Positions 1 to 38,954 of a stretch of 38,954 nucleotides of DNA are shown one piece after another. Each line of letters begins with the position of its first letter. Position 1 is the stretch's first letter. Location: the NCBI GenBank assembly GCA_964402885.1, contig CAYOFA010000001.1, positions 16,496 to 55,449 on the forward strand. The letters run 5' to 3'. The position numbers and the translations under genes are program-made. The notes beneath the pieces were generated by a model that worked only from the letters and a program-made list of their open reading frames with translations, was not told where the DNA came from and ran no database searches. This DNA comes from an uncultured Spirochaetaceae bacterium. GTDB lineage: Bacteria > Spirochaetota > Spirochaetia > DSM-27196 > PWMO01.

Positions 1-2
1 CT

Positions 3-539
3 CATGCACGGAGCATCCTGCAGGAGGCAGGCAGCCGGGTCTCGGTTCTCGCCCGCATATATGAAAACATCTACCAGACGCAGGAGGTCGAGAGCGTTCA
101 CCTCGGACCGCTCGTGCAGCGAACGGTCTCCGACCTCCGGGCGAGCACCGCGCATACCTCGGTACGATTCGAGCTGTCTCTGGCCGATGTCGCCGTACCC
201 ACAAAGGTGAGCGTCGCGATAGCTCTCATCATCAATGAGCTCGTGACGAACGCCCTGAAGTACGCCTTCGAGGATACAGATGATCCCTGCATTCACATCC
301 GCGCCACCGCGGATGCGGCGGATGGTGGTGAGGGGCCCACGGGCGACAGCGTCGAGCTCGTGGTAGCGGATAACGGGGCCGGACTGCCGCAGGGCCTCGT
401 TGACGGAGAGTCCGGCGGGTACGGCACCCGGGTCGTGCAGGCCCTCGCCTGGCAACACAACGGAACGGTAACCTTCGAGAACAACGGGGGCGCCGTGGTG
501 CGTGTCCGGCTCTCGATCGCAGACGCACCGGGGCGTTGA
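3..539 (+). CDS. sensor histidine kinase, C-terminal fragment (5' end outside window)
   Basis: The frame is open from the window edge (HARSILQEAGSRVSVLARIYENIYQTQEV...). The listed ORF 114..539 is only the part from the first in-frame Met. A HisKA_2/HWE-like helix is followed by HATPase_c boxes: N box INELVTNALKYAF, G1 VADNGAGLP, G2 GGYGTRVV. Confidence 0.8.
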   Translation, partial: HARSILQEAGSRVSVLARIYENIYQTQEVESVHLGPLVQRTVSDLRASTAHTSVRFELSLADVAVPTKVSVAIALIINELVTNALKYAFEDTDDPCIHIRATADAADGGEGPTGDSVELVVADNGAGLPQGLVDGESGGYGTRVVQALAWQHNGTVTFENNGGAVVRVRLSIADAPGR

Positions 540-570
540 CCCTCAGCCCACCCGCCCGTACCTTTGGGCG

Positions 571-1323
571 ATGAACACCGACCAACTGAACCCCACCGAC
601 GACACCCCGACCATCCTCGATCCCACCGGGGTGGTCTTCGACTTCGACGGTACGATCGCCGATACACGCAGTAGCATCATCTCCACCTTCGAGGAAACCT
701 TCCGGCGGCTGGAGCTGCCCTACCCGGGAGAAGAGACCATCGCCGCGACGATCGGCATCCCCCTCCATATCTCTTTCCAGGTGGCCGCGGATATGAGCGA
801 GGCCGAGAGCGACGCAGCCACCGAGGTCTACCGCGAGGTCTTCAAAGACCGCGAGCTCGCGGATGTCCGCCTCTTCGACGGCATGCGTGAGGTTCTCGAC
901 GAGCTTTCCCGGCGCGGGATGCCCCTTGCAATCGCCTCGAGCCGCAGCCGCCGCTCGCTGTCACGCCTGATCGACTACCTCGGTTTGACGCACCACTTCG
1001 GCGTTGTTGCCGGCCGGGAGGATGCAACGCGGGAGAAACCCTACCCCGATCTCCTGCTCGGCGTGGCCCGTGCCCTCGGGATCGAGCCGCAGCACCTTCT
1101 CGTTGTCGGCGACACCACCTTCGATATCGAGATGGCCCACAACGCCGGGGCACTCAGCTGCGCCGTGCGGTACGGGAACCACTCCGCCGAGTCGCTTGCC
1201 GGGGTGAGCCCGACGGTGACCATCGACGCTCCCGTGCAGTTGCTGCAGCTGCTCCCGCCGGCGGGGGTCGAGCCCGCGAACGTCGAGAGCCGCCCGGCTG
1301 ACGGCCTTCGCTCCCGGTCCTGA
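571..1323 (+). CDS. HAD-superfamily hydrolase, phosphoglycolate-phosphatase-like
   Basis: HAD motif I is VVFDFDGTIADT, motif II is LAIASSRS, and motif IV is VVGDTTFDIEMAHNAG. I chose the ATG at 571 because the GTG at 502 would overlap the kinase by 38 nt. No clear SD is present, so the start is uncertain. Confidence 0.75.
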   Translation: MNTDQLNPTDDTPTILDPTGVVFDFDGTIADTRSSIISTFEETFRRLELPYPGEETIAATIGIPLHISFQVAADMSEAESDAATEVYREVFKDRELADVRLFDGMREVLDELSRRGMPLAIASSRSRRSLSRLIDYLGLTHHFGVVAGREDATREKPYPDLLLGVARALGIEPQHLLVVGDTTFDIEMAHNAGALSCAVRYGNHSAESLAGVSPTVTIDAPVQLLQLLPPAGVEPANVESRPADGLRSRS

Positions 1324-1351
1324 GAAAATTCGCAATTCTCTGACTTCGCAC

Positions 1352-1404
1352 AAAAAAGCCCGGCCTTCCCGATCACTCTTACAGTGACCGGGCGGTCGGG
1401 CTTA
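1352..1404 (-). terminator. intrinsic terminator downstream of opuAC
   Basis: Read on the minus strand the sequence is AAGCCCG-accg-CCCGGTCACT-gtaag-AGTGATCGGG-aagg-CCGGGCTT followed by TTTTTTG. It lies 35 nt after the opuAC stop, between convergent genes. Confidence 0.6.
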
Positions 1405-1438
1405 CGTTTCTCCTAAGCTGAATGCAGGCGCGCTGCGC

Positions 1439-2374
<936 letters not shown>

Positions 2375-2440
2375 AAAAAAACCTCCTCTTAGGTTTCCAG
2401 AAATTAAGGACTGGGTTCTAACACCGGCAGCAGCGGACCA

Positions 2441-3286
2441 TCATCCGGTCCTCTGCTTCTGGGTGATATGCTGAGTTATTCGGTCCAGCAACATGGCGAT
2501 GATGACGACCGCGAGACCCGCCTCGAAGCCCTGTCCGGGTCGCAGGCGCTGAATTGCACGCCAGACCTCACCACCGAGTCCGCCCGCGCCGATCATTGCC
2601 GCGATGACGACCATCGACAGCGCAAGCATGATGGTCTGGTTGACGCCGGCCATGATGGTCGGAAGAGCCAACGGCAGCTGCACCTTGAAGAGCTTCTGCA
2701 TGGTCGTGGTACCGAACGCTTCCGAAGCCTCGATCATCTCGGCATCGATCTGCCGTATCCCCAGGGCCGTCAGGCGTATTGCCGGCGGTATGGAGAAAAT
2801 GACCGTTGCAAAAGCCGCCGCCACCGGACCGAGGCCGAAAAACGGAATGGCCGGGATCAGATATACGAACGCCGGCATCGTCTGCATGAAGTCGAGAATA
2901 GGCTTCACGATAGCGTGAAATCGTTCACTGAGCCCCGCGACGATCCCCAGGGGGACGCCGAGCGCCACGGCTATTATCGTGGAGATGAGCACCAGCGCGA
3001 TCGTGGACAGGGTCGCGGACCACAGGTTGATGTTCCACACGAACAGCAGACCGATGAGCGCGAAGATGGCCACGCCGCGGGTTGCCAGTTTCCATGACAA
3101 CAGCGCAATCAGCACAACCAGGATGACCGGAGGAATCAGGCTGAGGCCGTCGACGATTCCTTCGATACCCAGCTCGACAATCTCCGAGAACGCCCGCGTA
3201 AGCGGTGATAGTACCGTCGTAAGCCAATCAAGGGCGGCCTCTATTCCGGCGCCCAATGGGATTCTGGGGAGACTAAACTCATACAT
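2441..3286 (-). CDS. opuAB: glycine betaine ABC transporter permease
   Basis: Polytopic membrane protein with an EAA-like loop (EASEAFGTTTMQKLFKVQLPLALP). The start MYEFSLPRIPLG at 3286 overlaps the opuAA stop (ATGTATGA). The longer listed ORF start at 3340 would lie inside opuAA. Confidence 0.85.
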   Translation of the reverse strand: MYEFSLPRIPLGAGIEAALDWLTTVLSPLTRAFSEIVELGIEGIVDGLSLIPPVILVVLIALLSWKLATRGVAIFALIGLLFVWNINLWSATLSTIALVLISTIIAVALGVPLGIVAGLSERFHAIVKPILDFMQTMPAFVYLIPAIPFFGLGPVAAAFATVIFSIPPAIRLTALGIRQIDAEMIEASEAFGTTTMQKLFKVQLPLALPTIMAGVNQTIMLALSMVVIAAMIGAGGLGGEVWRAIQRLRPGQGFEAGLAVVIIAMLLDRITQHITQKQRTG

Positions 3287-4523
3287 TCGCTTCCGCTCCT
3301 TCTGCAACCTCGTGCTCCCCGCCCTCGGAGAGCGCGGCAAGCACGGATCCTCGCACGATTACGCCTTTGAGGATGTTGTCCTCATCCACCACGGCCACGG
3401 GATTGCCCGAGACGAGGTTGAACACCTGCCGAACCGGATAGTCCAGCGGCACGCTCGAAACCTCGTCAGCCTTGGTGATGTGCTCGATCCACTTATCGCC
3501 GTGCTTCGCCGCCTCCGACGCGCGGTCGGCGGTAACGTGGCCGACGAGCTCGTGATTCGCCCGTACAACGAAAATGCCCGAGAGTCCGGCCTCTTTCATC
3601 TTGCGCAGCGCAAGTCTCGGGCCGTCCTTCACGAACGCAACGGGCGACGGACGCTTCATGACGTCCTGTGCGGTGAGCACCTTCGTGATATCAACGTTCT
3701 CAACGAAACGGGCCACGTACTCATTGGCGGGCGTGGAGAGGATCTCCTCTGCCGTGCCGATCTGCACCACCCCACCGTCCTTCATGAGCACGATGCGGTC
3801 GCCCATCTTGAGCGCCTCGTCGAGGTCATGCGTGATGAACATGATGGTCTTCTTCACGCGACTCTCGAGCGCGAGCAACTCGTCCTGCATGTCCGTGCGG
3901 ATCAGCGGGTCGAGCGCGCTGAACGCCTCGTCCATGAGCAGAATGTCGGGATCGACTGCGAGCGCCCGGGCGAGGCCCACACGCTGCTTCATGCCGCCCG
4001 AGAGATTCTTCGGCAGATAATCACCCCAGCCGCCGAGTCCGACCTGCTGAAGCGCCGCCTCCGACTTTTCCCGACGTTCGGCCGGATCGACGTTCTGTAC
4101 GTCGAGACCGAACTCCACATTCTCGTAGACCGTCATGTGGGGGAACAGGGCGAAGCTCTGGAATACCATTCCGAACTTCGTTCGCCGCAGGTCCCGCAGC
4201 TCGTCGTGGCTGAGTGAGGTGACATCGATATCGTCAACGAGCACCTTGCCCGCCGTCGGCTCGATCAGCCGGTTCACGCACCGCAGAAGCGTGGACTTAC
4301 CGCTTCCCGACAACCCCATGACAACGACCGTTTCACCCTCATAGATGTCGAAGGACGCGTCGGCAACACCAACGGCGAGCTTCGATTCACTCAGAATCTC
4401 GTCCTTGGTCTTGCCCTGGCGGATCATGTCGATCGCACGCTCGGGGTGCCGCCCGAAGACTTTCGACACATTCTCGATGTGGATCTTGACTTTCGGTTCT
4501 TCCGTCTGCTCTGTGTCTGCCAT
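3279..4523 (-). CDS. opuAA: glycine betaine ABC transporter ATP-binding protein with C-terminal tandem CBS domains
   Basis: Walker A GLSGSGKST, ABC signature LSGGMKQRVGLARAL, Walker B ILLMDEAFSALD. A roughly 130-aa C-terminal CBS-pair-like extension is typical of OpuAA/ProV. Confidence 0.9.
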   Translation of the reverse strand: MADTEQTEEPKVKIHIENVSKVFGRHPERAIDMIRQGKTKDEILSESKLAVGVADASFDIYEGETVVVMGLSGSGKSTLLRCVNRLIEPTAGKVLVDDIDVTSLSHDELRDLRRTKFGMVFQSFALFPHMTVYENVEFGLDVQNVDPAERREKSEAALQQVGLGGWGDYLPKNLSGGMKQRVGLARALAVDPDILLMDEAFSALDPLIRTDMQDELLALESRVKKTIMFITHDLDEALKMGDRIVLMKDGGVVQIGTAEEILSTPANEYVARFVENVDITKVLTAQDVMKRPSPVAFVKDGPRLALRKMKEAGLSGIFVVRANHELVGHVTADRASEAAKHGDKWIEHITKADEVSSVPLDYPVRQVFNLVSGNPVAVVDEDNILKGVIVRGSVLAALSEGGEHEVAEGAEANV

Positions 4524-4554
4524 TCCTGCCTACCACCTAAAAATCTTAAACTTC

Positions 4555-4567
4555 GTGGGTCACCCAC
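4555..4567. promoter_or_regulatory. perfect 6-1-6 palindrome GTGGGT-C-ACCCAC in the opuAA leader
   Basis: Seen directly in the sequence, 32 nt upstream of the opuAA ATG and downstream of the predicted promoter. It could be an operator or an RNA hairpin. Its function is unknown. Confidence 0.3.
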
Positions 4568-4594
4568 AGGGTCGAATCAATCTATAGCTAATTT

Positions 4595-4624
4595 AATCTA
4601 CCGGGGTTACAGTAGCTGTGTCAA
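4595..4624 (-). promoter_or_regulatory. sigma-70-like promoter for opuAA-AB-AC
   Basis: On the minus strand the sequence reads TTGACA-18 nt-TAGATT, preceded by an AT-rich tract (aatatttaatactattgaatt). It lies about 70 nt upstream of the opuAA start. Confidence 0.4.
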
Positions 4625-4874
4625 GCAATTCAATAGTATTAAATATTTCCGTAGCGAGAACACGCGGGGCACAGCTCCGACCGCGGGACCGGGGTTTCTC
4701 ATCCCGAATCGGGGAAAACCATGCCATATAGCTCGTTGAAGGGGCCGACTTACCCTATCCGGGTACCGTCATAACCGAATTTCGAAAAACATCGTAAAGC
4801 GAATTGATCTTTTCGATAGCATACAATATTTTAGTGTAGGAATTACGGAGACCCGAGGAGATTCGCGAAATACC

Positions 4875-5390
4875 ATGAACGGTGACGGCCTGAGCCAGGA
4901 AGTACTCTCGACTCTGCGAAAAATCATTCGCGCCATAGATCTGCACTCGAAGCAGCTCTCGAAGAATTTCGGTCTCACCGGACCGCAGCTTCTGCTGATT
5001 CGCGAGATCGCCTCAGAGCCGGACATATCGGTCGGGCACCTCGCGAAGCGAGTCAGCCTGAGCCAGGCAACCGTAACGAGCATCGTCGATCGTCTCGAAT
5101 CGAGGAACCTCGCCAAACGGATCCGCAGCTCCACGGACAAGCGCAAGGTGTCCCTGGAAATAACGGATAAGGCCCGGGAGATCCTGGCGGCCAACCCCAC
5201 GTTCCTGCAGGAAGAGTTCATCGGAAACTTCGAACGCCTCGAGAAGTGGGAACAGCTCCTCATTCTTTCCTCGCTGCAACGGGTTGCGAGCATGATGAAT
5301 GCCGAGGGACTGGCCACCGGCCCGGTACTCTCGAGCGAGCCGTTTCCCAACGAGCAGGCGGAGACCGCGACCGGTCACAACCACAACTGA
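4875..5390 (+). CDS. MarR-family transcriptional regulator
   Basis: Winged-helix core: LTGPQLLLIREIASEPDISVGHLAKRVSLSQATVTSIVDRLESRNLAKRIRSSTDKRKVSLEITDKAREIL. The gene is divergent from the opuA operon. Confidence 0.85.
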   Translation: MNGDGLSQEVLSTLRKIIRAIDLHSKQLSKNFGLTGPQLLLIREIASEPDISVGHLAKRVSLSQATVTSIVDRLESRNLAKRIRSSTDKRKVSLEITDKAREILAANPTFLQEEFIGNFERLEKWEQLLILSSLQRVASMMNAEGLATGPVLSSEPFPNEQAETATGHNHN

Positions 5391-5525
5391 TCCTGCGCTC
5401 CCCAGCCCCTCCCCACCGTCGCTCCCGCCTACCGCCCCCCCGGTTGCCGACTCGAGCACGTATTGGCCCGGTCGGTGAATCTGTGGTACACATGTAGCGA
5501 ACAGATCACCAGATGGGGGATTCTC

Positions 5526-6143
5526 GTGCAGATCGTGTGTCTTGACCTTGAGGGAGTGCTCGTGCCGGAGGTGTGGATCGCGGTAGCGGAGCGCTTCGAG
5601 GTTGCCGAGCTGCGACTCACCACCCGTGACGTGTCGGATTACGACGAGCTCATGGAACATCGTATCCGTACGCTCCGCAGCGAGGGCATCACCCTGACCG
5701 ACATACAGGAGACGATCGGCGGACTCGCGCCGCTCGAGGGAGCCAGGGAGTTTCTCGACACGCTGCGCGAGAACACACAGGTCATCATTCTCTCCGATAC
5801 CTTCGAGCAATTCGCCTCCCCGCTCATGAAGCAGCTCGGCCGACCGACGATCTTCTGCAACGAGCTGTTCGCCGACGACGAGGGCTATGTCAGCCATTAC
5901 CGCCTGAGGCAGGCCGACGGGAAACGCCGGGCGGTTCTTGCTCTTCACTCCATAGGATTCGATGTCACCGCCGTGGGTGACAGCTACAACGATCTCACCA
6001 TGATCCAGGCAGCCGACTTCGGCGCGCTGTTTCGCCCGCCGAAGTCCATCACCGAGGAGTACCCGACACTCCCGAGTTTCAAAGATTATGACGGTCTTCT
6101 GGGATTCCTCCTCGCCGACACTCGCGCAGACCGTACACTGTGA
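5526..6143 (+). CDS. thrH: phosphoserine phosphatase / homoserine phosphotransferase ThrH-like (HAD family)
   Basis: VQIVCLDLEGVLVPEVWIAVAE...TTRDVSDYDELM...VIILSDTF...AVGDSYNDLTM closely tracks Pseudomonas aeruginosa ThrH as I recall it (MEIACLDLEGVLVPEIWIAFAE...). The GTG at 5526 is preceded by GGGGA and gives 205 aa. Confidence 0.8.
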   Translation: MQIVCLDLEGVLVPEVWIAVAERFEVAELRLTTRDVSDYDELMEHRIRTLRSEGITLTDIQETIGGLAPLEGAREFLDTLRENTQVIILSDTFEQFASPLMKQLGRPTIFCNELFADDEGYVSHYRLRQADGKRRAVLALHSIGFDVTAVGDSYNDLTMIQAADFGALFRPPKSITEEYPTLPSFKDYDGLLGFLLADTRADRTL

Positions 6144-7006
6144 CAGTCCCCCCGGGATCAGTATCAGCTGATCTTCGACGGACCCGCGGCGACATCCTCG
6201 TGGTCGAAGATAACCGCATCAACAGCGTCGTCACCCGCCGGCTCGTCGCCCGCGCAGGGTTCGTCGCCGACGCCGCCTACAGCGGCACCGAAGCGATCGA
6301 CCGCCTTTCCGAGCACCCCTACCGCCTCGTCCTGATGGACCTCCAGCTCCCGGACATGACCGGGGTCGAGACCGCCCGTGCGATTCGGAAGGACGGCTCG
6401 CCGGTGAAGGACCGGAGCGTGCCCATCGTCGCAGTGACGGCGTACGCCGATGCCAAGGACCGGGATGCGTGCAGTGCGGTCGGAATCGATAGCGTGGTGG
6501 AGAAGCCGATAGACGACGCCACGCTCGGGGAGGTGCTGCGTCGATATGTCGCGCCCCCGGAGGCCGCACCGGAGGCCGCGACCCCGGCCGGCGCGGGCGG
6601 CCGCGGCGGCGGCCGTAGCCCCGCAGGCGGCGGCGGGACCGCCTTCGACCCCGCCGAGCTCGAAGCGCGCCTCGGCTCCGGGAAGCTCGCACGAACCGTC
6701 GTCTCGCGCTTCTTCGGCATCATCGACGAACGACACGCCGCAGTGAAAGCGGCCCTCGCCTCGGGCGACGCCGCGGCCATCCGGACGGCGGCACACAGCC
6801 TCGCCGGCCCCGCCGCAAACAGCGGCGCGCAGGCCCTGCATGCGCTGCTCAAGCGGATGGAAGCCGCGGCGGCGGCAGTTCCCGCAGCGGTGCCGGACGC
6901 GGAGACGGCCAAATCGGAGGCGGCTTCGGTTATACGCGAATGCGCCGAGCAGCTGGACACCGAGGTGGAGCGCGCCCGCGAGGCGCTCGAGGAATACGTG
7001 GGCTGA
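6140..7006 (+). CDS. response-regulator receiver domain fused to a C-terminal Hpt phosphotransfer domain
   Basis: REC domain: ILVVEDN...LVLMDLQLPDMTG...VAVTAYA...EKP. An Ala/Gly/Pro-rich linker follows. Hpt-like segment: AAHSLAGPAANSGAQALHALLKRME. The GTG start overlaps the thrH stop (GTGA). Confidence 0.8.
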   Translation: MTVPPGSVSADLRRTRGDILVVEDNRINSVVTRRLVARAGFVADAAYSGTEAIDRLSEHPYRLVLMDLQLPDMTGVETARAIRKDGSPVKDRSVPIVAVTAYADAKDRDACSAVGIDSVVEKPIDDATLGEVLRRYVAPPEAAPEAATPAGAGGRGGGRSPAGGGGTAFDPAELEARLGSGKLARTVVSRFFGIIDERHAAVKAALASGDAAAIRTAAHSLAGPAANSGAQALHALLKRMEAAAAAVPAAVPDAETAKSEAASVIRECAEQLDTEVERAREALEEYVG

Positions 7007-7098
7007 GCCTGTGGCCCGGCGACGCCCGCCGGTGCCGCCCGCCGGGGGCGCGAGGTGCACGGCGGGCGATGGCGGGTGCGCCCCAACGCCGCCGCCGC

Positions 7099-9150
7099 TC
7101 AGCCGGCGAGCGCCTCACTGAGGATGTGACGGGTGATGGCGTACAGCGGCGGGATGCCCTCGGTCGCCGCGAGCGGCGCGGAGAGTGTCGCCGTATGCTC
7201 GAGGGGCAGGTCCGAAACGTAGTAGAAGAGCCGCGATCGGATGTCGTGCGGAATGACACCGAGCTGGGCGGCCTCGACCACCTGCAGATAGTAGTGTATC
7301 CCCTCCATCTCGATGCCGAGGCATCCCCAGATGTGCCGATAGAAGCGCAGCATCCGACGGTTCTGCAGCAGAGTCCCGTCGACCGTGAGCAGGGGCCCCG
7401 TGTGTACCTGATGCCCGGGAATACGGGCTGCCAATCGCTCGCGGGCCGCCTCATCGGGGGCCGGGAGTGGCTGAAAGGTGTCGGTGGTCTGCCCCACGAA
7501 GGCGTCCGGCGCAAGCACATCACCACGCGCGCCGGTGAGCGCGCCGGCCTTCCCCAGGAAATTGATGCTCTCCAGATTGTGGCCGAAGAGCATCAGCAGG
7601 TTCTTTATGATGTGGCGCGCCTGCTCGCCGAAGGCATAGTCGATGTTTACGATGAGGTCCCGCGAACCGCGAGCGACCGAAATCCCCGGATCCACCGTGT
7701 GTTCATGCAGACGAGAGACATCGATCAGCTGCACCTGCACCCCGGTCGAGGCAGTCTCCTCGAGACGCAGCACACCGCATCCCTCCTCGGCGGCGCGGCT
7801 CGCCTCCGCCTCCTCCGGGAAGGCCGCGAAGTAGTCCCTCGCGAGCGCGTAGAGGCGGTCGTAGGGGTGCTCCCACTCGAGGTCCATATACGGATGGCCC
7901 GTGCGGCGGGCCCACTCGCAGACCTCATCCATATGTGCGGGGAACCACGGGTTGAGACAGTTGGTCACCGAATGGGTATTGCTGCTGATGATGTGGACGC
8001 GCACGTCCGCCGGAAGTGCCGAGGGCTGATACCCGATGAGCCGCTCAGTCGCGTTTCCCACCTGATCGGTCCACAGCTCGAGGCTGCGGCTGTTGTAGTT
8101 GTTACGCTGCCGCCGCACATCGATGCTGAACATCTCCCGATGACAGGCGATCTCGTAGAGGGTCTTCACGGTCCGTCCCGGCCACACCGATTCGAGCCCG
8201 TCGACCTCCGAGTCGGCGAAACCGAGGCGCTGCAGCAGCCCGCGTCGTGCCGAGGCGGAGTGGCTCTCGGGCTGCTCGAGGTAGTCGCGGATACGGGACA
8301 ATGCGTCCGGCGTCTTGACCCTGCTGCGGATCTTCCCCGCCTCCACGGCGTAGAGGCAGAGATTGGTGATGAGATCCATCAGATCGGAGAGGCCGTTCCT
8401 GAGAAGCACCATCACCTTGCCCGGGAGCATCTCCCAGACGTCGCGACGCCGCGCCGGTGTGCGAACCTCGGGGAAGAAGCGCCCCGGATTCCGGTAGGTT
8501 TCGGGTATCTCGTCGATGAGCAGGAAGGCGAAGGTGCGCGTCACGTTCTCCGGGAGTCGTCTGACGGCATAGCTCAGCCCGCCGAAGTCGATCTCGGTTT
8601 CCGAGCGGACCAGAGGATGCAGGGCCGGCTCGAGCTCGAGGTAGTAGGGAAGCAGGCGGTCCATGCTGACATAGCCCTGGTTGACCGCGCGGATGAGCTC
8701 CACCTTGAACCGGTCGAAGGCCTCGAAAATGCCGTGCTTGTCCCGAAGGATCGTGCCGAGGGCCTGGGCGAACGCCCGGGATTCCCCGAGCAGACCGAGA
8801 AACCGGTCGCCCGGCACGACGTAGCAGCAGGCCGGCTCCACCGCCCGCACGGAAGAGCGGCGCGGCTCCCTGAACAGCGATTCCCGCTCTCCGAAATAGT
8901 GCCCCGACTCGATGACGCCGACGCGGCCCGCGGAACCGTCGGCCTCGTCGCGGGTCTCCACCGTACCCTCGGCGAGGATGAAGACCGAATCGTCCTCCTC
9001 ATCCCCCTGCTCGACGATGAGCTCGCCCACCCTGTAATCGCGCTGCGTCACATGACGTGCGAGCTCGCGCTTCTCCGACTGGGTGAGAAACCGGAATGGG
9101 ATGACCCGCTCGAAGACCGTGATGGCGCGCTCGATGTCGAGTGTTGACAT
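7099..9150 (-). CDS. cyclic-nucleotide-binding domain protein with C-terminal AMP-nucleosidase/PNP_UDP_1-like domain
   Basis: N-terminal cNMP-binding cassette: GHYFGERESLFREPRRSSVRAVEP. The C-terminal 200 aa align by eye to the E. coli Amn catalytic domain. The matching segments are IVNIDYAFGEQARH, FLGKAGALTGARGDVLAPDAFV, TGPLLTVDGTLLQNR, GIEMEG and YVSDLPLEH. Confidence 0.75.
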   Translation of the reverse strand: MSTLDIERAITVFERVIPFRFLTQSEKRELARHVTQRDYRVGELIVEQGDEEDDSVFILAEGTVETRDEADGSAGRVGVIESGHYFGERESLFREPRRSSVRAVEPACCYVVPGDRFLGLLGESRAFAQALGTILRDKHGIFEAFDRFKVELIRAVNQGYVSMDRLLPYYLELEPALHPLVRSETEIDFGGLSYAVRRLPENVTRTFAFLLIDEIPETYRNPGRFFPEVRTPARRRDVWEMLPGKVMVLLRNGLSDLMDLITNLCLYAVEAGKIRSRVKTPDALSRIRDYLEQPESHSASARRGLLQRLGFADSEVDGLESVWPGRTVKTLYEIACHREMFSIDVRRQRNNYNSRSLELWTDQVGNATERLIGYQPSALPADVRVHIISSNTHSVTNCLNPWFPAHMDEVCEWARRTGHPYMDLEWEHPYDRLYALARDYFAAFPEEAEASRAAEEGCGVLRLEETASTGVQVQLIDVSRLHEHTVDPGISVARGSRDLIVNIDYAFGEQARHIIKNLLMLFGHNLESINFLGKAGALTGARGDVLAPDAFVGQTTDTFQPLPAPDEAARERLAARIPGHQVHTGPLLTVDGTLLQNRRMLRFYRHIWGCLGIEMEGIHYYLQVVEAAQLGVIPHDIRSRLFYYVSDLPLEHTATLSAPLAATEGIPPLYAITRHILSEALAG

Positions 9151-9159
9151 GCGTCCAAC

Positions 9160-10104
9160 TTACAATGGAATCCGGTACTGTGACACCATCGTCCGCAGCT
9201 TTTCGAGCGCGCCCTCGTAGCTCTCATTGCGGGTGTAGGCGATCACGTTATCCTCGATACGACCGCGGCCGGTCTCGAACGTTGCGATGGGGTTGTCGAG
9301 CAGGCCCCGGATCTGCGCCTCACTGATTCCGTGGTCAAGCAGGAACGCGGCGAAGGAGAGCTCGCGCATCGGAACGCGCTCCGCCCGCTGACTGTAGAGG
9401 TAGCCGAGGCCGTCGAGGATCTGCTCGACCGGACTCTTGGAATAGTGGAACACGCGGCTCACCGAGCCCTGCGTACCGAGCATGCCGCGTTCTATGAAGC
9501 CCTGTCGCATCTTCGAAGTGAGTGACAGAAAGTCCTCGTAGCCCATGCGTGTGCGAAAGAGCATGACGGCGATGTCGGTGTTGCGGTTGTTCTTGTGGAT
9601 CAGGGCGGGGATGTCGTAGTTCACCACGAAGAAGGCGCCGACCCGCTTCACCGTTTGTCCGTCCACGACGAGAATATCGGGCTCATCGACCCACTGCGAG
9701 AAGAGCTCCTCGGCCCGCACATCGAGCCGGTCGAGGGCTTCGAAGGCGCCGATCACCGGAGCAGTCTCGAACTCGGTGCCGAAGTGCTCGCGGAAGCGAG
9801 CCTTCATGCGCTCGGTGAACAGGCGCTTGCCGTGTACCGCGAAGCTCATCTTGACCGCATAGTGCCGCTCTACGATGTGATTGCTCGCGATGAACTCACC
9901 CGGTATGTTCGCAAGATAGGCGAGGTGCAGATCGACCTTGTACTGGGGGCATTCCTCGACGACTTTCAGGACTTCCCGTTCCCCGACGACACCGTTGGTC
10001 TCGGGGCGCATGTATACGAAGATGTCCTGAATGCCCGCGTCCGTCCGGGGGCCCGGATAGGGCACGAGTACCTGAGGCATGGCGGCACCGGCGTGGGAAT
10101 CCAT
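9160..10104 (-). CDS. conserved hypothetical protein, weak nucleoside-diphosphate-kinase-like motifs
   Basis: The ATG at 10104 is preceded by GGAGAGGGAGGG 8 nt upstream. The longer listed ORF (to 10365) would overlap pheT. Motifs seen are FVYMRPETNGV, ERHYAV and RVFHYSKSP. The stop lies 9 nt before the next gene. Confidence 0.6.
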   Translation of the reverse strand: MDSHAGAAMPQVLVPYPGPRTDAGIQDIFVYMRPETNGVVGEREVLKVVEECPQYKVDLHLAYLANIPGEFIASNHIVERHYAVKMSFAVHGKRLFTERMKARFREHFGTEFETAPVIGAFEALDRLDVRAEELFSQWVDEPDILVVDGQTVKRVGAFFVVNYDIPALIHKNNRNTDIAVMLFRTRMGYEDFLSLTSKMRQGFIERGMLGTQGSVSRVFHYSKSPVEQILDGLGYLYSQRAERVPMRELSFAAFLLDHGISEAQIRGLLDNPIATFETGRGRIEDNVIAYTRNESYEGALEKLRTMVSQYRIPL

Positions 10105-10180
10105 GGCGTGCACCCTCCCTCTCCGGTCGCGTCCGCCGGCGCCGGCTATTCGACCGCCGGCGGCATCTGTCGAGACCCTG

Positions 10181-11893
10181 TCAGCGAAGCGCGTCCATAT
10201 CGATCTCCGCCGCCGCACAGGGCACCTGTATCCCCCAGCTCTCGAGGACGCGCGGGTGGATCTCGCCGAAGATGCCGACCTGCACACCGTCGACCGTGAT
10301 CGCAGCCGTACGACCGGGGATGAACCGGGGGTCATCGAGCTCCTCGAGCCCGTGCTCGTACCCAAGATAATAGAAAAGCGAGGTGACGTGGGAGTTCATC
10401 AGGTTGAAATCCGCGTCGGACTCGGCGGCGAGAAAGCCGAGTGCGTTCACGCTGCGCGAGCCGTAGTTCTCCGAGGCGTCCTGACGCACGATCTTCCCGG
10501 CCTCGAAAATGAGGTGCGGGTAGCTCGCATTCGCCGACACGCTCTCAGCGGACAGGAGATGAGGGATGATGGAGTGGCGGACGTACTCGTAGTTCTCAGA
10601 CAGCGGATTGCTGACCTTCACGAACTCCCGGGCGATTGCCTCGCGCTCCTCTTCGGGATACATCCACTCGATGAACTCGCGGTGGGAGCCGAGGTAGTTG
10701 AAGATCATCTCCTGGTAACCGAGACCGACCATGATGTTCTTTGCCCGTCGGGAGAAGATCTCCGCCTCGCTGAGGCGTCCCACGGTGTACTCCGAGGGCA
10801 TCGCGGGCTCGAACGAGTCCATGCCGAGGCCGATCATGATGTCCTCGATGACGTCCACCGGATGAAGGAAGTCGTTGCGGTACACCGGCGGATAGGCGGT
10901 CACCGAATCCCCGTCGGCTTCGGCCTCAACACCCATGCGGCCCAGGCTCTCGACCACCTGATCGGCGGTGAGCGAAACGCCGAGCATCTTCTCCGCGTCG
11001 GCCACCTGCACCGTGTGCGGCTTCTGGAAGTAGTACGGCGTGACGATCTCCCGGCCGTAGGGCGTGTCGTAGGGATAGACGACGCGGATCGGCAGCACCC
11101 GGTAGCCGTGATCAGCCAGGTCGCAGGCGATGATGTTCCCGGTCAGAAGCAGCTGTTCCATGTCGAGACCGGTCATCTCCACGAAGAGCTGCCAGTCGCC
11201 CTGCTGCACCCCGCCGATGTAGGCGCTGTTGATGATGGGCGGGAAGCCCACTATCTCGCCGCGGTCGTCCTTGAGCAGGGGCATCTTCGGGAAGCCCTCG
11301 ACCAGGGAGGCGAACTCCTGTCCCTTGGGATGCTCGGTGAGAATCTGGCGCAGCGTCATCGTCCGGTCGGTGCCCAGCGGCTGAAACTGCGTGGTCTCGG
11401 GATCCGCAGCCACGTAGTGGATGGGATACTTCACAAGTGCCGAGCGATACACACCGATGGCAACGGACTTTCGCTTGCGCCCGTAGTTCCAGGCAAGCTT
11501 TTCCTGAGTCTGAATGAGATCGAGGAGGCCCGGCTCGTCGATGTGCTTGCCGGCGACCGCGAAGGCCACCAGGTAGGGCCGTGTATGCTCGAGCTCCGGA
11601 TCCACCATGAAGCGGCGTTCCTGGGGATCCTTCATGTCTCCGTCGCGGGAGATGAAGTCGTAGGTCGGCATCTCGCCCCGCCGATAGATACGGAGCTGAC
11701 GCGCAAGTCCCGCCGCGGACCAGAGGTCGGGCCGGTTGGTGTCGTTCAGCTCGAACTTGGCGATACCGCGCTCGTCGGCTTCGGCATCGAGCTCCGCCTT
11801 GGCGGCGGTCAGCAGTTGCTCGAGGGTCTCGGTCTCCAGCCGGGTACCGAGGTAGTCAAAAAACGCCTGCTCGTAGACGTCGATCTTAGGCAT
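10181..11893 (-). CDS. pheT: phenylalanine--tRNA ligase beta subunit, archaeal/eukaryote-like short form
   Basis: At 570 aa it is shorter than the roughly 800-aa bacterial form. The N-terminus MPKIDVYEQAFFDYLG and B3_4/B5-like core are present. The gene starts 3 nt after the pheS stop. Confidence 0.9.
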   Translation of the reverse strand: MPKIDVYEQAFFDYLGTRLETETLEQLLTAAKAELDAEADERGIAKFELNDTNRPDLWSAAGLARQLRIYRRGEMPTYDFISRDGDMKDPQERRFMVDPELEHTRPYLVAFAVAGKHIDEPGLLDLIQTQEKLAWNYGRKRKSVAIGVYRSALVKYPIHYVAADPETTQFQPLGTDRTMTLRQILTEHPKGQEFASLVEGFPKMPLLKDDRGEIVGFPPIINSAYIGGVQQGDWQLFVEMTGLDMEQLLLTGNIIACDLADHGYRVLPIRVVYPYDTPYGREIVTPYYFQKPHTVQVADAEKMLGVSLTADQVVESLGRMGVEAEADGDSVTAYPPVYRNDFLHPVDVIEDIMIGLGMDSFEPAMPSEYTVGRLSEAEIFSRRAKNIMVGLGYQEMIFNYLGSHREFIEWMYPEEEREAIAREFVKVSNPLSENYEYVRHSIIPHLLSAESVSANASYPHLIFEAGKIVRQDASENYGSRSVNALGFLAAESDADFNLMNSHVTSLFYYLGYEHGLEELDDPRFIPGRTAAITVDGVQVGIFGEIHPRVLESWGIQVPCAAAEIDMDALR

Positions 11894-11896
11894 GCT

Positions 11897-13447
11897 TCAG
11901 CTCCTTCGCCTCAGTCGCACACGTTCTATGTCGTTGGAGAAGAGCTCACGGAGGTCGTCGAGCCCCAGATGCATGAGCGCCATCCGGTCAATGCCGAGCC
12001 CCCACGCAAGAACCGGGACATCCACGCCGAGCGGCTTCGTCACCTCGGGCCGGAAGATACCCGACCCGCCGAGCTCGAACCACCCCAGAACCGGGTGCTT
12101 GATGTGCACCTCGACCGACGGCTCGGTGAACGGGAAATAGCCCGGCACGTACTTCACTTCCTGGGCGCCGGCCACCTCCACTGCGAACATCTTGAGGAAG
12201 CCAAGAAGCGTGCGCAGATTCACCTCATGTCCCAGCACGATTCCCTCGGTCTGATAGAAGTCGGAAAGATGCGTAGCGTCGATCTGATCATTGCGAAAGC
12301 AGCGCACCACACCGAAGTACTTCCCCGGAACCTTTGCCGTGGGCAGCTGCTTGGCTGAGAGCACCGTACCCTGGCTGCGCAGGATCAGGCGCCGGGTGAA
12401 ATCGCGGTCGAAGGGATAGCGCCAGCCGAGGCTTCCCGTCTCCCAGCCGTCCTCGTGCGTCCGGGCAACCTGGCTGAGATAGGGCTCGGCGATTTCTTTG
12501 GCGTGATCCGGATGATCGACATAGTACACATCGTGAATATCGCGTGCGGCGTGGAACTGAGGCATGAACAGCGCATCGGAGTTCCAGAACTCCGTCTCCA
12601 CGAGGGGCCCGTCGAACTCCTCGAATCCGAGAGAGGTAAGCTTGTCCTTCACCCGCTCGAGATACTCGCCGTAGGGATTCCGACGGCCGGGCAGCACCCG
12701 CGCCGCGGGGATGTTGATGTTGTAGGGGCGGAAGTTGCGGTGTCGCCAGGCGCCGGTGCGAAGCATCTCGGGCGTGAGCGCGCCCACTTCCTCGCCGGTC
12801 ACGCCCGCCGCATCCAGGGCCTTCTTCGCCTCGGTGCCGGCCTTCGTGAAACGAAAGTGGACCGTTTCGTGCTCCGCAGCCCGGAAAATCGTGCTCGCCG
12901 CTCCCCGCTTCTTGCTGACGGTCTGAATGGCCGCACGCTCTGAATCGCTGAGATCGGCATCGACCAGGCTGCCTTCCGAGCGTGCGCGATCGATGAGCGC
13001 TCGCACCGTCGAGACCGACTCCGGCATCTGCGCGCCGTTCTCGAGCTGAACACGCTTCTCCTCATCCATGGAGAGCACGCCCGCCTTCGACAGAGCGCCG
13101 TAGGCCGAACCCGTTTCCTTGTTTTCGAGAGAGAGTCGCGAGGTAATGTCCGGCATCCGCATCGGTCCCTGCTCACGAATTACCGATACGATGCGCTCCT
13201 CGGGCATACCGTCGGTTGCATAGCGCTCACCGAGCTCGGTAAGCTCGTAGCGCACCGACTGCTCGCGTCGCGTCTCCTCGATGAGCTCCTTTGCCGAGAG
13301 CCAGCTCAGGGCCTGATTCGCCTGTCCGGTGTTCAGGCCGAGAGCCTCCACGAGGCGCTCCGCGTCGAACTCATCCTTCGGGCCGAGATGGAGCAGGACG
13401 CGTACTTCGAGCGGATGGAGGTTCTTTGCGATGTCTGCGCGATCCAT
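11897..13447 (-). CDS. pheS: phenylalanine--tRNA ligase alpha subunit, archaeal/eukaryote-like long form
   Basis: At 516 aa it has N-terminal winged-helix repeats. Class II core: FMPQFHAARD, RSQGT, FRNDQIDATHLSDFYQTEG, GLGIDR. The ATG at 13447 has GAGGAG 7 nt upstream. Confidence 0.9.
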   Translation of the reverse strand: MDRADIAKNLHPLEVRVLLHLGPKDEFDAERLVEALGLNTGQANQALSWLSAKELIEETRREQSVRYELTELGERYATDGMPEERIVSVIREQGPMRMPDITSRLSLENKETGSAYGALSKAGVLSMDEEKRVQLENGAQMPESVSTVRALIDRARSEGSLVDADLSDSERAAIQTVSKKRGAASTIFRAAEHETVHFRFTKAGTEAKKALDAAGVTGEEVGALTPEMLRTGAWRHRNFRPYNINIPAARVLPGRRNPYGEYLERVKDKLTSLGFEEFDGPLVETEFWNSDALFMPQFHAARDIHDVYYVDHPDHAKEIAEPYLSQVARTHEDGWETGSLGWRYPFDRDFTRRLILRSQGTVLSAKQLPTAKVPGKYFGVVRCFRNDQIDATHLSDFYQTEGIVLGHEVNLRTLLGFLKMFAVEVAGAQEVKYVPGYFPFTEPSVEVHIKHPVLGWFELGGSGIFRPEVTKPLGVDVPVLAWGLGIDRMALMHLGLDDLRELFSNDIERVRLRRRS

Positions 13448-13540
13448 AGCGGGGCTCCTCAATGTGGTGTTCCATTGGTACCGGAAACCCGCTGCTTTGT
13501 AAAGTGAAGGGTCATGCGTGAGGGTCGGTGTGATGGCTAC

Positions 13541-13613
13541 TGGAGGATAGGGGAGTCGAACCCCTGACCTATTGATTGCGAACCAATCGCTCTACCACCT
13601 GAGCTAATCCCCC
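13541..13613 (-). tRNA. tRNA-Ala (anticodon CGC)
   Basis: Hand-folded cloverleaf: GGGGGAT-TA-GCTC-AGGTGGTA-GAGC-G-ATTGG-TTCGCAA-TCAAT-AGGTC-AGGGG-TTCGACT-CCCCT-ATCCTCC-A. The G3:U70 alanine identity pair is present. CCA is not encoded. Confidence 0.9.
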
Positions 13614-13625
13614 AACTGGGCACAC

Positions 13626-13655
13626 AATATACACGGTTGCCTCCGCTTGATGCAA
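13626..13655 (-). promoter_or_regulatory. sigma-70-like promoter upstream of tRNA-Ala (and possibly pheST)
   Basis: On the minus strand the sequence reads TTGCAT-18 nt-TATATT, ending 12 nt before the mature tRNA 5' end. Confidence 0.5.
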
Positions 13656-13708
13656 GAGGTTAATTTCTACCGACGGCACCGCCGGCGGCGGCGCCGCGGA
13701 CCGCAACC

Positions 13709-14062
13709 ATGAAGACGATTGCCCAGATCCCAGGCCCCCACACCCGCTTCTTTCCCGATCACGCCGACCGCAGACGCCGGGTCTTCGTCACTATCAGTTT
13801 CTTCCCCGGAACGGGCAGCCACTTTCACGTCGAAATCCGCGAGGAACACAACTACGTCTTCGATGCGGAGTCGCAGGAGTGGATCGAGCCGGGGAACGAC
13901 TCCGCCGGCGAGGGACGACATCGCTTCATGAAGTTCAACCGGGAGGAGACCGCGCGACGCTGGGTGGAGGATGTCTTCGCGGAGGAGTTCTCCGAGGAGA
14001 CGCACGAGCTCGTCTTCCGCGGGGACGTGTCGAATCGCTGGTATTATCCCGAAGGTGATTGA
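13709..14062 (+). CDS. hypothetical protein (117 aa)
   Basis: An ORF with coding-like composition in a gap between confidently called genes. I recognised no motif and saw no clear SD. Confidence 0.45.
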   Translation: MKTIAQIPGPHTRFFPDHADRRRRVFVTISFFPGTGSHFHVEIREEHNYVFDAESQEWIEPGNDSAGEGRHRFMKFNREETARRWVEDVFAEEFSEETHELVFRGDVSNRWYYPEGD

Positions 14063-14074
14063 TGCGGGCGAACG

Positions 14075-14446
14075 ATGAACCGTGATACACTTTCGCGCGT
14101 GAAGCACATCATTCTCACCGCCCTTGCACTTACGCTTCTTCTTGCCGGATGCGCCACCGATCCCGACCGCCCCGTTGAGCCGCCGGCGGAGCCGGATACC
14201 GGGTTTCCACTGGTACGACCGGCAACCGACGCGCCCAAGGAGCTGCCGGCGCCCTCGGTGAAGCTCGTCGACCTGAGAAGGCTTCGCGTCGGCATGACGA
14301 TGGCGGAGGTACTCGAAATATTTCCCGGCCCCGTCGAGACGAAGATATCGCCGCGGGACACCACGGTGTGGCAGTACCGCTTCGCCGAGCTCTACTTCCG
14401 CGACGGCCGGCTGTTCAACTGGTTCAACCTCGAAGAGGAGTACTGA
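14075..14446 (+). CDS. small lipoprotein, BamE/SmpA-OmlA-like
   Basis: Signal peptide with lipobox LLAGC. The C-terminal segment VGMTMAEVLEIFPGP...WQYRF...YFRDGRL resembles the SmpA_OmlA fold pattern. Confidence 0.6.
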   Translation: MNRDTLSRVKHIILTALALTLLLAGCATDPDRPVEPPAEPDTGFPLVRPATDAPKELPAPSVKLVDLRRLRVGMTMAEVLEIFPGPVETKISPRDTTVWQYRFAELYFRDGRLFNWFNLEEEY

Positions 14447-14454
14447 TGCCGGGC

Positions 14455-17139
14455 CTACCGCAGCGCCTTCATCAGAAACTCGAGCCGCGTTTTCAGGGCG
14501 TCGGCAATCTTGTGGTTCGGATGGTAGCCAGAGAGTGATTGTATATAGCCGAAGGTGTCGCGCAGGCGCTTGGGTGTGACCCGCAGGGGCTCGCCCCCCT
14601 CTTCGGCCTCCCGACCCATGCCGTAACGCTCGATGTCGGCCCGGAGTCCCGGCCGTCCCGTCAGCCGCGCCTTGATGGTCTCGATACGCAGTCGAATGTC
14701 ACTCTCGAGGAAAGCTCGGTTCTGCTGTTCCGGCAGGTCGCCGGCGAGCTGCACGAGATAGTCGAACATCGCTGCCCGGCGCTGCCACTCGTCCTCGGGC
14801 TCCTCACCGGGCTCGCCGGGCTCACCGGGCTCCTCGCGCTCGCCGGGGTCCTCGCCGCCTTCTTCGGCGGCAGCCACTTCCCCGGGCAGCTCCTCTTCGG
14901 GCACCGGTGCCTCCTCCGGCGGGGGTGCCGCTTCCTCCTCCGCGGGCAGATCCTCGTCCGAGGGCGGCGTCTGCGGGGCGAGCCCTTCGGGCGGCTGTAC
15001 GCCGTCCGGCGGGGCGTGAAACACGAAGGTCGGTGCGGGCCACGACGGCGCAGCGCCCTCCCCCGACTGCCGGTCCGATTCCTGCCGGGCCGGTTCGGGC
15101 GGGGCCGGCGGCTGCTGCCCGGACTGCTGATGTATGTGATACGTCTGCGACGGCGGCGGATACTGAGGCGGCGGATATTGCGGCGGCGGGTACTGCGGAT
15201 ACTGCGGCGGCAGCTGCGCCGGGTACGGCGGCGGGGGCGGAGGCTGGCGGTACTGGGGCTCAGCCTCGTTGTGCCAGGGTGAGGCGCCGGGATGCTCGGG
15301 GGGCGGATAGCTCGGCGGCCCGGAGGCAGCCAGTTGCCGCTGCGGCGGGGACTCACGCCGCTCGCCCTCGGCCATCCTCAACAGCGACGGATAGTGCTGG
15401 TGGGCAGAAAGCGCCTCCCAGTCCGGCTCTTCGGGCGGCTCCTCTTCTTCCTCGGCGTCCTGCTCGAAGTGCTCTGCGGTGAAGTCGAGAATCGGAATCG
15501 AGTCCTCCTCCAGGCCGGCGAGCTCATCGATCTCCATCTCGGCTTTCACCTCTTTGGCCTCGCCCTCCTCGGCTTCCCGGGCGAGGTCGCCCAACTTCTC
15601 GAGGTTTCGTTGCCAGGCTTCGTTGTGGTCCGTCTGATAGGTGCTGACGATGTCCTCGTAAATCGCGAGGCTCTCATTGATCGCCGAGAGGTCCTCCGGG
15701 TTGGCGCGGTTGCCCTGCAGGCTTATGAGGTCCTCGGCCGAGTGTAACGCCTGTTCGCGCTCGCCCTGCTCACGATAGGCCCTGGCGAGGTGAGAAAGCA
15801 CCGCGCCGTGCTCGGGATACTCGGCCCGCAGTTTCTGCAGGAGGCGCACGGCTGCATCGACTTTGCCCCGAGCAATAAGGATGTCGGCGCGCAGGAGATG
15901 CCCTTCGGGATCGCCCGGAACCCGTTCGAGGTAGCCTTTGAGCTCATGTGCGGCCTCCTCGTAGCGCCCCTCGGATACGAAGAACCGTGCAAGGTCGAGA
16001 CGATGACTGTGGTGCCCCGGTTCCGCGGCCTCCAGCCGTTGGAAGCAGTCTTTGGCCTCCTCCTCACGCGCGGTACGGAAATACACCAGCCCGAGGAGGT
16101 GCAGCGCGCTCGGCTCGTCATGCTCGAGTCGGAGAACAGTCTGGAGCTCCTCCTCGGCCTCCCACAGGCGGTCGCGAGCGGCAAGGCTCTCCGCACGGGC
16201 CCGCCTGAAGTCGACGCGGTCGGGAAACGCCGAAACCACCTCGCCGAGAATCTCCGGTACGTCATCGCGGTCGTCGCGGCCCGCGAGCACGCGGACTATA
16301 TTGCCGGCCGCGTGCTCGTATCGGGGATTCAGGCGAAGCGCCTCGCGAAGATGGTCGACGGCGGCATCGAGCTCCCCTCGCTGCATCTGTATCGTGGCAG
16401 CGTTGTTGTGAGCGATTGCGTTCTCAGGGTCGATGCGGAGGATCTCCTGGTAGGAGCGCAGCGACTCCTCGAGTCGACCGAGGCGGTCGAGGACCACGCC
16501 GCGGTTTATCAGCGCATCGACCCACCCGGGACGGCTCCGCAATGCGCGGCCGAAGGATTCCGCGGCCGCCTCGAGATCACCCTCCCGCTCCTGGGCCAGA
16601 CCGATGTTGTAGTGCAGCCCGGGGTGATTCGGATCGTGGTACAGCCCCCGCTGGAAGACATCGCGGGCCTTCGTGTGGTCGCCCTGGGCCGCGAGCAGAT
16701 TTCCGAGATTGTTGTATGCCGGCAGGAATGCAGGATCGAGCTCGATTGCCTTCTCGTAGGCGGCGGCGGCCTCGTCGATATCACCTGCAACCTTGTAGAC
16801 GTTGGCGAGGTTGTAGCGCAGGTCGGCCCGGTCGGGGTTCAGGTTGATTGCCGAGCGAATGGCCTTCAGGGCGTCCCCGAACCGACCGAGCCGGCGGTAC
16901 ATGATCCCCAGGTTGTTGAACGCCTCCGCGTTCTGCCGGTCCTGCTCGATGGCGGCCGAAAACTCCCGCGCCGCCGCACCGATTTCGCCCTGCTGCGCGA
17001 GCACGGAGCCGAGGAGGATATGAGCCTGCGGTCGGGAGCCGTCGGACTCGAGCAGCTGCTCGAGAAGCTCCCGCGCTACGGAGTAGTCGCCGATGCGATA
17101 TGCGTTTCGGGCTCGATGTAAGGCACTGTCGGACTGCAC
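14455..17139 (-). CDS. TPR-repeat protein with acidic and proline-rich central region (894 aa)
   Basis: About 480 aa of consecutive TPR units come first (for example AEAFNNLGIMYRRLGRFGDALKAIRSAINLNP). These are followed by Glu-rich tracts, a PPQYP-type proline-rich tract, and a roughly 120-aa C-terminal domain. The GTG start lies 3 nt after the upstream stop. Confidence 0.85.
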   Translation of the reverse strand: MQSDSALHRARNAYRIGDYSVARELLEQLLESDGSRPQAHILLGSVLAQQGEIGAAAREFSAAIEQDRQNAEAFNNLGIMYRRLGRFGDALKAIRSAINLNPDRADLRYNLANVYKVAGDIDEAAAAYEKAIELDPAFLPAYNNLGNLLAAQGDHTKARDVFQRGLYHDPNHPGLHYNIGLAQEREGDLEAAAESFGRALRSRPGWVDALINRGVVLDRLGRLEESLRSYQEILRIDPENAIAHNNAATIQMQRGELDAAVDHLREALRLNPRYEHAAGNIVRVLAGRDDRDDVPEILGEVVSAFPDRVDFRRARAESLAARDRLWEAEEELQTVLRLEHDEPSALHLLGLVYFRTAREEEAKDCFQRLEAAEPGHHSHRLDLARFFVSEGRYEEAAHELKGYLERVPGDPEGHLLRADILIARGKVDAAVRLLQKLRAEYPEHGAVLSHLARAYREQGEREQALHSAEDLISLQGNRANPEDLSAINESLAIYEDIVSTYQTDHNEAWQRNLEKLGDLAREAEEGEAKEVKAEMEIDELAGLEEDSIPILDFTAEHFEQDAEEEEEPPEEPDWEALSAHQHYPSLLRMAEGERRESPPQRQLAASGPPSYPPPEHPGASPWHNEAEPQYRQPPPPPPYPAQLPPQYPQYPPPQYPPPQYPPPSQTYHIHQQSGQQPPAPPEPARQESDRQSGEGAAPSWPAPTFVFHAPPDGVQPPEGLAPQTPPSDEDLPAEEEAAPPPEEAPVPEEELPGEVAAAEEGGEDPGEREEPGEPGEPGEEPEDEWQRRAAMFDYLVQLAGDLPEQQNRAFLESDIRLRIETIKARLTGRPGLRADIERYGMGREAEEGGEPLRVTPKRLRDTFGYIQSLSGYHPNHKIADALKTRLEFLMKALR
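15151..15216 (-). repeat. imperfect 15-bp tandem repeats encoding PPQYP units
   Basis: Plus-strand units are cggcggcggatactg / aggcggcggatattg / cggcggcgggtactg / cggatactg / cggcggcagctg. These lie inside the TPR gene and encode QLPPQYPQYPPPQYPPPQYPPP. Confidence 0.7.
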
Positions 17140-17142
17140 GAT

Positions 17143-18642
17143 CTATCTCCCGAGGCGAGACGGTCTCGCCGTCACCTCAGAAGATAACACGCTTTCGCCG
17201 GTCGTGCTCGATGCATCCCGCGATGCGACGGCGAAGAAGTACAGTGTGCCGTTGTCCAGGCCGTCAATCGTGATCTCCGTCCGGTCGTCTATCGCCACCG
17301 GTGAGTCTCCGATGGATGCCGCGGATCCGAAATAGCGTCCCGATCGTGTCCCGTAGAAGACGGTGTAGCCCTCCAGATCGGCATCGGGAACCCCCTCCCA
17401 GCGCAGCGTGACCTCCCCGTCCCCGGGGATCGCCACGATCCTCGCGGGCGGCGAGGGAGGAAGGTCGGGCTCGTACACCACGCGGATATCCACCAGGCGC
17501 GGTGTACGGCTCCGCTCACCACCGGGGAAGAGCTCGGCGCGCACCTGCACGAAGCGCCCCTGAGCCGTCGGCTCGAGCTCACGGCCCGGCTCGAACGGAA
17601 TCCACCCGTCGTCGAGGTCGGCCGTTTCCAGGGAGATCCGAGAGCTCGCGCTGCGGTAGTAGAAGTGCACCGCGGTCGTCCCGGGAGCCATGAACTCCGC
17701 ATCGAGACGGACGATCCGCGCCCCCGCCGAGCCGAGGTCGATCGGCCGCGTCACGGCGGTTCCGCCGCTCTGCGGGTAGAGCCCAGGCGCCGGTGGCTCA
17801 CGAAGCGATGAGGAAATGCGCAGCTCATCGAGAAAGCCCACGAGATGGCGCCCCACCTCGACGAGGTCTTCGGAGGCGTCGCCGATGTAGGGGAAGTGCA
17901 CCGCCCCGCGCTCCGTCCCCGAGGATGTGGCGTAGGTGATGTCCTCCACCCGGCCGTCACGAAGGTACTCGAGCATGCCGGTGGCGCTGTCGTAGCGCAG
18001 CAGATGATGCTGCCACGTGCGCGGCACGAGGTCGGTCCTGCTCGAGAGAGAGATCTCGGACTCCGACTGATCGGGCGGGAGGAACACATTCCGGAATCGC
18101 CACTCGAGGCGACGGTTCGACACCGCGGCCCTGATCTCCTGCGGTACGATATCGGTGCGGGCCCGACTGCGCCCGCCTTCCCACAGGAGCACCGTCTCGC
18201 CCTCGGCCGTGCGTGTGGGATAGAGCCAGAACTCGATGCTGAAGTCGCCCCATACGCGCCCCGGCGTGAACAGCGTGTCTCCTGCGGGACGCAGCCTCAG
18301 ATGTCCCTCCTCGGGAGAGAAGACGCCGGAACCGGTACCCCGGCGTGCGAGCCGCTCGGTGATACGTCCGGGGCCCTCGAGGTAGTAGTTGCCGCTCACG
18401 TCGCGGTCCCGAGGCTCGTCGAAGTGCAGCAGCAGGTCGGTCTCGGCGTCCGGACGGTACATCGCGCCGGCCAGTTGCACCTCGGGATTTCCCCGGCGGC
18501 CGCTGCGAAGCTCGACCCCCGTGCGCACGAGAAGCTCCTGCCAGCCGGTGCCGCCGCCGACGCGGACGACACGCTCCTGCGCGCTGAGCGTCGACGCGAG
18601 GAGCACTATCGCGATGGTGATTGCAGTTTGTTTTCCAGCCAT
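17143..18642 (-). CDS. secreted LamG/concanavalin-like domain protein with C-terminal fibronectin type III domain
   Basis: Signal peptide MAGKQTAITIAIVLLASTLSAQE. Laminin_G_3-like pattern: DFSIEFWLYP...WQHHLLRYD...YLRDG. FN3 pattern: VTLRWEGVPDADLEGYTVFYG...LDNGTLYFFAVASRD. Confidence 0.8.
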   Translation of the reverse strand: MAGKQTAITIAIVLLASTLSAQERVVRVGGGTGWQELLVRTGVELRSGRRGNPEVQLAGAMYRPDAETDLLLHFDEPRDRDVSGNYYLEGPGRITERLARRGTGSGVFSPEEGHLRLRPAGDTLFTPGRVWGDFSIEFWLYPTRTAEGETVLLWEGGRSRARTDIVPQEIRAAVSNRRLEWRFRNVFLPPDQSESEISLSSRTDLVPRTWQHHLLRYDSATGMLEYLRDGRVEDITYATSSGTERGAVHFPYIGDASEDLVEVGRHLVGFLDELRISSSLREPPAPGLYPQSGGTAVTRPIDLGSAGARIVRLDAEFMAPGTTAVHFYYRSASSRISLETADLDDGWIPFEPGRELEPTAQGRFVQVRAELFPGGERSRTPRLVDIRVVYEPDLPPSPPARIVAIPGDGEVTLRWEGVPDADLEGYTVFYGTRSGRYFGSAASIGDSPVAIDDRTEITIDGLDNGTLYFFAVASRDASSTTGESVLSSEVTARPSRLGR

Positions 18643-18668
18643 GGCTTCTTACATTAGTATCGTCAAAG

Positions 18669-20474
18669 ATGAGCGGGACCCAAGCCTCTCCACGAGAACA
18701 ACTCAAGGCATCAATCGCCGACTTCCCGACATCCTCGGGCGTCTACATCATGAAGGACGCCTCGGACAAGGTGATGTACGTCGGGAAGGCGAAAAACCTG
18801 CGAAACCGCGTGCGTTCCTACTTCAACGCGGGCAAGGACGTGAAGACGTCGCTGCTCGTGCGCCGCGTGGCGCACATCGAATACATCGTCACGCGCAACG
18901 AGTACGAGGCCCTGCTTCTCGAGAACAACCTCATAAAGAAGTGGAAGCCGCGGTACAACATCAATCTGAAGGACGGGAAGACCTATCCCGTCATCCGGAT
19001 TACCAACGACGAGTGGCCCAGGGTCTTCAAGACGCGCAACATGGTGCAGGACGGTTCGGCCTACTATGGCCCCTTTGCGAGCGTCACCCATCTCGATCGA
19101 TACCTCGAGCTCATCGAGCGCCTGTATCCCCTTCGCAAGTGTCGCGGGCCGATCAAGCCGCGCGAGCATCCCTGCCTCTACTGGCACATCGGTCGCTGCG
19201 CCGCAGTCTGCGCGGGCAAGACGTCCAAAGAGGAGTACGAGCGGCGGATCGAGGGGATAAAGCGGCTGCTCTCGGGTGAGACCGAGGAGATCAAGCGGGA
19301 TCTCGAGACACGCATGAAGGGCGCATCCGAGGAGCTCGAGTTCGAGCGCGCCGCCGACTACCGCGACATCCTGCGCTCGATCGAGGCGCTCGAATCCGAG
19401 CAGCAGGTGATCGACTTCGACCCCGACATCCGCGACTACGTCGGCTATGCCGTCGAGGGAGACATGGCAACCTTCGTGGTATTCCAGATGCGCGCCGGCA
19501 AGCTCATCGGCACCGACATGTTCTCGAGCCGCGTCTTCGGCTCCGAAGAGGAGGACCTCGAGCAGTTCGTGCTGCAGTACTACGGCACCAAGGGCTCGGT
19601 GCCGGACAAGCTCTACCTCCCCGTCGCCCTCGAGCGCGGGCGTCTCGAGCGATACTTCGCCGACCAGCACGACCGGCGCGTATCGATATCCGTCCCCGAG
19701 GAGAGCCGCGACCGCTCCATACAGCGCATGGCGGCGGAGAATGCGCGGCAGGATCTCGAGAAGCGCGTGCGCGAGCGCGGCAACCTCCCGGCTCTCCGCG
19801 AGCTCGAGAAGGTGCTCGGTCTCTCCGGGCCGCCCCTTCGCATCGAGGGGTTCGACATTGCCCATCTCGACGGCAAGTATCCCGTCGCCTCCATGGTGTC
19901 CTTCGCAAACGGTGTCCCGGACAAGTCCCAGTACCGCAAGTTCCACGTGAAGCACCTCGAGGGGAACATCGACGACTTCGAAGCCATGCGGGAGGTCATC
20001 GCCCGGCGCTACACACGCGTGCTCAACGAAAAGCTGCCCCGCCCCGACCTCATTCTCGTGGACGGTGGCAAAGGGCAGGTCAGCGCGGCCGTCGGGATCC
20101 TCGACTCCCTCGGGCTCGGCGACATCACCGTGATCGGTCTCGCCAAGCGCAACGAGGAAATCTTTACCCGCGAGAGCTCGGAGCCCGTCGTGCTTCCCGA
20201 GGGCTCGGCGCCCCTGCGGGTACTGCAGGCGGTCCGCGACGAGGCACATCGCTTCGCCACCACGTTCCGCTCCCGCCTGCAGCAGAAGACACTCTCCCTC
20301 GAAACGCTGCAATCGGTGCCGGGCATCGGCGAGAAACGCGGCCGGCGGATCATGCAGGCCTTCGGCTCACTCGAGGCGGTGGCGGAGACGCCGCCGGATA
20401 TCATCGCGAAGACGGTGGGCATTCCCGAGGAGAAGGCGAAAGAGGTCGTGCGGGCGATCACGGGCAACGAGTAG
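18669..20474 (+). CDS. uvrC: excinuclease ABC subunit C
   Basis: GIY-YIG domain: SGVYIMKDASDKVMYVGKAKNLRNRVRSYF...YEALLLENNLIKKWKPRYN. Also a UVR domain, an endonuclease-V-like domain (IEGFDIAH) and a C-terminal HhH motif (LQSVPGIGEKR). Confidence 0.95.
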   Translation: MSGTQASPREQLKASIADFPTSSGVYIMKDASDKVMYVGKAKNLRNRVRSYFNAGKDVKTSLLVRRVAHIEYIVTRNEYEALLLENNLIKKWKPRYNINLKDGKTYPVIRITNDEWPRVFKTRNMVQDGSAYYGPFASVTHLDRYLELIERLYPLRKCRGPIKPREHPCLYWHIGRCAAVCAGKTSKEEYERRIEGIKRLLSGETEEIKRDLETRMKGASEELEFERAADYRDILRSIEALESEQQVIDFDPDIRDYVGYAVEGDMATFVVFQMRAGKLIGTDMFSSRVFGSEEEDLEQFVLQYYGTKGSVPDKLYLPVALERGRLERYFADQHDRRVSISVPEESRDRSIQRMAAENARQDLEKRVRERGNLPALRELEKVLGLSGPPLRIEGFDIAHLDGKYPVASMVSFANGVPDKSQYRKFHVKHLEGNIDDFEAMREVIARRYTRVLNEKLPRPDLILVDGGKGQVSAAVGILDSLGLGDITVIGLAKRNEEIFTRESSEPVVLPEGSAPLRVLQAVRDEAHRFATTFRSRLQQKTLSLETLQSVPGIGEKRGRRIMQAFGSLEAVAETPPDIIAKTVGIPEEKAKEVVRAITGNE

Positions 20475-20538
20475 CCCGGGGGCGTTCGCTCCCGCGGGCC
20501 GCGCTCCCGCCGGCCGGCCGTGTTGCCGCCGGCCGCGC

Positions 20539-21561
20539 TCAGTCGGCCGCGACCCCGCCGGCTTCCACCACGCGGCCGTCCGCAACCACGACGGCGTACA
20601 CCAGCCGGTCGAGCAGAAGCTCATGCGCGCGCGCGGGATGGGCGCGGAGGTCGGCATCAGTGTCGGTGGCCCGCACGAGGATGCGCTCGATTGCCTCCGC
20701 CGAGTACGCCGAGAGGGCAGCCGAGTAGAGGCGCTGGTTGCGCTTGCCGCGAATGTTCAGCGTCCGGAAGGCCTCGTCGGCGGAGTAGTTGCGGTCGGTG
20801 AGCGTCGCGAGGGAGTGGAGCTTTCGAAGCTGCCACAGCAGGCCGGCCAGGATCGACTGCGGCGAGTTGTCGCTCGAGAGCAGGAGCTTTCGCAGAAGCT
20901 CGAGCGATCCCTCGAGATCCCGATCGGCGATGGCCCGAAAGAGGGTGAAGACGTTCTCTTCCTTGCTGTGGTAGAGGTAGGTTTCCACCTCGTCGGCGGT
21001 GAGTCGGCCGTTCTCGCCAATAAAGAGGGCGAGACGGCCCGCGGCACGCTTGAGGTCCAGGGTATTGTTGTCCACGAGCTCGAGAATGAGCTCGACGGCG
21101 TCCTCGTCCACGTCGACGCGCTGACGCCGGAAAAAGGTGTTGAGCCAGTCCCGCTTCTGATTCTCGAACATCTCCCAGAAGATCTTTCGGTTGTCCTCCG
21201 GAATCCGTTTGGTCCAGTCCTTCCGCGAGCGCGGATCCTTGATGCGAAACTCATCGCTCACCAGCACGAGCGTGCCGCTGTCGGAGGGATGATCGAGATA
21301 GCTTTCAAGGAGGTCGAGATCCTCCTTGCGCTTTATCTGCTCCACGCCGTGAATGATGACGAGGGTGTGCCCGGCAAACAGGCTGCCGCTTCGAAGCAGC
21401 GAGAGCGCCTCCTGCACGGGCGTCTCGAAGGCGTAGAAGCGATGCTCCTCCACCTCGGTCCCGGCCGCCTGTTTGGCGGCCAGCTCGCGGATACGCTGAA
21501 CCTCTCGAGCCTTCTCCCCCTGCTCGGGGCCGAGAAGAAGATACGCGCGGCCGTTACTCAT
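20539..21561 (-). CDS. holA: DNA polymerase III delta subunit
   Basis: At 340 aa, with N-terminal AYLLLGPEQGEK and a typical HolA helical C-terminal half. The start overlaps the lexA stop by 8 nt. Confidence 0.8.
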   Translation of the reverse strand: MSNGRAYLLLGPEQGEKAREVQRIRELAAKQAAGTEVEEHRFYAFETPVQEALSLLRSGSLFAGHTLVIIHGVEQIKRKEDLDLLESYLDHPSDSGTLVLVSDEFRIKDPRSRKDWTKRIPEDNRKIFWEMFENQKRDWLNTFFRRQRVDVDEDAVELILELVDNNTLDLKRAAGRLALFIGENGRLTADEVETYLYHSKEENVFTLFRAIADRDLEGSLELLRKLLLSSDNSPQSILAGLLWQLRKLHSLATLTDRNYSADEAFRTLNIRGKRNQRLYSAALSAYSAEAIERILVRATDTDADLRAHPARAHELLLDRLVYAVVVADGRVVEAGGVAAD

Positions 21562-22159
21562 AGCTTCGAATCAGATGAACGAGCTTGCCGAGCAGGCGCA
21601 CGTTCTGGGTGTAGATCGAGTTATAGGCCGGGTTTTCGGCATCGAGACGCACGCGATTCTTCTCTTTGTAGAAGCGTTTCAGCGTCACCGCCTCGTCCAC
21701 CATCGCAACGACGATTTCTCCGTTGTCCGCCACGCTCTGGTGGGCAAAGATTCCGATGTCCCCGCTGAATATCCCGGCGCCCTCCATACTGTCACCGCTG
21801 ATCTGCAGGGCGAAGTACTGCTTCTTTCCGAGAAAATCGCGCGGCAGTTTGATTTCACCGTCGTGGTTCTCCTCGGCGAACAGAGGCCGTCCCGCCGCGA
21901 CACGCCCGAGGAGGGGTACCGAGACGAACTCGTCGCCGGCGGGCTCGTCGGACTCGAGCACTTCTATGGTGCGGGATCTGTTGGTGTTGAGGGCGATGTA
22001 TTGCTTTCGCTTGAGCGCCTTCACATGATCGTAGGCGCCTTTGACCGAAATGCCGAAGTTTGCGGAGATCTCACGAATGGTGGGCGGGTATTTGTGGCGA
22101 GAGACGAAGCCCTTGATGAAGCTCAGAACTTCCTGCTGACGCTCTGTTATCCCGTTCAT
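21554..22159 (-). CDS. lexA: LexA repressor (S24 peptidase)
   Basis: N-terminal wHTH: RQQEVLSFIKGFVSRHKYPPTIREISANFGI. Ala-Gly cleavage site VAAGRP, catalytic Ser in GDSMEGAGI, and Lys in TLKRF. The ATG overlaps the upstream stop (ATGA). Confidence 0.92.
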   Translation of the reverse strand: MNGITERQQEVLSFIKGFVSRHKYPPTIREISANFGISVKGAYDHVKALKRKQYIALNTNRSRTIEVLESDEPAGDEFVSVPLLGRVAAGRPLFAEENHDGEIKLPRDFLGKKQYFALQISGDSMEGAGIFSGDIGIFAHQSVADNGEIVVAMVDEAVTLKRFYKEKNRVRLDAENPAYNSIYTQNVRLLGKLVHLIRSYE

Positions 22160-23520
22160 TTGTGCATCTCGATTCCGAACTTCTTTATTTTGCCGTGCAG
22201 ATTGCTCGGATACACACCCAGCGCCTGCGCAGTCCTGGAGATGTTATAGCCGTTCTCTTCGAGCTTCTGCACGATATACTTCCGCTCGAACCTGTCACGC
22301 GCCTCGCCGAGCCCCATGCCGTCGTACTCGGAGAGCTCGCCCGACTCCGGCGCGGTCCTCACTTCTCCGAGGTGCTCGCGGATGGTGTCGGGACCGACGA
22401 CATCCGTATCGCTCATAATCGTAATGCGCTCGATGAAGTTTTTCAATTCCCTGACGTTGCCCGGCCAATCGTAACTTCGCAGCAGCTCCATCCCTTCCTC
22501 GCTGATGCGCTTCGGCCGCTCGCCGTCGGTGGGATCGAACTCGTCGAGGAAGTGATTCGCGAGCGGCATCAGGTCCTCCGGGCGCTCGCGCAGCGGCGGC
22601 ACCTGGATGGGAATGACGTTCAGTCGGAAGTAGAGGTCTTCGCGGAAGTTCCCGGCGGCGATCTCGGTCTGAATGTCGCGATTCGTCGCCGCGATGACCC
22701 GCACGTCGACCTCGATCGACTCCTCGCCGCCGACCCGCTCGAAGCGCATCTCCTGAATGACCCGCAGCACCTTGGCCTGGGCACTGAGGGACATGTCGGC
22801 CACCTCGTCGAGGAAGATGGTGCCTCCGTCGGCCATTTCGAATTTGCCCCGGCGCCGGCTCACCGCGTGGGTGAATGCGCCCTTTTCGTGACCGAAGAGC
22901 TCGCTCTCGATGAGCGTGTCGGGAATGGCGGCGCAGTTCACCTCTACGAAGGGGTAGTTCGCCCGATCGCTTCGACGGTGAATGGCACGCGCAACGAGCT
23001 CCTTTCCGGTGCCGTTCTCGCCGGTGATCAGGATGCGGGAGCCCGTGTTCCCGGCCTGCTCGATGACACCGCGAATGCGCTGCAGCGCCTCGCTCTCGCC
23101 GAGGAGCTCGTCGCGTCGCTCGATGGTACTGCGAAGCGCCCGGTTCTCCCGGCGGAGCTTCTCGAGCTCGAGCGCGTTCTTGACCGCGGTGGTCACACGC
23201 TCGAGGCTCAGCGGCTTCTCCAGGAAGTCGAAGGCACCGAGTTTCACCGCCTTGACCGCAATGTCGATACTGCCGTGGCCGGAGATGATGATGACCGGAA
23301 TCTCGGGGCTGTCTTCCTTGATCTTCTTGAGGACATCGACACCGCCCATATTCGGCAGCCAGACATCGAGCAGCACGAGATCGACGGACTCCGAGTCCAT
23401 GATGGCGAGCCCCTCGATGCCGTCGGCGGCAACACGGACCGCGTAGCCCTCGTCCTGAAGAATAGCGGAGAGTACCTCGCGGATCCCCTCCTCGTCATCC
23501 ACTACCAGTATCGTGCTCAT
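22156..23520 (-). CDS. sigma-54-dependent two-component response regulator (NtrC/NtrX-like)
   Basis: REC domain (ILVVDDE...LLDVWLP), AAA+ domain ([29 protein letters not shown]) and a C-terminal Fis-type HTH ([24 protein letters not shown]). The start MSTILVV at 23520 overlaps the kinase by 26 nt. Confidence 0.9.
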
Positions 23521-25282
23521 TGGAACCGCCCTGCGGAATGTCGATGAAAAACGTCGTGCCCAGTCCGGGCTCGGTCTCGAACCAGATCTGCCCGCCGTGG
23601 TCGAACACGATACGCTCGACGATGGCAAGTCCCAGGCCCGTTCCGTCGGGCTTGGTCGTGAAGTACGGGTTGAAGACCTTCCCATGGTCCGCTGCGTCGA
23701 TTCCGGGGCCGGAGTCCCGTACCTGTACTCGAGCGTAGTAGCTATTGCCGCGCTTGACAAGGTCGGCGCGAACCCGGATCTCCCCGCCGCCGTCCATGGC
23801 TTCGACCGCGTTGGAGAACAGGTTGGAGAATACCTGTCGTATCTGCTCCCGGTCGGCCTGCACGATGAACTCCGCATCTATGTCATCGAGGTGTATCTCC
23901 GTGGCCGCATGCTCCACGTAGGTCGTCGCCGCCTCCTCGACCAGCTCGCGCAGAGGAACCTGCTCGAGGTCGGGCTCCGGCAGCCGCGTGAAGTTCCGGA
24001 ACTCGGTCAGCAGGTGATTGAGCCCCTCGACCTCGCGAATGATGGAGCGCACCGAGGCGTCGAAGACCTCGTCGAAGTCGGGCGCGCCGTTGCGGTGCTT
24101 GCGCAGCATCCGCTCCGCACTGAGCTGAATGGGCGTGAGGGGGTTCTTGATTTCGTGGGCGAGCCGCTGGGCGATCTCCTGCCACGCGGCCACTTTCTCC
24201 GTCTGAATGAGTTTGGATCGCGACCGCTCGAGCTCGGCAACCATCTGATTGAAGCTGCGCGAGAGCACGCTGAGGTCATCGCGGGTGCGACTGAGGACCC
24301 GAAACGAGTAGTCGCCCTCGGCAACCCGCGCTATCGCCTGTTCGAGGTTCTCGATCGGCCGCATGATCTCATCGGAGAGATAGAAGGCCGCGAGGATGGC
24401 CAGCAACAGCAGCGGCAGCGCAAAGAACACGTAGATCCCCGCGTATGCGAGACGAAACTCCGTCTGGAAGAGCTCGAGCTGCGTGTAGCTCTCGAGCGCC
24501 TCGGTGAGGCTGCGAGCGGTTTCGTCGAAGCCCGGCGGCAGGGACATCGCGAGGACGAGGGCGTAGCGTTCACCTTCCACCGTGACGCTGCGGCGCACAC
24601 GCAGAAACGACGCCCGGGCGGTGGACTCGCGCGCAACGAAGCCCTCCCCCGCCGCCTCCGCCTGCCCGGAGCTGAGCCTGATCGACTCATCACCGGCGGC
24701 GTAGAGCTCCTCGAACTGCGGACTGAAGACCTGAAACCCGTCGATCGTCGGGTAGACGCGCCGAATGCGTTCCCACGTCGTAGCGGGATCCTCGACCACG
24801 CCGGCCGTGAACTCGTCGAACTCCTCCCCCCGGACGAACTCGCGCAGCCCCTCCACCCGCTCGTCGTAGAATTGAAGCGCCACATCGAGCCCGCCGCGCA
24901 GGGCGCGCTCGGTACCCGTATCGAAGAGAGCCCGCATGCTGGCGTTGATCACGTTGACCGAGAGGAGCGCCTGCGGTACCGAGGCGAGAACGATGACCAC
25001 CATGAAGAAGAGGATGAGGCGCAACTTGAACCGGGTGCCCGGTCGGCCGCGGAAACGCTCCCGCAGTACCCGCACCACATTCGCCGCGATCATCGCAAGC
25101 AGAAAGAGGGGGACGAAGGCCGCAAGTGCGAACAGGAGCCGACGCGAGGTGGAGCCCGCGAAGGAGACCTCGAGCAGGACCTGGCGGGAAAACAGCAGCA
25201 CGAGGCCCATGAGCAGGAGGTAAAGCAGCGCGACGCCGATGAGGGTGCTGCGGCTCGCCGTTGCCCGTGCGTGTCGTTTCAT
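23495..25282 (-). CDS. sensor histidine kinase, NtrY-like (multi-TM, HAMP, HisKA, HATPase_c)
   Basis: N-terminal TM helices, a fourth TM followed by HAMP (IMRPIENLEQAIARVAEGDY), the H box AHEIKNPLTPI, the N box NLFSNAVEA, and G boxes RDSGPGI/GTGLGLAIV. Confidence 0.88.
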   Translation of the reverse strand: MKRHARATASRSTLIGVALLYLLLMGLVLLFSRQVLLEVSFAGSTSRRLLFALAAFVPLFLLAMIAANVVRVLRERFRGRPGTRFKLRLILFFMVVIVLASVPQALLSVNVINASMRALFDTGTERALRGGLDVALQFYDERVEGLREFVRGEEFDEFTAGVVEDPATTWERIRRVYPTIDGFQVFSPQFEELYAAGDESIRLSSGQAEAAGEGFVARESTARASFLRVRRSVTVEGERYALVLAMSLPPGFDETARSLTEALESYTQLELFQTEFRLAYAGIYVFFALPLLLLAILAAFYLSDEIMRPIENLEQAIARVAEGDYSFRVLSRTRDDLSVLSRSFNQMVAELERSRSKLIQTEKVAAWQEIAQRLAHEIKNPLTPIQLSAERMLRKHRNGAPDFDEVFDASVRSIIREVEGLNHLLTEFRNFTRLPEPDLEQVPLRELVEEAATTYVEHAATEIHLDDIDAEFIVQADREQIRQVFSNLFSNAVEAMDGGGEIRVRADLVKRGNSYYARVQVRDSGPGIDAADHGKVFNPYFTTKPDGTGLGLAIVERIVFDHGGQIWFETEPGLGTTFFIDIPQGGSNEHDTGSG

Positions 25283-25947
25283 CGCGCGGCCTCCGGATCG
25301 CGTATGCGAACCCAGGCACTCCGAAGGGTGTAGCGCGGCGTCGCAAGCGCGATGATGCGAAGCCGCTCGACAAGGCGCAGCGGGCGCAGGCGGGCCTGCG
25401 CGAGCACGTAGCGGCCGGGGCTCTCGGGGGCGACGCTTCCGGTTCCCGTACCCGACGTGGCCCGTCGGGCCTCCGACGGCACGGACACCTCGCGCAGGGT
25501 CAGGAGCTCGGTCACCGCATCGTCGATCCGGGAGAAGACACGTGTGTCGGGACCGCCGCCGCCCGACCCTGCGCCGGCAACGCCGTCGCCGGGCCGGCGC
25601 GTGCTCAGCCGATAGCCGTCGGCGAAGGGATCGATGCGCGCCTCGGTCGCGATGCGATGCTCGGCAACCAGGCGATCTCCGAGAAGCCCGGCGATCCCTT
25701 CGACCGGCTCGAACACGCGCAGAATCAGGTCGAGCTCGGCACGAAGCCCGGACTCCAGGGTCGCGGCGATGCGATCAGTCGGGGCTCTGGTTACCCGTAT
25801 ACTCAGGGTATTCGGTGCGGTGTGCCGCGCCTCGATTCCGAGATCCTCGGCTGCGGCCGGCGTGGCGGGGAGGATAAGGATGATAACAAGAAGGGCTGCG
25901 AGCTTACTCTTCCTCGAAGCGATTTTCGAACAGGCTCGCCAGGGCAT
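25279..25947 (-). CDS. secreted hypothetical protein, possibly DUF4390-like
   Basis: Hydrophobic signal-like segment KLAALLVIILILPATPAAA. The stop overlaps the kinase start (ATGA). The only in-frame ATG (25947) lies 44 nt inside ptsH, so the start is uncertain. The position upstream of an NtrY/NtrX-like pair matches DUF4390 synteny as I recall it. Confidence 0.45.
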   Translation of the reverse strand: MPWRACSKIASRKSKLAALLVIILILPATPAAAEDLGIEARHTAPNTLSIRVTRAPTDRIAATLESGLRAELDLILRVFEPVEGIAGLLGDRLVAEHRIATEARIDPFADGYRLSTRRPGDGVAGAGSGGGGPDTRVFSRIDDAVTELLTLREVSVPSEARRATSGTGTGSVAPESPGRYVLAQARLRPLRLVERLRIIALATPRYTLRSAWVRIRDPEAAR

Positions 25948-26170
25948 CGACAGCTTCCTCCTCGTCGGGCCCGTCGGCGACGATCTTGAGCACGCTGTTG
26001 TAACCGGCTCCCAGCGTGATGATCCCCATGATGGACTTTGCGCTGATCTCCTCGGATTCCTTCTTGAAATAGATGTCCGAATCGTACTGCCCCGCGGTCT
26101 GCACGATGAGTGCCGCGGGGCGCGCGTGGATGCCTGCTCTGTTCTTGATGGTAATCTCACGCTCGGTCAT
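25904..26170 (-). CDS. ptsH: phosphocarrier protein HPr
   Basis: At 88 aa, with His15 in RAGIHARPA and Ser46 in EISAKSIMGI. The gene starts 4 nt after the hprK stop. Confidence 0.9.
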   Translation of the reverse strand: MTEREITIKNRAGIHARPAALIVQTAGQYDSDIYFKKESEEISAKSIMGIITLGAGYNSVLKIVADGPDEEEAVDALASLFENRFEEE

Positions 26171-26174
26171 GAGT

Positions 26175-27182
26175 TCAGTCACTGCCGCCGTGTGCATCGG
26201 GAGCCGGGTTGCGCGAGCGGAGATATGCACTTCGGGCATTTTCACGTTCCAGCCATTTCAGCACGCTCTGATTGAACTCGCGGGCCGAGTAGTAGCCCAT
26301 TTTCTTCAGTCTCTCGTTCATGGCTCCCGTCTCGATGATAATCGGGATGTTTCTACCCGGTTTCACCGGTATTTGCAAGTAGGGAACCTTGACGCCGAGT
26401 ATCTCCTTGGTCCGCTCCTCGGCACCGATGCGGTCGTAGACCTTGTCGGAATCCCACAACTCGAGCTCCACGACGAGCTGCACCTGCTTGGTGTCGCGGA
26501 TGGCGCCGACTCCGAAGAGGTGGGTTATGTTGATGATCCCGAGTCCGCGGATTTCCATGTGATGGCCGAGAGCGCGGTTGGCGCCCTGGGCGAGCAGGAC
26601 GTTTCCGGACACACAGCGGATCTCCACCGCGTCGTCTGCTACCAGCCGGTGACCCCGCTCCACGAGCTCGAGGGCGGCCTCGCTCTTGCCAACCCCGCTG
26701 TCGCCGAGAATGAGCACGCCGATGCCGAACACCTCCACCAGCACACCGTGGACGGTCTCGTGGGCCGCAAAGACGTTGCCGAGCGCACGAAGAATGCGGG
26801 AGGAGAAGTCGCTCGATGGAAGGTCCGTCTGGAGGACGGGGCACTGTGACTCCTCGGCTATGCGGGCGAACTCCGGCGTCGGATCCAGCCCGTGGGTGAA
26901 TACCGCGCACGGCACGTCCCACTCGAAGAACCGATGGAGGACGTCGGTGCTGCCCTCGGCTTCGAGTTTACGCAGGAAGGCGGTTTCGCCCCGCCCGAAG
27001 ATCTGGATGCGCTCGCTTCCGAAGTTCTCGAAGAAGCCGTTCAGCGCGAGCCCGGGTCGGTTGAGATCCGGCACACGGATCTCCCGCGTGAGACCGGGTC
27101 GGCCGCCGATGCACTGCAGGTCGAGGGCATTATGCTCCTTCAGATCGAGGTCGAGGAGATCGAGGACCGTGAACTTCTTCAT
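26175..27182 (-). CDS. hprK: HPr kinase/phosphorylase
   Basis: P-loop ILGDSGVGKSEAALELVERGHRLVADD, and the signature region GLGIINITHLFG. Confidence 0.93.
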   Translation of the reverse strand: MKKFTVLDLLDLDLKEHNALDLQCIGGRPGLTREIRVPDLNRPGLALNGFFENFGSERIQIFGRGETAFLRKLEAEGSTDVLHRFFEWDVPCAVFTHGLDPTPEFARIAEESQCPVLQTDLPSSDFSSRILRALGNVFAAHETVHGVLVEVFGIGVLILGDSGVGKSEAALELVERGHRLVADDAVEIRCVSGNVLLAQGANRALGHHMEIRGLGIINITHLFGVGAIRDTKQVQLVVELELWDSDKVYDRIGAEERTKEILGVKVPYLQIPVKPGRNIPIIIETGAMNERLKKMGYYSAREFNQSVLKWLERENARSAYLRSRNPAPDAHGGSD

Positions 27183-27190
27183 ACGCGGAG

Positions 27191-27487
27191 CTAGTGCTCT
27201 TTGACCTTCTCCTTCTCCTTTTTGATTTTCATCTCGACGCTGTCGAGCAGGGAGTTCAGCCCCTCATGCAGATCGTAGGACTTCTCTTTGATGACGTGGG
27301 ATTTGCCCCAGCGAAAGTGAATCTTTGCTTCGAGGAAGTACCGGTTCTTCTCCTTCGTCAGCGTGAACTTCAGGTCGACAATGAGGTCCTTCGCGAAGTC
27401 GATCTTCTCCATTCGCTCCTCGATCCAGTCCTTGGTGTCGTCGTGAAGGTCGAAGTGTACCGCTTCGTAATCCAGAAGCATGCTCAT
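27191..27487 (-). CDS. hpf: ribosome hibernation promoting factor / sigma-54 modulation protein, short form
   Basis: It sits immediately downstream of rpoN. The roughly 97-aa sequence MSMLLDYEAVHFDLHDDTKDWIEERMEKI... matches the short HPF/YfiA pattern. GAGGAGG abuts the ATG at 27487, so the second ATG at 27481 may be the real start. Confidence 0.8.
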   Translation of the reverse strand: MSMLLDYEAVHFDLHDDTKDWIEERMEKIDFAKDLIVDLKFTLTKEKNRYFLEAKIHFRWGKSHVIKEKSYDLHEGLNSLLDSVEMKIKKEKEKVKEH

Positions 27488-27512
27488 CCTCCTCTTGCAG
27501 TGTGTTCGGGTC

Positions 27513-28886
27513 CTATCGATCGTACGAGGAGCTGATATCCAGCTCTTTTCGATACTTGGCAACCGTTCTGCGCGCGATGCTGATACCGCGCTGTTTCAGC
27601 AGGTCGGCGATCCGCTGATCCGACAGATGCTTCTCGCCGCTCTTGTCCTCCTCGAGGATCTCGCGGATCCTCTCTTTCACGGCCGACTTCGAATAGCGTG
27701 ACCCTTTCGAGCCCGCCCCCGAAATCGAGTTCGAGAAGAAGTACTTCAATTCAAAGATACCCCATTCGGTCTGCACATGCTTGGATGTCGTGATGCGGGA
27801 AACCGTCGCCTCGTGCACGTCCACCGTGGTGGCGATATCCTTCAGCGTCAGGGGAACGAGATACTTGGGGCCGCGCAGAAAGAAGTCGCGCTGAAACTCG
27901 ACGATGGCCCGCGCCACCTTCAGCAGCGTCTGATTCCGTTGCTGGATGCTGTGTATGAACCACCGCGCATCCTTCACCGAGGACTTCACGAAGCGATTCA
28001 CGTCCTTCTGCTCGGTGCCCGAGTTGTTCATCTTCTCGAAGAACGGGTTGATGCCGAGCACCGGGATCTCCTCGTCGTTGAGGACGATGACGAACTGACC
28101 TTCCTTGATGGTGACGAGCAGATCCGGGATGACGTAGCGCGGAGACTCGGTGGAGTACTTGCGCCCGGGAAAGGGCGTCAGCGTGCGGATGAACTCCAGG
28201 GCCTCGAGAACCTGCTCCTCGGTGATCTTCATCTTACGGGCGATTTCCCGGTATTTCTCCCGCTCGAGCAGGTCGAAATGCTCCGTGATGATGGTGTCGG
28301 TTCCCTCGGGCATGTCGTCGCGCAGGCGCGCCTGCACCAGAAGCGACTCCCGATAGTCGGCGACACAGGTGCCCACCGGCTCGAAGGTCTGAATCATCTG
28401 CGCCATGCGCGAGAGCACCTCGTGGCGGGATTCCGGCACGAGACTCTGGGGATCCTCGATGTGGAAGCCGTTCTCATCGACGTTGTGGATGAGCAACTCG
28501 CCGAGCTCAAACTCGCCCTCCGAGAGGGGCTGCAGCCGAAGTTGCCACAGCAGGTGTTCCTGCAGGGACTCCGGCCGTGAGAGCGCTCCCTCCATGAACT
28601 GCTGCTTTGAGTCGGAGGCCTCGGTGTCGTAGCTTCTCGTGGTGTAGCCGGGATCCGAGGAGTTCTCGAAGTAGTCGTAATCCTCCGCGGGCGTACCGGC
28701 CACCTCTTCGAGAGACACCGTGGAGCGCTCTTCTTCGACTTCGAGGGCAGGGTTCTGTTCGATCTCCTGCTGTATCTTGAATCTGAGGTCCTGGATGGGA
28801 AGTGCCATCAACTGGATGCTCTGGTAGAGCTGAGGGTTCATCCTCAGCTTCTGCTGCTGCACCAGGACCGGTCTCTGAACTTGCAC
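27513..28886 (-). CDS. rpoN: RNA polymerase sigma-54 factor
   Basis: Gln-rich region I: QQQKLRMNPQLYQSIQLMALP. Core-binding region, HTH, and RpoN box ARRTVAKYR. The GTG start has GGGAGG 5 nt upstream. Confidence 0.93.
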   Translation of the reverse strand: MQVQRPVLVQQQKLRMNPQLYQSIQLMALPIQDLRFKIQQEIEQNPALEVEEERSTVSLEEVAGTPAEDYDYFENSSDPGYTTRSYDTEASDSKQQFMEGALSRPESLQEHLLWQLRLQPLSEGEFELGELLIHNVDENGFHIEDPQSLVPESRHEVLSRMAQMIQTFEPVGTCVADYRESLLVQARLRDDMPEGTDTIITEHFDLLEREKYREIARKMKITEEQVLEALEFIRTLTPFPGRKYSTESPRYVIPDLLVTIKEGQFVIVLNDEEIPVLGINPFFEKMNNSGTEQKDVNRFVKSSVKDARWFIHSIQQRNQTLLKVARAIVEFQRDFFLRGPKYLVPLTLKDIATTVDVHEATVSRITTSKHVQTEWGIFELKYFFSNSISGAGSKGSRYSKSAVKERIREILEEDKSGEKHLSDQRIADLLKQRGISIARRTVAKYRKELDISSSYDR

Positions 28887-28968
28887 GATTACCTCCCCCC
28901 TGCCTGCAATCGACCATGGCAGGGGTCCGATTCAATATTGAATCAGCCGTATGTGTTTGTCAACGTTG

Positions 28969-29757
28969 CTACATGGTGAAGCTGTCGCCGAGATAGACCT
29001 TCCGGGCGATCTCGTTCCGCATCACCTCGTCACGACTTCCGGCAACCACGATCTCCCCGTCCTTGATGATGTAGGAGCGGTTGGTGATCTCGAGGGTGTC
29101 GCGAACGTTGTGATCGGTGACCAGCACGCCGATCCCCTTGGCGGAGAGGCTCTGTACGATGGTCTTGATCTCGTAGACCGCGATGGGGTCGATCCCGGCG
29201 AAGGGCTCGTCGAGAAGGAGGAACTTCGGCTCGATGGCCAGTGACCGCGCGATTTCGGTGCGCCGGCGCTCGCCCCCGGAGAGGGTGTAGGCCTTCTGCC
29301 GGCGGTTCTCCTCGATACCGAGCTCGCTGAGGAGCTCATCGAGTCGCGCATGCTTTTCCTCACGGCTGAGGTCGCCGCGGGTTTCCAGAATCGCCCAGAT
29401 GTTCTGCTCGACGGTGAGCTTGCGAAACACCGAGGGCTCCTGCGGCAGGTAGGAGATTCCCAGGCGCGCGCGACGATACATGGGCAGATCGGTAATGTCG
29501 TGCTCATCGAGATAGATGCGACCCCGCTGTGGTGTGATGAAGCCCACGATCATGTAGAAGCAGGTGGTCTTGCCGGCACCGTTGGGTCCGAGAAAGCCCA
29601 CCACCTCGCCCCGGTGCATGGAGAATGCGACGTCGTTCACCACGATCCGGCGGCCGTACTGCTTGGTCAGCCCCTCCACGCGAAGCGAGGGTTCTGCGGC
29701 GGATCCGTCGCCGGCGGGCGGACTCGAGGGCCCGCTCATCTGACCTTCGTCACTCAT
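28969..29757 (-). CDS. lptB: LPS export ABC transporter ATP-binding protein
   Basis: Walker A GPNGAGKTT. The LptB-typical segment YRRARLGISYLPQEPSVFRKLTV is present. Signature LSGGERRRTEIARSL and Walker B LLLDEPFAGIDP. Confidence 0.92.
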   Translation of the reverse strand: MSDEGQMSGPSSPPAGDGSAAEPSLRVEGLTKQYGRRIVVNDVAFSMHRGEVVGFLGPNGAGKTTCFYMIVGFITPQRGRIYLDEHDITDLPMYRRARLGISYLPQEPSVFRKLTVEQNIWAILETRGDLSREEKHARLDELLSELGIEENRRQKAYTLSGGERRRTEIARSLAIEPKFLLLDEPFAGIDPIAVYEIKTIVQSLSAKGIGVLVTDHNVRDTLEITNRSYIIKDGEIVVAGSRDEVMRNEIARKVYLGDSFTM

Positions 29758-30424
29758 CGCCGGCCTCCTCGTCGGCAGGCGTGATGGAGCCCCGCACGTC
29801 GCCCTCGAGGCTGATCTCCTCGGTCTCGGTGTTCACGATGATGCGCGAGGCGCGGTACTCATCGCCCTGCCAGAACACGACCGGCAGGCCGGAAAGCTCG
29901 AGGACCTGATCGTCACGGCGATAGCGCGCGTACTCACCCCGCGCGGTGAGCTCATCTCCGAAGATGCGAACCTGTATCTGGGCGATGGTCAGCTCCTCCT
30001 GCTGCCTGCTCTCCAGCACCCCGCCGCGCACGACGAGCTCGTTCTCGATGTCCTCGAGGACGGCGTCGCCTTCGGCGCGCAGCACTTCCTCCTCGCGGTC
30101 GAAGAACAGCTCGGCGCTCTCGATGCGAATGCCACGCTCTTCATCGGAGGCGCGAACGTTGCCGGTGCACAGGGCGTAGCGGAAGTCCTCCCCGTAGATC
30201 TCGATTTCGTCCGCGCGGATCTCCATGGTATCGGAGGTGACACGCGCGTTTCCCGAGAGCAGCGTCCGCTCGCGCCCCTCGGCAAAGACGATGCGCGTGG
30301 AGTCGCCGGCGAACTCGAAGCGCTCGGCCGCGACGGCGGGAGCAACCATCAACAGAAGCGCCGCGAAGACGGCGGCGGCAGCCGCGGCGGCGGCGCCGGG
30401 GCGGGCCGAGATCCTACTCGTCAT
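29750..30424 (-). CDS. lptA: OstA/LptA-like periplasmic LPS transport protein
   Basis: Signal peptide ending AVAAE. It has repetitive beta-jellyroll-like segments (GNARVTSDTMEIRADEIEIY..., GDAVLED...). It sits between the lptC-like gene and lptB, with overlapping junctions. Confidence 0.65.
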   Translation of the reverse strand: MTSRISARPGAAAAAAAAVFAALLLMVAPAVAAERFEFAGDSTRIVFAEGRERTLLSGNARVTSDTMEIRADEIEIYGEDFRYALCTGNVRASDEERGIRIESAELFFDREEEVLRAEGDAVLEDIENELVVRGGVLESRQQEELTIAQIQVRIFGDELTARGEYARYRRDDQVLELSGLPVVFWQGDEYRASRIIVNTETEEISLEGDVRGSITPADEEAGDE

Positions 30425-31016
30425 CGGTCTCGATCACTCCCCGCACCGACTCGGCGAACCGCGCGATGCTGCGGCGCATGTCCGCCTCGAACCCGGTCCC
30501 CTCCACCACACTGCCGGAGTCGAGCTCGAGGCGCACCGTCTCGTCGTTTCGACCGCGCAGCAGCTTCTCCTCGTTGTTCCAGCTGAGGTATCCCGTGGTC
30601 ACGCGTGCTTCGTATTCTTTGGAGTAGAACGAGATATTGCCGCTCATCGTCACATCGTCCGTCTCGCTGTCGTGCACGGCGCGATCGGCCGAGCCGCTCG
30701 TAATCACCTCGCCGTCGGCGCCGAGCTCTTCGAACTGCAGCCCGAGGAGAATCTGCTCCTGTCGCTCGGGGTAGGTCTCCGCTCGTTCGGCGGTGATGCG
30801 GAAGCTGCGGGCTGCGGTCCTGACGACGGTGAACCGTGCGTCGGTCACGATCGTCTCGGGCACCCCCTCGTCGCGCTCCTCGGCCACCTCGAGCTGCTCG
30901 TAGTCGAGGCTGCAGGCGCCGAGCGCCAGCATCACCGCCGCCGCGACTACGCCCGCGCGTGCCATCGCCGCCGCTGCGGCGTGCGCCCGCACCCCGCAGC
31001 CCGCCCGCGGTTTCAT
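30414..31016 (-). CDS. lptC: LptC-like lipoprotein
   Basis: The ATG at 31016 overlaps the pyrG stop (ATGA). Lipobox LALGAC. The LptC-like body is ITAERAETYPERQEQILLGLQFEE...YLSWNNEEKLLRG. Confidence 0.55.
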   Translation of the reverse strand: MKPRAGCGVRAHAAAAAMARAGVVAAAVMLALGACSLDYEQLEVAEERDEGVPETIVTDARFTVVRTAARSFRITAERAETYPERQEQILLGLQFEELGADGEVITSGSADRAVHDSETDDVTMSGNISFYSKEYEARVTTGYLSWNNEEKLLRGRNDETVRLELDSGSVVEGTGFEADMRRSIARFAESVRGVIETDDE

Positions 31017-32656
31017 CCGGCCGGTACGTCGACGTGCGTGCGGGCGCTGCGGGCACGCTCGCGGACGTAGCTCGCCGCGATGAAGCTCTGAAACAGCGGA
31101 TGGGCGGCGACCGGTTTGGACCGGAACTCCGGATGGTACTGTACGCCGATCCCCCAAGTGTGCCCGCGCCACTGCACCGATTCCACGAGCTCCGCGTCGG
31201 GTGTGACGCCTGCCACATGCAGCCCCGCCTCGTGAAGGCGCTCGCGGTAGAGATTGGACACCTCGTAGCGGTGGCGGTGGCGCTCACGGATGGTCTCGCG
31301 CCCGTATATCTCGCGGATCTTGTAGCCCTCGTAGAGCAGCGTGTCGTTGGCTCCGAGGCGCATGGTGCCGCCGTAGTTCTTCACGTTCACCTGCTCCTCG
31401 AGCAGGCTCACCACCGGATCGGAGGTCTCCGGCGTGAACTCGGTGCTGTCGGCCTCGGGCATGCCCATGACGTTGCGCGCGTACTCGATGACCATCACCT
31501 GCATGCCGAGGCAGATCCCGAAATAGGGGACGTTGTTCTCCCGCGCCCAGCGGGCGGTATTGATCATGCCCTGTACGCCGCGGCTGCCGAATCCGCCGGG
31601 AACAAGAATGCCGTCGATGTCATCGAAAATCCGATCGAGGTCCGTCTCGCCCTCGAGCTCCTCGGAGTCGATCTTCACGAGTTCCACGCGCACTCCGTTG
31701 GCGATGCCGCCGTGGAAGAGCGCCTCATCCACCGACTTGTAAGCGTCGTTGAGGTCGATGTACTTGCCCACGAACCCGATGCGCACGGTGTGCTCCGCGT
31801 GACGGAAGGCGCGGGAAACGTGCTCCCAGGCGCCGAGGTCGGTTTCGTGCAGCGGCATGTGGAGCTTGCGCAGCACGATCTCGTCGAGCTGCTGGCGATA
31901 GAAAGACAGCGGAATGTCGTAGATGGTGGTCTTGATGTCGTAGGCGGAGACGACTGCCTCCTCCTCCACGTTCGTGAAGACCGATATCTTGCGCCGGAGG
32001 TCGTCGGTGAGCGCCACGGGGGCGCGGCAGAGCAGCACATCGGGCTGCAGGCCGATCTCGCGAAGCTCCTTCACCGAGTGCTGCGTGGGCTTGGTCTTGA
32101 GCTCGTTTCCCGCAACCTCGGGTATGAGGGTGAGGTGCACGGTCATCACGTTCTCGTGCCCGAGCTCGCGGGTCATCTGCCGCGCCGCCTCGAGGTAGGG
32201 CACCGACTCGATGTCGCCGACCGTACCGCCGACTTCCACGATGGTCACGTCCACCTCGGCAGACTCGCCCACGGCGAAAATTCGCTGCTTGATGCGATCC
32301 GTTATATGGGGGATCACCTGCACGGTGCGGCCGAGGTAACGGCCCTCGCGCTCGCGCTGTATGACCTCCTGATAGATCTGGCCCGTTGTGATCGAGGAGG
32401 CCCGCATGATCGGAGACTGTGTGAATCTGGCATAGTTGCCGAGATCGAGATCGGTTTCGGCGCCGTCGTCGGTGACGTAGACTTCCCCGTGCTGATAGGG
32501 ACTCATGGTCCCCGCATCGACGTTGATGTAAGGGTCGATTTTGACCATTCGGACAGAGAGGCCACGACACTCGAGCAGACTTCCGAGGGAAGCCGCCGCA
32601 ACGCCTTTGCCAAGGCTCGAACACACGCCGCCCGTGACAAAGATGTACTTGTTCAT
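31013..32656 (-). CDS. pyrG: CTP synthase
   Basis: N-terminus [19 protein letters not shown]. Glutamine amidotransferase Cys in GICLGMQ, and HRHRYE near the C-terminus. Confidence 0.95.
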
Positions 32657-32665
32657 GGGCCTGTA

Positions 32666-33130
32666 TTATACCCTGCTGAAGTACAGCACGTCCATGCGGC
32701 GGCGACGGGATACGAGCTCCGGCTCGAGATCGGCGAGGAGGCGCCGGTCGACCATGACCGGAAGGTCGAGGTAGGCGGCAAGGACGGTTCCCTCGCCGCA
32801 GCTCACATCGAGATGGCGTTCCTCCACCCCGTCGTGGTAGAGAAGCGAGGCCTGCTTCTCCAGCGGGGAAACGACGACCCGCAGCGGAGTCAGCCCGTTA
32901 TCACGCAACAGCGCAACGACGGTTGCATAGGGAGACTGTTCCACCGTGCCACCCTGCTCCAGCCGCAGGAGTAACTCGGAGGCCTGTCCCGCCGTCAGCG
33001 GTATGGAGATACCCGTTTCGCTCGTGCCGTCCACCAGAAACACCCGCTGGTCGCCGGAGAATCGGTCCACACCTATGGCGGCAATCGCGACCTCATTCAA
33101 GCCCGTTTCCATTGCTCGTTCCGTCCACAT
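32666..33130 (-). CDS. bifunctional nuclease (BFN/DUF151) family protein
   Basis: The pattern VFLVDGTSETGISIPLTAGQASELLLRL...SPYATVVALLRDNGLTPLRVVV...LDVSCGEGTVLAAYLDLPVMVD matches the BFN-domain layout. An alternative start is M7 at 33112. Confidence 0.65.
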   Translation of the reverse strand: MWTERAMETGLNEVAIAAIGVDRFSGDQRVFLVDGTSETGISIPLTAGQASELLLRLEQGGTVEQSPYATVVALLRDNGLTPLRVVVSPLEKQASLLYHDGVEERHLDVSCGEGTVLAAYLDLPVMVDRRLLADLEPELVSRRRRMDVLYFSRV

Positions 33131-33232
33131 GCTTAAGAGCAGAATCTATCACGTCCGTAGGCGGATCTCAGGTCCAGGATGCGCATGTTGACACCCCTGC
33201 AGCGGAAACCTACACTCGGTGGCACTCCGGCT

Positions 33233-34051
33233 ATGGTGGGGAACATAAGCGACGAAGAATTCACCCAATTTCGCGATCTGATCTACGAGGCAAGCGGGAT
33301 CAACTTCACCACCTCGAACCGGTCCATTCTCGAGAGCCGCCTGCGGGAGCGGCTGCGGTCCTCAGGTAGCGACAACCTCAGCGAGTATTACCGCCGCATC
33401 AAACGCGAGCCCGAGGAGCTCAGGGTCCTCCTCGACACCGTCACCACGAATCTCACGCGCTTCTTCCGCAATACGGCGCACATACAGGCCTTCGAGTATG
33501 CCATCCTCCCCGACCTCATCGAGCAGAAACGCCGCACGGGCGGGCAGAGCCTGCGCATGTGGAGCGCCGGCTGCTCGACCGGCGAGGAGCCCTACACGAT
33601 GGCCATGGTCGCCCGCGAGCTGGTGCCGCCGACCATCAAGGTCGGCATAACCGCGTCCGACATCAGCCTCAAGTCGCTCATGGTCGGCAGGCAGGGGTTG
33701 TACCCCGAGAACCGCGTGGAGCACGTGCCGGAGAAGTATCTCAAGAAGTATTTCACGAAGAAGCCGTCGGGCTACCAGATCAACCAGGACATCATGGACA
33801 TGGTGACCTTCGATTACCACAATCTCAAACACGACAGCGGGCTCCGCGACCTCGACGTGGTGTTCTGCCGAAACGTGCTCATCTACTTCGACGAGACCGC
33901 TCAGCGCAATGCGGTGCAGCGGTTCTGGGACACGATGGGTCGGTACTCGTACCTGTTCATCGGCCACTCGGAGTCACTGTTCGGCATGAACACGCAGTTC
34001 GAATTCTACCGAACGGACTGGGCCTCCGTATATCGAAAGAAACTGGTGTAA
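33233..34051 (+). CDS. cheR: chemotaxis protein methyltransferase
   Basis: The CheR N-domain is DEEFTQFRDLIYEASGINF...LESRLRERL. The SAM-binding segment is LRMWSAGCSTGEEPYTMAM, followed by FCRNVLIYFD. The ATG at 33233 is preferred over 33179. Confidence 0.9.
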   Translation: MVGNISDEEFTQFRDLIYEASGINFTTSNRSILESRLRERLRSSGSDNLSEYYRRIKREPEELRVLLDTVTTNLTRFFRNTAHIQAFEYAILPDLIEQKRRTGGQSLRMWSAGCSTGEEPYTMAMVARELVPPTIKVGITASDISLKSLMVGRQGLYPENRVEHVPEKYLKKYFTKKPSGYQINQDIMDMVTFDYHNLKHDSGLRDLDVVFCRNVLIYFDETAQRNAVQRFWDTMGRYSYLFIGHSESLFGMNTQFEFYRTDWASVYRKKLV

Positions 34052-34056
34052 CCGAT

Positions 34057-35223
34057 ATGTCGCAATCCACCGAGAAAATCAGGGCGCTCGTCGTCGACGA
34101 CTCGGCTCTCATGCGAAACCTGGTAAGCAAAATGCTCGAGGCCGCCGGCGATGTTCAGGTCGTCGGGACGGCGATGAACGGCGAGTTCGCGCTGCAGAAG
34201 ATCGAGCGCCTCGACCCGGACGTTGTCGTGCTCGACATCGAGATGCCGGTCATGAACGGGATCGAGTTTCTCCAGGAACGGCGCAAACGATCGATCGACG
34301 TCCCCGTCGTTGTCCTTTCTTCCGTGGCGCGGAAGGGAGCCCGCATTACCATGGATGCGCTCGCCCTCGGTGCCGCGGACTTCGTGACGAAACCGTCGGG
34401 GTCGGTATCCCGCGATATCGTGCGCGTCGAGGCCCAGGTGGTGGAGCTCGTTCGCGCATACGGACGGCAGCACCGAAACCGCAAAGGACTGCGCACCCTC
34501 GACCGACCCGAAGGAACGGCGCCGCCCACGGTGGAGCCACATGCCCGTCCGCCGGCCCAGGCACGTCCGGCAAAGCCGGCGCCGGCGGCACCGACCGTTC
34601 CCGAGGCCCCGGCGCGGGTCAAACCCCTCGTCGAGCCGGGCAGACCGGAGGTCGTGGCCATCGGCATATCCACCGGCGGCCCGAACGCCCTGCGGAAGGT
34701 CTTCGCCGAGCTCGACGCGGATCTCCCCGTTCCGGTGCTCGTCGTGCAGCACATGCCCGCCGGATTCACCGCGGAGTTCGCCCGCAGCCTCGATCGGGTC
34801 TGTGCGCTCACCGTGCGCGAGGCGGAGGATGGGATGGCGGTTCGCCCGGGCAACGTGATTATCGCACCGGGGAACTATCATCTCGGCGTCGTACGTCATT
34901 CCGATGCGGTTGCGCTGCGCGTCACCCAGGACGATCCGCGCAACGGCCATCGCCCCTCAGCGGACGTTCTCTTCGAGACCGTCGCCGAAGTCTACGGCAA
35001 TCATGCGGTAGCCGTCATCATGACCGGCATGGGACGCGACGGGTCGGCCGGCCTCGCGAAGCTCTACGAGCGCGGCGGGATGACCATCGGGCAGGATGAG
35101 GCAAGCAGCGTTGTGTATGGAATGCCCAAGGTCGCCTACGAGCTCGGGTACGTCAGAAAACAGGTTGCGCTGCACGAGATCGCCGGCGCCATCTCGGAGG
35201 CTGCGCGGGCGACGTACGCGTAG
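34057..35223 (+). CDS. cheB: chemotaxis response regulator protein-glutamate methylesterase
   Basis: REC domain (ALVVDDSALMR...VLDIEMPVMNG) followed by a long Pro/Ala linker. The esterase domain has GISTGGPNAL, QHMPAGFT, GHRPSADVLF and GMGRDG. Confidence 0.9.
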   Translation: MSQSTEKIRALVVDDSALMRNLVSKMLEAAGDVQVVGTAMNGEFALQKIERLDPDVVVLDIEMPVMNGIEFLQERRKRSIDVPVVVLSSVARKGARITMDALALGAADFVTKPSGSVSRDIVRVEAQVVELVRAYGRQHRNRKGLRTLDRPEGTAPPTVEPHARPPAQARPAKPAPAAPTVPEAPARVKPLVEPGRPEVVAIGISTGGPNALRKVFAELDADLPVPVLVVQHMPAGFTAEFARSLDRVCALTVREAEDGMAVRPGNVIIAPGNYHLGVVRHSDAVALRVTQDDPRNGHRPSADVLFETVAEVYGNHAVAVIMTGMGRDGSAGLAKLYERGGMTIGQDEASSVVYGMPKVAYELGYVRKQVALHEIAGAISEAARATYA

Positions 35224-35268
35224 CCCGCGGCGCGCATACTCCATGGCGTCGCCCCGGCACCCCCTGCG

Positions 35269-35688
35269 TCAGTTCGGGGCGTCACCTGCCACGCGTCGCA
35301 GGACCGAGGGCATGGACTGCCCCCCGCGACCGCGATTGTAGAGATACACGCCCGCAAATCCCACCGCAAGCGACACTGCGCCAACACCCGCCCGACCTGC
35401 CTCGGAGGCGATCCCGAGAAGCCGCCCCGCCAGGTCGAACCCGAGAATGAAGAGCAGCAGCGGCAGGATCAGCACCATAAAGCCCGCGAGAATCGCCTTC
35501 CCCGGATGAACGAACACCTCCACCTCGTCATTCGGGCTGAGCTCTATGTGATTGGTATTCTCGGCGCTGAACCGGCGCTGTTTCGTGCTGCAGAATGATG
35601 ACGAACAGGCTTTGCAGGTATCCCCGTCGGCGCACGCGAGGGTGACGCGGTCGCCGTCTATGCTAATGACTCTCGCTTTCTCGATCAT
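35269..35688 (-). CDS. RseC/MucC-family (SoxR-reducing system) membrane protein
   Basis: MIEKARVISIDGDRVTLACADGDTCKACSSSFC...NDEVEVFV is followed by two TM helices (ILAGFMVLILPLLLFILG, VGAVSLAVGFAGVYLY). The start at 35688 overlaps the upstream gene by 26 nt. Confidence 0.7.
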   Translation of the reverse strand: MIEKARVISIDGDRVTLACADGDTCKACSSSFCSTKQRRFSAENTNHIELSPNDEVEVFVHPGKAILAGFMVLILPLLLFILGFDLAGRLLGIASEAGRAGVGAVSLAVGFAGVYLYNRGRGGQSMPSVLRRVAGDAPN

Positions 35689-36484
35689 TCTGACCTTCCT
35701 CACAGGGAACGCGAATGGTCCGTATCGACTTCGCCGCTCCCGAATCCTCGATTTCCAGAAGCACACCCTGAAGCTCGAGCCGCCCCCAGGCCTCTGAGGA
35801 CCGCTCGGGAATCTGCGTCAGATACTGCTGGATTTCGACCGCCGGGTCGAGCCCGGCCACGCTGTCGAGGCTGCCGGTGCGGCCCGCGTCACAGATAACC
35901 GCCGTCCCCTTGGGCTGCAACCCGGCGTCGGCCGTCAGTGCGCGTTGCCCCGTACCGATGAGCGCCGAGACCGTGCCATCGATCATGAACATCATACTGC
36001 ACTTCTCCGCGGTCGTGGCGGCGTGGAAATCCACGAGGACGATGTCGGTGTCCTTCTTGGCCCGCGCAATCAGGTCCGGGAGGAAGAGGAAGGGGTTGGC
36101 GAGGTGAAGCTTGGTGAATCCGGACTGGCCGAGCACGCTGATGACCGCAATCCGCCGCTCACCGGCTGCGTAATGCCGCCACCCGCGGCCCGGGTTCCCC
36201 TGCGGGAAGTTCGCGGCCCGCAGGATGTAGGGAGCGGTGTCGATGTGGGTCACCATGTCTTTCTTGAAGTAGATCTGATCGCCGCCGGTGATGCAGTCGA
36301 CGCCGAGTTTTCGCAGATATATGGAGTGATTCTTGCCGATACCGAAGCCACCGGTCACGCCGTCCCCGTTTGCCACGACGAAGTCGAGGTCATAGGTGGT
36401 ACGGAGCTTGGGCAGGAGGTTCTTTATGCAGTAGAGCCCTGCTTTTCCGACGATTTCTCCGACGAACAGTACACGTATGGGCAC
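35663..36484 (-). CDS. ymdB: YmdB-like metallophosphoesterase (2',3'-cyclic-nucleotide phosphodiesterase family)
   Basis: VPIRVLFVGEIVGKAG...VVANGDGVTGGFGI...ITGGDQIYFKKD...VDFHAATTAEK is the typical YmdB/TIGR00282 pattern. GTG start. Confidence 0.85.
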   Translation of the reverse strand: MPIRVLFVGEIVGKAGLYCIKNLLPKLRTTYDLDFVVANGDGVTGGFGIGKNHSIYLRKLGVDCITGGDQIYFKKDMVTHIDTAPYILRAANFPQGNPGRGWRHYAAGERRIAVISVLGQSGFTKLHLANPFLFLPDLIARAKKDTDIVLVDFHAATTAEKCSMMFMIDGTVSALIGTGQRALTADAGLQPKGTAVICDAGRTGSLDSVAGLDPAVEIQQYLTQIPERSSEAWGRLELQGVLLEIEDSGAAKSIRTIRVPCEEGQNDRESESH

Positions 36485-36629
36485 GGACCGGTCCTTTCAC
36501 TTGAAGCCGCGGTACGGCGTCGCGCAGCGCCGCGAGGTCGCGCCGCTGCGGCGCGCGCGGGCGGCACCCGGGGAGTGTAGCACTCCGGGGGCCGTTGGGC
36601 AAACGCCCGCCGCGTCGCAAAGTTTGTGC

Positions 36630-36658
36630 TCGACACTTCCGCGATATCTGCGCATATT
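36630..36658 (+). promoter_or_regulatory. candidate sigma-70-like promoter for hsp20
   Basis: TCGACA-17 nt-CATATT, about 108 nt upstream of the hsp20 ATG. It is a weak match with no experimental support. Confidence 0.3.
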
Positions 36659-36765
36659 ATCCGCGAGGGACGGTTTGCGTACCAGACGCCCTCGGGTCGC
36701 CTCGTAGAGGGACCGTATATCACGACCCCGGACGCACGACGTCGGGGCAGCCACAGGAGCATTCC

Positions 36766-37272
36766 ATGAAACAGAAGGAATTCGTGGATCTCGGTCGCAT
36801 GATGGATGAGATCTTCTCCGCCGCGGAGAATCTCAAAGACGTATTCGAAGAGCGCATGGGCTATCAGCCCGGCGAGCGCGGGTTCAACTGGGACGCGCGC
36901 CATGACTTCTATCCCTTCTATTCCTACCCGCCCGCGAACATCTACATGACGGACAACAAGACCATCGTCTTCGAGTTCGCACTCGCGGGATTCGACGAGG
37001 AGAACATCAAGCTCGAGTTCCGCGGAGACTACATGTACCTCAGCGCGACGGTTCCGGCAGAAGAGGAACAGGACGACGTGCACTACCTCAAGCGCCGGTT
37101 GAAGTTCAAGGACATCAAGGATCAGAAGTACTACGTCCCCGAGGACAAGTTCGACCGTGACAAGGCCGACGCGGTGTTTCGAAACGGCGTGCTCAAGGTA
37201 ACCGTTCCGCCCAAGGAAGACGTTGCCGAAGGAGAGCGCGTAACGGTCGAAATCAAGAAGGAGGGAAGCTGA
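36766..37272 (+). CDS. Hsp20/alpha-crystallin family small heat-shock protein
   Basis: The alpha-crystallin domain is PPANIYMTDNKTIVFEFALAGFDEENIKLEFRGDYMYLSA...AVFRNGVLKVTVP. SD AGGAG lies 6-10 nt upstream of the ATG at 36766. Confidence 0.88.
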   Translation: MKQKEFVDLGRMMDEIFSAAENLKDVFEERMGYQPGERGFNWDARHDFYPFYSYPPANIYMTDNKTIVFEFALAGFDEENIKLEFRGDYMYLSATVPAEEEQDDVHYLKRRLKFKDIKDQKYYVPEDKFDRDKADAVFRNGVLKVTVPPKEDVAEGERVTVEIKKEGS

Positions 37273-37406
37273 TGGGATTTCTCTTTCCGCTGATTATCGG
37301 CGTCGCACTCGGCTATTTCTTCAAGCCGCAGCTCGACACCTTTGTCCGCCGTGTCGTACGTATGATAGACGACAGGCGGGGCAACGACGATATCTGGCGA
37401 CGCTGA
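37272..37406 (+). CDS. small membrane protein (44 aa), translationally coupled to hsp20
   Basis: Hand-translated, and below the ORF-track cutoff: MGFLFPLIIGVALGYFFKPQLDTFVRRVVRMIDDRRGNDDIWRR. The ATG overlaps the hsp20 stop (TGATG). It has one N-terminal TM helix and a basic tail. A terminator follows. Confidence 0.45.
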   Translation: MGFLFPLIIGVALGYFFKPQLDTFVRRVVRMIDDRRGNDDIWRR

Positions 37407-37456
37407 CCGCCGTGCCCCGCGGCACGCGGCTCTTCGCAGACACGTAACAGCCGAAG

Positions 37457-37484
37457 CGCCCCCGTTACATCGGGGGCGTTTCAC
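37457..37484 (+). terminator. intrinsic terminator after the hsp20/small-ORF unit
   Basis: An 8-bp GC stem CGCCCCCG, loop ttacat, CGGGGGCG, followed by TTTCACATTT. Confidence 0.6.
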
Positions 37485-37525
37485 ATTTCCGGCAGATTCC
37501 TGTTTTCCCCACGGGCGCCCCGCGC

Positions 37526-37531
37526 TATAAT
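37526..37531 (+). promoter_or_regulatory. perfect TATAAT -10 hexamer upstream of the PII-like gene
   Basis: TATAAT ends 15 nt before the ATG at 37547. There is no convincing -35 and no SD. This implies a very short leader. Confidence 0.35.
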
Positions 37532-37546
37532 GCCCGGCAACAGACC

Positions 37547-37888
37547 ATGAAACTCGTCGTGTTCGTGCTGAACAAAGAGGATCTTCTCGAGCAGGTACTC
37601 GAAGCCTACGTGGAGGCGGGAATCGAGGGCGCTACCATTCTCGACTCCGAGGGAATGGGGCGCTTCCTCACCTATGAGGTGCCGCTGTTCGCGGATTTCA
37701 AAGAGTTCATGAAGGGCAACAAGCCCTATAACAAAACGATACTGTCGGTCGTTCGTGACGAGGAGCTCATTCCCGGTCTCGAGCAGCTGCTCGATGACGT
37801 CTGCGGCGGACTCTCCGCCCCGGGGACGGGTATTTTCTTCACGATACCGGTGGATCACGCCGCCGGACTGGTGGGACAGGAGGAGTAG
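37547..37888 (+). CDS. PII-like signal-transduction family protein
   Basis: MKLVVFVLNKEDLLEQVLEAYVEAGIEGATILDSEGMGR parallels the GlnB N-terminus (MKKIEAII...V.EAL.E.GI.GMTV.E..G.GR). The C-terminal GTGIFFTIPVD parallels GDGKIFV. The T-loop region is divergent. Confidence 0.65.
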   Translation: MKLVVFVLNKEDLLEQVLEAYVEAGIEGATILDSEGMGRFLTYEVPLFADFKEFMKGNKPYNKTILSVVRDEELIPGLEQLLDDVCGGLSAPGTGIFFTIPVDHAAGLVGQEE

Positions 37889-37889
37889 C

Positions 37890-38357
37890 GTGACCGCATC
37901 GTTCTCGAAAATGCTCGACCCGAGCTGCGTCGTACTCGAGCTCTCCGCGCGCAAGAAGCGACCCGTTATCGAGGAGCTCGTCGCGACGCTCGCGAGCGCC
38001 GGCAAAGTCGGAGATGCCCGAACCCTCGCGGATGAAATCCTCGAGCGGGAGAAACTGACATCAACCGCGATCGGCCACGGCATCGCGGTGCCCCACAAGC
38101 TCTCCGACCAGGTGCCCGAAACCACTTTGGCCTTCGGGCGGTCTTCCGCGGGCGTCAAGTTCGACGCGCCGGACAACGCCCCGGTGACGCTCGTGTTCCT
38201 GCTGGTCGGACCCACCGGCGCCCACACGGCTCATCTGAGACTTCTCAGCAGACTCTCGCGCTATCTGAACGATCCCGAATTCCGCGCCGCCCTCCACACC
38301 GCGCAGAGTGCAGAGGAGGTCACGAGGCTCTTCGCCGAGCGGGAGGCGCAGACGTGA
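37890..38357 (+). CDS. ptsN: PTS EIIA, nitrogen-regulatory (fructose/mannitol-family) type
   Basis: The pattern is LLDPSCVVLELSARKKRPVIEEL...REKLTSTAIGHGIAVPH (phosphorylatable His)...VTLVFLLVGP. The GTG at 37890 has GGACAGGAGGAG just upstream. Confidence 0.85.
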   Translation: MTASFSKMLDPSCVVLELSARKKRPVIEELVATLASAGKVGDARTLADEILEREKLTSTAIGHGIAVPHKLSDQVPETTLAFGRSSAGVKFDAPDNAPVTLVFLLVGPTGAHTAHLRLLSRLSRYLNDPEFRAALHTAQSAEEVTRLFAEREAQT

Positions 38358-38869
38358 TCGGGCGACAGGCACGATGGAATGCGGTGCGCATCGCGCTGAC
38401 CACCGTCTACCTGATGGTCGGCTGGGTGCTCTTCACCTGGACGGTGGATCCCGCGTTCCTCCTGATCGGCCTCGGATTCTCCTTTATCGTGGCCCTGCTC
38501 ACGTACTCCCTCTTCATCGAGCAGGAGGAGGCCTCCCGCCGCACCCTCATCCCACGGGTGCACCTCCTGGTGGTATACGCCGCCGTTCTCATCTTCGAGA
38601 TGTACGTCGCGAGTTTCCGGGTCCTGTGGAACATCCTGCGGGGGCGCATCAACCCGGGAGTCGTCCACTTTCGAACGCGCCTCTCGAGCGATATCGCACG
38701 CGTCGCCCTGACCAACTCCATCACCCTCACCCCGGGAACCATCACCCTCGACCTCGACGACGATCACCTCATCGTGCACTGGCTCGATGCACGGACCACG
38801 CACTCGAAGTATGCCGGAGAGCTCGTGAAGGGGAGCTACGAGCGCATTCTCAAACGCATATGGACGTGA
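38354..38869 (+). CDS. mrpE: monovalent cation/H+ antiporter subunit E (Mrp/Mnh family)
   Basis: Two N-terminal TM helices, plus the MnhE-typical segment ALTNSITLTPGTITLDLDDDHLIVHWLD. The GTG start overlaps the ptsN stop (GTGA). Confidence 0.8.
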   Translation: MIGRQARWNAVRIALTTVYLMVGWVLFTWTVDPAFLLIGLGFSFIVALLTYSLFIEQEEASRRTLIPRVHLLVVYAAVLIFEMYVASFRVLWNILRGRINPGVVHFRTRLSSDIARVALTNSITLTPGTITLDLDDDHLIVHWLDARTTHSKYAGELVKGSYERILKRIWT

Positions 38870-38954
38870 TGCTTCGGTTCATGATCTATTTCTTTCTCGG
38901 CTCGAGTGTGGTGGGGATGGTGCGAACGCTGATCGGCCCCACCGTGGTCGACCG
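38869..38954 (+). CDS. mrpF: monovalent cation/H+ antiporter subunit F, N-terminal fragment (runs off window)
   Basis: Hand-translated MLRFMIYFFLGSSVVGMVRTLIGPTVVD matches the MrpF/MnhF N-terminal pattern (R..GP...DR). The ATG overlaps the mrpE stop. Confidence 0.6.
   Translation, partial: MLRFMIYFFLGSSVVGMVRTLIGPTVVD

Follow-up and report, generated by a model that had tools for sequence, protein, structure and literature searches.

The window analyzed in this work, a stretch of 38,954 nucleotides (39 kb) of spirochaete DNA, includes on its minus strand, at positions 7099..9150, a gene of 683 codons plus the stop codon. According to the open reading frame list it encodes a protein of 683 amino acids, composed of a cyclic-nucleotide-binding (CNB) sensor and a DUF6909 module that comprises a middle region and an NP-I-fold domain. 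The GC3 value of the gene (0.84) is of the coding type, and promoter and terminator scans around it found nothing. Homologues of the protein have the same length, 413 of them with the same architecture. The match to Pfam family DUF6909 (PF21850) is full-length (residues 165-679 against profile positions 3-532 of 535), with an E-value of 8.4e-129 and 430.8 bits against a gathering cut-off of 27. This family is a catalogue entry without assigned function, fold or literature, and no paper mentioning it was found in the literature searched. Relatives are named 'DUF6909 family protein' or 'cyclic nucleotide-binding domain-containing protein' at NCBI. The first-pass annotation knew of no characterized protein of such architecture, and this stands for the literature searched, but the protein was already catalogued, as DUF6909 and under these NCBI names.

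In the spirochaete gene order pheS and pheT are followed by a 314-amino acid gene without Pfam match, the gene under study and a HAD gene, so that the location downstream of pheST described initially was correct. The 314-amino acid gene (9160..10107), located upstream, was considered as a functional partner and rejected because it is not homologous to the 332-amino acid neighbor found in Bacteroidota and also follows pheST in S. thermophila, in a DUF6909-free locus; an apparent resemblance to NDK, noted by eye, was not borne out. In Flavobacteriaceae the order is M23, GH3-like, CNB-less DUF6909, a 332-amino acid gene without Pfam match and rmlBACD, with the M23, GH3-like and 332-amino acid genes each found in roughly four out of five loci with sufficient flanking sequence (40/51 to 43/51). 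Neighboring open reading frames were ranked by GC3 in high-GC DNA before clustering. No gene neighbor was common to different phyla, and the position of the gene corresponds to conserved core-genome synteny in two phyla.

The CNB/CAP-type domain (residues ~15-138, 8737..9108, minus strand) was delimited with Pfam, phmmer and Foldseek, and it connects to the DUF6909 module via its own C-terminal helices. The cNMP_binding family (PF00027) matches residues 37-122 with an E-value of 1.6e-16 and 60.5 bits (gathering cut-off 27.5), the CNB domains of PKG and PKA-R were matched in the PDB by phmmer with E-values from as low as 3.6e-17 up to about 1e-11, and superposition on isolated CNB domains with Foldseek gave TM-scores of 0.75-0.87, including the CNB domain of PycTIR (8jsk) at 0.75. 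The phosphate-binding cassette FGERESLFREPRRSSVRA (residues 86-103, 8842..8895, minus strand) was located by conservation, with G87, E88 and R97 as its marks, and the elements F86-G87-E88, P96-R97 and A103 are all present. From what is known of PKA and CAP, E88 presumably contacts the ribose 2'-OH and R97 the cyclic phosphate. Among 44 close homologues no substitution occurs at G87 or E88, and the conservation of R97 and A103 is 90% or higher. The canonical cNMP-binding cassette recognized at first sight (FGERESLFREPRRSSVRAVEP at residue 86) was therefore confirmed by the Pfam E-value, the PKG and PKA-R matches and the intact FGE…PR…A pattern. Across diverse CNB-bearing members of the family the cassette is kept to a lesser degree (G in 93/97, E in 66/97, R in 61/97 and A in 76/97). 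Because its Glu or Arg is substituted in about one third of these relatives, the CNB ligand throughout the DUF6909 family may not always be a cNMP. These substitutions, together with the lack of a linked cyclase and the known binding of other ligands by bacterial CNB-fold domains (haem in CooA, 2-oxoglutarate in NtcA), would also fit an enzyme as described below whose CNB domain binds another small molecule, maybe the substrate or product nucleotide, or only dimerises. This alternative is considered improbable for the protein studied here, given that the cassette is intact and conserved in it and in its close relatives, and that the sequences it matches best belong to true cNMP-binding domains, those of PKG and PKA.

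The middle region (residues 140-384, 7999..8733, minus strand) was recognized by invariant columns in the alignments and by a conserved alpha/beta organization. It includes about 245 residues, a third of the protein, and is rich in invariant Arg, Asp and Glu residues (RRLP, ARRRD, D256, D259, E270, K273, R275 and H337). When modelled separately with AF2 it reached a pLDDT of 82.6, and its comparison with PDB folds, Amn included, yielded no significant match (best E-value 0.35, TM-score 0.25 or lower). A relationship to the N-terminal domain of Amn was ruled out, since AMNp_N (PF10423) has no Pfam match in the 683-residue protein at E-values up to 1 and no significant fold match was obtained. 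As a region of about 245 residues matching no known fold, it is a candidate new domain. The first-pass annotation was silent on this region and on the helical insertion described below.

The NP-I-fold (PNP/MTAN/Amn-like) putative catalytic domain comprises residues 385-683 (7102..7998, minus strand) and was assigned with Foldseek, Pfam and hhalign. On the AF2 model of the whole protein (pLDDT 89.3, pTM 0.87), Foldseek places the C-terminal ~300 residues in the PNP/MTAN/AMP-nucleosidase fold, with matches to Salmonella and E. coli Amn, E. coli and V. cholerae MTAN, PNP and uridine phosphorylase, all with probability 1.0 and E-values of about 2e-8 to 1e-7. TM-scores normalized on the target were 0.56-0.69 against single-domain MTAN, PNP and uridine phosphorylase, and 0.34-0.38 against the two-domain Amn chains. 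Strands and helices follow one another in the model as they do in the known MTAN topology. Giant-virus nucleoside phosphorylases also match this domain by structure; in the viral structure library CNB and PNP were found only as separate proteins, and the CNB-PNP fusion never. In Pfam, PNP_UDP_1 (PF01048) matches residues 524-618 with an E-value of 1.3e-6 and 28.5 bits, just over the gathering threshold of 25.1, and the match is partial (profile positions 68-177 of 233); the same match is precomputed for several homologues. Of the Pfam families proposed for verification, PF00027 and PF01048 were thus recovered and AMNp_N was not, and the PNP/Amn fold was recovered by Foldseek (Amn, E-value 1.8e-8). 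Based on the model, DUF6909 is formed by the middle region and a highly divergent NP-I-fold domain, and the two-module architecture with a CNB domain and an NP-I fold, as initially proposed, is sustained by Pfam and by Foldseek.

A profile of the C-terminal domain searched against PDB sequences retrieved no PNP-family chain and only noise; for this reason, the mapping of residues was taken from hhalign and topology. With hhalign, a 192-sequence DUF6909 family profile was compared with an Amn alignment (local P 0.011) and with MTAN (P 0.051), and comparisons with single MTAN and Amn sequences were insignificant. The Amn target profile is shallow because the Amn homologues among the matches listed are all more than 80% identical. 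The case for the NP-I fold leans on the predicted structure since the sequence support (profile search, hhalign P-values and partial Pfam match) is thin.

The fold begins with a strand at about residue 385 that carries the motif VHIISSNTHS (7969..7998, minus strand), located by conservation, in which H386, S389, N391, H393 and S394 are kept in 133, 170, 168, 159 and 155 of 193 family members, respectively. By topology this motif would take the position of the phosphate loop of PNP and of the GAMEEE catalytic-base loop of MTAN, a placement for which hhalign gives no statistical support in the pairing of SSNTHS with GAMEEE. After strand 1 and ahead of the beta hairpin of the fold, the model contains a helical insertion of about 66 residues (392-457, 7780..7977, minus strand) with helices at 392-399, 402-417, 420-423, 429-443 and 445-457. 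The Foldseek alignments, about 320 columns long for targets of about 235 residues, are consistent with this insertion. The resemblance to E. coli Amn first noticed in the last 200 residues therefore holds for the sequence blocks and not for the extent, given that the fold starts at about residue 385, with the strand VHIISSN, and contains the 66-residue insertion.

The peptides quoted in support of that resemblance are all present (VNIDYAFGEQARH at residue 501, GKAGAL at 533, GDVLAPDAFV at 543, TGPLLTVDG at 584, GIEMEG at 612 and YVSDLPLEH at 644), and five blocks are in register with Amn in the hhalign alignment (NIDYAFG/NIGVGPS, GKAG/GHCG, TG..TV/TG..TT, EMEG/DMES and VSDLPL/VSDKPL), a correspondence that, at local P 0.011, rests on fold and motifs and not on strong sequence statistics. 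The motif NIDYAFG (residues 502-508, 7627..7647, minus strand; D504 in 181/193 and G508 in 191/193) corresponds in hhalign to Amn VNIGVGPS. In the same register, the GKAG motif (residues 533-536, 7543..7554, minus strand; K534 in 191/193) occupies the place of MTAN GSAG and Amn GHCG and corresponds to GSCG in PNP; the invariant Lys is peculiar to the DUF6909 family. The EMEG motif (residues 614-617, 7300..7311, minus strand; E614 in 189/193, M615 in 190/193 and E616 in 191/193) was also placed with hhalign, E616 pairing with Amn E405 and MTAN E174, the Glu that binds the ribose hydroxyls in these enzymes. Similarly, S646-D647 (7210..7215, minus strand; S in 186/193 and D in 189/193) pairs with MTAN S196-D197 and Amn S427-D428 and is followed by P649 (192/193), as in the Amn SDKPL; the counterpart of D647 in these enzymes is the general acid that protonates the leaving purine. 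Both E616 and D647 pairings come from alignments of weak P (0.011 and 0.051). The equivalent Asp of Cap17, D472, is essential (preprint 10.1101/2023.01.24.525353). The retention of the ribose-binding Glu and the general-acid Asp, already perceived by eye, was thus upheld, with E616 and D647 as the aligned residues.

Each of these two residues is retained in 97% or more of 193 family members, and the Glu and Asp hardly vary across Spirochaetota, Bacteroidota, Myxococcota and others. Each of E614, M615, E616, S646, D647 and K534 is present in at least 186/193, including 55/55 CNB-less Bacteroidota proteins. One divergent member lacks EME and reads GVDLIAAT. Judged from the alignments, E616 and D647 are under strong purifying selection across phyla. 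This bears on another explanation, namely that the NP-I-like domain is a pseudoenzyme used for ligand binding or as a scaffold, the protein being a cNMP receptor whose signal is passed on through protein-protein interaction. Pseudoenzymes normally lose their catalytic residues, and the conservation of the two residues across phyla and the rarity of EME loss make such a role quite improbable. In its favor are the extreme divergence from active enzymes, the fact that no counterpart of the MTAN water-activating Glu or of the PNP phosphate-binding Arg residues, and so no nucleophile-activating residue, was identified in the NP-I domain, and the existence of NP-like folds with non-enzymatic roles, such as the plant vegetative storage proteins (PMC3751785).

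Among known enzymes, Amn (EC 3.2.2.4; E. coli 1T8R/1T8S and Salmonella 2GUW) shares with the target a regulatory N-terminal part and an NP-I-fold catalytic domain (Foldseek E-value 1.8e-8, identity about 13%), and by analogy the target would be an N-glycosidase under allosteric control. Amn is regulated by MgATP and Pi, whereas the regulator of the target would be a cNMP acting via the CNB domain. Amn also carries AMNp_N (PF10423) together with PF01048, while the target lacks AMNp_N, has Lys instead of His in the G-x-x-G motif and contains the helical insertion. An NCBIfam scan at E-values up to 1 yielded only CNB-type matches, HpnG (0.17) and a spurious reverse gyrase match, with no Amn and no MTAN model. 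In view of the lack of AMNp_N and of Amn or MTAN NCBIfam matches, the protein is not an Amn orthologue, and the original label of AMP-nucleosidase type was not sustained; nor does the structure resemble Amn more closely than it does MTAN, PNP or uridine phosphorylase.

The best superposition was obtained with MTAN (Pfs/MtnN; E. coli 1NC3/1JYS), with a target TM-score of 0.69 for E. coli 1nc3 and 0.62 for the V. cholerae enzyme. The order of secondary structure elements is the same, with E614-M615-E616 and S646-D647 in the places of MTAN E172-M173-E174 and S196-D197. However, MTAN is a single-domain enzyme of 232 residues and the target is multi-domain, MTAN S76 is replaced by Lys, and the GAMEEE catalytic-base loop has no alignable counterpart. 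It is conceivable, if rather unlikely, that the protein is an MTAN-like hydrolase under cNMP control that acts on a non-phosphorylated adenosyl metabolite (MTA, SAH, 5'-deoxyadenosine, or futalosine- or adenosylhopane-type compounds) and is not a nucleotide nucleosidase. These TM-scores point in that direction, as do the only non-CNB NCBIfam hint (HpnG, an MTAN-family enzyme) and the resemblance of LTV.GTLLQN and EMEG to MTAN LIVSGDAFIN and VEMEA. Against it, no MTAN NCBIfam model was matched; the invariant Lys at the position of MTAN S76 and the invariant Arg clusters of the middle region would fit an anionic, phosphorylated ligand, and SDxPL is closer to Amn than to MTAN, none of these points being decisive.

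The DUF6909 family was found in at least 594 species with a lineage-consistent pattern. Fusions to CNB are mostly in Spirochaetota. CNB is present in 34 of the 45 longest members, and REC-CNB, GAF-CNB and NADAR-CNB-DUF6909-DFP variants were also found, as well as a stand-alone CNB-less form of about 560 amino acids in Bacteroidota. No copy was present in 50,697 phage records, and 72,556 plasmids contained only two, both on megareplicons and none on mobilisable plasmids. No Guanylate_cyc or other cyclase and no defence gene were found in the 39-kb window, as its gene map shows, or in the immediate flanks of three non-spirochaete loci (L016, L020 and L023); the only cyclase in any related locus examined was in S. 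lutea, about 6 kb off. The homologue survey suggested at the outset thus yielded a wide spread without linked cyclase or defence genes in the loci scanned, apart from that of S. lutea, and the initial observation that the window encodes neither a nucleotide cyclase nor a recognizable defence island was correct.

These data are relevant to a possible immune function. In both CBASS and Detocs, ATP-nucleosidase effectors with PNP domains are known (preprint 10.1101/2023.01.24.525353), and Cap17 (CBASS) and DtcC (Detocs) follow the logic proposed for the target, in which a signal-sensing domain is joined to a PNP_UDP_1-family domain and the latter cuts adenine nucleotides at the N-glycosidic bond; the output-domain logic of DtcC is also seen in the REC-CNB-DUF6909 variant. 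In the Pycsar effectors PycTIR and PycTM an N-terminal CNB domain is the cNMP receiver that controls a C-terminal effector, as is proposed for the target, whose CNB part has a weak PADLOC match to PycTIR (E-value 3.7e-4) besides the Foldseek match to 8jsk. An abortive-infection effector would combine both systems: cNMP made by a phage-triggered cyclase, as in Pycsar, would activate an ATP nucleosidase, as in Cap17 and DtcC, depleting ATP. This is highly improbable. The sensors of Cap17 and DtcC are a PF18178 oligonucleotide sensor or REC alone and not CNB; they have operon partners (a CD-NTase, or the DtcA kinase and the DtcB buffer protein) that are missing at the target, and they are found in defence islands, whereas the target is in a core-genome context. 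Pycsar has an adjacent pyrimidine cyclase (PycC), absent beside the target, and its effector part is TIR or transmembrane helices instead of an NP-I fold with a novel region; the chromosomal synteny of the target, in contrast, is conserved over whole families, and CNB-less orthologues adjoin rml genes in Flavobacteriaceae. No PADLOC model matches the enzyme part. An immune role is therefore unlikely, considering the lack of adjacent cyclase or defence genes in the window and the neighbors scanned, of phage copies and of a PADLOC effector match, as well as the core-genome synteny and the lineage-consistent spread. The first-pass annotation considered a physiological role no less likely than an immune one, and the context now clearly favors the physiological one.

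The reading preferred here, with modest confidence, is that the gene, which is chromosomal and inherited vertically, encodes a signalling enzyme, a CNB domain with a divergent NP-I-fold enzyme, with a physiological role and not one in abortive-infection immunity. Since the catalytic residues are intact, the C-terminal domain is proposed to take the purine base off a nucleotide or nucleoside, probably under second-messenger control. It would cleave the N-glycosidic bond of a nucleoside or nucleotide whose base is a purine, most likely adenine, and cAMP or cGMP, once bound by the CNB domain, would move the linker helices and switch this activity. The GKAG Lys and the Arg-rich middle region suggest, as a lean, a phosphorylated substrate or phosphate as co-substrate. 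DUF6909 takes the place of an output enzyme in signal-transduction proteins, as Bacteroidota have it without CNB and other lineages add REC or GAF, and the CNB domain would be an optional regulatory add-on to it. The role of the enzyme would be in nucleotide or metabolite pool control or in signalling. Signalling by cAMP is used in spirochaetes (PMC9043183 and PMC8186283). More tentatively, and with doubt prevailing, DUF6909 could be an unrecognized ancient branch of the PNP superfamily serving as a signal output domain, in which spirochaete cAMP or cGMP would directly switch on the cleavage of an adenine nucleotide (AMP, ATP or an ADP-ribose/NAD-type compound) and the conserved, Arg-rich middle region would represent a new domain for nucleotide-phosphate binding or allostery.

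To our knowledge, two kinds of ligand-gated nucleosidases exist in the PNP superfamily, AMP nucleosidase with its regulation by ATP/Pi and, in phage defence, the effectors Cap17 and DtcC, and few cAMP or cGMP effectors are known in spirochaetes. The large DUF6909 family, which shows synteny in the sampled Flavobacteriaceae genomes, was previously without function, fold or paper, and the predicted fold, the putative active-site mapping (E616, D647 and K534) and the distribution presented here are new for it. If this family is a housekeeping cNMP-gated nucleosidase, base cleavage of nucleotides would be a routine output of bacterial second messengers, and spirochaete cAMP/cGMP signalling would have a concrete enzymatic target. 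Such an enzyme would be the housekeeping counterpart of the immune ATP nucleosidases, with a second messenger resetting the adenylate or energy pool by a new route.

The gene at 7099..9150 on the minus strand encodes a protein of 683 residues. The first-pass annotation had placed this ORF at exactly these coordinates, and the seven peptide strings that it quoted were all located in the protein at the positions given. The GC content at the three codon positions (0.68/0.43/0.84 for GC1/2/3) is that of a coding frame, and the longer ORF that overlaps the gene on the plus strand (6940..9147, 735 aa) is a high-GC shadow ORF and no gene. A Pfam search has revealed a cyclic-nucleotide-binding (CNB) domain (cNMP_binding, residues 37-122, E 1.6e-16, 60.5 bits, gathering score 27.5) followed by a match to nearly the entire DUF6909 profile (PF21850, residues 165-679, E 8.4e-129, 430.8 bits, gathering score 27), in which a PNP_UDP_1 match is nested (residues 524-618, E 1.3e-6, 28.5 bits, gathering score 25.1). 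A weak PNP_UDP_1 match is also marked by InterPro-type scans in some other DUF6909 members. The NCBIfam matches were of CNB type, plus a hint of HpnG at 0.17, and the Amn and MTAN models of that collection gave no match. The earlier label of the protein as 'Amn-type' does not hold as a family assignment, because the protein has neither an AMNp_N domain nor a match to a curated Amn model. A weak PADLOC match to PycTIR, an effector of Pycsar phage defence, was confined to the CNB part (3.7e-4), and phmmer against the PDB sequences recovered only the CNB domains of PKG and PKA-R.

The phosphate-binding cassette of the CNB domain (F86-G87-E88…P96-R97…A103) has the residues needed by a cNMP-binding domain: G87 and E88 are invariant in 44 close homologues, with R97 and A103 conserved to at least 90%. 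In a set of 97 diverse members with a CNB domain, 93 have the Gly, 66 the Glu, 61 the Arg and 76 the Ala. As the cassette Glu/Arg are replaced in about one third of these distant relatives, that third may bind a ligand other than a cNMP.

The AlphaFold2 model of the protein, built on the 44 homologues, reached a pLDDT of 89.3 and a pTM of 0.87, and a Foldseek search of the PDB recovered each half independently. The CNB half matched PKG, PKA-R and the PycTIR sensor (8jsk), and the C-terminal half matched enzymes of the NP-I fold, namely the Salmonella and E. coli AMP nucleosidases, the E. coli and V. cholerae MTAN, PNP and uridine phosphorylase (E about 2e-8 to 1e-7, TM on the target up to 0.69, identity 11-14%). 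The latter alignments extend over about 320 columns with targets of about 235 residues, which fits a model in which the NP-I domain begins at the strand 385-390 (VHIISSN) and is interrupted at 392-457 by a helical insertion of 66 residues; beyond it, the modelled order of strands and helices is that of the MTAN/PNP topology. The middle region (residues 140-384), modelled on its own with a pLDDT of 82.6, gave no significant Foldseek match in the PDB (best E 0.35, TM of 0.25 or lower), which rules it out as an Amn N-domain or any other solved fold. Its non-significant top matches were nearly all uridine phosphorylases or a short Amn (E 0.35-1.5), and they either arose by chance or reflect a second, degenerate half-domain of NP-I-like origin. 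In a viral structure library, CNB and nucleoside-phosphorylase proteins occurred as separate entities only, with no fusion.

A profile-versus-sequence search of the PDB with the C-terminal domain found no PNP-family chain, so at the sequence level the relationship to that family is remote. A 192-sequence DUF6909 profile was therefore compared by hhalign with the sequences of MTAN and Amn from E. coli, both 100% identical to PDB chains. Against Amn, the best local alignment (P 0.011 for a single comparison) pairs GIEMEG…YYVSDLPL with AIDMES…CVSDKPL, and under a greedier mode all five blocks that the first-pass annotation had matched by eye to Amn fell in register, with equivalent motifs also lining up with MTAN. 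Thus, GKAGAL corresponds to GHCGGL in Amn and GSAGGL in MTAN, LTVDGTLLQN to the TGTVVTTDD region and LIVSGDAFIN, EMEG to DMES and VEMEA, and SD to the SD of both enzymes (VSDKPL in Amn); NIDYAFG pairs with NIGVGPS of Amn and is not aligned in MTAN. From this register, E616 is equivalent to Amn E405 and MTAN E174, and D647 to Amn D428 and MTAN D197, in agreement with the catalytic Glu and Asp proposed earlier as retained. In MTAN and PNP the Glu at the first of these positions binds the ribose hydroxyls, and the Asp at the second is the general acid by which the leaving purine is protonated. The sequence statistics are weak on their own, and the predicted alignment of the catalytic positions rests on three concurring lines, which are the Pfam match, the fold and the independent register against two enzymes. 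The activity of the CBASS nucleosidase Cap17 requires D472, the Asp equivalent to D647 (preprint 10.1101/2023.01.24.525353).

Conservation was determined in an alignment of 193 full-length members (111 representatives at 50% identity, 81 genome loci and the window protein), in which the putative active site is nearly invariant: D504 (181/193), G508 (191/193), Q510 (188/193), K534 (191/193), D544 (185/193), Q596 (191/193), E614 (189/193), M615 (190/193), E616 (191/193), S646 (186/193), D647 (189/193) and P649 (192/193). These residues are also retained in 55 of 55 Bacteroidota proteins that have no CNB domain, and this conservation argues for DUF6909 being an active enzyme rather than a pseudoenzyme. 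At the place of K534, MTAN has S76, PNP has S90 and Amn has the His of its GHCG motif. Together with the invariant Arg clusters of the middle region (RRLP, ARRRD, R251 and R275), the invariant K534 hints at an anionic ligand.

The gene content of the window is that of an ordinary chromosomal stretch. The window includes genes for a glycine-betaine ABC transporter, MarR, a HAD hydrolase, a response-regulator receiver-Hpt fusion, the CNB-DUF6909 protein, a 314-aa protein with no Pfam match and archaeal-type PheT and PheS, as well as TPR and LamG/fn3 proteins, uvrC, holA, lexA, an NtrC-type two-component pair, hprK, rpoN, lptB/A/C, pyrG, cheR, ymdB and hsp20. Two minus-strand ORFs of about 300 aa without Pfam match (25279..26160 and 34006..34950) have coding-like GC3. 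Neither a nucleotide cyclase nor defence genes were found in the window, the absence of a cyclase having already been pointed out in the first-pass annotation. The pheS and pheT genes (10181..13462, minus strand; 521 and 570 aa, the latter with B1, B5 and a beta-chain catalytic-like (CLM) domain, PF17759) belong to the archaeal/eukaryotic type, which is expected in spirochaetes and agrees with that taxonomic placement of the window. Between pheT and the CNB-DUF6909 gene lies the gene of the 314-aa protein (9160..10107, minus strand). Its 519 homologues are almost all from spirochaetes, and some 45 of its residues are invariant (e.g. RPETNG, NYDIPAL and FHYSK). A profile search of the PDB with this protein found nothing, and a by-eye impression of it as NDK-like was unsupported. 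Only 9 nt separate its stop codon from the ATG of the CNB-DUF6909 gene, and a site scan found no promoter-like or terminator-like sites around the latter, so both genes are probably co-transcribed with pheS and pheT. On the other side, the receiver-Hpt gene (6140..7006, plus strand) converges on the 3' end with a 93-nt gap; histidine-kinase or response-regulator genes occupy the equivalent position in spirochaete loci L002, L003, L014 and L017. The adjacent HAD hydrolase of about 200 aa (5463..6143, plus strand), which we take to resemble a ThrH-type phosphoserine phosphatase, is kept nearby across the spirochaete loci. The recurrent spirochaete order is pheS, pheT, the 314-aa gene, sometimes DUF1707, the CNB-DUF6909 gene, sometimes a histidine kinase or response regulator, and HAD. 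As the block persists in S. thermophila without DUF6909 (pheS, pheT, a 314-aa-type gene, ParA and HAD), these neighbours reflect ancestral synteny and not a functional module.

A total of 413 close homologues share the CNB-DUF6909 architecture, including those of Spirochaeta africana, S. lutea, Salinispira pacifica and Alkalispirochaeta; among the best 120, the source names displayed are spirochaetal with one exception. This places the window in a spirochaete of high GC content. The best homologue shows 92% identity, and the best that carries a name ('Spirochaetota bacterium') 79%. With only the DUF6909 part as query, an exhaustive phmmer search retrieved 511 representatives at 50% identity, and when a single genome was scanned for each GTDB species, a relative turned up in at least 594 species. 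Besides Spirochaetota, fusions to a CNB domain are present in Polyangiaceae, Myxococcota, Gemmatimonadota and proteobacterial MAGs, and the stand-alone form, about 560 aa long, is found across Flavobacteriaceae, Saprospiraceae and Cyclobacterium. CNB-DUF6909 is the dominant architecture (34 of the 45 longest members), others being REC-CNB-DUF6909, GAF-CNB-DUF6909 and two rare fusions, CNB-DUF6909-DFP (P0280, 979 aa) and NADAR-CNB-DUF6909-DFP (P0284, 1157 aa, with a CoaB-like DFP). The N-glycosidic linkages on which NADAR domains act are of the ADP-ribose type, and the fusion to one hints at DUF6909 substrates related to NAD/ADP-ribose. This mix of architectures and its distribution suggest that DUF6909 behaves like an enzyme able to work alone that has been put under sensor-domain control in several lineages.

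In Flavobacteriaceae, the stand-alone gene lies in a same-strand cluster, in which an M23 peptidase (43/51 loci with enough flank) and a GH3-like adenylating enzyme (42/52) precede it and a 332-aa gene with no Pfam match (40/51) and rmlB, rmlA, rmlC and rmlD follow it in this order, as in Maribacter (L060, 7526..15968) and more than 40 other Bacteroidota loci (L029-L083). The shared strand and the short gaps, about 40 nt from the GH3-like gene upstream and about 9 nt to the 332-aa gene downstream, suggest an operon. No homology was found between the 332-aa and the spirochaete 314-aa proteins. CNB-fused copies outside spirochaetes have unrelated neighbours. In a single case, a Gemmatimonadota MAG (L020), the divergent neighbour is a cyclic-nucleotide-gated ion-channel homologue (Ion_trans + cNMP_binding, 8536..9885, minus strand), and the pair may be a small cNMP-effector locus. 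Searches for phage records carrying the family found none, and the plasmid matches were two non-mobilisable Persicobacter megareplicons only. An immune role, in which the protein would serve as a Pycsar- or CBASS-like effector, is disfavoured, since every contextual test goes against it.

The best-supported reading is that of a cNMP-regulated enzyme of the NP-I superfamily that would cleave N-glycosidic bonds in a physiological role, based on the architecture, the predicted fold, the aligned and conserved catalytic dyad, the intact cNMP cassette, the modular sensor fusions and the housekeeping, non-mobile context. We infer that the protein would cleave a purine nucleoside or nucleotide and that cNMP would gate this activity, the direction of the regulation being equally conjectural. 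The substrate may be a nucleotide or an adenosyl metabolite, and the cleavage may be hydrolytic or phosphorolytic. Plausibly the protein would work as Amn does, with an NP-I nucleosidase under the control of a regulatory module, and no evidence so far points to unexpected chemistry. No paper mentioning DUF6909 or a CNB-nucleosidase fusion was found in the searchable literature, and no such architecture is among those given in the Cap17/Detocs study (preprint 10.1101/2023.01.24.525353). The databases already hold the family as a DUF, with the PNP_UDP_1 match flagged in some members, and the protein is thus an uncharacterised variant of the theme of sensor-fused or allosteric NP-I nucleosidases and not a new kind of system. 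This new variant has a novel middle region and is widely distributed, and the finding gives both a large orphan family and the cNMP signalling of spirochaetes a concrete hypothesis to test.
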